DNA of 57,961 bases, counting the filler, from Basidiobolus ranarum (lineage: Eukaryota), in assembly GCA_040143965.1 (NCBI GenBank). It is 7 parts of 7 records of this genome, joined end to end, with 100 filler letters (N's around TTAATTAATTAA, not from the genome) between each part and the next. Parts side by side here need not be neighbours in the genome. Positions count along the whole stretch, not along the records: positions 16,633 to 24,834 come from JASJQH010007877.1; 6 more parts are not named here. The stretch is one strand, 5' to 3'. Positions 1 to 57,961 of the stretch are shown here, piece after piece (the first letter of the stretch is position 1; each line of letters begins with the position of its first letter). The notes under the pieces were generated by a model. That model worked only from the letters and a program-made list of their open reading frames with translations. It searched no databases and was not told the DNA's origin. The position numbers were made by a program, and so were the translations under genes.

Positions 1-3000
1 AACAGGAGGACAATGGGGAGGCCACAGTATGGTAAATGTCGAAACAGCCGAGCAAGAGTTCAAAGATCTTGGTCGTACCCTTACTCGAGAAACCGCTCTT
101 CAACGCATTACTACGAGACAGAGTAAACTAGGCGGTGAGCCCGAGAAGAACGGGGTTGAACCACCAGATTTCGATCTATCCGATTTCTTGACAGAAACTA
201 CCGATGCGCACAACAGAGAAGGGATTAAGCGCAAGCGCATGGGAGTGACCTTCAGAGATCTGACAGTGGTCGGAGAGGGTGCTGATGCCTCTCATATCTC
301 CGATCTACTCACACCATTGGAGATAATTGGCCGATGGCTCAATCCTAAGAACTGGTTTTCGAAGACTCAGCGCGGTACTGACTTTGATATTCTCCATGAG
401 ATCACTGGCTTTTGTAGAGACGGTGAGATGCTGTTAGTGCTTGGCCGCCCAGGGTCTGGTTGCTCCACTTTCCTGCGAGTCATTGCAAACAACACCAAGG
501 ACTACAAGAAGGTAACAGGTGAGGTGGCCTATGGTGGAGTAAGTGCGGAAGAGTTCAAAAAGTATCGCGGTGACAGTGTGTACGTCATGGAAGAAGATGT
601 CCATTATCCGACATTGACCGTGGCCCAAACATTGCAATTCGCCCTCAAGACAAAGACTCCCGGTAAGCGTCTCCCTAACCAGACCAGAACTATGTTCGTA
701 GAGAGTATTCTTCATATGTTGGGGAGCATGTTTGGACTGAACAAAGCTATGAACACACTTGTGGGTAACGAATTTGTCAGAGGCCTATCGGGTGGTGAAC
801 GTAAACGTCTTAGGTAAGTTCAAGCAGAGCTGCTCAAGAGACTCTCAATTGATGTAACATGCACATAGATATGAACATAATTGCTAACACTCGTTGAATT
901 TAGTATTGCCGAAGCTATGGCCTCACGCAGTGCCATCAACTGCTGGGATTGCAGTACTCGAGGTTTAGATGCTGCAAGTGCCCTTGATTATGCCAAATCG
1001 CTTCGTGTCATGAGCAACACCCTACATAAGACAACTATCGCCTCTTTCTACCAAGCATCCGAGAGCATCTTCTATCAGTTCGACAAGGTGATAATCCTTG
1101 ACAAAGGAAGATGTATTTTCCTTGGACCAGTGCATCGAGCCAAGTCGTACTTCGAAGAGCTCGGGTTTGTGTGCCCCTCTCGCAAGAGTACCCCAGATTT
1201 CCTTACGGGTATCACGAATCCCCATGAGCGATTGATTGCTCCAGGATGGGAAGGAAAGACACCAATGACTGCGGCAGACTTTGAGCAGGCATTCCGAGCA
1301 TCATCAGACTACAAGGTACTTCTGGAGGAAATGCAGAATTACGATCTTTGGATCAAAGAGCAGAACCCCGCTGACGAGTTCCGCGGTCACCTTCTCGAGG
1401 CCAAGGCTAAAACACTTCCGAAAAAGTCGCCCTACACTACATCATATTTTTCAGAGATTAAAGCATTAATGGTTCGCCAACTCCAATTGATCTGGGGTGA
1501 CAAAGCATCTTTGGCTTCCAGAGCTTTCTCGGTGACCTCCAAGGGTCTCATTTACGCCTCCGTATTCTACCTGATGCCATTGACAGGTCTTGGAACATTT
1601 TCTCGTGGTGGTGCTCTCTTCTCTGTGGTTCTGTTCATGTCACTGGTATCTCAGTCTGAGTTGCCAAACGCATTGCAGGGGCGTGGTATCCTCCAGAAGC
1701 ATAAGGCTTATGCTATGTATCATCCTTCATCCTTCCATATCGCCCAAGTTGTCTGTGACATTCCAATGAATATTGTACAATCTATAGTCTTCACTTTATG
1801 TAGTTACTTCATGTTTGGTCTTGATCTTCGTGCGGACAAGTTCTTCTTTTACTGGTTCTGTGTGTTCATGATCTCCATGTGTATGACCGCATACTATCGT
1901 TTGTGTGGTGCCATATCAAAGAACTACTTCCTTGCTAGTCAACTCTCGGGAACAATATGGATTGCACTACTTTGCTATGCTGGTTACCTCATTCCTTACC
2001 CTGAGATGCATCCCTGGTTAATGTGGATCTTTTGGATCAATCCTATGGCCTATGGGTTCAAGGCACTTCTCACCAATGAAATGCGTGATCTTCAGTTTAG
2101 CTGTGATGGTGAAAATGCAATCCCATTCGGACCCAGCTACACCAACCCACAGTACAGAAGTTGCACTATTGCCGGAAGTCAACCAGGCCAGTTATCAGTT
2201 CTTGGTGATGACTATCTGAGAGCAACATACAGATACGAAACATCTCAAATGGGCATTGATATTGTGGCCGTGATCCTATTCTGGCTGTTCTTTGTTGCTT
2301 GTACTGCGCTGGCTCTCGAGAAGATCGAATTCACTCATAGTGGTACCACTCGTAGTGTTTACAAAAAGGGTATGGCTCCTAAGAAAAACGATATCGCAAC
2401 TGAGGAGAAGGAACTCAAGAATCAGGCATTGGACGAGAAGAATGCTGATGGTCAGACGATGGACTTGAACACCAATACTACATTTACTTGGCAGCATATC
2501 AATTACACTGTTCCTGTCAAAGGTGGTGAGCGCCAACTGCTTGACGACATCGGTGGTTGGATCAAGCCTGGAGAGATGACAGCCTTGATGGGTAGTTCTG
2601 GTGCGGGTAAAACTACTTTACTGGATGTTCTCTCAAAGAGAAAGACAATTGGTAAAATTGAAGGAAGAATGTACTTGAATGGAGAGCCGCTTGGCATTGA
2701 CTTTGAACGTATTACTGGCTACTGCGAGCAGATGGATGTCCACAATCCGGCTGTAAGTAGATTTTTCTTTTTTGAGTATTCGTACGATTATGAATGTAGT
2801 GATGTAGAGCGAGCAGGGGAGTGAGGTATTGGCGGTATATATCCATCTCATTCTCCATACTCTGCTCCATTACAACTGCAATAATCATCAAGTATACAGA
2901 CGAATGAATGACTAAATATTTCATTTCTTGTTTCGTCTATCTAGGCAACAGTCCGTGAGGCCCTTAGATTCTCTGCCTACCTTCGCCAAGCTCCCGAAGT

Positions 3001-4549
3001 ACCCAAGGAGGAGAAGGATGCCTATGTTGAGGAAATCCTGCGCTTAATGGAAATGGAACATATTGCCGAGGCCCTGATCGGTGATCTGGAGTCAGGAGCT
3101 GGTATCTCAGTGGAAGAGCGTAAACGACTGACAATCGGTATTGAGTTGGTGGCCAAGCCCAAGATTCTTTTCTTGGATGAGCCAACATCGGGACTTGACG
3201 CGCAAAGCTCCTACAATATCATCAAGTTTGTACGCAAGTTGGCTGATCATGGAATGCCTTTAGTGTGTACCATTCATCAGCCTAGCTCCATTCTTTTCGA
3301 ATACTTCGATCGCTTGTTGCTGTTGGCTCGTGGAGGTAAAACTGTGTACTTTGGTCCTATTGGCCAGAACTCAAGAGTGATGTTGGATTATTTCGAGCGC
3401 AATGGTGCTCCACCTTGTCCATCGGAGGCCAATCCTTCCGAGTACATCTTGGACTGTATCGGTGCTGGTATCAATGGAAAATCCAAGGCTGACTGGACTC
3501 AACTATGGAAGGATTCCCCTGAAGCCATTGCCATCCAGAATGAGCTGGAAGAGGTACAGACGAATATCAAGCCTAAGAATCCACATGTCCGAGAGTTTGC
3601 TACTGGCGAGTGGGAACAGTTCAAGCTTGTGTACAAGCGTATGAACAAGACTTGGTGGCGTTCCCCCGACTACAACATGGGACGATTTGCTAAGGTTATT
3701 GTTGTCTGTCTACTCAACGGATTCTCTTTCTGGAAACTCGGGGATTCGGCTGTTGATTTGCAAGCCAGAGTTTTCTCCATCTTCCAGGTTCTAGTCCTTG
3801 GTACCTCACTCGTAGTTCTTGCCCAACCTAAATTTATGTCGGAACGTTTGTGGTTCAAGCGTGAGTATGCCTCTAAACTCTACGGCTGGCGTCCATTCGG
3901 AATGTCTATTGTCCTTGTGGAACTGCCCTATCTCATCATTTGTGCAGCATTGTGTATGTTCTGCGTCTACTGGACTATCGGCTTCCAAGCGGTCAGTGAT
4001 CGTGAAGGATACTACTTTATCATGTTCCTATTTTTCATGTTCTTCTCCTGCTCTTTCGGTCAGATGGTGGCCGCCGCTTCAGCCTCTCTTACCCAAGCAT
4101 CCATCTTCAACTCCTTCCTAAACTCCTTCCTCAACTTGTTTGCCGGTTTGCTGATGACTCCTCAAGGACTTCCTTCCTTTTGGCGTTCATGGATGTACTG
4201 GCTTGACCCTTACCACTATTTCCTAGAGGGATTGATGGTCAATGAGCTGGAAGGCTTTAAGGTCAACTGTAAAGAGTCTGACTATATCAAGTTCTTCTCC
4301 CCTGATGGACAGACCTGTCAACAATATGCTCAGGAGTTCTTAAATGAGGCCACTGGATACCTAGCTGACAATAGCACCACCGGCCTGTGCCGTTACTGCC
4401 CATACACATATGGTCAAGATTTCACCGCTACCCTAGACTGGGATTTCAGTCATCGTTGGAGAAATCTTGGTATTACCATTGGATTCTGGATTTTTAATGT
4501 ATTTGCTACTTTGGTGTTCATCTGGATCTTCAGGAAGACCAAGCGTTAA
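1..4549 (+). CDS. Full-size ABCG/PDR-family (pleiotropic drug resistance) ABC transporter, 5'-truncated; introns 814-903 and 2753-2944
   Basis: NBD-TMD-NBD-TMD order. NBD1 has Walker A GRPGSGCST, signature LSGGERKR and CWDCSTRGLD; NBD2 has GSSGAGKTT, SVEERKRLTIGIEL, LFLDEPTSGLD and CTIHQPS. GT..AG introns join the three ORFs in frame. Confidence 0.95.
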
Positions 4550-7414
4550 TCTTTCATCTCTCTATTTAATTTATTTCTATTATATAGAATTGAGAACGAT
4601 TGAACTTTTTCTATCGACCTCCTATATAACATGTACTCGATAGGCTCTATTGTCTACAACATATAAAATCAATAAACAAATAATTTAGTATTTTTGTTTT
4701 GATTGGCATTTAATATGATTATTATATAACTTTGAATGAATCAACAATACTCGAGGTAAATCTTTAATTTCAGCCCCTTACTTGATATTTGGAACAGTTT
4801 TTAACTGAATTGTCCGAGAATACCTAATCAATAGTTTTATATGAAAACCACTTTCTTCTAATACCGGCGGGAAATCTTTTATTGGACAATCGAGCATTAC
4901 CCGGTTTTTTTACAATTGGCAGGATAACCACGTGACTTTGCCTCTACAAAAACTTAGGGCAATCGAGATAAACCATAACGGTTATGAAGATCCCTGTACA
5001 CCAATTGCCATATTCTCAACTCCCGTCAGTCATGAAACGTCGGACTCACAAACAAATTAAACTCTTGCACACTACGAATCCTACTTGCATATTAGTACTT
5101 ATTGACCCAACTCTAACTTTGGTTAGCAATCTTTTGGTGGTGTGAGCTGGTTTATGTTCATTGGATACTCACAAGTGATATTACAGTTAGAACACTTATT
5201 TCGAAACACTCCGTTGTCCCTCCCAACTACCAGTCAGATTTGAGCAGAGAATAACCAGCATTCTTGAAACTGTGAGTGAGAAGAGGTTTACGCAAAAACT
5301 TACACCCAAATATTCTAAGCATGATCTTCAATGAGCCCACTCCTTAAAAAACTCTCTGTTGCTTTAAGCACATTTTAAAAAGGTTTAGTGACCTACTCTT
5401 ATTATTTGCACTAACAAAACGAATGATCCATCTCTCTCATTCACTTCCCCTGAGGTCTGCATAGACATGAACCCTACAGGCCTGTACTTGGAAATCAATT
5501 GAACAATTGATATCTAGTTTCAAACATACACGAAACCATCGCATATTCTGGTGTAGACGATCAGCCGATCCTGCATCAGCAAGTTCTTGGTATTTTTGAA
5601 TTTCCTACCAAATGTCTATTTATATTTCCCTTTCATTTTCGATAGGAGTGAATCCAGCACCTTGCATAGGTTTGATAGTACTATTATTGAAACGGATTGC
5701 TCCTTGGATTATAAAACGGCAGACATCCCAGCTACTAGCAGCTCAGTAGTTTCAACGAATATCCTTGTCTTTCTTTGCAAACACAAATCTTTGATATCTC
5801 TTATTCGGACACTGTTGCTTCCATCTGGCTGCACTCATACTCTAGATATATAGTCTTCTGCCTTGCATTTCGGCAATACCTCTTCTTGAATTCACATTGA
5901 AAAAGGACTGTTCAAGTCAATACAGCGATGGATCAACTTCGAGTCAATATTCTTGCTAGCACTGGGTATATTCATGAGACTTTTGCTACCCTGTTCCAAG
6001 TCAACGAAACTGTTGGAATCGTCTACCCAACCAGGAAACCAACGGATTCAGTAACTCAAACCCATGATAGTCAATTAGATCTCTCATCCATAGAATCCAC
6101 CAGGGCATCTGAGCTAATAGAGATCACAGCAGTTTGAGTAGTCAAAACTTCACAATATTTCTCTGATATTTTCAGCAACCTTAGTGCATTTTCTGTTCCT
6201 TTTCATATAATTGAGCAATAGCGTCAATATTGAAGCTAAACATTAGACTCTCCATTTGATGCTCACGCACGCTCCATTTTCCACTTAGTTACTTGCTATT
6301 AAACAAAAGTTATTGCACCATACATAAGTAAACCACATTTATTATCTCTTTTCATCAGTATAAAATCTAGTAATGTGTTGGCCCATTAAGAGTGGATTGA
6401 ATCCACTTTGGTTATATAAGCAAAATGGTCATGATAAAACATCTCACCCTCCATGCACGACGTATAACACGAATTCAAAGCATCATATTCATGGATACAG
6501 CTTGAGCATTTGATATTTAGCGCTATTAGTCGATACATAAAGTATACCCGTATTTGAAGTCATTCACAAAAATCAGAAAACGAGCGTAAAAAAACAATCC
6601 ATCACATATTGGCCACCCTCATATACTTTAGAACAAATATTTGCTCTGAATACAAACATAATACATTCTTGTAAACGAGTTTGTTATTCGTGAGGATAAA
6701 TAATTTTTTCTTGACTGGAAGGTACAGAAGTTATGCTTTATCTTCTGAATCTGTACATCCTTTTTTTATCTCCCACTTCATGAGTTTTTTGCTGGTATGT
6801 CTGTTGCGATTTTCCTCTATTTTGTATTATATCTGGACCACAACATGGAATCCCATTACTTTTCTCCACACGCTGCTGCTCTTTTAATCTTAAGGTTAGC
6901 TTCAACTGGTATTTTTACAGGTACGTACTTGGACTCACCATATGAGTCTAGGGTTTGAACTCTTCCAAGGAAGACAGCTTCTCTACTGACCATTCTAAAC
7001 CAGGAATTTTCAAGTAGCCATGGCTATATAAACGTACAACACTCATTTTTAAATATCATAATCGTTAGTTTCTATGGAATGTCGATAGCACCGTTGCATT
7101 ACTCTTTTCTGTAGAGTGGCATACTTTATTGACATGTCAACAAGCAGAAGAAAGTTTGATAAGCTATCAGCAATAAATTTAAGAATAAAAAGAATCTAGA
7201 ATCATAAAGATATTAACCAAGTACCTCGAATACTCCAACCTCAAGTAAAAACCAACAGTAATTTATCAAGCTTTCGTATTCGCGTGACCCAGTGTCAGTG
7301 TCAAACAAGTTGATTCAATCAAAAAGGCGACAATTGTGCATTGGTGCTGACTTGCAAATTACTACTACATGCAAAGAGATCTTGGATAGAGGAATGAAAG
7401 CGAACGAGATAGAC

Positions 7415-8222
7415 TCATTTCTTTCGAACAGCAAAATATATGATTACGGCTATAATGACCAGAACTATTATAGCCATCAGAGTCAAGATTCTGTGTTTTG
7501 TTCGTAGAGACAACATGATCGTTTTACTTTTATCTAATTCACTGTTCCCTTCACTCAATTGATCGTTTACTATCATGACCTTCTCATCAACTTTCTGAAG
7601 AGATTCCTGTTGTTCCTCAACCAGTTCATGAACCTGCCTAAATAACAAATCTAACTCCCCGATCATCCTCGTAATTTCAACAATATCTTGATGACGATCC
7701 TTTACTAGTTGTACGGTGTGACTTGCCTCATTCTTCCTTAGAATCTTTGGAGCGAAGTATTAGCAATGTTATTGGATTTTTCAATAAATCAGACTGCATC
7801 TGATATCATTAGTGTTCACTTACTGCACTAGCAAACACTTGATCATTAGGTGTGTTGGTAATATGTTCCTCTATTTCTGCCTCTGTGGCCTCTGGATGAA
7901 CCATTGCGTAATGGCGCCTCAGCATATTCTTATAGCTTTCTTCTCCATTTTGCTCTGTCTCCTGGTACTTCTTGAGGGTGTTTTCAAGTTGGATCTTTGC
8001 TCCCGCGCACTGTAAAGAGACATATCTGTTATTCATTCGCTTCCAGGACTCGCTTATTAAAGAAGCTGCTAACTTACTCTTCGTCGACGTAATTCCACAT
8101 CGTCAGATTGAAGGATATTCCGATAGAGAACTATGGACCGTTTGTTGTCAATTAGTCACGGATCATTAAGATGATGAACAAAGAGAAAAAGTAACGGTTG
8201 GGTACCCTTTAGATGGCTTCTA
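7415..8222 (-). CDS. Syntaxin (Qa-SNARE, Sso1/Sso2-like), 5'-truncated at the contig end, multi-exon
   Basis: Habc-end sequence RRHYAMVHPEATEAEIE, SNARE heptad RHQDIVEITRMIGELDLLFRQVHELVEEQQE, and a C-terminal TM helix followed by RKK. Confidence 0.85.
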
Positions 8223-8322
8223 NNNNNNNNNNNNNNNNNNNNNNNNNNNNNNNNNNNNNNNNNNNNTTAATTAATTAANNNNNNNNNNNNNNNNNNNNNN
8301 NNNNNNNNNNNNNNNNNNNNNN
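8223..8322. other. Artificial contig spacer N44-TTAATTAATTAA-N44 (also at 16533-16632, 24835-24934, 33127-33226, 41410-41509, 49689-49788)
   Basis: An identical 100-nt spacer with stops in all six frames occurs six times; the flanking segments decrease monotonically in length. Confidence 0.98.
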
Positions 8323-8783
8323 ATGCAAGCTACCTATGCAAGCGAGTTGTATTCTAATAAATCTCCGCCCATATATTCGAATTCCCTCCATATTTCCGAT
8401 GGATGTGGTTTGTGCAGCATTACTGCATCTTTGCGATGAGGGCTAGGTTACATATTACCAATAATTAAATCATAATATGTGAAATGCTACCTATCGCCTC
8501 TAACCATCATTTAAGCAAACTACCCATCCCTTTTTAATCATCAGTTAAGCAAATTATCTGTTCCTTTTAATCATCGTTTAAACAAATTATTAATTATTGG
8601 TAATCATACTAAGATTTAATTTTCTCGTTTGAGGATTACGTATTCCGTGTAGAAGTAATTCTAAGGTTATTATCAAGGGGAATAGAAAAGACAGTGTAGT
8701 GAGAAATACCTCTATTTATCATATAAAACCTTCTAACGTGTGCTTGAGTTTCCCAAAGAAAGAGGAACTTTGTGAAATACAAT

Positions 8784-9919
8784 ATGGTACTATATTATTG
8801 TTTTTACTTTCTTTGATTCAATACTTGCTTTAAACACTTTTTGAAAATCCATAATAACCTCCCATCTTTGATATTTTACTTGGAACTTAGTTTAGAAACC
8901 AATACGATAACGATATCTCTACTTGGAGTCCACAAGGACGTATCCATCAAGTGGAATACGCTTTAGAGGCCGTAAAACAAGGTTCCGCTGCGGTGGGTTT
9001 ACGTTCAAATACCCATGCGGTCTTGGTTGGTTTGAAAGTAAGTGAATATTCGATGTATGTTTACGGTAGATCAAGAGAGTTTAATTGTGGATGGAATTGT
9101 AGAGAACCCCCGGTGAACTCGCTTCCTATCAAAAGAAATTGTACCGTGTGGACGATCACATGGGTATTGCCATTGCCGGTTTAACTTCTGATGCCCGTGT
9201 TTTAAGGTATTATATATATGCTTAAACAAACATTATTCACCATTTGCTTATACTATTTACTTTGAACTAACTGATGAATTTTACTTAGTAATTTCATGAG
9301 AGCTGAAGCTATGAAGTCTAAAATGTTGTACAATCGTCCACTCCCCATTTTCCGTATTGTTTCTGCTATTGCTGACAGTAAGTTCATAATTGTTATTACT
9401 CTGACTAGCTCGATTTACTAATGACAATTACTTTATCTTAGAGGCTCAAGTTAACACTCAAAATTATGGAAACAGACCCTACGGTGTTGGATTACTTGTG
9501 ATTGGATACGATGTTAGTTCTCTTTGATTCCCTCTGCGTCATCTTATTCATCACCGCTTACTTATGCAAATCTATTTCTATAGGAAACTGGACCACATCT
9601 GTATGAATGTACTCCAGCTGGTACCAACTTCGAGTACTTCGCTATGTCCATCGGATCACGATCCCAATCAGCCAAGACCTATTTGGAAAGACAATACTCG
9701 GAGTTCCCCGAATGCTCATTGAATGAATTGATACGACATGGTATTCGTGCATTAAACGAAACTTTACAACAAGATAAAGAGCTCACTTTGGAGAATTGTA
9801 CTTTGGCATATGTTGGTAAAGATACTTCTTTCCAAATTATTGAAGGCCCTGAATTAGAAGAATATTTCGATGTTTTGACCAAGAAATCCGAAGATGTTGC
9901 CCCAATGGAAACTGAATAA
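8784..9919 (+). CDS. PRE5: 20S proteasome subunit alpha6 (PSMA1/Pre5), 6 exons; the first exon is only ATG
   Basis: ATG, intron 8787-8890, then [32 protein letters not shown]; also contains [11 protein letters not shown] and [15 protein letters not shown]. Confidence 0.93.
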
Positions 9920-10369
9920 ACCCTAGTTATGGCTTGCTTCACTGATGTTCTTTTCTATTCCTCGTACCCTCCCCTCTTACTCTGTAATTAACTAAGCAAA
10001 GCATCATTACTCTAATTAAAATGTTGGATGTATACGAACCACTTGGTAACGGATCAACACAATTCAATCACATACATTATTAATGCGGAGTTTATTAGCT
10101 CAGCTAAGAAACAAAGTACAAGGGTTTATAGAAAGATTATTTTAAAGGCGAAAGAGAGAAAAAATATGGTACATACTGTAAGTAAGTAAATATTAATAAA
10201 ATGAAGTTAAGCTTATCAATTCAAAACAAATCATAGAATACATTGAAGCTACCAAAATCCCCGGAGAAAAGAAAGGGATGTAGGGTAGATGCCGTGGACG
10301 AAGACAGAGGCAAGGATAAGGGTAACGGTAAAGGTGAAAGAAATGTTAATGAATGATTTAAATCTTCAC

Positions 10370-11294
10370 TCAGTTCTCTTCCTGAATCGTTCCAGGGAAC
10401 TGGAATTCAGTGTTATGAGTCGAATTAAGCGACGCTGTTTCGGGGTTAGATTCAAATTCAGATATTGTAGGTATCGGTGGCTGTCTATGCGCGAATAAAC
10501 TCATTCGTCTGGCAAGAGCTGCACGCTCTCGTTCTCGTCCATGCTCAACATCAATTGGAATTGACCTACGTCGAACCGCAAAATTAGGAAATGGGTGTGG
10601 TCCTTGTGCTGATAGTACCGAAGGAACTTGAGGAGATTGTGTATTGGGGTTCCTGGAAGTAGGGGCTCGTGAAGAATGGCTGTGGTTTAGTCTAGCCATA
10701 GCTGCTTGTCGCTGTAACAATGCTGTGAGATGTCGTGAATGGTCTCGTGAAAGTCTTCGTTCCATATGAGGTCGTATAACATGAGAGCTACTGCCAGAAG
10801 TTTCAGGAATATTTGGGGAAAGAGGGCTCGATAGAATTCCACCTGCTTCATGACGTGATGGTGGCAATACTTGGAATATCGAACTAAGATTAGGGTGATG
10901 ACGCTGTAGCTCTGAATAAGTTTGGTGAGAGCGCTTCTTTCGGTGTCTTTGTGTGGTATCCTATAAGAGAAATCCATCAGATATTTGTCTAATAAATGTA
11001 AACATATTCTTTGAGAAATTCTAACCTTGACTAGAAATTCAAACAAACGGCGAATAAAATGGTCATTCTCATCGAAGGTTTCCACAAAGCTCTGGTAACT
11101 TATAGGAGGTTCAGCCTGCATTAATAAAGCACAACAGTCAGTACAATATAAATCAAATATTGGATAGGTGACTATCTCATAGCCCGACATTTACGTACAT
11201 TGTCTTTCTCACTTTTCTCAGAGATTTCATTGAACAATTTTTTCATCTTTCTAAGTAACTCGTCGTCATAAGATTTTTCAGCCCATTTCCCCAT
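10370..11294 (-). CDS. Uncharacterised fungal protein (MGKWAEKSYDDELL... N-terminus, disordered C-terminus), 3 exons
   Basis: ATG at 11294. Spliced reading: MGKWAEKSYDDELLRKMKKLF..KDN | AEPPISYQSFVETFDENDHFIRRLFEFLVK | DTTQRH.., continuing into ORF 10370-10867. Confidence 0.6.
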
Positions 11295-11792
11295 TTTCAC
11301 TTGAGTTGTATCTTCTTGAGGTTTAGTTGAACGGTGAAATTTGGTTGGGGGAATGCCGGGAAAAGGAAATTCTTGTCACAGTTTAGCGTGGTAAATACTA
11401 GTGAATATAGTGTAGGTGGTCTTGTGGTATTTGATTGTGACTTCAAAGTGAAAGAGAAAAAAAAGCAAAGGTCATTTGATTCCATGGAAAAAAAGACCAC
11501 TTGTTCCATAATTTGATCAACATTTGTCATTTGCCCTGCTATTGATACCTATCATCACTGCAACGTGACTGTATTTATCTATGATCTATCCATGGATCTC
11601 CGGTTATCATGTGATTTGAATACGATGAATCCCGCAGCATAGCAGGTGGTTTATTTATTGGTGCTAAGAGCAGGAAATAAGCGCAGGAAATTAATGTAAG
11701 AATATCAATGAAGTGCGCGTATCTAGACATGTACAATGAAAGAGATTTTGGGGGTGAGCGTGGAAGTGGAGTGGGCCGTTGGATGGAGCGAA

Positions 11793-14470
11793 TCAACTGA
11801 CATAGATGTTAACGACCATAGCCAACTCGTTCTGGTTCGATCCGTTTTCAAAGGCCATTTGAACATCCTCATCGGTGTTGATTAGGATCAAATCATTCTC
11901 TTCATCCTTGTATTTGATCCTTAACTTGCTTTCTAGCTTTGTTCCTGAGCACAACTGTATCTTTTTTTCCACTTTCAACAGAAGGTCCCCGAAGGTAACA
12001 TCCGAAGGTACCACAAGCATAAATGAATCCTCGTGGTAGTTGATTCGCACTTTGATATTCTTGGAATGATTGTGAACGTTGGGGGTGGAGGCGCTTCTTT
12101 TCTGTCTATATGTTTGATCTGCTAGCTGATAGTTTTTCTCCGATCCAGGATGCTCGTTTTCCAGCTGTAGCTTTCGAAATTGTTCGCCAAGAAACGCTTG
12201 CTCTTGCTCGTAAGATGACTGAGAGATTGGTGCGGGCGCTGGTGCACTGAAGTGTCCAGGATGCTGGTTGGTATATGAGTTTTCTGCCCTGGGCAAAGGT
12301 GGCATTGACATGGGTGGATATCCTACTCCTGCCCCATCAGGATGCATATGAGCGGGATTGGACTGACTTCGATTTCTACTCAATGTACTGAAGGGGTTTC
12401 TAGAAGTTGGCCGCTTGAATGTGAGTAGAACATCGTCATCATCGTTATCATCTTGTTGATCGATAAACGACACGGTGTCCTCATCAGAATTCCAATTGGC
12501 CTCGTGTCCTTCGATCTCTGAAGTACTTGTATGTGTACGGGTGACACCGGGATGCTTGAGACTCATTTGCTTGCTCGATCTCGCAACCTTGTACGCTTCA
12601 CGGACCTTCTCAATGGTAGATGTCCATAGTTTGAAATGTTCCTCATTAGCTGGACTAATGATTGTTTCCGAATTCAACCAATCGATTTTGACTGTGTAGG
12701 TACCTAAGGAACGAAAAACGGGAGCGGGATGAGCGGAACGAAAAGCAGTTGTCAATACAAATGAAATTGAACTAACCATTTCGGGCAGTTGGTACGACTG
12801 ATCTGATCTCTCTGATGAGCAAAGTGGCTTTGTTATGCAAGGCGAGTGGTTTTTTCGAGTTTCCATTCTTGTTGGCCTTCCTGCTAGCCGCCGTCTCTTT
12901 ACAAACCAACAGAGCTTTGTCAAACAGGTAGAGCCAGCATTCACGCTCAACATCATTCACGGTAACCGAGAGTTTGTCAAACCTATGCAATTCACCAAAG
13001 TAAGATAATGATGGCCCATTCCAATTCTCAATGATTTTTTCCAGTTTCTTCAATTCAATAAGATTCTCTTCTTTGCGTTGTGTCTCGTTCACTCGATCGG
13101 CCACTCGTTTGATGGCTATTAGACCATCCTGGAGTTCTTGGTAATATGGCTCATCTGGTGACATAAGTTTCACCAATTGCTAACAAACGGTTATTTTACA
13201 AGTAACAGCGAAGCCTGATATTCATGCTTACTTACAGAAAGTAACAGTGGATATTTACACACTCGCTGCACTGGTTTGATGAGTAATGATGGCAATCCGT
13301 AAGTTGGTTCGACCAAGTGAGCCAGTTTCTAAATGTTATTTGGGTTGGTTAAACGAATGGTAGAGTCAAGTTAAAGGTAGAAGTGGGCCTTCACTGACCA
13401 TCAGATTGGGTGCTTCGGTCAGAGCTATCTCGGAAGCATTGGTGTAATTTGCACAGAACGGTTCGTATGCAGTGAAGCTATTTTCCTAGGTGATTTGTTG
13501 GTTGTTTAGTGAGTGTCTGACAAACCCTGGATTTTAATGCCATGTTACCATCTGAATGAATAAAGCGCCGAATCTTTGTTCCGTTGGTGGTAGTTCGGCG
13601 TTGGCTTCTACTCCAATTAAGAAACGTCTTTGAAAGTCAACCAGTCCGTGCAAATTAGCAAATAAATTTCGAAGTACATCATTGGAAACCACTTTCTGTA
13701 ATTGAAGTTCTTGCATATATTCCTGTAATAAATATGATAAGCTGTTCTATCCTGCCTCTTTTGGAATTTTGAACGAAAACGTACTTGAAGTGTCTCTAAA
13801 TCTTGAACATATTTACGCTCCGTAATAAGTAATTCTTTGACTGTTTGCTTGCGAAGACGTTCTTGTGCAGTGCTGGAGAGTTGATCTGGTCGCAGTGTTC
13901 CATCGGCAGTTGGCAACGGTAAGTCATTCAGTTCTTCAGTGATATCTTCTTCAAATAGTCCTTTTTCCACCATTATTTGTAGAATCAGCTCTACGGTATG
14001 AGTTACCTGAGTTAAAGTTAGTTCACTTTCTTAACTCAACCTAGTTTACCATATCCTACCTTTAGGAATTTATTCGTATCATCCTGATATAACTCAGTAA
14101 TGGTAAACAAAGTATCATCTTTCATCCCTAGTTGGTTTTTACAGGCCAACAAGAAATGGTATACGCTATGCTTACAAGCTTTGAGATTCTCTAAAGTAAT
14201 CTCCTCATCCACTTCCAACAATGTTTCTGGTTCGGTGGCATTAAAAAGTGCGCACAGACTAGAACCTAAGCGAAAAGTGTTCCATAAAGTAGTGATTGGA
14301 TTTGTCCCAGAAGGAAAAGGACAGTATGAGCTAGTGGTAGTACACATTTCTTGTTGTGAATCTAGAAAACGGGAAAGAATGGGAACTTTGTGTAAACGAC
14401 GTAAAAGTCTACGACAGTCACTGTAAAATGTGGACCCATCAGCGGGTTTGGCTAAAGCGGCGGTAGACAT
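11793..14470 (-). CDS. CDC24: Cdc24/Scd1-like Cdc42 guanine nucleotide exchange factor (CH-DH-PH-PB1), multi-exon
   Basis: CH domain (LWNTFRLGSSLCALFN, FTITELYQDDTNKFLKV), DH domain (VKELLITERKYVQDLETLQ, LLIKPVQRVCKYPLLL), PH domain, and PB1 domain (IKYKDEENDLILINTDEDV). Confidence 0.92.
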
Positions 14471-15198
14471 CGTGAATCAAAGATAGAGTGTATGGTTGTC
14501 AAGACTAAATTAGAAATAAGTGGGTGGAAATAATACAAGAGGTTGAAAAGTTCTTTTGGTATCTTGCAGGTTAGCTTCAGGTTTTCTTTAGAAGGCTAAT
14601 AACAGGGTGGTTATCTAAATATTACTTGAGACAAATAAATATACAATTCGAATAGTAAAGGTAAAGAAGAAAGTATCATACCAAATACAACAATAGTAAA
14701 GTCGATTTGGGCTAGTAAAAATAGGAATAATTCGTCAATTTCCAAGTCTTCTAACACCAAGCGCAGTAACGAACTATGGAATACAGAATGTGGATAATTC
14801 TAAAAAAACTTGGACCCAATCAGATTATCAATTGAATAATTACTAAGCCCCTTAGTAAGTAGTTGGTGTATGACAAAACACATTAGTTTATTTCTAATCA
14901 CAAATCACGCTCTGACCCATACTCATAGACCCACACTCCTTAATCTATCAGTAGGCAGATGCACCTGCACCTGTACCTTCAACATGATGATATATCTGCG
15001 GTGGCTGTAGATTCCAATTTTCATAGCTCGTGGCACATGAAAACAATTATGGTTAGGTTCTCTAATCCTGGATGATATATGCCTCCCCTTTTTCTTTTCA
15101 GGGTTGACACTTTGCCACCAATGTTTTATGTGTTGGTGTTCCAACTCTTCTCCAAAAGCTTTGCCACTAGAACGCTATTTGACCAGTAGATATTTCAC

Positions 15199-16170
15199 TC
15201 ATCCTGAATAAGTTCGTCTCCCACGTGTAGAGTGCTCGTTTGAAGCTAAGCTAAGAATGTTCGTATTAATCCCATACCGTGACCAATAGTCATTCACTGC
15301 AGAATCCGATGCGGGTTGTGGTTTGACGGAAAGTGAAGTAACTATCTTGGCTGGTGGAGGTAAAGACAGGATTTTTGCTGGTGGATTTTTCTTTGCCTTC
15401 GAAGGACTAGTCGACAGTATTGTAGATATAGTAATGGGCTTTGTTGGCTGAACCACTCCATTATACTTATCAATCGAAGGGGATTTGAACTGCCCTTTAA
15501 GCGAACCTATTCTTTCTAGCATCTTCCATAGCTCACGACTAGGATTCTTTTTAGTAAATACTTTACTTATCACCTGTGAGCTATCGGTAGATTTACCGTC
15601 GATATTTCCAGCTTTTTTACCTAGCATAAGGCTCATTTTACTCAGTACATGGATTCCAAATAATACATTTTCCGTATTCACATCCGGTGGCAGCTGGAAT
15701 TTACTCAAATACTTTTCCCTATTGATGGAATTAGACTGAGTCTTTAGCCTGTTAATATTAGCTATGGGTCGAGTCACTGAATCCCTATAAAGCTGGCTAG
15801 ATGTTGAACCAGACTTAATGGTGGGTAATATATAAGAGTTTGCAGCAACAGATGTGACAATTTTAGAAGATGAGCCGGTTGTGTCTGCAGAGGCTGATGC
15901 TCCCTTTGCTGTACGTAATAAATTCATCGTCGGTACATTCATGTTATATATCCCAGATCTTCGTGGATAATGTATACTCTCTCTATGTGGAATTCTCTGT
16001 CGGCCATAAATGTAAGGGTCCCAATACTGACCATATCCCGGAGGTGGCGCTCCCAATAATGACTGTCTATATCCGGTAAAACGTGAAGGGTTATCAACAG
16101 CCTGTATTTGACGAAAATCAAGCACGTTTAACATCACTAAAGCCAGAATGCCCTGGCTTAGATATAGCAT
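15199..16170 (-). CDS. Orphan putative secreted, basic Ser/Thr/Pro-rich protein (323 aa)
   Basis: Long uninterrupted ORF with a hydrophobic N-terminus (LSQGILALVMLNVL..IQA); no recognisable domain. Confidence 0.55.
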   Translation of the reverse strand: MLYLSQGILALVMLNVLDFRQIQAVDNPSRFTGYRQSLLGAPPPGYGQYWDPYIYGRQRIPHRESIHYPRRSGIYNMNVPTMNLLRTAKGASASADTTGSSSKIVTSVAANSYILPTIKSGSTSSQLYRDSVTRPIANINRLKTQSNSINREKYLSKFQLPPDVNTENVLFGIHVLSKMSLMLGKKAGNIDGKSTDSSQVISKVFTKKNPSRELWKMLERIGSLKGQFKSPSIDKYNGVVQPTKPITISTILSTSPSKAKKNPPAKILSLPPPAKIVTSLSVKPQPASDSAVNDYWSRYGINTNILSLASNEHSTRGRRTYSG

Positions 16171-16632
16171 GCTTCCACCTAGACGTTAGTAAATCAACGA
16201 GTATTCAGTTATTCAATATGGACGATCTCTTAGTATGCCCTCTTATAAACGACGACTCATACTGTGAAACTACCACTTGTATCAATTACCTGCACCTGCA
16301 TTATGTCACAAACGTTGAATCAAATTGGTTGTCACATTAATAGTTATTGGTGAATTTTAAAGCAAGCGAGTACAAGATTAATGATTTAAAACATGAGCAC
16401 TATTGGTTGGACCTGTAGAATGTGTGGCAATAACAATTGATGGTTTTTTTCATTCCATTTTGCGATGGCAACAGATAGCGAGATTTACGTAAACCAGATG
16501 AATGAGAGTTTAGTTTAATGTAAGCAATTGAANNNNNNNNNNNNNNNNNNNNNNNNNNNNNNNNNNNNNNNNNNNNTTAATTAATTAANNNNNNNNNNNN
16601 NNNNNNNNNNNNNNNNNNNNNNNNNNNNNNNN

Positions 16633-19157
16633 CTTTTCTTTAGAATCAAAGATGACTCTTATGGGTACTTGTCCTGCCTTAAATTGCTTGATATGTAGTC
16701 AATCCCTAACAAGAAAATGATGGGCTTTCCTCCTGAGGCTTCTGAATTGCTAGAGATCTAAGGAGTAGGGTGTCTGAAATGTAGTCAAATAATGGATAAT
16801 ATCTCTTGGTTCTTCATGTATAGGGGTACTGATAGAAACTTGGTGTATGTTGGCATCAAGGGAGTTTTCCAAGTTGTCTTCAGAGTGTACTTCACCAGGT
16901 CTTGGTCCCATACTTGATAGTCCCGCTGCAACAACATTTGTACTTCCTGGTATGGGTACCACTTAAAAGTCAAATGTCGTGAGCCAAGCCATCCACCAGT
17001 TGGTAGCATCATCTGGTAGATCTGGTTTGTTGATTATTGCAATAAGTGGTCTTGCATCTGTTTCAAGTATGAATTGAGTCAAATAGAGATGGGCCTTTAA
17101 TTTCTGATCATCTTTACAGCTCCAAGTAGCTCTCTCTTGATCTGGGAATATCTTTGATCCCTAGGGTTGTATAAGAAGCTTTCATATCTGCAGGCATATT
17201 GGTTGCCTGCTTCAGCATTCTGGCCTAAAAGAGCACCCACTCCAATAGGACTTGAGTCAACTGTGAGTATTGGTGGTCTTGTGGCATCTGCATAGTCTAG
17301 TGACTCAAGTATTGCATGTGATGTTAGTGCTTGCTTCAGCTTCTCCATAACAGCATTTTGATCAAGTCCCCATTCAAACTTCATATTCTTTCTCTGTAGT
17401 TGATATTTGTGTTCTGCAATTCCAGCAAAATTGGGAATCCATATTCTAAAAAATCTACAAGCAGCCACAACTCCTCTTGCTTGGGGTAAGTTGCTTGGTG
17501 TTTGCCATGTGAGAAGATTCTAAATCTTAGATGGTCCTGGTGTACTTCCATGAATGTCACATTTTGTGCCAATTATGGATATCTCTGGCATTCCAAATTC
17601 ACTTTTCTCACTACTTAGAGTGAGTCCAGCTTTCTCAATTTTGGTCAAAATCTCATCATTGTCTTGTATATGGGCATATACAAATCTTCTTACTCCTGGG
17701 AGTACTTCAGATGTGTCATTGATAGGCAATCCTTTTATGCCAATGTCATCTACAAATACAGCTTACTTGTCAGGGATGAACTTGTGGAGGACATTGACAA
17801 TCACACATTGAAACTGTGCAACAGAGTTAGTTCCCCTTGGGCTGAGTCTTGTCATTCTAAGTAGCCCAAATGGAGTCTGTTATCTAAACATGTCTCATGA
17901 TGTTTCATCAATTGGTATTTAGTCATATGCTGAGTATAGATTGTAGGTTGAACATATGGAAGCTTCTGCAAAGCTCTTGGCAAGTTCATCAATTGATCTG
18001 GGTACTGCAGCATCTCTGATTGAAACCACATAGACTGGCTGCATGTCTTGTATGAATCACAGTTTGCCTTTGTTCTTCTTTGTGACAAACCAGTGGTTGG
18101 CATAAGGTCCATAGCATGGTTCTAGGATTCCAGCTTTAATCTTTCTCTTAAGAAGTGCATGTACATCTGGTTATAGGCCTCTTGGTAGTTGGTAAGGTTT
18201 ATAAGACCATGGTGTGTGCTCTACAGTGTGAATATTCATAGGTTTCTCAACTGAGAGCAATAGTAGTACCATTTGCTGGTCATTGTACGCAAAGACTTTG
18301 TCATGTCTAACAATCATATCCCTAGAGAGTTTAACTTCCTGAGGGCTGAGGCTGCCATTGCCATTCTGGAATGCTTGATAGAGTCACACCATACACAATT
18401 GGCTGGGTAGGAAGATGGATAGGTTCCTCCTTGGTAGGACTTACTCTCAATCTTAAAAGTGAGACATTCAAGTTTCTGGCTAATGTTAAATAGTTCTTCC
18501 TCAACTTTGACTGTTCTACTTTTTGTCAAAGGTTCTTCTGGTCTTGGTTGTGGTTGTTCCCTGCTCTTCTGGAACATTTTCATGAGAGCTGAGTTCTCCT
18601 GACTGGCTAGGAGGACTTTCTTCACATTAGCAAGTGAGGGAATATCAGAGGTTGATTAGCCAGTAGTTCCTTGATCTATTGTTGTCAGTAGGTGTTGGGG
18701 CAAGGCAATCAATAGGTAAATATTAATGGTACTTCAGTGATAGCACCTTGTTAAATCAAAGGTGCTCCAATATTTTCATCTTCTTGGATAAATTGTTTGA
18801 TAGGCATCTTTAAGAAGCTGGTTTTGGCAAAGTCCTTCAAGTAATAGATTGAGTAGGTATGGCAGGGTTCTCAATAATTTGCTACCAAGAGTCCTTTCTT
18901 AATGCTCCAGTCTTGTAGTGTGGAAGGGTTGTCTTCAAGTGTTCTTCACAGTATGGTGGTAGTTCTTCAGCCATTTTGTCTTGAGGAACAGTGTAAGCTT
19001 GGCAGAAAAGTTCCCATCTGCTGATGATTGCTTAAACCTTGGTTCCATCAAACAAGGGAGTTCCTGGGAATCCACATATTGGTAGTATTTGGTTGACATA
19101 GTGAATGAGTAGTAGTAGTCTTTCTTGTTGTAAATCTTCACAGAGATTCAGTCAAAT
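16633..19157 (-). mobile_element. Decayed Ty3/Gypsy LTR retrotransposon internal region (gag, RT, RNase H), with many stops and frameshifts
   Basis: Gag zinc knuckle CVWCDSIKH; RT motifs GPYANHWF, QTPFGLLRMTRL and AVFVDDIGIKG; RNase H sequence ILTVDSSPIGVGALLGQ..RYSQIKRELLG. Confidence 0.92.
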
Positions 19158-19175
19158 CCCCTATGTTGGGTGCCA
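19158..19175 (-). promoter_or_regulatory. Primer binding site for tRNA-Lys, decayed
   Basis: Minus strand TGGCACCCAACATAGGGG lies 2 nt after the LTR-terminal CA. The canonical tRNA-Lys(CUU) PBS is TGGCGCCCAACGTGGGG; both CpGs are changed to CpA. Confidence 0.8.
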
Positions 19176-19177
19176 AA

Positions 19178-19910
19178 TGTAGCTGTTTTAGGGTGTAAGC
19201 AGCAAATATAACTGCAATATCCTAAGGGTTTTGTGAGGTGTTCAAAGGGTGCAATAACCACCGTTGAATATCTCTGGGATACACTGTAATATGGGTCTAT
19301 CTCTTGCCTCTTGGGTTTTTGTGAAAGGGAATCAAGGCTCTACAAATGTCTAAGGACTGATAAACTATGATGCAATGTGTAGCTTTCTGTTGAATTATAT
19401 GCTGGCACCTGACAAAAGAATATACCAGCTTCAACATCCTTTGAGAATGCTCAGATAAAAAAGGAATATCTAACCAAAAAATGGTATACTCAGCCAGCAG
19501 GGACTTGGACAAGGATGCACTAGTAGTGATTTGTCCAAGGATCTGAAAGGTTCCTTACCAATACAGACAAAGCTAGGGAAAAAAGTATAAAGTATCAGAC
19601 ATATAACACCTGCCTGTCAATACTTCCTTTGCGCCTGTCAAGTCCTTTCTAGTCACACAGTAGCCTGTAACTGCCTCTAGTAGTGTTCTGGATGATTGTA
19701 TAATTTTCCAGAAAATAATAGGGCTAATGTGAGTTAATACTGATAGATCTGAAATAATAGGGGATAATACTAATGGTGTAATATGATTGGCTAGAAAATA
19801 TGACTAAGTCAAATATGAATAATCAAATAGAAATTGTGCAATAGTAATGATATGAGCTTGGAGTGGAAATAAGTCAACCTGCCAGTGGGTAGCAATGCCA
19901 CCCCACTACA
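19178..19910 (-). repeat. 5' LTR of the Gypsy element (733 bp)
   Basis: Minus strand starts TGTAG (19910) and ends CTACA (19178), a 5-bp terminal inverted repeat; the PBS and gag follow directly. Confidence 0.78.
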
Positions 19911-19959
19911 CCGATGAAAGCCAAACAATCATTTGGACATGAAGGTAGTTTAATTACTG

Positions 19960-22520
19960 AAGGACTATAAGTCATACAGTTGACAAGTATTTTCCACTTG
20001 TACCAGATCTACACATGACCATGACAATCTAGTTGAGCAGAATATATGTTGGACTGTTATGCCTACACAACAACCCAAAATGCTTGGGCAATTGAAAGAA
20101 GAAATCTCATAGGAAAACCAGCAAACCAAAAGATTCTGAATGTCAGAGCTGTCATCACTTGCACTGATGATGAGTGGTTTAACATTTTGGAAATTGTGCC
20201 AAATCTTGCCTGAAATCACCTGGATTTGAGCCAATTGCGGAAAAACCACAAGCTAGGCATTACTCTGAAGATTCTTGACTTCTTTCATGTGGCTTATCCT
20301 GGGTTTTTGCAAGCAAATCACAATTGGGCTAGTACAGGCTGATTCATGAAATACCTCAAATATGTATGCAATTATTTACTTTCAATAGAAAGCAAAGCAG
20401 CTAAAGAAGTACTTGAAGAGCAGGAAGTTAGTAAACCAAGGTAAAAGCAAAGCAGCCAGTGAGCTTGGGCTTTAATGTCCCACTTACCAAATACTTCACA
20501 CCATTAAAAAAATCTGCCTTACCAGAGTCAGAGATACTTGCAAGAAAGCTTTATTCCACCATGGAACTTGGTACATCAGTTGAAAGAGTGCTAAATTTAG
20601 AAGTTCATCCAGCACCTGGCACCTCTCAACCAGCCAAAGTACCTGCAAATAAAACTCAAGGCACTCCATCCTCAATTGGTACTTTTCAAAGTGCTGAAAT
20701 TAGCCCCAAAGTTAAAGGCAAGCAAAAAGCCAACACTTGACAACAATAAAAAGACATACAAATGCTGCAAAGCACCTTCAGTGGTGTCACACTGCAAGTT
20801 TCTATAAAAATAGGCAAACTGCTTAAGGATTACTTTGAAAAGCATGAAGCAAAAAACTCAGGGACTACAAGTATGTAAAAAATAGTATAAGTGCTTGAAG
20901 AGTATGACAAAAGAATGAACAGAAAAATATAGTGCAAGTATGCAGAAAGAAACTTTCAAAGAATAACATTCAACTTGCATTCAGCATGATGTTGACCATG
21001 CAGATTTCTGGGAAAAACATGTCACAGTGTGGCACAATATTGCCACATAATCACCAGATAGATGCAAGAATGTGGCTTCAGCAGCATTAATAAAATGGTA
21101 AGCTTTGTTGAGATATTGATACACACTTGTGTGGGCTATGAGGAAAACCTTGGGTGGACAGAACTCTGTGAAAAAATCCATAAGAATGTATCAAAGAAAC
21201 TAGGGATTTCAAAGGTGAACAATTAGCTTTCAAGTGGTAATTGTGTAAATTTGAGTTACTTTTTTCACACATGTGTTCATCCATGGTTTTCTGAGATTGA
21301 AGCCAATCATGTGCACCTGTTTTGTGACATCTTGAAATTTCACTCCTGAAACTGAAAAAATCATTTAAAATCAAATCTAACTTGACAATTCTAAGATGGT
21401 AAGTAAAAATCAATCCAGAATGGATTGAAATGGTGATATTATTCTTGCTATAACAATTTTCAAATTTCAGTTGGGGTGGTGTATTGATGTAATTTGCAGT
21501 GGCACTTATATCATGATAACAAAAGTTTTCCTCTTTTGAACACCATGAATCAGACATAATTGGCATTATGGTTTTATATTTTGCTTTTGGAACCACCCAA
21601 TGTTACTCTGTGCTTGGATCTAACAAACATGCACAATAATAAACCCTTTCTCCTCATGGCCATATGTGTGTACCCTGTTGCAAAATTGTCAAAAATATAT
21701 CCATCAGAGGCTGTAGTATTTTGTGGACTATCAGTGGATTTGATTTTAATATTGGTCAAATCACTGTAATATCTTGACCCTTGTAGAGCTCAATTGGTGC
21801 AAAATCAATAGTGAGTAAGATTACTGGTCAACAGGTATTGTATTACATGTTTATTCAGTGGAATACCATGATGTGCCAAGTTAAATACATGATCAAGACA
21901 TCTTTTGAAAATGACCTTACTAGGGAGCTCCTTGCAGTTGAACTGATGAAATATATCAAGATGACATCAGTATTTTGTTATTAATCTGTACAAAATATCA
22001 TTGACTTGCATTTGGGTGTTCTTCATATAGTTGTGTTTGCACTTTTGCTATATATGATGAATATGAGTAACACTTATTAGAAGATTTAATGCCAGTGAGA
22101 TTGCAGCTGTTGCACTCAATCATATACATGATATTACTGGTGAAAGCTATACAGCTAGTTGAACATGGTGTTATAAACATGATGACTGAATCATATGCAG
22201 AGTACAACACTGTAGCTTTGCACTTAGGCAATATTCCCCTTTCAATGAGCAAAATATTGCTGGAGCAGTCTCACTACCTTCAGTAGTAGCAGGACTGCCA
22301 AGAATGAGTCAAGCTTGTTACTGCTTGTACCAACTGTACCCATATAGATGTTATCCTAACTCTCCACTGTCTCATTCTCCAACAATAGCAAATTAAGTTC
22401 TGACTCCATACCAACTTGCAGAAGAATATTACCACTATAAGATAGCATGAAGAAGCCCAACCTATGTTACAGTTTCTAAATATGGCTGAAGTTTGAAGGA
22501 AAAAAGTCAAGGAATCATAT
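19960..22520 (+). pseudogene. Decayed gene(s) of an unidentified multicopy element, copy 1 (shared block about 20930-21472)
   Basis: Stop-riddled but protein-like frames (e.g. PWFSEIEANHVHLFCDILKFHS*N*KNHLKSNLT*QF*DG, then a GTAAGT..CAG intron-like segment); homologous to 22661-23212 (-) and 24935-25135 (+). Confidence 0.55.
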
Positions 22521-22660
22521 TAGGTACTTTGAAGATCATCATAATAACAGTTCAACATTTGAATAAAGACTTAGAGCCAGTAATATATTGACATTTCAGT
22601 TGAATGCTAAATTAAGTAAGCTCTAAATAAATTTTTGTAGCCCAATTCTGACAGTATCTT

Positions 22661-23212
22661 ACTCTAACAGAAATTTGAGGATTGCTGTTGTAAGAAAACC
22701 ATCAAAATTTTAATCCATGTGGGATTGACTGTTTACTCACCATCATGAAATTGTCAAGTTTGATTTGACTTTAATCAATATTTCCAGCTTCAGGAATAAC
22801 ATTTCAAGATCTCACAAAATAGTTGGCATGATTTGCTACAATGTCAGAGAACTATTCATTAACACATGTGCAAGAAACATAACTGGAAATTTACCCAATT
22901 ACCACTTGAATGCTAATTTGTTTCCTTTGAAATCTCAAGTGTCTTTGATATATTCTACTTAATATTTTTATAGAGTTCTTCATACATAAGGTTTTGCTCA
23001 TATCAAACATGAGTTTGTAACAATGTCTCCATTAGAGCCCACATTGTATTAATGTTGCTGAATCAACATCCTTCCAGCCATCTGGCAGATACCCTGTAAT
23101 ATTGAGCCACCATGTATTAAGTTCTTCACAGATATGAGCACAGTCAACACTAGACTGAATGTGAAGATGAATGTTTTTCTTTTGAAGCCACTTTCTGCAT
23201 ACTTGCACTGCA
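22661..23212 (-). repeat. Inverted second copy of the unidentified multicopy element
   Basis: The reverse complement aligns by eye with 20930-21472 and 24935-25135 (AGTGCAAGTATGCAGAAAG; ATCTTGAAAT..AACTTGACAATT..GATGGT.AGTAAA..CCTCAAATTTCTGTTAGAG). Confidence 0.8.
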
Positions 23213-23491
23213 ATGGGTTAAAGAGACTCCGGAGTATATTAACCTTCCAACTAAGGGCTCTTTTCAAAGTGCTCATAAGTTTTTGCATTGTTTGAACACA
23301 ATAACAGCAACAAAGCCCAATCCATGGATACAGAGTGAGTACCTCTATAATTTAGACTAATTTTTTTGTGTGATAATCTGACAGTATTTTTGGGAAAGCT
23401 GCAAAACAGACTTCTTGGTGAGATAAATCAATATACATGGTATTATTGTTTTAGCCATAGGGTAGTCTATTCAAGCAATGGCATATCTACT

Positions 23492-24054
23492 TGTGGCAGG
23501 ACATTTGTTTACTGCAAGTTGAGTGTCCCAATAAGGAACTGGACAAGGGCTGGAAACAACAACAAGATGCTAGAAGGCAGGAGAGTACTTGGGTGTAGAC
23601 TACAAGGCAAGACAAGACTGTACAAGGAAGATACTTTGGCAACAATCTTTATTGAGAACTGGCATTGATCAGACTGAGGTCTGATCAAGGAAAACATGGG
23701 GCTTATATAGATATTGCAAGGTGAAACATAATATACTGAATAGGAAATATGCTGTGGCAAGTTCAAGAGTCAGGGTGATGGGGACTACAAGGACCAATAC
23801 AAAGAGGGATGATTTAAGGATGATCAGGCAACCTTCCATGGAAGGTCTTGGCAGAAAAACACTATGTGAGGGATGACATGGTTGGTTAGGTTTCATGGAA
23901 TGTTCCAAATAACTTGACTTCCATAAAAGGTAACTTGGATGGACTAACACACAATTGCCAAGAAGGGATGGCACAGCAGATATGCTGTCATAATCTAATA
24001 ATTGCAAGAGTTCTATTTGCAATGGATCAGTATGCCAAGATCAGAATCATGCCA
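23492..24054 (-). repeat. Probable 3' LTR of the chromovirus element (distal boundary uncertain)
   Basis: The polypurine tract AAAGAAGGGGATAC is followed by TG at 24054 on the minus strand; a candidate CA end lies near 23492. Confidence 0.5.
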
Positions 24055-24834
24055 GTATCCCCTTCTTTAGTGATGGTTTCCAGACATCATAGGGCCAGGT
24101 TTTTCTGTATAAGCTTCATGAAACTCCTGGCAAAGTTCCTTGGAATTGGAAAGATTTGTTGCTGGCTCCCATAATTGATCATTTATTTAGTATCCCTTCC
24201 AGTCCACTAAATATTGCAATTTACATTGATAAATTCTGGAATCTAGAATTTTGCTGACTTCATATTCAAGGTGTTCTTCCACTTGTATTGCTGGGGGTGG
24301 GTCAATGGATTAGCCCTGTAAGGTGTTTCTGGCATGTGGCTCTAAGAGAGAAACATGGAACATCTAGACTTGGCTTTCTTTTCTTATCAGTACAGTTCTT
24401 GTATTGGGATTGGGCATGCTCTGACTCAAATATTAATTGTTTATGGATGTCCTTAACAAAAGTGGCATGGTCTGAGGCAGCAAGGCAAGGTAGATTGAAT
24501 GGTGGGTGAATTGTGAAACAAAGATGGAATCCATGATTTGCGAAGAAGGGAGTTTATTTTGTTGAGGTATGATAAGAGTTGTTGTAAGTAAATTCAGCAA
24601 GTGGCAAGAGTTGTGTCCATTTATCCTGATCATGGTTGATAGTGCATTGCAAATATTGTTCCAAAACTTGATTGACTCTTTCTGTTTGGCCATCAGATTG
24701 GGGGTGGAAGGCAGTGATGTTTTGGGTTACCAATTCTCCGGAGGCCACAGGGCTGATGTCTTTGAGTCTTCACTTGAGCACAAGTATCACAGGTGGAAAC
24801 ATAAGTCTTGACAAATGCAAACATTTTGGGCCAC
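24055..24834 (-). mobile_element. Decayed Ty3/Gypsy chromovirus 3' end: integrase core, chromodomain and PPT
   Basis: Integrase [39 protein letters not shown]; chromodomain EYEVSKILDSR..LQYLVDWKGY..WEPATNL..EFH. Confidence 0.9.
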
Positions 24835-24934
24835 NNNNNNNNNNNNNNNNNNNNNNNNNNNNNNNNNNNNNNNNNNNNTTAATTAATTAANNNNNNNNNN
24901 NNNNNNNNNNNNNNNNNNNNNNNNNNNNNNNNNN

Positions 24935-25135
24935 TAATCCATAGTTCTCTGAGATTGTAGCCAATCATGTGCAAGTATTTTGCAAGATCTTGAAATTTCA
25001 CTCCTGAAACTGAAAAAATTGATTAAAATCAAATCTAACTTGACAATTTTATGATGGTAAGTAAATGGGCAATCCCAAATGGATTAAAATTGTGATGGTT
25101 TTCCTACAATAACAATCCTCAAATTTCTGTTAGAG
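24935..25135 (+). repeat. Third copy (fragment) of the unidentified multicopy element
   Basis: High visual identity to 21280-21472 and to the reverse complement of 22661-22870. Confidence 0.8.
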
Positions 25136-25146
25136 TTGCTTACCCC

Positions 25147-25255
25147 TTGACAAAACTATAAATATCAACTTTCTATTCAATAAATTGATAAGTGAAACCA
25201 CCAATTCCTCTAACTTGCCAAAACCACTTCCAACAGGCTCCCAAATACTTTAACA
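25147..25255 (+). repeat. 3' half of an LTR family B copy, abutting the Copia RNase H remnant (another partial copy at about 25820-25916)
   Basis: Ends CCACTTCCAACAGGCTCCCAAATACTTTAACA, like the LTR B copies at 43901-44219, 45039-45204 and 57337-57679. Confidence 0.75.
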
Positions 25256-25502
25256 AATATTAGCTGTATTCAGATCATGAAAAATTCAGATCTTCACTCA
25301 AGGATGAAGCATATTGACATAAGATGTCAATTTTTCAAGAGAAAATTCAAGACAAAGAAGTGAACTTTATTTATTATAATACTGAAAACATGCTTGCAGA
25401 TATACTAATAAAACCACTCAAAACTTCAAGCTTTGAAAAGTTGAGAGCAGGCATAGGTGTTAGTGAATACAAGCACAATGCTGAATAAGAATTAAGGAAA
25501 GG
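25256..25502 (+). mobile_element. Ty1/Copia RNase H C-terminal remnant plus polypurine tract
   Basis: NISCIQIMKNSDLHSRMKHIDIR..(frameshift)..EKIQDKEVNFIYYNTENMLADILIKPL..FEKLRAGIG; stop at 25488; AAGGAAAGG precedes the TG. Confidence 0.88.
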
Positions 25503-25790
25503 TGTTGAATAATTGATCTTCATTCAACATCTTAGTTAACTTTAGTTATGATACATACATCTGAAACAGAAAACAATGTATCTATAGCCCCCATATTCTA
25601 ATTAGGAATATCTCTATATGTATAGAATTAGTATTTCTTATTTCTCCATTTATCTATTATATCTTATTTCACAAACTCATGAATATCTCCATCAATTGAT
25701 TTACTTCTCTACTATATAAGTCACCGTATTCTCTTAAGAATAAAGTAACTACAAACATTATTATAAGTTGCCTCTAATATATAAAGTCTA
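25503..25790 (+). repeat. Copia 3' LTR, family A (3' boundary approximate)
   Basis: Starts TGTTGAAT right after the PPT; colinear with 57715-57961; contains TATATAA and AATAAA. Confidence 0.8.
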
Positions 25791-26233
25791 CCCCCCCCAT
25801 GTCAAGATCCTCCATCACTTCTTGATAAAAGTATAAATGTCAACTTACACTCAATAAATCATTGAGTGAAAATCACCAATTCTTTTAGTTTTCCAGATCA
25901 CTTTCAACAACTGTCAAATTCCTTCAATAAGAGGTGGTCAACAACAATCTTTTAGAGAAGTCATTGAGAATCAACATATCTCCAGTTGCTATGATGATTG
26001 GTTTATGTGGAATTCTTGGTTAAGGGATAAAATATTTTGGTTTGTAAGTAATTGTCCCAGTTATGTAATAATCTCTCTATCGCAAAATAACCAATCTTCA
26101 CTAGCCAAGATTTGCCCTAAAGATTTGAATAAAATATAGATATCAGCATAAATATTGATTAGTTTGAATTTATTTTCTATCAAATAACACTGCTCTTTGC
26201 TTGGATTTCTGTGTAAATGAGCGCAAATGTTGA

Positions 26234-27453
26234 TTAGTTAGTTTTTGGATTTGTAATATAAGAAATGAACATTGGGACTCCAGTCTTGGTTCGAATAACA
26301 AACAGAAATGGACGATCACATCGCATTTCAGGTGTAGGCTCTCTCATCATCGGAGCAGACCTGAGCATAATAATCGCTGTAGCAGCACTGGCTTTAGAGC
26401 CTATTAAATAATGCTTAATTAATCAATGAATCTTGAAGATGACTTTGATTTGTTCCTACCTTTCTCATCGACTTCTATGCGACATTTGTGCAATACATCA
26501 CTAACGTAAAAAGGAAACTTGGACAGATTAGTGAGTTCCGCATCACTTCCGAATATCTGCTCAACTCCTGCACTCTTCAGCACTTGATTTAACTTCAACC
26601 CTTGCTCCAGATCGAACTTGGGTAAGCTTAGATTTACCTGGCGTCTGTATCTATTTCCGCTGAAGATGGATGTCCAGTGCTCTTCGCTTAAGTTGTTCGA
26701 GAAATCAGCAAAGGATTGCACTTTTCGTGGCAATACCACGGTAGCCACAAATCGGTCATCTGTGTACGGCATATCTAGGATTTGGTAGTCCTGAGTCTCA
26801 TCATAGCTCCACTTTGCCTTGAAAGAATTCATCATTTGCGTCTTGATCGGCTCTCCTTCCAACACCCGGAACTCTTCTTCTTTAGTTAGATCAGCCTTGA
26901 ACGCATTTTTCCATTTACCGTGGAAGAACACCGTGTTCACTAGCAATAGACTTTGTGGATCCAAAGAAAACCCCGGCGGAAGGATTGCTGTGATATGATT
27001 CTTGGTGTTTCGTGAGACCCAGCTGTTTACCTTTTCAGATGTCGGTAGTTGTGGAAATACTGAAGCAAAAAATCGATTTTTAGCTAGATCAATATAACTT
27101 TGTTTGAATGACTTTCCCCACAATGAGTTTGCCAGTAAGAAGGTTGCATTAGGACTATCTAGTGCTTTGTCGCTCTCATGGTCACCCATCAGTGGTTGAA
27201 AGAAATCATGGAAAGTACTGGCGAGCTGAGGTAGTGTATTTCCATGGGAGCTTGATGTTCCAAAGAACTGCAGGAGCTCTGACCGACTTTGACTCTTCTC
27301 TGCTGTTCCATAGAGCAACATAAAAAGAGCGGCAAATATAGACAATGGTGAGAACAGAATGTTGGTTGTGGGACTAACACTCTCTTGGAGAGAGGAGGCC
27401 AAATTCATCCCCACCGAAGACACCAGTGCACTTACCGTCGCGTTAAACACCAT
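26234..27453 (-). CDS. Serpin (serine protease inhibitor), probably intracellular and inhibitory; intron 26401-26459
   Basis: NILFSPLSI, VNSWVSRNTKNHI, LVNTVFFHGKWKNAF and LSLPKF motifs; hinge/RCL DEKGSKASAATAIIMLRSAP; C-terminal signature CDRPFLFVIR. Confidence 0.92.
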
Positions 27454-27503
27454 GATCGCTAGCAGAGGTAAGGACGGGCGGAGAAGTTAAGTACTTATGG
27501 CAT

Positions 27504-27543
27504 TCTCAATATAAGAAAGCTAATCTCAATATAGGAAAGCTAA
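27504..27543. repeat. 20-bp tandem duplication in the serpin/LRR divergent promoter
   Basis: TCTCAATATA(A/G)GAAAGCTAA x2. Confidence 0.85.
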
Positions 27544-27794
27544 TGAAACAATCGTTTGGAAATATCTATCATACTCTGAAACTGGGACATGAATTATCTA
27601 ACGTCCCATATCTGTGATTTAAACTTTTGTAACACACATGTATAATAAACCACCTTATCATGTGATCATTATGAACACCGTCCAAACTGGAAAAAATGAC
27701 AAAAAAATGATTTTTTTTTTTGGGTTTATAAAGCTAACAACTACTCACTCAACCTGCGACCTATTACTACCATATATCAATATATAGATACATT

Positions 27795-29160
27795 ATGAAA
27801 TTAACACCACTAGCAATTTCGGACATTGTCAACACCCCTCTGTCTGAGGTACAATCGTTGGATTTTTCCAAGAAGGAGATAAATCATATAGAAGATATTT
27901 CATGTTGTGTAAGTTTAAGAAAGTTAAACCTCTCTCAGAATGCCATCAAAGCCGCGGATGCTTTGTCCGGAATTCAATACAACTCCGAGCTCACTTGGTT
28001 AAATCTTTCGGGAAATCAGTTGGAGAGTCTTGAAGGAATACAAAGACTCAAGAAGTTATCAGGTAAGAGAGGGTACCAGATATCTAATCAATTCCATGTT
28101 CTTATTTAACCGTTTTTATTTCTTGATAGTTCTCAATCTTAGTCATAACAAGGTCAATCGGATCTCACAGCACGTAACCAATCTTACCGCATTGAAGGCT
28201 CTGATATTGGGACATAACTCAATAAAGAGAATTGAAAACATTGGAAACTTAAGAGAATTGAATACCATTGGTAACTTTAACCGACCTTTTTTTCATTTAT
28301 GAAACCAACACTAACCTTGAATATTTTTAAATTGAAACAGTTATATCTCATAACAAATTAGAAGAGTTACCCATGTTCCCTACACTCACTAGACTTACCA
28401 AGTTTTCCGCTGCTCACAACGAACTTCGTGTTATTCCAGACTTTTCCCTCAACTCGGAGTTGAAAGAACTTCGTTTGAACGATAACAAAATCACCACCAT
28501 TCCTGAAACTCTTCGTGGTTGCAGTTCTTTGAGTATTTTGGACTTGGGTAATAATCTTATTAAGGAGTGGAGGTAAGGACTATCATACGTGTAATTATTT
28601 GTGTAAAGTATCCATGAAGTAACATATAGCAAACTTTCAGTGATGCAACAATTCTTGGCTCTCTTTTACACTTAACGAACCTTAATCTCAAAGGAAACTC
28701 TCTGTGTAGTAAGGATGGATATCGTGAAAAGGTAAGCGTTGAACTTGAGTGGTGTTGATTTGTTGATATTCTAAGTAACACCCTTATTTCCTCTCAGATT
28801 CTCAAATTAGTCCCCACTCTTCGAATCCTTGATGGAGAACGTTTTGATGCTAAGTTCATTGAACGCAAAGAGAAAAAGAAACTTCGTGAAGAGCAGCTGA
28901 AGAAAGCTGAAGAAAATGGTACCACTGAGGAAAATAACTCTGATGAAGCTTCATCTAAGCCAGCCAAACCAGTTAAGCCAGTTAAACAGTATCCTAAACG
29001 TAGTTTCAATCAGGATGAACCTCGTAATCGTAGCACCCAACCCTTTAAAAAAAGAAAAGCGGGGAACCCCCCTAATTCGAACTTCAAAGGTCATAATAAA
29101 TTCACTAAACCATCTGGGGGCAAGTTCGGAAAAGCTCAGAAGCGGCCATCCACCGATTAA
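27795..29160 (+). CDS. SDS22-like leucine-rich-repeat protein with LRR cap and a basic C-terminal tail, 5 exons
   Basis: Repeated LxxLNLSxNxI units, LRR cap NLNLKGNSLC..YREKILKLVPTLRILDG, and a Lys/Arg-rich tail ending KRPSTD*. Confidence 0.82.
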
Positions 29161-29690
29161 TTATGGATGTTTTATCTAGATGTACCATACCTCTCCTATA
29201 GCCTCTCGAATAAAATTTCAACTCTTTCATTATCTGCAATGTATTATTAATAATCGACAATCCACCATCGATCCTTCGTTATCTATTTGTTGTCAATCTA
29301 AGGTTGTAGTTGTCCCACAACCAACCAAAGACCCGCAGGATGTAAGATGTAGGTCGAATCAATCTTAGTTCTCTTCTCCCCGACTTCCATTGGAAATCCG
29401 TAGTATAGTCCGAAAATTTCCGCTTCTCCATTCACATAGAATTCTAGTATCATGTGCCTCATGATTGCTCATAGTAACTCATTTTTACTCCTTGATTTAG
29501 AAGTGGATTTGGTTGAACATTTCCTAATAGGGTTTACTCCAGTCATAAGTCTGAACAGTTGAATATATATTTTCAATCGGATTCTCTTGGATTCTCTTCA
29601 TTACATCTACCGGGGATTTTTTTTGAAATATTACGACTTAGCTTCCCTCTCTATCCCCTTTTTCTACATACAACCTAAGTAACATATAGA

Positions 29691-32234
29691 ATGTTGATAC
29701 CCAAGTACACTCCCGCTGACCTAACCTCCGAAACCTTCTCCTGCTATTCAGTGTTTCCTGAGAAGTACCTAACTGACATCAAATCCGTTGACACACCATT
29801 ACCTAAAGGCTCTAACTGGGTCGAAATCAACATCTTAGACGACGTAGTAGAGGCAACTCTAAAACTACTTGACGCCGGTGTTTCCAAAGTATTATTTAAC
29901 GAAGGGAAACTTGTACCTGAACTTTTGGAGTTTCCTCAAGATAGACTTGGTGTTATAATATCTGTTCAAAATGCTACCGATTTAGCCGAGAGAGTGGCCA
30001 AATACTCCAGTCAAGTATCAGTTGTAGTATTAAAACTTGAAGCTAACTTTGAAGAAATATTCACTGCTCTGGAGTCAATATCCTCCAAAACTACTTTACA
30101 ACAGAATGGCGGCGCTGTACGTTTAGTAGTCGACGGTATTGATCTCGACTTGGCTACAATTGAAAGATTGAGTGCCAAAGATATTGACGTAAGCCTTCCT
30201 GTTAAATCTTTATCCGTTGATTCGGATGGAGTCGGTAAAGCCCTAGGCGCCAGTTTGGTATCCGATAGGCCCGATGGTTTATTTACTACCATCGTAGTGG
30301 ATGAACAAGGTGTATGTCTGGGACTAGTTTACTCCTCTGTTGAGAGTTTGAATGAATCCATTAAAACCGGTACCGGTGTTTATCAATCCAGAAAACGTGG
30401 ACTTTGGTATAAAGGAGCCACTTCTGGGGCTACACAAGAGTTACTTAAGATTGATACGGATTGTGATAGGGATGCTTTGAGATTCACCGTACGCCAAAAC
30501 GGATCCGGTTTCTGCCATTTAAATACTCGTACTTGCTTTGGAGTAGATGAGGGAATCACTTCATTGTATTCCACCTTGACTCAACGCAAAGAATCTACAC
30601 CACCTAAAGGTTCTTACACCGCTCGTCTCTTTAACGAACCTAATCTTTTACATTCTAAAATCATCGAAGAGGCTCATGAATTATGTGATGCAGTGGATAA
30701 AGAAGAAATCGCTTGGGAAGCTGCGGATTTAATCTACTTCGCATTGACTAAATGCGTCGCTAACGGTGTTACCTTGTCGGATGTGGAAAGACACCTGAAC
30801 AAAAGATCTAAGAAAATCACTAGAAGACCCGGAAATGCTAAACCTCAATATGAAGTCGTGGATAAAGCTCCAGTGGCTACACCTAGTCCTGTTGTTGATA
30901 CCCCTAAATCCGTTGATAGAATCGAAATGAAGGTACATTCTAATGCGGAAATTGATGCTTCGAAGCGTAGCTCATTACTACTCAGACCCATCATTAAATC
31001 CGAAGAAATCATCTCTCGTGTTCAACCCATCTTAAAAGAGATCCGTGCTAATGGTGACCAAGCCATTATTGATCTCACTGAGAAGTTTGATGGAGTCAAG
31101 CTAAAGACCCCTGTGATCAAAGCACCCTTCCCCAAGGAGATGATGCAAATCGACGAAAGAACCAAAGCGGCTATCGATCAAGCGTACGATAATATTTACA
31201 AATTCCATGATGCCCAATACGACCGTAACACACTGGTGGTGGAGACCATGCCCGGTGTGATCTGCTCAAGGTTCAGTAGACCCATTGAACGTGTTGGTCT
31301 GTATGTTCCCGGTGGTACCGCCATCTTACCTTCTACTACGTTAATGCTTGGTATTCCCGCCAAGGTTGCTGGTTGTAAAGAGATCATTGTTGCTAGTCCT
31401 CCTCGTAAAGATGGCTCTGTTGTGCCTGAGGTATTGTATGTTGCTGATAAAATTGGAGCATCGATGGTTGTCTGTGCTGGTGGTGCTCAAGCAGTTGGTG
31501 CTATGGCATATGGTACAGAATCGGTTCCCAAGGTTGACAAGATCTGCGGACCTGGTAATCAGTATGTAACAGCGGCTAAGATGATCGTTCAAAATGACAG
31601 TTCAGCCATGACCTCGATTGATATGCCAGCTGGTCCATCGGAACTCTTGGTGATCGCAGATTCAACATGTACACCTAGTTATGTCGCATCGGATTTGTTA
31701 TCTCAAGCTGAACATGGTATCGATAGTCAGGTTGTATTAGTCGCTGTGGATCTCTCTGAAGAGAAATTCAAGGCCATCGAAGATGAGGTTCACAACCAAG
31801 CGAGCAGATTGCCTCGTGTGGAGATTGTACGTCAATCAATCCCCAAGAGCTTCGCTCTAAAGGTCACCTCAATGGAAGAAGCCATGAGCTTCTCTAATGA
31901 CTATGCACCAGAACATCTCATCCTCCATCTTGATGAAGCTGAGAAATATGTCGATCAAGTGGAGAATGCTGGCTCAGTGTTTGTTGGCCCTTGGTCACCA
32001 GAAAGTTGCGGTGATTACGCCTCTGGAACTAATCACACTCTCCCTACATATGGATACTCCAGAATGTACTCTGGCGTCAACACAGACACTTTCTTGAAGT
32101 ATATTACCAGTCAACAGTTGACCAGTGATGGACTCGATCGCCTCGCTGACTCTGTGATGAGATTGGCCGAAATTGAAGGCTTAGAAGCTCATAGAAATGC
32201 CGTTGCTGTTCGAGTACAAGATATTAGGAAGTAA
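29691..32234 (+). CDS. HIS4: Trifunctional histidine biosynthesis protein (PRA-CH / PRA-PH / histidinol dehydrogenase), intronless
   Basis: LWYKGATSG..DTDCDRDAL..FCH (cyclohydrolase), SYTARLF..KIIEEAHEL..WEAADL (pyrophosphatase), GLYVPGG..DMPAGPSE..APEHL..GDYASGTNHTLPT (HisD). Confidence 0.97.
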   Translation: MLIPKYTPADLTSETFSCYSVFPEKYLTDIKSVDTPLPKGSNWVEINILDDVVEATLKLLDAGVSKVLFNEGKLVPELLEFPQDRLGVIISVQNATDLAERVAKYSSQVSVVVLKLEANFEEIFTALESISSKTTLQQNGGAVRLVVDGIDLDLATIERLSAKDIDVSLPVKSLSVDSDGVGKALGASLVSDRPDGLFTTIVVDEQGVCLGLVYSSVESLNESIKTGTGVYQSRKRGLWYKGATSGATQELLKIDTDCDRDALRFTVRQNGSGFCHLNTRTCFGVDEGITSLYSTLTQRKESTPPKGSYTARLFNEPNLLHSKIIEEAHELCDAVDKEEIAWEAADLIYFALTKCVANGVTLSDVERHLNKRSKKITRRPGNAKPQYEVVDKAPVATPSPVVDTPKSVDRIEMKVHSNAEIDASKRSSLLLRPIIKSEEIISRVQPILKEIRANGDQAIIDLTEKFDGVKLKTPVIKAPFPKEMMQIDERTKAAIDQAYDNIYKFHDAQYDRNTLVVETMPGVICSRFSRPIERVGLYVPGGTAILPSTTLMLGIPAKVAGCKEIIVASPPRKDGSVVPEVLYVADKIGASMVVCAGGAQAVGAMAYGTESVPKVDKICGPGNQYVTAAKMIVQNDSSAMTSIDMPAGPSELLVIADSTCTPSYVASDLLSQAEHGIDSQVVLVAVDLSEEKFKAIEDEVHNQASRLPRVEIVRQSIPKSFALKVTSMEEAMSFSNDYAPEHLILHLDEAEKYVDQVENAGSVFVGPWSPESCGDYASGTNHTLPTYGYSRMYSGVNTDTFLKYITSQQLTSDGLDRLADSVMRLAEIEGLEAHRNAVAVRVQDIRK

Positions 32235-32599
32235 ATTAACCAATTAACCACTATTATCCCAGATCACCGCTATTCTTACTGTATACTCATAACTTTGCAT
32301 AACTACCTAATAAACATACAATATACCAAAACCGAAAGCGCAGTTGAAACTTCGTTTATTTAGGAGTGTTGAGTGTTTCAATTGATTAGAATGATTGCAT
32401 CTAGAATGAATGCTCACTTCAACTTAACATAATGAATGAATAAATGCTCATCCCAACATGGTGTTTTGACATTGATGCACAAATGGTGTTTGCTGCACAT
32501 ATCATGTTACTTAATTGATCGACACCAAATTTCTCTCATCCCTTTACTCTTACACCTGCACTTACTCCTAGATTACGATTTGACACATCCCAAAATTAG

Positions 32600-32606
32600 T
32601 ATATAA
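32600..32606 (+). promoter_or_regulatory. TATA box of the Gly/Ser-rich gene
   Basis: TATATAA about 60 nt upstream of the ATG at 32666. Confidence 0.5.
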
Positions 32607-32665
32607 GTAAAGCAGATCGCCATTACTCAAATCATATCTTATTTATTTGTTCTCTTTTTCAAATC

Positions 32666-33126
32666 ATGAAATTCTCATCAACCAAAGTATTCTTCGCTCT
32701 ATCCGCATTGGCTATGACTAATGCTGCTGTCATTAGACGTGGTTATAATATTGAGGATTATGCTGGTGGTAGTGGTAGCGGTAGCGGTGAAACATCGGTA
32801 AGTAAATCTGGCCATGGTTCTGGAGGTGACTACAGCGGAAGCGGTAGTGGCTCCGGTTCTGGGGATAAATACGGTGGTGGTGGTAGCGGTAGCGGCTCTG
32901 GCTCGGGTGATAAGTACGGTAGCGGTGGCGGTTCTGGATCTAAATATGGTGGTGGCAGCGGCTCAGGTGGTGATTATAGTGGTTGCGGCAGGGGCTCTGG
33001 CTGGGGTGGTGGTTTCTGTGCTTGCGGCAGTGGCTCTGGCTCGGGTTGTGGTTACTGTGGTCGTGGCGGAGCGTCAGGTGATAAGTACGGCAGTGGTAGC
33101 GGCTCTGGCTCGGGTGGTGATTACAG
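32666..33126 (+). CDS. Secreted Gly/Ser-repeat protein (GSGSGSGDKYG units plus a Cys cluster), 3'-truncated
   Basis: Signal peptide MKFSSTKVFFALSALAMTNA, a dibasic RR site, repeats ending DKYG/GDYS, and a CGRG..CACG..CGYCG segment. Confidence 0.8.
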
Positions 33127-33246
33127 NNNNNNNNNNNNNNNNNNNNNNNNNNNNNNNNNNNNNNNNNNNNTTAATTAATTAANNNNNNNNNNNNNNNNNN
33201 NNNNNNNNNNNNNNNNNNNNNNNNNNGCCCCCCGCGAGGGGGGCCT

Positions 33247-33314
33247 ACGCGGCATTGCCGAGAACCTTTACCGTAAGACCGGGGGCGAGAGTTCCAAACG
33301 TTTTCGAGAGCCAT
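33247..33314 (-). CDS. RPS29: 40S ribosomal protein S29 (uS14), first exon only; low-quality contig end
   Basis: [22 protein letters not shown] matches the RPS29 N-terminus. Confidence 0.85.
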
Positions 33315-33670
33315 GTTGAGCGATTCGACTTCGAAAGAGAAAGAGAAGGTTCTCATGCCACCATCCTTCTATTAAAGTAATGAAAAATTCCTCTCTGACC
33401 AATGATGGACCCCGTTCCGTTGAAGCCCCCTGATTTTTATGGATTTCATTTTTAAGATCAATTTGTGTTCTATCGATCACTGATTTATTGGATATAGCAC
33501 AGATTTATTGGATGCAGAATCTACCTCAAATATCCAATTTTTAGTAACTTTTTTGATTGTATTCAAGATACAAGATACCCACTTCCAATTCCTGAGGTCA
33601 TATAATACAAATAAACAAACACTAGAGTACTCTAGGTTTCTCACTTACTACTATAACTTCACGCACTTTA

Positions 33671-34581
33671 ATGGAGCAAGAACAGCTTGAATACCAACCG
33701 AGTTTATTGCCAGAATTCAGTGCTCGAAATGTGCAGATGGTATCGTTAATTTCGAAGAAAAACTTCTAGTCTTTCCATCGTGTTAAATATTTCTTATATT
33801 TGTAGGTTTTGGATATCAACTCTGAATTGATAAGAGTTTGTGTAGATTTTCAGAATAAAGGCTGGGTGAATGACCCCGAATTTGCCATGTAAGACTTTAC
33901 TTTGACATAAACAGTGGTGTTAAAAAATTTGGAGTTTAACTTTATTTTGATTGAAACTTACTTTTGACTTTTCTTTTATCTTTATAGCTATCAATCTCGT
34001 TTACAATCCAACCTGACGTATCTTGCTACAGTAGCTGATCATTTTCTCAAACCCCAGCAGGTTAACTTTTACTTCTAGTTCTTATTTGTAACGTATATTT
34101 CTAACTGCAGATATAGACCAATAGGCCTGTTCCTGCAGCCCCTGATCTTTCTCCATTTCCAACACCACGGACTCCTTCAGCTCAACGACTCAATACACTA
34201 CTTACTAAGGCCATTGAGGCGTTTAATTCCAAACTTGCTAATACTGAAACTGATATGTTGGAACGTAGTCGAGGTTTAAACTCAATATATGGAAATGCTG
34301 GGAATTCCACTGATGCACAGAATCGCGCTACAGATATTCCTAAACCCCGAAAGATGATGGATACACAAGCACAAGCTTCCGAGTATTCTAATTACAACCC
34401 CTTTCCACCCTTCAAGCTACCAGAAGGCTCTCGATTGCCTAACTCGGCTGCTAACAATGACTGGCAATCTCAACAAAGAGCATATACTCAACAACAATCT
34501 CAATTCGACCCTAATGGAGTGGCTACGACGTCGCAATACAATATGAGCTACGGGTCACAACCCGAAAACGATCTTGAATAA
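33671..34581 (+). CDS. SSXT/SS18 N-terminal-domain protein (SWI/SNF-associated, SS18/GIF/Snf11-like), 4 exons
   Basis: Spliced reading NVQM|VLDINSELIRVCVDFQNKG..FAI|YQSRLQSNLTYLATVAD, followed by a Q/P/N-rich C-terminus. Confidence 0.8.
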
Positions 34582-35140
34582 GATCTAACAATGCATGGGG
34601 TTTCTTTAGTTGTTTACTGTATATACATAGACATTAAACGGGTTGAAATTTAAAGGAGTCAAGGTGATCAATTTAGTATAGGTACTATAGAACAGAATCA
34701 ACTTTACATAGTCTTGTTGACAGTGTCGATGGTAATATGAAAAGAAAGGCCTGAACAAGATTGGCATCACGTAAATGCAATGAAGTTTCATTGTCCCTAC
34801 TTTTGGGTGTTCTATGTACAATTAACTGTAGAGATATAAACTGTAGCATGGTTTTTGTCAAGTTTATCTGTGTACACAACTCAGTGTTCATTGTAGCTTG
34901 AGTTTGGTGATCATTTTCTACATTTAAATCCAACCAATAAATATGACCACGTTTGGATATAGCTTTTAAACTTGACTAACATTAATCAATCAGTTAGTAC
35001 TAGTTGATCAAGTTTGTTTAAACCAGGAGTGATATGGATTAATAGGATTGCTTGATATCACGTACTCTGCTAACGAGGAATATTTATATATAATAATTCA
35101 TGATCCTTTACTTGAAAGACAATAAACCTAGATTAGTGTA

Positions 35141-38100
35141 ATGCGTCCTTTTCAAAGTCAAATATACAATCGATTTTCGGACACCAAAGCCCTACCCACC
35201 AATTATTCAACTGATTACTCTGCGAATACGAAAAGCCCAATATCTTTCACTTCAAATGGAGCACTTACGGCTATATCTGGTTGTCCAGACCAAGAGCAAG
35301 TGGTAATTGCTGGTCGTGAAGGTTATAACAAAAATATTTGGTAGTATAAAAACCCCACTTTTTTACTGATTAGATTTATCTCGGATAAATAGTATTGAAA
35401 ATCTTAAGTGTAAACGAACACGAAGCTACAGAAGTTTTAAATCTTCGCGCAGGGAGTAAATTGAACTTAAACTTCAGCATCAACGACGTGAAATGGCGTA
35501 CGTAAATCAGTTCCATTCATTTCTACATTTAACACACAAACCAACCAGAAGTATAGTATCAAGGGGGAAGATTGCCACTGCTGCTACTAATGGCGGGATT
35601 GTAATATGGGATCTTAATAGGACTGGACAGAAAATTGGTAAAGAACTTACGGGTTCAACGTCTTTACTTTCTTACAAGAAACTATATTGATTATACCTTC
35701 AACCCCTCAGAGCGAGTAATATCTGAGCATTCTAGAGCGGTCAATCGTATCTCATGTGAGAGTAGTTCTGGATTCACTTTGATTAGTGCTTCACAAGATT
35801 CTACCATGAAACTCTGGGTAAGTGTTTTCTTGAGTTTGGCTGATAGCTTGTATCGTTGTTGTTCATCGGTATTTCTTACGCAGGATTTAAGAGACAAATC
35901 TTCATCGAAATTTTCGTTTCATGGAAAATCCGAAAGTGTTCGCGATGTACAATTTAATCCATTAAACTCTAACGAATTCATGGCAGCATTTGAAAATGGA
36001 ACTATTCAAGTACTTATCAACAAGTTGACCTTCTATGTCATTATTCACGTATTCACCCAACACTTCTTATTGCACGCATTACGTAGAAATGGGACATACG
36101 AAATCCTTCCATATTTGAAAAAAAAATCAGCGCTCATTACGGTATTGCATTGTCCATCGATTGGCATTCAGATGGAAGATTTGTAGCAAGTGGAGGAAGA
36201 GACAAGATGATCAAGGTAGATATTGACTTTTAAGTGGATTACCGATCGTTTATTGATAGCTGTGACACATTACAAAAGATTTGGGATATGAAGTCCGATG
36301 GTCGCAAGCCTCAAGCGTATGTGCAAACCATAGCCAGCGTGGCCCGAGTACAATGGCGTCCAGGGCATGAATACCAGGTAGCATCATGTTCTCTTAACAC
36401 CGATAATCGAATTGTAGTCCAGGACATCCGTCGACCCTTTATCCCAAAGTTTTTCTTGGATGATCATGAGAACGTAACCACTGGTGATTATGCACAACTT
36501 TTACCTATATCTTGAGTGGTGTTTAATTCACCCTGTTCTTTATAGGGTTTTTGTGGCGTGGTTCAGATGTTATCTGGTCGTGTTCCAAGGATCGAAATTT
36601 CGTTCGTCACGATGTCCGAAATGCTGTACAGCCATTGGATTTATTAAGTACCTCTAGTTTAGGCTGGAATGCTTACGGCGACGTAGCCTTTACTACCGAA
36701 GATAAAAGTGTTTCTGATGATGCGTAAGATTACTTTGTTTAGGCGTAATTGCGTGTGATTTTCTTTGAATATACATAATAATGGGATACTTAGCTTTCGA
36801 CATGTGTTGGGAACTTCTCCGCTCAAAAAAGCTTCAAGAAGAGGATCGGAGATGAATGACCAGGTATATTTTATGTTAAAAGCATAAGTCTGTTGTTCAC
36901 TTCGCTAATTCCCAAATCCTTCAGCTCACTCAATATCAGAACACTGGGATTATTCATCTTCCTACATTCGACTATGAGAGCTTCATATTTATGGCTGAAA
37001 ACTACGATATAACATCAGATAATCTTTGGGAAGCCTGCGAGCATAATGCCAAGGTGCCACTTTAATTATGTTGTGTTAAACTTACTTACACTAAAAATAT
37101 CCCACCATTAGATCGCTCAGATCACTCAGCAACACCGTACTGCTCAAACCTGGAAGGTTATTCAACTACTATATGCAACCTCATCTAAACCAGGAGCCGA
37201 ACAAAGCCCAAAAGAAGTCATCGACCCTCCTGCCAACGGAATCCTCGGCGAGAAGCAAGTCTTCTCTCCTGCAACTTCTCCACTTGGTAGATTCCTCTCG
37301 ATACCATATCCAAAAAATGATCGTCTTTTTCATCATTTACTCTATCATTTTAGATCAAAAAGGCGCCAACATCAAAATACAGATATTACCCGCTGTTACT
37401 ATTAACGAATTAACCGAAGAATCTCAATGGATAGAGGTCCTTATCAATACCATTTACTTGGCCACTACATGTCCATTACTACTCCCACTAATATTAGACT
37501 CCTCACCTAGAACTCAGATCTTTACGAGACATTAGAAAGTGACTCTGACAGTGAAAGCGACGACAGTGACTCTCCTCTCACAAAGCCTTTCAAGAGTGAA
37601 ACAAGAACCAACTCCGAGACTATTGTAAATACATTTGCGCTCACCGAAGAGCCAAACCTTGGGTGGAAGCAAGATGAGATTTTTACTAACCTAATGGAGT
37701 ACTACGCTGAAAAGGTAACATCTTGCTAACTTCCAGGTTAATCTACATTTCTAAGGATGTCTATTATTAGGGGGATGTTCAAATGTGCGTGACATTACTC
37801 CTCGTTTTGGATAAGCATATCAAGCATCAGTTTAGTCTAGAAGAGCAATGGTATTGGTCTTACGTTGGTATGTAGAATTCATGTCTTCTAACAAGGTTCC
37901 CAGCTAACTAATACTATTCATATAGATCTATTACATCGATTTAAGCTGTGGTCAACAGCCGCTGCTATTATATCGGCATGTAAAATTGCGTCAGTTCGAC
38001 AACAAAGCCAGGTATTCTATTATTTCATTGAGCTTGCATTGGACTCTCAGTTAATTTATGTCTTTAGGAATCAACTACGATACACACGAGTTGTAACCAT

Positions 38101-38414
38101 TGTTTCAAACCTTTACTTAATTCTAAATATGGATACTGGGTCTGTGATAAGTGTAGAAAGCTTTTGAACCCCTGCTCTATATGGTGTGTATTATCATATC
38201 TACTAGTCTAATGTATGCAACTAATTCTTTTCATTTTAGTCATCAAACTGTCAAAGGACTATATGTGTGGTGTCAAGGATGCAGTCATGGCGGTCACTTA
38301 TTGCATATGCAAGAATGGTTCCGCGACAACTCCACCTGCCCAACTGGTTGTGGTCACCAATGTTCATTTACGACTGTTAATTCACCTTCAACACTTCCTT
38401 TAGCTACTCAATAA
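35141..38414 (+). CDS. RTC1: WDR24/Sea2/Rtc1 (GATOR2/SEACAT subunit), about 15 exons
   Basis: WD40 repeats ([43 protein letters not shown]), CEHNA, YYAEKGDVQMC, and a C-terminal [31 protein letters not shown]. Confidence 0.9.
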
Positions 38415-38750
38415 TATACCTTATTAAAGGATCTCTTTATTTTCCAATGAATTAATCTTAAACAATAGCCATTATACTCTACGTATTGGGGTACGGGGTT
38501 AAACGTGAAGGTTTTATTAAATCACATTGCTCAGATCTCAACCTAACCACCCCAAAAGCTGTATGGAGGGGAGAGGGATGATCTGAGCTTAATATGGCCC
38601 CAACCTCGAATTCTTTCCCCACCACTATCAACGTTGTGGTAGGATACTGATTACAAAGTAAAATAATGATTGGGCTTGAACAAAGCTTAGTGCTTCCGAT
38701 AATTCTAGGTCTTGCTTAGCTTTTCTCTCGACTTGTGCTTAAATTTCAAC

Positions 38751-39151
38751 ATGAATTCCGTCATTGGTACTGTTGCTCGTAGAGCTTATTCCACAAGATC
38801 CTATATTCCTCCCAATCTTGGTGCTGCCGTCAAGTCTGCCACCCCTAAGGCTGAATCCAGCGGTGGTGACTTGAGCGGTTTGGTCGATTTCTACAAGAGA
38901 ATCCCCAAGGGAGCTGCTGAGGCTACCAAGCCCAGTGGTTTACTTGCTCGTTATCGTGCCAAATATTGGGAAGGAGAGAATGCTTCTTTCACTCCTTTCA
39001 TTCACGCCATGCTCCTTGTTGGCGCTATTCATATCGGACTTCACTACAGTAAGTTATCCTTTAAGTTAACTTTCAGATTTTCATTTAACTAACCATTTGG
39101 TATTTATCAGAGCACCACCAAGACACCCATGCCGATGGTGAACACCACTAA
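38751..39151 (+). CDS. ATP17: Mitochondrial ATP synthase subunit f; intron 39049-39110
   Basis: YIPPNL..LVDFYKRIPKG..RYRAKYWEGENASFTPFIH, a TM segment and a His-rich tail. Confidence 0.85.
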
Positions 39152-39370
39152 ACATTATCTACTCATCATAACTTTGAAATGCTCTTTAATCGAGTATTTT
39201 ATCAAATCGCATCTTTTACAATACTTTAACTGAGTTAATAAACAGAAGTTCCCGCATAATATTGACGCATCCATTTGAATGGTGAGAGCTCTAATAGTGT
39301 ATGTATTTCTTGAGCATATAATTTGAAATAGTTGTGTACCAGATAAGCGTCGTAGTGCAAGTAAAGAGAT

Positions 39371-40476
39371 TTATGAATGGGAATTATATGCATTGATCCT
39401 AGACTTGTGATATTCAGAGAAGGACTTTCGCATTTTCTTGAGGAATTTATAAAAGTCTCCGCTCTGATTCACCCATTTGACAATCTGGTCTAAATCTCTC
39501 AGACGTGGAAAGCATTCTGTAACTGATTGAAAGGTCAAATATGAATCTTCATCTGAAACAAGTCAAGATAGAGAGGATATTAACCTTTATACTGGCCCTG
39601 ACTAACATCCACTGTGAACGCATGCTCTCGGTGTGGCTTATCCTCCCGAATCTGGGTAAAGATGAATGTAATCTTGTCCTCTAAGGGTGTACGAGTAAAC
39701 AATCAATACAGTACAAAAGATTCTGTAGACTCTTCATTTACCTTGTGCTCCATATATTCTCATACACGTACAGTCTTCATAAATGTTCAATTTCAATTGG
39801 TTCTTCCTTCGCTGCGACCGTAGAGCCTGCAATGACTCGGCTCTTTCTAAAAGCACGACATGTGTATGAGTCAGCCATCTTCATGCTTACTTATGGCTAT
39901 TATAAAAGTACCTTCTTTCTTTCGAGTGATAGCATCTCGCTTTAGCTCGATTTGAAGTTGGAGTTCTTCTATAGCACTTGTAATCTCATCTTGGCCTTTC
40001 TTTAATTTGGATATTTCGCTTTTTAGTTGTGTGATATCTCTTTTTTCCTTAACTTTCTCTTTCAAGCATTGAGTGAGTTGAAAATGAAAAGAGAGATGCT
40101 TGAAAACTTCCAAAGAGAATAAAAACTAACTTTCTGTGGATTTTTTATCGTTATTTTCCAAGTGCTTTAATTCTTTGTCGAGTCTTCTATTAGTTTCTAT
40201 TTCAATAACGAATTGAATTTAGACATATGTAAGATATAAAGTAAAGGAGAAAGTTACCATACCTTCAACTTCATCCACCTCTTTCTCCCAGTTTTTCCGA
40301 GTTTCCGATATTTTTTCTATTTCTCGTTCAGCCAACAAATCGAGTTGTTGAATAAAGCCAGTGATGGAATCATATAGTTCGTTAAGGGGAAGAATATTAT
40401 TCGATGTATTAAGAGTTTCGGAAGAGTTAAGTGAGATGGAGGAAATGTCCTCGTTTCCTTTAGAATTGACTGACAT
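39371..40476 (-). CDS. SPC25: Kinetochore NDC80-complex subunit Spc25-like, multi-exon
   Basis: Long coiled coil, then an RWD-like domain DKITFIFTQI..REHAFTVDV..YK|VTECFPRL..VKWVNQSGDFYKFLKKMRKSF. Confidence 0.75.
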
Positions 40477-41812
40477 TTAAAAAGGTGTCTATTATGTATT
40501 TGGAATTTTCCCAAAGACTGAATTATGTATCGTTCACGTTCTGGTTAATCAATATTAGCTAATATTCGACTGAAACACAATTGAGTTTAATATTAACTCA
40601 TTGCTAATGATTCGAGTGGTGAAATTTCTGGGAGTGGGATATCTCTAATCATTCGTGTATAACGTAGCCCTAGCCCTATCCCTATCCCTAATCCCAATAT
40701 CTCAACAAGTGGCGAATGAGGATAATTGCGAGCAAGTTGTGTTGCAACTCCCACCAAAACTAACCTTGTTCAATACCAGTGTTGTAGTCTTTGTTTAAGA
40801 GAGAACGGGTTTAACATTCCTCACAAGCATGTGAACGCAAAGATGAGTATAACAATCTACATATATTTATTTACTATTGGAATGGATGAGATATAGGTGT
40901 TTAATTATCATGGGAATGGAGAATAACCATATTTAACTACTACTAAGCCACACCATATGTGATATGAACCATGTAACATTCCTCCGCTGCTTGACTTCTC
41001 CATTTCTGATCCCCCTGAACTTAAGCAACAAAGAATAGATTATATTTGTCCTCGAGCTCGAATCTGTGAGGTTAGTATCATAACCATCACTATAACCATA
41101 ACCATAGTCATAGCCATAATCCTAACTACAACCCCACCATTGCACAAGTTTGGATGTACTCTAAAGTAGACGCCACACAAACCATAATCTCTAAATGGTT
41201 TTATCCTTTGTAGTCAATCCACTGATATGTAACACAATGCGATGAAGAACTTGTGTTCCCGATCAAAGGATGTAGCTCAACCAAACACACCCCCCCCCAC
41301 CCCAAAGCAGTTCATGGCCCCCCCAAGCCCAAAATGGGGGTTGCGAATGTGTTTTATTACTAAAAATTTGGTTGCCGGGGTTTGGGGGTTGGCCCGTGTT
41401 GTGGGGAAANNNNNNNNNNNNNNNNNNNNNNNNNNNNNNNNNNNNNNNNNNNNTTAATTAATTAANNNNNNNNNNNNNNNNNNNNNNNNNNNNNNNNNNN
41501 NNNNNNNNNGATAAATTGCCTATCCCAGAAATTACTAGTAAACCCGTGAATCAACATAACAATCGATTTCACTACAGTTATAACTACTGATGTGCACTAG
41601 AGCGTGTAAAGCGTGGAAGGTGTGTAGAGCCTGCAAAGCACAAAACGAAGAACTCTGAGAGAAAATAGTTTTTCCAGCTCAGTGAAGCTGCGTAAAGGAG
41701 TGTAGGAACCAAACAAAATCGTCAAACTCGGAAATATACTAAATTAGCGCGGAAATCCAAATATTGGGAACTATTATGGTAAGCAAATATTCGTAATCAA
41801 AAGAAGTTTGTA

Positions 41813-41848
41813 AGTGATTCCAATAATGGCAGTGATTCCAATAATGGC
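41813..41848. repeat. 18-bp perfect tandem duplication
   Basis: AGTGATTCCAATAATGGC x2. Confidence 0.9.
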
Positions 41849-42364
41849 ATAACGCTATCTATGCCACACTCTGAACAAGCCGAGGTGGTGGAACCATATG
41901 CGTATGTTTTGCATTACAATGGATACAATTTCCATATTGTCTAACCAATACAATTGAGTAATCTTACCCTGTATGAATTGAACATGTGGTCGATACAGAA
42001 CAACCTACACCGAGCCCTGTAAAGAAATCCTTTTCCATTGGCTGCACCAGTCAGAATGCAAGAACATGATAGAAAACTCTTTTGGAACGAAAGGATGGCC
42101 GAAGAGTTATCTCTGAATTGGGAAAGAATGTTTGATTTTCATTTATCCGCCCATCATTGATCCAGCCAGATAGATCTTAAAAAATCTGCGATTTATCTGG
42201 TACTTTTCGATTCATCTGGAAAGACTCATCGCGCTGTGACCATCCCAAAAGAGAGTACGTTTTTAAGTGGCTTCATTGCGAAAAACAATATATGAATACG
42301 TACTTTAGTGTTCGGGTATATAATCGTGATGTTATCTTTACTTTTTTACTATTCCGTACTCATA

Positions 42365-43162
42365 ATGAAGTTCACTATTGCTTTTGCAGCAATTGCTGCT
42401 CTGTTTCCTCTACACGTTCGGGCTATTTCCGTTTATAATTGGCCTATCTTATCGCCCATTCGTGTGCCGTTCACCAGTTTCGAAAGCAATGTTGAGGTCA
42501 CAGAGGGCTTTGCTCCTGACAAAACCTACTGGTGTACAAATGGATTCAACCGTGGCTACATGGGTATTCAAACCGGCTCGCCTACTAACCGTCGCATTTT
42601 GTTCTCATTGTGGGACAAGGATGCTGAGAATCGTGCCAAGATTATTAAAATTGGGGAAAATGTACAGTTTAGTGGCTTTGGTCACGAGGGTACAGGACGC
42701 CACGCTTGGTTCCCATACAACTGGAAAACTGGAGAGACACTACGTCTAAGAGTGGACGCTGAATTCAGCGGTAATGATACTATCTACTCGGGTTATTTCT
42801 GGCTGGACAATAAGTGGTACCTGATTGCTAAAATACTTGGCCCTAATTATGGTAATGATGGATTAGGTTATCACTACCAATTCTTAGAAAACTACGGTGG
42901 AAATACCTCCGAAACTCGTCGCGGTGTCTATAGTGGGCAATGTTATCGCCAATTGGGTAACGATCTGTGCTTCCCTGCCCTTGGTACCACCTTTACACAT
43001 ACATGGCCCAATGATACCAGCTACGGTGCTGGTTTGAATACTGACCACAACGGTGTATACTTGGCAATTGACGGTAAAGGCACTGATGAAAACCATAACA
43101 CTCCTACTTCCTACACAAAGTTCTATTATGATATTCCCAACCTTATTTGGCAGAAAAACTAA
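42365..43162 (+). CDS. Secreted DUF3472-like protein, intronless, bacterial-like
   Basis: Signal peptide MKFTIAFAAIAALFPLHVRA; motifs GFNRGYMGIQ..RRILFSLWD, FGHEGTG..YNWKTG and FLENYGG..RRGVYSGQ match my recollection of DUF3472 proteins. Confidence 0.72.
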   Translation: MKFTIAFAAIAALFPLHVRAISVYNWPILSPIRVPFTSFESNVEVTEGFAPDKTYWCTNGFNRGYMGIQTGSPTNRRILFSLWDKDAENRAKIIKIGENVQFSGFGHEGTGRHAWFPYNWKTGETLRLRVDAEFSGNDTIYSGYFWLDNKWYLIAKILGPNYGNDGLGYHYQFLENYGGNTSETRRGVYSGQCYRQLGNDLCFPALGTTFTHTWPNDTSYGAGLNTDHNGVYLAIDGKGTDENHNTPTSYTKFYYDIPNLIWQKN

Positions 43163-43683
43163 CTCGGATTTCGTGAATATAACTCACACGTAGCTCAATT
43201 ATGCTCCCTCTTATCATTGCAATTAATAAAGCACTTTCTATGACTAGTTATTTAGTGTTATGGTTTCTAAGACTGATTATCTAGTGTTCACATAATAATT
43301 ATTGGCGGTTATATTTTGATTAGATTGCTTTTCCTCAAACGTAATGTTGAGTTCGTTTGGTTCGGGTGCTTTTGAAGCTATTTGTAGTAGGTTATTAGAT
43401 ATCAACTTCCACCTACTCATCTCATTCTAGTCTGACCATTTGGAAATTTCTCTTTCGTTGACAATGACTTGTCCAATGATTCGATAACGTTGAAAATTTA
43501 CTTTAGAACCACACACATAGATTAGTAGTTCTCTTGTTTATTAATAATGTGGTTTTCTATTCACTGTATTTTGAGAAATATATATATTAGACTTTAATTT
43601 CTTTATTCGTGGCATATTTGTAACAACTGGTATTCACGTTGGATATTGGACTTCTAAACTTAGTAAACGCATCCGTTAGTAAT

Positions 43684-43751
43684 TGAGGAATACTCCTTTC
43701 AAATACTGAGGAATACTCCTTTCAAATATTGAGGAATACTCCTTTCGAATA
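43684..43751. repeat. 23-bp tandem repeat x3
   Basis: TGAGGAATACTCCTTTC(A/G)AATA(C/T), head to tail with no spacers. Confidence 0.9.
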
Positions 43752-43900
43752 GTGCTAATTTGTCAGATGTATAAAGCCGTAACCTTTTCATTGGTTGGGC
43801 AATCTTAAGATTCCAATAAACCTGCTGCCATTGGTTAATTTTTTCAAAAATTGCTAGTAATGATAATTTACTCAGGTGGCAACCGATATATCTTTGTTCT

Positions 43901-44219
43901 TGTTAAAGTATTTTGGGAGCCTGTTGGAAGCGGTTTTTCGAATTAGAGAAGTTAGTGGTTTTTACTTTTTGAGTATTCAGTTGAAAGTTGGCATTTACAG
44001 TTTTGTCAAGATGTAAACAAACTAACGTGTAGAATGTGTTAAGGAAGGTCCCAGGCACATGTGTACAAAGTTTGGGGCTTCTTTGAAAAATCTATATGTC
44101 TGAGAATTTCTAAGTATATTCCAATTGAGAATAATGGGTAATATCTTGGTTCAATATAAGATAACTAAATACTAAACTATATATGACTATATAGGTGTTT
44201 AGGCATGCTAATTTCAACA
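43901..44219 (-). repeat. LTR family B copy (solo-like, no TSD seen)
   Basis: Minus strand TGTTGAAATTAGCATGCCTAAAC...GGCTCCCAAAATACTTTAACA; colinear with 44719-45038 and 57337-57679. Confidence 0.85.
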
Positions 44220-44675
44220 ACCTGTATTCCGCAGTGATATCAAATCTACCTTGGGCTTACTCATTTCCAAACAATAACATTGCCTTGAACCACTTTTGGC
44301 CTTCTATAATACATCAGATGATTTTTCACAATGCTTGAGCATGGACCTTTTTAACACAATGAGCTATGAGGACAGTTCCTCCTATACATTGATAAGGCTT
44401 TTATTTGCTCATAAAGCATATTTACTTGAGGGCTCTCACTGTATGCAAAGTACATTAATGCTTAGGAGCGTGTAAGTTGGGACATGTAAGAACTGGTACA
44501 GTATTATCAAACCTAAGAAAAAAAGTGAGATTTTGAATGTATACCTGTGGAGACTGTTGTGTGCCAACATTTCCACATACACAGGTGTGACTGCAAAGAG
44601 CAGTGAGTTTGTTATACAACATGTTAAAGCTCATTAATATATCCTACCATTAAGCAACACGTATGTTAGTACATT

Positions 44676-45204
44676 CTTTAGAAGTTAACATTATCAAAGC
44701 ACCTACATAGTCATATATTGTGAAAGTAATTGAGAGCCGGTTGGAAGTGGTTTGGAGATATTGAGAAGTAGGTGGCTTTCACTAATTGATTTATTGAGTT
44801 GAAAGTTGGCATTTATAGTTTTGTCCAGATGTAAACAGACCAACATGTATAATGCGTTAAGGAAGGTCCCAGGCACATGTGTGAAAAGTTTGGGGCTTCT
44901 TTGAAAAATCTACATATCTGAGAACTTCTAGATAAATTCCAATTGAGAATAAGGGGTAATATCTTAGTTCAATATAAGATACCTAAATACTAAGCTATAT
45001 ATGACTATATAGATGTTTGGGCAATGCTAATTTTAACATATATAGCTTAGTATTTTGCTAGCACCTTCCTTACTATATTATACACATTTATTTGTTTATC
45101 TCTTGGTAAAACTACAAATGTCAACTTTCAACTCAATAAGCGAGAACCACCCATATCTCTAGTTCTCCAAACCACTTGCAACAGGCTCCCAAAATATTTT
45201 AACA
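44676..45204 (+). repeat. Older, internally deleted LTR B copy interrupted by the solo LTR at 44719-45038
   Basis: Removing the insert restores CACCTACATAGTCATATATAGCTTAGTATT, the LTR B 5' part; the copy ends CAACAGGCTCCCAAAATATTTTAACA. Confidence 0.75.
44719..45038 (-). repeat. Solo LTR, family B, with a 5-bp TATAT target-site duplication
   Basis: TG..CA termini; TATAT at 44714-44718 and at 45039-45043. Confidence 0.85.
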
Positions 45205-45840
45205 TATTCATCTGCAATAGTTGCCATATGGATAGGTTACAATGTTTCCTAACCCCTTCTACTACTTGACCGTAATTTTGCTTCTCCTATTTCAGTGAAA
45301 TGTATGCTGAGTTAATATCCAAGTCATAGTAGTTGTTAGCTCTACCCTGTAGTACTCTGTTGTTTGTTGAGTTTAACTGGATTTCTTGAGAGTAAATGCT
45401 CTACTTTGTTGATTTTTTGAGACTTTGATGGAGAATAATGTACATGCACTGAGGTTTTCCATACTATACTGTTGGGGTAATTATGTGGACACTTATAATC
45501 CCCTTATGGCTGCCACAATACAAGGATATTTTTTTAGTCCCCAAACTACACTTATTTTAACCATGATCATCACCATTGCCATTGATATCTTTTGAAGAGT
45601 TGCCACTGTGCTGTCTTCACTCATTTGAGCATCATAAGCATCCTCTCTATTTTGTGATGACTACCAGTGCCACTATTTAAGTTGCTTGTGCGTCAGTTTC
45701 ATTTCATCATGTGAATAGTCTTGCCGCTGAAGGGACTTATGCATTAGGTTTGTGATGGATCGCTTATTTTAAACTCCAGATGTTTCCAGTTTTGTAGCTC
45801 AAAGACGACCAGATAAGGGAGAGCAAAACGGCCTTACAGA

Positions 45841-46260
45841 TCACTGTGAGTAATGGTCGAGACAAATTAACATATCGGTACTTAGTACCTGAACCATTGC
45901 ATGGGTAACTTTGATCATTTCTACAGTTTTCATTTTGTTTGCTTTGTAGCTGGTTCTGGAAGCAGAAGAATGATTTTCAGTTGAAAATGAAGTAATACTG
46001 GAATTAAGAGTCTCCATGAAAGCAGCAACCATATCGTCAGCTATTTCTGATTGTGGTGAGGCATACATGTTAATCTGCACTTGAATAACTGTGACAGCTT
46101 GCATCCAAGCATCAAATAAGTTTATTGAACTGTCACTCCTCAACGTATTGCAACTACTGGGGATAACCCCTGTATCAAGATCAAAGAAATTTATCCAGTT
46201 TGAGAAAATGATGTGGATATTGAATATCACTTCACGAAGATCACTCCAGCTCTCAAACAA
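45841..46260 (-). pseudogene. Possible decayed coding remnant, unidentified
   Basis: 139-codon ORF without an ATG start, in CpG-poor DNA beside the LTR cluster. Confidence 0.25.
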
Positions 46261-46400
46261 GGCTCATTATATAAGTAAGAACATCCTGTTGTGAAAAGTT
46301 TGTTGAAGTAATTAAGTTAGAAAAAAGGAAATTTTTAGAGTGTTGAAGTTATGCTAGAGGCCATTAAAATCCTAAGTCAGTTCACCTATTTTTATAGATT

Positions 46401-46450
46401 TACCAAAATATAATGTCTGAGCTTATACCAAAATATAATGTCTGAGCTTA
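46401..46450. repeat. 25-bp perfect tandem duplication
   Basis: TACCAAAATATAATGTCTGAGCTTA x2. Confidence 0.9.
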
Positions 46451-47028
46451 TATATAGTTTCGAATGCTCATATGTACCTGAATCAACTATACACAAAATA
46501 CATATCCAGTACCAACACTGTTACCAATTGTAGCCTCATGCAGTTTCTGTTAGTTGAAATTCATTACTCTCGTACATCTCATTGCATATGCCCACTTCAT
46601 TCAATCTTTGATTTGTGCCACAAAATTGATTTAAACCTACAAAAAGAGAAATATACTGATTCACCTTCACACACGGCTACACCAAGCTTTTAGCTAGCAA
46701 ATCTAAATATGCTAGTAATGTCTTGTATTCAACTATTAAATAGAATTTACCAACTATTAATCTTACACTATAACTGTCACTCAACAAATCAGCAAAGAGG
46801 TACCGATTTTGGGCTCGGTTTTACTACATGAAGAGTTTACGCAATAATAATCATAGGCACTGTCCATTGCATATGTGGTATTTATTTATGACGACTCTAT
46901 CCATACAAAGAGATAAAGGCTTGATTAAATGGGAATTATTAATCAGAACGCAAAAGAAATAACCGACAGAAGAATATTGAGCAAGGAATAATGAAATTTG
47001 TCAAAAGTATCAAATTAGACTACGGTCT

Positions 47029-47781
47029 TTATGGCAATCCTCTTAAGCCTTTGTCTCCTCTGAAAATGTCAGAAAATGGCTCCAAGCTCGGGTCAGTTTG
47101 CCACTCATATTCAATGAACTCTGCAGCACGCTGCGTACGATTTGTCCCGATAATATCCTCAATTACATGTAGAGTTCCATCTATACCTGCACTAACACCA
47201 GCAGTAGAGGTAAACTTACCATCGTCTACCCAACGGCCTTCATACACCCAATTGACGTTAGGACCAAGTGGTTGGATTCGTTTAAAGGCATTTTTATTAG
47301 TTGTTGCTCGCTTCCCATCAAGTATACCGGTAGATGCTAATAAGCCACTCCCAGTGCACACAGTAAGGATTCGTACAGCAGCATCAGCAACCTGACGAAG
47401 CTTCTCGGGATAACCTGGCTTTTTTGCAAGGACCATTACACTTGGGCCACCTGGTACAAGGAGTATATCAAATTTCGGGGCATTGGCAAATGAATATTGG
47501 GATTGAATGGCAAAGCCAGGAGTATCCGATTGATATATATGGCCTTCAATTTCAGCGACATACTGTATATCAAATTTGTCTGGCAAAATGGCCATTACTT
47601 GCAATGGACCGGCAGCATCAAGTACAGTGAATTTTTCAAAAAGAACAACACCCACCTTGAGTTTGGAAGCTCCGTTAGGAGTTGAGCTGTTGGCATTAGA
47701 TGCATTTACACCCTGTGACCAAGTACCACCACGGGAAATTAATGCCAAGGTTACAGAAGCAAGGAACGAGGATATTTTCAT
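47029..47781 (-). CDS. Secreted DJ-1/PfpI (ThiJ) family protein, isocyanide-hydratase-like subgroup, intronless
   Basis: Signal peptide; motifs FTVLDAAGP, DILLVPGG, nucleophile elbow TVCTGS, LDGKRATT and RWVDDGKFTSTAGVSAGIDG..EYEW. Confidence 0.88.
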   Translation of the reverse strand: MKISSFLASVTLALISRGGTWSQGVNASNANSSTPNGASKLKVGVVLFEKFTVLDAAGPLQVMAILPDKFDIQYVAEIEGHIYQSDTPGFAIQSQYSFANAPKFDILLVPGGPSVMVLAKKPGYPEKLRQVADAAVRILTVCTGSGLLASTGILDGKRATTNKNAFKRIQPLGPNVNWVYEGRWVDDGKFTSTAGVSAGIDGTLHVIEDIIGTNRTQRAAEFIEYEWQTDPSLEPFSDIFRGDKGLRGLP

Positions 47782-49096
47782 CTTGAAAAACTGATAAATT
47801 TTGAATGACTAAGCGGAGCGAGGTGTGGTATTTAACGAATCCACTCTGCGATCTTCTTTTACTTTTCCTATTCCATATGGGGGTATCATGCAATGAAGGA
47901 TTACTAATACAAGCATAAAAATCCTGTTTTAACTCAGGTTCGGTTTAGCTTTTGTACGTATACATAAAGTTGTGTTAAAAGTTGAATCGAATTAGCACCA
48001 TGGGTGGTAGATACATATATAACAGTGGCTCATCTGATATTGAGGAAGACTGCACATATTTTACCGACAACAGACCAAGGAAAGAGGTCGTAATTAGCTA
48101 ACAGTAGTAGTAACAGTAGTAGCTCATTTTATCTATATTATGCACTTTACTGTCAACAGAAAATAGATTAAATCTGGTGGATTTATCAGATTCTTTAAGG
48201 TAAGGTTCAGATGAAAGTCCCAAAATATAAGGACTTAGTGAACTGCGATTTGCCTTTAATGGAATTCATTTCGTTGCCCTTAGTAATGAGTATCAGCAGT
48301 ATTATATAGACTAACCTTGACCCTAATATTTCCAAGAACATATTTACTCCCACAGGATTTGACGCTGTATATTGATTGTACTCTAATACCTTACAAACAT
48401 TCACATAATGGCCTTTTCATTAAGTATAATTCTTGGGCTTTCTATTTTATCACTCATGGTACATTTTGTTGTAATTTGGAGATGAGATGTCAAAGAATGA
48501 CTTCCTTGAGCATCTGATAAATTGGATAGTACTTCAATTCAACGTCCAGCAAGTATAAGTTAAATCATTCATGAATAAATAATGGTCGAGTGTGATATTT
48601 GGTGAACATAGGCGAAAATATATAGAATAGTATATCCAACAAGATTACTATCAAAACGATGATTGTGCAGCTCAACTAGGATAATTGGAAGAAGGATATT
48701 GCAAAAAGTGATTATATATATATGCACACGAGTTGGAAATGAGAGTAAACAGTATATATGAAGTATACAGAAAGTGGTGGAAGATGATAATGGTGAGATT
48801 TATCTAAAAAATAGCTTGAACCTTTGTAAACAAGTACAAATATGATATATGTACTTCGGTACCTAACACTAGTATCTTTACACAAGCTTGGTTAACAAGG
48901 ATCATTGTAGCCTTCAATACCACCACATACTCCATACATAGAACTATACATACCCATACCCATACTCGTAGCAGTACCAACTACCGCATTGTTAGAGTCA
49001 GTCAAACGAGTTTATAACATATGTCTAACTGATTTATCGCCATCTATATCAACAAAACTTACACAGTGCCGATCTTAACAAAACCAACGTTTTTTT

Positions 49097-49626
49097 AGAA
49101 TCCTATCACAGAATCCTATCACAGAATCCATTGCCTCTAACAACCTCCACCCATTTTTTACTACTCCATTCTCACTAAGAATCACGATTTGTAAAATCAC
49201 ACTCTGGTCAGTGATTGATATAATAGCCCTAAAATATAATCAGTATAAACCTAACCCTAACATGCTTACAAAAACCAGTTGCTCAACCCTAACTCCAATA
49301 CTGGATTGAAAGAAAGAGCTTCGTTTATCATACTGGATATGGGAATATGAATGAAAATGATATGGGAACAGGAATGAGAATCATTCTGAAGATCAAATCT
49401 AACAAGATCTAATCAATCAGTGAAGTGTATAAGAAGTGAAAGGGATTTCCCTAATGATGAAGTGTATAAGAAGTGAAAGGGATTTCCCTGATGATTTCTC
49501 TAATCCTAAATGAAAGGTAAATGAAGGTAAAATTACAACAATCACAGTAACTATACCTGTTAAACCCATTCCCTTGCCAATCACAGTAACTATACCCGTT
49601 AAACCCATTCCCTTGCCAATCACAGT
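49097..49626. repeat. Cluster of short tandem duplications (13 bp x2.5 at 49097-49129; 37 bp x2 at 49421-49494; 39 bp x2.3 at 49539-49626)
   Basis: Units are AGAATCCTATCAC, TGAAGTGTATAAGAAGTGAAAGGGATTTCCCT(A/G)ATGA and CAATCACAGTAACTATACC(T/C)GTTAAACCCATTCCCTTGC. Confidence 0.88.
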
Positions 49627-50945
49627 CCAGACCTAACCTTTAACCGTCTGTTAGGTCGAATCAGGTTATCGCTATGTTAGGGCTTTGANNNNNNNNNNNN
49701 NNNNNNNNNNNNNNNNNNNNNNNNNNNNNNNNTTAATTAATTAANNNNNNNNNNNNNNNNNNNNNNNNNNNNNNNNNNNNNNNNNNNNTGCGGTAACGTT
49801 GGTTGACGAATCTCTTGGATTGGACATAAGAGGACATGGAGTATGAGCACATATTACTAATGTGACGCACACGCGCACGCAGATGGAGCTATGGGATTAA
49901 TAATCATGACTATGACTCACTACGAGTGTCAGTTAGGCATGATTCCGGATATCTGATGATTTGATAAGCCAACTTACATTCAACAATAGATTATATTCTA
50001 ACGGTGATCGTCCAATGAAATATCTAACGAGTTTCGATCGAATTCCCAACGTTAAAATTATTTTGCCTTGAGCAGGATATAGCTAATTGAGACCATGTGC
50101 GTGGTTTACCAGGTCTAATCGAATCAGCGGCTCTAACTGCAAATAGCGCTTTGGGTTTTAGATCACTTTATCAGATTCATTGGAGGGAACATGATAGGCT
50201 GCTCGAACTCAACATCCAATACGGATTATTCCATTTAACACCTTGATTTGGAGAAAACAACATCTGATATCTACTGGTAGCGAGGCGCTCCACCATAAAG
50301 TCAGTCACATTACTAATGTAGCGAATGTAGGGCTGGTGGTTGGAGTCATGTTGAAGATATCTTGGGTGTATATAATCGCTACGCTTTAGCCAACCTTGTT
50401 GGAAATTGGTTAGCGAAATTGGAAAAAACTTATTGAACTAGAACCACTCTGCCTACAATATGAGAAGAATCTTCGATCGAAGTTCATGTTTATTGTTTAC
50501 TACTGACATACTGCTGCTTAGTAAGAATAATAATGTTAAAACTAGTTCGAGCATTATTGTGGTGGCTAGTGGTTGATTTATGAATATGTACTCTTCTGTT
50601 TAAAGGCTCCTTTATGTTGTAAGCTAGATCAAATTTGACCAATATTTGCTTATATGTGTGAGGGAGTGGTTGAATTTTCATGAAATAGAGAAAATATTAA
50701 TTATTGAACAATTGGAAGAAAATTAACCTCGATGAAATGAAAGGAAGGCGTATTTTCTTGTGTGTACAGATTTAACATCCTTACAAAACAATACGTAGAG
50801 ATACTAATAGAAAACAGAGAACTATAGAGTGGTTTGAAATAGGTAATGTAAAGAAATGAGTAAGAAAGTTTAGACAATTAATCACTAACAGAACATGGAT
50901 CCGTTAGTGTGATAAGGGCCATTTCCTATAGACAATAAATGGTGT

Positions 50946-53062
50946 TTAAAAGCCAAAGGGGTTGTTGTTGTTATTATTAAATCCAGTACCATAAGGTTGT
51001 TGAGGCTGCTGTTGAAAAGGTTGATTATAACCAGCGTTATAGTTATTATTTCTTCCTAGGCTGCCTCCATTCATATCGGGCTGGCTCATAAATGGAGAGG
51101 ATTGTTGCTGTTGCTTCATCATATCATTCAGCGATGGTTTGGATGAAGGACCCCACGTGTTATTTCCAGTAGGTGCAAAGGGATTCCGGCTAGCTGTATT
51201 ACCGAAGTTAGTATTAGCGGCTGTTTGAGATGGTCCGAAGTCAATCAAGGTATTGTTGGAAGGAGGTTGTTGTTGTTGTTGGGCACCGCCATAAGAGCTC
51301 TAAATTATATTAAACAAAGTAAGTGTAAAATTCCAAAGAGAGGTGATGCTTGATACCTTACATTAGAGTTAAGGCCTCCTAATGAGCCAAAAGGATCATT
51401 ATTACTCATAACAGGTCCGGGTTGCTGGTAGAAAGGATTAGGACTCTGTTGTGCTTGCTGTTGATTATGGCCAAGACTAGGTGATGATGTCCCATATGGT
51501 GGACTGGATTCTGTTAGCATTGAGAAGATAGTTTAAAGTGGAATATTGAAGTTTGACTTACTTATCATTACCATGCATATTAAATTGATTTTGTGTAAAA
51601 GATGGTTGAGATTGAAATCCAGAATCGTTGAAACTTTGATTGGTATATTGTGGCATTCCAAATGGATTGTTAGAGCCGCCACCCATTTGACCTTGATGTC
51701 CACTGCCATTGAATGTGTTGTAGCCCTGGTTCATATTGTTATTGTTGTTCCCCTGAAGAGAGTCAAAAGGATCGAACAAGTTATCGTTTGTACTGGAGTG
51801 AGTGATAGGGTTTCCAAACATGTCGTATTGTTGTTGTTGCTGCTGTTGTTGGTAAAGATTTCTGAAGGTTTAAAGATGATTAGTGGCTGCTGACTAACAA
51901 GGAGACGTCCCATTTTTACATACATGCCACTTGGAGTTCCGGGGATATCATTTAGTAATATCAATTCGTTAGTTTCCGAGATTTTATTACTTTGATCAAC
52001 TGCCTCTTTTTTGCTTAATTCGATTGCTTTTTGAATGTCCTCGTCGCTGGAGAATGTATATTAAAACAATGAACAGTGGGAATATGTCCGACTAGTCCTC
52101 TTACCTGGATTTCATTCTGTTCTTGTGTTCAGCCGCAGACCTTTTACTTTCCTCGATGGCACGCTGTAACTCTCGATCTTCTTCGTTTGGTGCGTAATCA
52201 TCTGGATCGAAGCTGGAGCTACGAGGAGGATAAGTGTTATATCCGGAAAGTTCACCATTTGAACCACCACCCATGCGATTTTGCATTGTGGAGCGATTGG
52301 TTCTCTCTTCTTTGAGTCGACTTTCATCGGACAGTAAGGAGGTGATGTCCTTAGCTTTCTGTCGCACTAGAGATAGATATGAGTCAGTAACAGCCAGCAT
52401 GACAACTTGGATTTTAGGAAGGTCCAAACATACCATTAGCTCCTTGATCTTTCCCCTGTTCATCAATAAATTGAAACTCTTTCAAAGTTTTTACTATATA
52501 AAAATTGTCCTTGGCGTAGGCAACGACGTTTTGTGAACCAGAGTGAAGACAATAATCCAATAAAGTCAAAGCCTAGATAGTTGGTCAATATAAAATAAAC
52601 ATGTATGGTAAAACTTGTGAGCGCGAAACAAACCTTGAAGACGTGACGCCAGTTTTTCCCCTTATCATTTAGACGTCTATCAATCATATCCATGATTTCT
52701 TGAAAATAATGACTAGAATAAGACACATGGTTAGTGCCTGTATGCTAGAATTAAAACATGTTGGCTGCTCTCTAATACACATTTTCTCATTCGAATGGGA
52801 TGTGGAGAGATAAAATTAGACTGGGGTAACTCCCACTTACGGATCAAAAGTAGCACGGGCAATATCACTCATCTGACTTCCAGAAGGTCCCCACGGATCG
52901 TTTGATGTAGCTTCACGAACTTTGGCTTGGATCTCAGAGTATCCGCGGGTCATGTTTTTACTAAGCATGAAAGAAATATCAGTAAATCACCAGATTGTAT
53001 ACCGTATATTCGTATGTAACATACACTGTGCGCAGGGCACCTTTAGCCATGTATTTTGACAT
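50946..53062 (-). CDS. Epsin (ENTH domain, two UIMs, NPF motifs), Ent1/Ent2-like, 8 exons
   Basis: ENTH sequence KNMTRGYSEIQAKVREATSNDPWGPSG..RRLNDKGKNWRHVFK..VRQKAKDITSLL; UIMs EEDRELQRAIEESKR and DEDIQKAIELSK; many NPF/DPF motifs. Confidence 0.92.
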
Positions 53063-53873
53063 ATTGTGAAGTGTGAATCGGTAGCGAAGGTAGAGTGAAG
53101 TTTTGACGGAGAATGCTCGCGATTATGAATAAAAGGGGTAAGTAGATATTTCGACTATTATTTGAGTTTTCGAGCATCCATTATCGTCATATTTGACTTG
53201 ATTGGTTATGAATTCATAATCACCGCATTTGGACTAATGAAGCCGTCACTGCGAGTGCAGTCAGACGCTGATTTTAGTTGATTACTTATTCATCACGTAG
53301 ATTGATTTCCATCCAAATGATTATTTGTAAAACCATACACTTGGGTGTTACTGAGTGTAAAGGAATTCTATTCTGAACCATTCGAAACCTTAATTCTCCC
53401 AGGGAATCTGATTCTGCTCATCGAGAAGAACCGGATGATTGATATTGTGATTGTGGGCATTGTAGTTAAACAGTAAACTATCATGATAAGTATCCCTTGA
53501 TCTTGCAACTAGGAACTGATGATATTTGCAGTTTCAGCTCCGATATATGTGAAAGATCAGTGAACCAAGAATCCGTTTCTAGATGATCATTCCACCTGCA
53601 TGTGCATCTGGTAGTCAGCACCCTTCAAATACGAAACACGAAACACGAAACATGCCGTATTCCGCTTGGAACATTTCAATACTGTTTCACAACAGTGGCT
53701 ATGGTGAAGATGTTTAATACTTTATTCAATGGCGGTTAAATCGCTGCAAAATGAGTGGATTATTGTGTACACAGAAAAAGTGAAGATGAATGGAAGTAGA
53801 ACATGTATGATGAATGGGAATGAAGGACGCAGTCGGCCGCAGAATCGAGGTTAGGGTAGTTGAATTTTCTCCC

Positions 53874-55601
53874 TTACATCATACCTCCCATTCCGCCCAT
53901 GCCTCCCATACCACCCATACTTGGCTTCTCCTTCTCGGGGGCATCGACAATCATGCATTCGGAGGTGGTTAATAGAGAGGCAACACCAGATGAATCAACC
54001 AAAGCAGTTCTAACAACCTTGACAGGATCAAGGATACCCTTGGCAATCATATCAGTGAATTCACCAACAGAGGCATCGTAACCCATGTTGAAGCTGTCAC
54101 CGTGCTCTTCCAAAAGTTTTCCAACAACAACAGAACCCTCACCACCGGCATTCTCAACAATGGTTCTGCAAGGACGAAGGCAAGCTTGACGGATGATGTT
54201 AATACCAAGCTTTTGGTCGAAGTTGGCAGGCTTCAAGGCGTCCAAGCATTTAGTAGCCTTGAGGAGGGCAGTACCACCACCGGGAACAATACCTTCTTCA
54301 ACAGCAGCGCGGGTGGCATTGAGAGCATCAACGAATCGATCTTTCTTTTCACCAACCTCAACTTCAGAGACACCACCGATCTTGATAACAGCAACTCCAC
54401 CGGACAACTTAGCAAGACGGTCTTGTAACTTCTCCTTCTCGTAATCAGAAATGCCGGAATCTTTCATTGCGGAACGAATTTGTTCACAACGAAGAGCGAT
54501 TCTTTCCTTAGGACCATCACCATTCATAATGATGGTATCTTCTTTGGTAATGGTGATAGATCCAGATGAACCGAACAACTCAGGGGTAGCCTTTTCAAGC
54601 TTGATGTCTAACTCGTCAGAGAATACGGTACCACCAGTAAGTGTGGCAAGATCACCGAGAATCGATTTACGGTTATCACCGAATCCAGGAGCTTTAACGG
54701 CGGCAACTTGAATTTGACCACGAAGCTTGTTCAAAATACAGGCGGCAAGTGCTTCACCGTCAATATCTTCAGCAACAATCAAGAGTGGGCGACGTTGTTG
54801 AGCAGCGGTTTCAAGGGCAGGGAGGATATCTTGAATGGCAGAAATCTTTCTTTCCGACAAAAGAACCAAAGGCTTCTCAAATTCAACCTTTTGTGTCTTG
54901 CTATCGGTGATGAAGTAAGGTGAAATAAAACCACGATCGAAACGCATACCTTCGGTGATTTCGAGTTCATCTTCAATCGTTTTTCCTTCTTTGCAGGTAA
55001 TAACACCTTCTTTACCGACCTTTTCCATGGCTTGAGCAATCAAGTTTCCGATCTCTCTATCACCGTTGGCGGAAATGGTACCAACTTGGGCAACTTCCTC
55101 AGAGGTAGTGATGGCACGTTTATTTTGTTTCAAGAACTCAACGATAGCATCAACAGCAAGTTGAACACCACGACGAAGATCCATAGGGTTGCAACCAGCG
55201 GCGACGTTCTTTACGCCTTCGGAAAAGATAGCGTGAGTAAGGACAGTAGCGGTGGTAGTACCGTCACCAGCAGCATCGTTGGTCTTATTAGCAACATCTT
55301 GAACCAATTTGGCACCTAGGTTTTCGAACTTGTTTTCAAGAGTGATACTCTTAGCGACGGTAACGCCATCCTTGGTGATCTTAGGGCTACCGAAAGGCTG
55401 TTCAATCAGGACATTTCTTCCCTTAGGACCAAGGGTGACAGCAACGGCCTTGGCGAGGGTCTCAACACCACGAAGAAGGGAAGCTCTGCCTTCAATTCCG
55501 AACTGGATCTCCTTGTGTGAAGAGTAGAAACGGAGAGCAGAGGATGGGCGAGATAAAGGGGACTTCGCAAGAGTCTGGACAGTTTTAGCACCGCGGATCA
55601 T
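53874..55601 (-). CDS. HSP60: Mitochondrial chaperonin Hsp60, intronless
   Basis: Arg/Ser-rich presequence, [27 protein letters not shown] and a GGM-repeat tail. Confidence 0.98.
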
Positions 55602-56335
55602 TTTTTAGTACTAGAATAAAAGGAACAAGGTAGAAAACGATGACTTATCAATGCGCTTCAAAGACTTTAATATCGGAGTCATCTAACTTAGAAAACCAGA
55701 GAATTTTTTCCAGATGGCCTGCGTCAACTCAAAGAAGGTTTTGGAATAAGTGATGGTCCTTTTTCGGAATTAGCCTCAGGTTTCACTAGTAAAATTCGAC
55801 CTTTCGGTGAGGTCAAGATCTCAATATAATTTGTATGAGTTGTCTAGTCTTAATTCCAGAAATGGGACTGGAAATGTTAGTGCCAACGCGGTGGTGGAGA
55901 TAGCCTTCGATTCGAGAGTTAAACATTTGGATTAAGGAAATCATTAAGCCAATTATTAGATGCCGTTAGAGCTCTCTTTGGTCTAATGGCAATAGTACAA
56001 GGCCATAATTGGTCACTGGAGTTCGAGATCCTAGCATATAACGTGGGTGATTTAGCCGTAATCGAATGGCTGTATGGTACATAGGCCAATGGATGCTGCG
56101 ATCTGAGTCAGCTGGGAAAGTATCCAGACGTTAAGTCAAGTTCAGGGTCTGAGTCCCTAGGACAACTGGGAGGATTTCATTGCCAGGGATTAGATTGATT
56201 GGTGAATCATGTTTCTAGCATGTTCTTTGTATCGTTAACGCGAGGATTCCAGAGGTATATTAGTGACGTTGCGTACGAGGATACAACTCTGTCCAGCACT
56301 TCTCCACGCCTCTGCTTTGATTATATCTTCCGGAC
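55602..56335. promoter_or_regulatory. Bidirectional HSP60/HSP10 promoter with heat-shock-element-like and CCAAT motifs
   Basis: Divergent ATGs 734 bp apart; TTCtaGcAtgTTC at 56213-56225; a GAA/TTC cluster at about 55688-55715; CCAAT/ATTGG near 55949, 56008, 56086 and 56198. Confidence 0.65.
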
Positions 56336-56702
56336 ATGGTACGTTTTGATGTATGTTCTGACCACGTAAGGCCCACAACTAACTTGACTTTCACAGGCTT
56401 CTCGCGCTAAGCAAATTATCCCACTACTCGACCGTATCTTGGTCCAAAGAGTCAAGGCTGAGCACAAGACTGCTTCTGGCATTCTTATCCCCGAGAAAGC
56501 TCAAGAGACTCTTAATGAAGGCCGTGTTATTGCTATTGGTAAAGGGGCTCTCGATAGAGATGGTAAACACATTCCTGTGTCAGTCAAAGAGGGTGACAAA
56601 GTTCTTCTCCCTCCCTACGGTGGCAGCGTTGTTAAAGTTGACAAGGAAGAATTTCTTCTTTTGCGCGACTCTGAAATCCTTGCCAAAATCGAGGAGTTCT
56701 AA
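56336..56702 (+). CDS. HSP10: Mitochondrial co-chaperonin Hsp10; ATG-only first exon, intron 56339-56396
   Basis: M|ASRAKQIIPLLDRILVQR..KTASGILIPEKA..VKEGDKVLLPPYGG..LRDSEILAKI. Confidence 0.95.
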
Positions 56703-57336
56703 TACACTTCATCTCTCACCATTTCTTTCACCGATCACTTTTGCATAGGATTTGTAATAAATAACCCCATAATTGATTTCATTTTGTTGCTGGCAATACT
56801 TGTTTGTTCTTCCAAGAACTGATGCCTTGAACCATCAGATATGCCTCTATACTGTGGGTGGTACAACAAAATGCACTAGCCACATTAGGACCTGTGATTT
56901 ATTAGGGGGCTTGGATATTGTTGAATCTTGTCAGTGGTATCAAAATTGATCATTAACTTGTTGACCAGAATCCTGTTCCGTTTTAGCGAGCCTGATACTC
57001 CATGATATGGGACAGAGTAGTCCAGAACATATGCTGCTCAATTTGGCACTCGGGCCTGATCAACTTCAATCTGCATCCTGTTGAATCACATACAACTTAT
57101 TGACTCTTTTTAGGTACACTAAAATAATATCTTTACTTTATTTTTAATGTTTCTTTTAATCTTTTTTGACTCAAATATACAAAGTTGCCTATTAAAACAT
57201 CATTAAAAAACATAATAGTTTAGCTATGTTTTAATAAAAAAGTTTGTGATTTAATATCAATTATTTTTGTTGCCTACTTATAGTCTATATTTTGAATGTT
57301 TGTCTTACAGTCTTGACCTCATGATAAACATGGGCA

Positions 57337-57679
57337 TGTTGAAATTAGCATTGCCTAAACACCAATATAGTCATACATATAGCTTAGTACTTAGTTATCC
57401 TAAATTTCACAAAGATATCACCCATTATTTGATATCAGAATGTTCTTAGAATATTTTTACCAACTTGGAAGTTCAGAGATATATAGACTTATCAAACTTC
57501 TGCTAGAAGCCCCAAAATTTGCACAAATACTTCTGGGACTTTGTTTATCACATTCTATATAGTACTTTGCTTACAGCTTTACAAAACTATAAATGTCAAT
57601 TGAATGCTCAATAAGTGCAAACCACCAATTTCTCTATGTCTCCTGACCACTTCCAACAGGCTCACAAAAAACTTTGACA
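57337..57679 (+). mobile_element. 5' LTR of a Copia-type element, family B (343 bp)
   Basis: TGTTGAAATTAGC...ACTTTGACA, immediately followed by the PBS. Confidence 0.85.
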
Positions 57680-57691
57680 GGTTATGAGCCC
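57680..57691 (+). promoter_or_regulatory. Half-tRNA primer binding site (anticodon stem-loop of initiator tRNA-Met)
   Basis: GGTTATGAGCCC is the reverse complement of GGGCUCAUAACC in tRNA-iMet, as in Ty5/copia-type elements. Confidence 0.85.
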
Positions 57692-57714
57692 CAAGCTTGT
57701 ACTCTCTGTCATGT

Positions 57715-57961
57715 TGTTGGATAATTAATCTTTATTCAACATCATAGTTAACTTTAGTTATGATACATATATCAGAAACAGAAAGCAATGTACCTATAGC
57801 CCCTATATTCTAAATAGGAATATCTCTATATTTATATAACAAGTACATCTTATTACCCCCACTTATCGATTATATCTTATTACACAAACTCCTGAATATC
57901 TCAAACAATTGATTTGCTTTTCTACTATATAAGTCACCATATACTCTTAAGAATAAAGTAA
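57715..57961 (+). repeat. LTR family A copy inserted just downstream of the family B PBS; runs off the window
   Basis: TGTTGGATAATTAATCTTTATTCAACATC..., colinear with 25503-25748. Confidence 0.85.

Follow-up and report, generated by a model that had tools for sequence, protein, structure and literature searches.

The window analyzed here, a stretch of DNA of 57,961 nucleotides with filler included, is made up of seven ~8.2-kb pieces from a Basidiobolus-like fungus, and the HIS4 gene that it contains shares 83% identity with that of B. meristosporus. In the piece at 16633-24834 almost all CG dinucleotides have been erased, and the erased DNA consists of decayed Ty3/gypsy chromovirus fragments and LTR-like repeats. 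The features discussed below, in this piece and elsewhere in the window, are as follows (o/e, observed over expected CpG):

16633-24834, no strand assigned: the whole piece, decayed retrotransposon and repeat DNA, with 10 CG (o/e 0.034)
16633-18383, minus strand: element B, a decayed Ty3/gypsy pol that runs off the piece at 16633 (Pfam RVT_1, RT_RNaseH_2, and RT_RNaseH; tblastn with gypsy polyproteins); Pfam places the reverse transcriptase at about 17565-18014 and RNase H at about 17090-17372, both on the minus strand
19159-19175, minus strand: primer binding site (PBS)-like motif TGGCACCCAACATAGGG, preceded by ...ACA TT, with A at both positions that are CpG in the tRNA-Lys(CUU) complement
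20931-23209, no strand assigned: inverted pair (20931-21472 and 22666-23209) of a ~540-nt repeat, 75% identical, related to 24935-25136
24115-24834, minus strand: element A, the 3′ portion of a chromovirus, truncated where the piece ends (Pfam Integrase_H2C2 and Chromo; tblastn), with the last part of the integrase zinc-binding domain, homology to the integrase core at 24506-24721, and a chromodomain at 24115-24264
24935-26200, no strand assigned: CpG-poor repeat tract beside a CpG-normal serpin gene, with 2 CG against 28 expected (o/e 0.07)
43900-46800, no strand assigned: cluster of LTR-like repeats, partly depleted, with 23 CG against 89 expected (o/e 0.26)
56990-57961, no strand assigned: CpG-poor repeat tract, with 2 CG against 22 expected (o/e 0.09)

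The RVT_1, RT_RNaseH_2, Integrase_H2C2, and Chromo domains all lie on the minus strand and follow the chromovirus order, divided between the two truncated elements. The pol of element B carries a frameshift near 17100 and 11 stops in the columns aligned to its relatives. We found no LTR pair within 16633-24834, because the ends of the piece cut both elements.

The original prediction had counted about ten CGs in this piece, where a few hundred would be expected. The piece (8202 nt, GC 38.1%) contains exactly 10, at all ten of the positions listed, while base composition predicts 296. At the o/e found elsewhere in the window (0.74), the piece would hold a mean of 219 CGs, and the Poisson probability of finding 10 or fewer would be 6e-79; the longest stretch with no CG, from 20238 to 23230, spans 2992 nt. 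The remaining six pieces have CpG o/e values of 0.675, 0.789, 0.707, 0.755, 0.568, and 0.739 (range 0.57-0.79), so that the genes on the other contigs, which had been described as CG-rich, are in fact normal to mildly depleted. The loss is confined to repeats, as had been proposed. All 15 repeat pairs identified with blastn fall within CG-poor tracts, whose boundaries are sharp and lie about 40-200 nt from those of the repeats; dense CG resumes at 26222, past the tract at 24935-26200, and around the cluster at 43900-46800 CG is dense until 43939 and becomes dense once more at 46804. The tract at 56990-57961 carries copies of repeats found in 25136-25748 and 43900-45039, and several unrelated families of non-coding LTR-like repeats are depleted to an equal degree. 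The expectation that the other LTR clusters would be similarly depleted held for 24935-26200 and 56990-57961, but the cluster at 43900-46800 is clearly less so. Pooled, the repeat tracts (13341 nt) hold 37 CGs, an o/e of 0.085, compared with 0.756 for ORF DNA and 0.725 for other unique DNA, and unique non-coding DNA in the window shows no depletion relative to ORFs. The depleted tracts are not contamination, since they lie inside contigs with CpG-normal fungal genes.

The missing dinucleotides can be accounted for by their transition products. In the depleted repeat DNA the o/e of CG is 0.07, against 0.74 in the rest of the window, while that of TG is 1.36 (1.14 in the rest) and that of CA is 1.38 (1.10 in the rest). 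In counts, a CG deficit of 275 is accompanied by an excess of 166 TG and 196 CA, about equal to the missing amount. All four NCG contexts are depleted on both strands (0.04-0.14, against 0.67-0.84 in the rest), with values of 0.04 for ACG, 0.14 for CCG, 0.09 for GCG, and 0.06 for TCG; near-saturation would erase any preference for TCG. CAG and CTG are not depleted in this DNA. The loss of CG is mutational and CpG-specific.

The repeat copies, which are 70-88% identical, were aligned to look for an excess of CpG changes between them, a comparison close to one that the original prediction had suggested, and the excess is there. No CG in one copy was matched by CG in its partner (0 of 24 occurrences, a small and partly redundant sample; 0 of 8 in the non-redundant subset), while other dinucleotides were matched in 67.8% of cases, and CG is the sole dinucleotide never common to both copies. 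Half of the partners (12 of 24) were TG or CA, TG/CA, seen 13 times, outnumbered each of the other seven double-transition classes (2-7), and at one alignment column three copies differed, reading CG, CA, and TG. Transitions barely outnumber transversions between copies (296 and 262, a ratio of only 1.1) and the TG/CA discordances are modest in number, so that most of the CpG loss must be older than the divergence of the copies. In the large pairs the C/T, T/C, G/A, and A/G transitions are balanced (for example, 22, 18, 11, and 11), and a 93-nt copy at 25817-25909 shows a one-sided excess of G-to-A (9:1) and C-to-T (7:1).

For comparison we used 80 related gypsy elements from metagenomes, whose pol has a CpG o/e of 0.22-1.33 (median 0.85). 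None of the 80 falls below 0.2, three intact ones have values of 0.22-0.24, and, judging by these sequences, related elements elsewhere are not natively CpG-free. These figures, together with the confinement to repeats, the loss in all NCG contexts and on both strands, the balance of CG against TG and CA, and the absence of shared CGs, uphold the central proposal, that a mutational process specific to CpG and aimed at repeats operates in an early-diverging fungus. Host ORFs use CGN in 126 of 195 Arg codons, and the relatives use it in 587 of 888 Arg codons at conserved Arg columns. Element B keeps Arg in 10 of 18 such columns, always as AGR (10 of 10), which places much of the CpG loss before the copies, in the active lineage. 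Among the 8 columns that lost Arg, four read TGA, TGA, CAA, and TGG, codons that transitions in CGA and CGG yield. AGA, by transversion, offers an alternative route from Arg to TGA. The 11 pol stops comprise 3 TGA, 6 TAA, and 2 TAG; an origin of in-frame TGA codons from CGA fits the 2 TGA that stand at an invariant Arg, but the "many" such codons of the earlier account were an overstatement. The claim that both CpGs of a tRNA-Lys PBS had become CpA also stands in weaker form than stated: the motif at 19159-19175 has A at both positions and none of 100 shuffles matched it with one mismatch or less, and it is judged against the tRNA-Lys(CUU) complement with two CpGs, but none of the 80 related elements, where we looked for it, carries the motif.

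Long-maintained methylation of CG, confined to transposons, with subsequent deamination of 5-methylcytosine (5mC), is in our judgment the likely explanation of these CG-free repeats. The host would place symmetric 5mC at CG on transposons only, a DNMT1-class system would maintain the mark, and deamination of 5mC to T would convert methylated CG to TG, or to CA when the opposite strand is affected. Sustained for long on both the active element lineage and the dead copies, such a mark would leave the repeats near equilibrium, with ~3-9% of the CG expected, and would spare the CG of genes and unique non-coding DNA. That 5mC is the cause, which enzyme is responsible, and that the process operates at present are points that we infer. 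To reach this depletion CpG must decay ~10-27 times as fast as the other sites, and passive 5mC deamination is consistent with rates in this range; mammalian CpG decays ~10-fold or more faster. The 10 residual CGs, set against a TG plus CA pool of 1376, imply that, per position, CpG is lost at least ~69 times as fast as the reverse transition restores it. In methylated DNA of mammals and other vertebrates CpG o/e levels off at ~0.2; the erasure observed here is several-fold deeper than in mammalian methylated DNA, and passive deamination alone may be insufficient. We found no DNMT1 or DNMT5 gene within the window. B. meristosporus has CDCA7F and, in the available text of that source, is absent from the listed exceptions to its co-occurrence with DNMT1 (PMC10538959). 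Counting against methylation, early-diverging fungi, and Zoopagomycota in particular, are described in reviews as 5mC-poor and Basidiobolomycota as 6mA-rich (PMC13297926, PMC11258239).

The depth of the erasure could also be due to an active, CpG-specific hypermutation induced by repeats, in which a methyltransferase or deaminase would detect duplicated DNA and convert CG to TG in bursts, perhaps at zygospore formation. We hold this RIP-like process to be possible but unlikely. Most methylated genomes are less depleted than an o/e of 0.034, the bound of at least ~69-fold makes CpG very highly mutable in relative terms, none of the repeat families seen escapes (15 of 15 pairs), no CG survives in both copies (0 of 24), and the small copy at 25817-25909 is one-sided in just the way described above. 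RIP-like signals and methylases with RID domain architecture have been proposed for Entomophthorales (bioRxiv 10.1101/2023.09.13.557621). However, the elements are old: their pol carries 6 stops of non-CpG type as well as a frameshift, and identity between copies is 70-88%, so a slow decay, 10-27 times the background rate, is enough. Moreover, the large pairs are balanced in the four transition classes, with no strand-coherent polarity, and the transition/transversion ratio is only 1.1. The functional ancestor already used AGR for Arg, which needs long selection under mutation pressure rather than a burst, and the youngest-looking cluster (43900-46800) is the least depleted, as time-dependent decay predicts. 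It is rather doubtful that Basidiobolus possesses an active CpG hypermutation triggered by homology or repeats, a RIP-like defence outside Dikarya leaving repeats at ~3% of the expected CG. As part of the same doubtful reading, this ~3% would lie several-fold below the floor set by spontaneous 5mC deamination in animals, in a lineage otherwise called 6mA-rich and 5mC-poor.

We consider it improbable that the repeats are natively CpG-poor, whether because the elements were selected to avoid CG-reading silencing or because the genome that donated them was itself CpG-poor, with no CpG-specific decay in the host. The exclusive use of AGR at the kept Arg columns, set against the CGN preference of host ORFs and relatives, the few TG/CA discordances, which imply families poor in CpG by the time they multiplied, and the three intact relatives at 0.22-0.24 are what such an origin would produce. 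The original prediction had named native CpG poverty as one possible refutation, and this was found in part, as the active lineage had lost much CpG before the copies, but long-term methylation predicts the same. Nor would a native origin account for the equal depletion of unrelated non-coding LTR-like families, the TG and CA excess that offsets the CG deficit, the ongoing CpG-specific instability seen in 0 of 24 conserved CGs, the lack of any relative below 0.2 (0 of 80), or the position of the depleted tracts within contigs carrying CpG-normal fungal genes. Classical Neurospora-type RIP, which is RID-dependent and converts CpA to TpA, has next to no probability: it shares with our observations the theme of C-to-T transitions in repeats, and nothing specific speaks for it. 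Its indices exclude it, as TpA/ApT is 0.81, below the usual RIP threshold of about 0.89 (elsewhere in the window it is 0.84), and (CpA+TpG)/(ApC+GpT) is 1.48, with the supposed targets in excess. There is also no AT enrichment (GC 36.2% in repeat tracts and 36.9% in unique non-ORF DNA), and strand-coherent polarity, present in the one 93-nt copy, is missing from the large pairs.

Methylation followed by deamination is a known process, and what is unusual here is the completeness of the erasure. Vertebrate CpG depletion involves the same 5mC-to-T chemistry, TG/CA excess, and loss of CGN Arg codons, but it is genome-wide with a floor near an o/e of 0.2, whereas here it is mosaic, restricted to repeats, and deeper by a factor of about six. 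Neurospora RIP is likewise a repeat-specific, irreversible C-to-T mutation that serves genome defence, but it targets CpA, enriches AT, and raises TpA/ApT, none of which occurs here. TE-restricted CpG-to-TpG decay in fungi was reportedly described by Horns et al. in 2012, and repeat-restricted 5mC is said to have been found in a further study of Rhizophagus irregularis. One survey links the CpG-to-TpG signature of basidiomycete TEs to enzymes of the Masc2/DNMT1 class, and in it the decay in Microbotryum, Melampsora, Puccinia, and Tuber, similarly repeat-confined C-to-T change at CpG, is attributed to methylation and then deamination (PMC4352252, Amselem et al., 2015). Those Dikarya cases are given there as weak to moderate, with the signature in 10-40% of copies (PMC4352252), whereas in this Basidiobolus-like, early-diverging host the erasure is near-complete, with an o/e of 0.03-0.09 in three of the four tracts. 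A TCG preference like that of the Microbotryum type (TpCpG) is not visible here, where all NCG contexts are gone and any preference would be hidden. Repeat-restricted CG 5mC has been documented in Phycomyces blakesleeanus and Linderina pennispora (Zoopagomycota) (Lax et al., 2024, PMC11258239), and repeat-restricted 5mC in the early-diverging R. irregularis (PMC8298701); in such methylomes 5mC, chiefly at CG, is nearly confined to repeats and LTR elements, with 6mA on genes. The available accounts offer no figures for CpG depletion and do not cover 5mC in Basidiobolus. Those are direct methylome measurements, whereas here the process is known from its mutational footprint alone.

Early-diverging fungi are generally portrayed as rich in 6mA with hardly any 5mC. 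The loss of 91-97% of repeat CGs, with genes and unique non-coding DNA spared, argues for a strong and long-lived transposon-specific CG methylation in this lineage. The system is probably still active, judging by the small residual CG count next to the large TG/CA pool. If so, Linderina and Phycomyces would be joined by a third early-diverging lineage where 5mC and 6mA coexist. The depth of the erasure provides a test case for whether spontaneous deamination alone sets the CpG floor, the alternatives being weak T:G repair or enzyme-driven deamination, and CpG o/e would serve as a cheap, sequence-only marker for repeat annotation and methylome prediction in these fungi.

Piece 3 of the window (16633-24834), the retrotransposon and repeat piece, contains 10 CG dinucleotides where its base composition predicts 296 (observed/expected, o/e, 0.034), and it includes a CG-free run of 2992 nt. 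The ten positions that had been picked out by eye in the original prediction match our count exactly. With the expectation taken from the window background (o/e 0.74), the Poisson probability of such a count is 6e-79, and the six remaining pieces have a CG o/e of 0.57-0.79. The three further clusters named in the same prediction are depleted as well (24935-26200, o/e 0.07; 43900-46800, 0.26; 56990-57961, 0.09), so the claim of CG erasure is confirmed in full by the CG counts and the o/e of these tracts. Piece 3 and the three clusters together retain 37 CG. The edges of the tracts are sharp: CG density recovers at 26222, shortly before the serpin ORF's 3' end; it falls at 43939, where the first repeat starts at 43900, and is back at 46804; and it falls after 56732-57051 at the last tract. 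All 15 repeat pairs found in an all-against-all blastn of the window lie inside the depleted tracts, and the unique DNA is spared, which bears out the proposed confinement to repeats. Being non-coding does not account for the depletion, since unique DNA outside long ORFs has an o/e (0.725) on a par with that of ORF DNA (0.756).

Features of the erased DNA and long ORFs outside the repeats
about 17565-18014, minus strand: reverse transcriptase (RT) of element B, a decayed gypsy pol, followed by RNase H and running off the piece
about 17090-17372, minus strand: RNase H of element B
24115-24834, minus strand: 3' part of a second element, with integrase zinc-binding tail, integrase core homology and chromodomain
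26419-27486, minus strand: serpin, an intact ORF of 355 aa (Pfam Serpin, E 1e-68)
29679-32234: trifunctional fungal HIS4, long ORF outside the repeats
Further long ORFs outside the repeats: PDR-type ABC transporter
PB1-domain protein
DUF3472 protein
DJ-1/PfpI protein
CCT chaperonin subunit

The 57,961-base window consists of seven pieces of ~8.2 kb joined by N44-TTAATTAATTAA-N44 linkers (spacers at 8223-8322, 16533-16632 and four more). It is not one locus, so adjacency and distance across the spacers are meaningless. Outside the repeats, the long ORFs encode ordinary fungal proteins. HIS4 shares 83% identity with its counterpart in Basidiobolus meristosporus CBS 931.73, while its next-best matches, from other early-diverging fungi, reach 50-67%; the host is thus a Basidiobolus-like fungus, in agreement with the earlier guess of an early-diverging fungus. 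The serpin ORF adjoins an erased repeat tract and has a normal CG density of its own; serpins are uncommon among fungi. A tRNA scan found no tRNA genes in the whole window.

Within the erased DNA, every recognisable coding remnant lies on the minus strand, and both elements are relics of Ty3/gypsy chromoviruses; the plus strand gave no Pfam match, and no gypsy polyprotein match was found elsewhere in the window. Element B is old: its pol is interrupted by a frameshift close to 17100 and, where it aligns with relatives, by 11 stops. Its nearest proteins in a set of 5.8 billion sequences reach only 40-47% identity, with no match from Basidiobolus. Without a close relative, ancestral states can be inferred only through distant ones. 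The rest of the erased DNA is made of LTR-like repeats that are 70-88% identical to each other. In an ORF upstream of pol (18314-18655, minus strand), the pattern C-x2-C-x4-H-x4-M resembles a gag zinc knuckle that has lost its last Cys. Only ~775 nt separate the start of pol homology from a motif resembling a primer binding site (PBS), so gag and protease seem to have been shortened by deletions. In this motif (19159-19175, minus strand), which is preceded by '...ACA TT', A occupies the two CpG positions of the complement of what we take to be the tRNA-Lys(CUU) sequence. The motif had been put forward as a case of CpG turned into CpA. The match itself is significant, as none of 100 shuffles reached ≤1 mismatch, but the motif was found at ≤2 substitutions in none of 80 related gypsy loci from metagenomes, and the tRNA-Lys assignment is our assumption, which weakens the argument.

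The loss in the tracts is mutational and CpG-specific, a conclusion that rests on mass balance, sequence context, instability between copies, the o/e of relatives and the fate of codons, and that supports the CpG-specific, repeat-targeted mutational process cautiously proposed from the sequence. Measured against the remainder of the window, the tracts are short of 275 CG and have an excess of 166 TG and 196 CA; the two products are up about equally, which indicates that both strands were hit. All four NCG contexts are low (o/e 0.04-0.14 vs 0.67-0.84), and CAG and CTG are not depleted. When repeat copies were aligned, CG was the sole dinucleotide never common to them: it was matched by CG in the partner copy at 0 of 24 sites (0 of 8 in a non-redundant subset), whereas the other dinucleotides were matched in 67.8% of cases (range 49-74%). 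The partner was TG or CA in 12 of the 24, one alignment column holds CG, CA and TG in three copies, and the commonest double transition between copies is TG/CA (13, vs 2-7 in the other seven classes), so the expected excess of CpG instability was indeed found. The clade is not natively CG-free: the 80 related elements, 36-44% identical over RT-RNase H and most of them with intact pol, have a pol CpG o/e of 0.22-1.33 (median 0.85), and none falls below 0.2; the RT region of element B has 2 CG vs 65 expected. In three of these loci (L004, L006 and L042) pol is intact or nearly so, with 0-2 stops, and the o/e is 0.22-0.24; they are probably active elements of other CG-methylating hosts. More than half of the 80 (L007-L033 and others) come from one assembly series, ERZ10344xx; their GC content (37-59%) and CpG o/e range widely, which suggests that gypsy elements of this clade abound in several eukaryotic hosts within these samples.

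The fate of arginine codons points the same way. CG-starting codons make up 587 of 888 codons in the conserved Arg columns of the relatives and 126 of the 195 Arg codons of the host ORFs. Element B keeps Arg in 10 of 18 such columns (a total slightly inflated because two column pairs overlap at the frameshift in the frame-aware tblastn), and each of the ten is AGA or AGG. Of the eight lost columns, four read TGA, TGA, CAA and TGG, transition products of CGA and CGG. The 11 stops comprise 6 TAA, 3 TGA and 2 TAG; two of the TGA are at invariant Arg, as a CGA origin would have it, but with TGA at only 3 of 11 the original prediction of many such stops was overstated. Parsimony over the conserved pol columns gave 40 multi-step changes, 34 transversions and 4.5 CpG-type transitions, a tally that mostly reflects lineage divergence and is therefore uninformative.

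When the loss took place bears on the alternative that intact family members were CpG-poor to begin with. Most of it predates the divergence of the present copies, which differ by 296 transitions vs 262 transversions; in a 546-nt pair, 5 TG/CA discordances stand against 55 concordant sites. To this extent the alternative holds, but no CG is shared between copies, and early loss together with this absence is the pattern that sustained methylation predicts. A shift to AGA and AGG in retained Arg codons needs selection on a working element. The slight excess of transitions and the few discordances, taken with these codons, indicate that the active lineage was long under CpG-depleting pressure and that decay continued after insertion.

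As to the process itself, classical RIP was excluded (TpA/ApT 0.81; (CpA+TpG)/(ApC+GpT) 1.48). The tracts show no AT enrichment, and transition polarity in the large pairs is balanced. Non-CpG decay of element B pol amounts to roughly 0.12-0.18 substitutions/site, which requires CpG to have decayed 10-27 times faster than other sites, and slow 5mC deamination can supply this; depletion is also weakest in the least-diverged cluster. Methylated vertebrate DNA has a CpG o/e of ~0.2. Piece 3 retains 10 CG alongside a TG+CA pool of 1376, so CpG was lost at least ~69 times faster than the reverse transition per position, and 1% transition divergence without methylation would recreate ~14 CGs from that pool. 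From this very low floor we infer that the depleting process was in operation until recently and was stronger than in vertebrates, so that weak T:G repair or enzyme-assisted deamination may have played a part. Separately, the 93-nt copy at 25817-25909 shows one-sided, mostly non-CpG transitions (G/A 9 and A/G 1 vs 44740-44832; C/T 7 and T/C 1 vs 45101-45183), which may be either a small patch of strand-coherent hypermutation or a product of chance.

A CpG-to-TpG bias in fungal TE copies was reportedly described by Horns and colleagues in 2012. In basidiomycete and Tuber copies, the bias is ascribed in passages of PMC4352252 to methylation of the Masc2/DNMT1 class followed by deamination, and CG 5mC limited to repeats is described for Phycomyces and Linderina (in part of PMC11258239) and Rhizophagus (in part of PMC8298701). 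Sections of a 2026 review (PMC13297926) and of PMC11258239 portray early-diverging fungi, including Zoopagomycota, as poor in 5mC in general, and place Basidiobolomycota among the groups richest in 6mA. CDCA7F, which partners the HELLS-DNMT1 pathway, occurs in B. meristosporus, a species absent from those listed as lacking DNMT1 in the relevant portion of PMC10538959. For Entomophthorales, part of a preprint (10.1101/2023.09.13.557621) proposes RIP-like signals from classical indices. For Basidiobolus, our searches found no published account of CpG depletion or of 5mC mapping, although supplementary tables of PMC10538959 and PMC11258239 may include DNMT or 5mC entries for the genus. As far as sequence can tell, the evidence supports reading the erased repeats as a mutational scar left by CG methylation targeted to transposons. 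The scar is of a known kind, unusually complete and, to our searches, apparently not described for this lineage, and so deep an erasure may call for more than spontaneous deamination.
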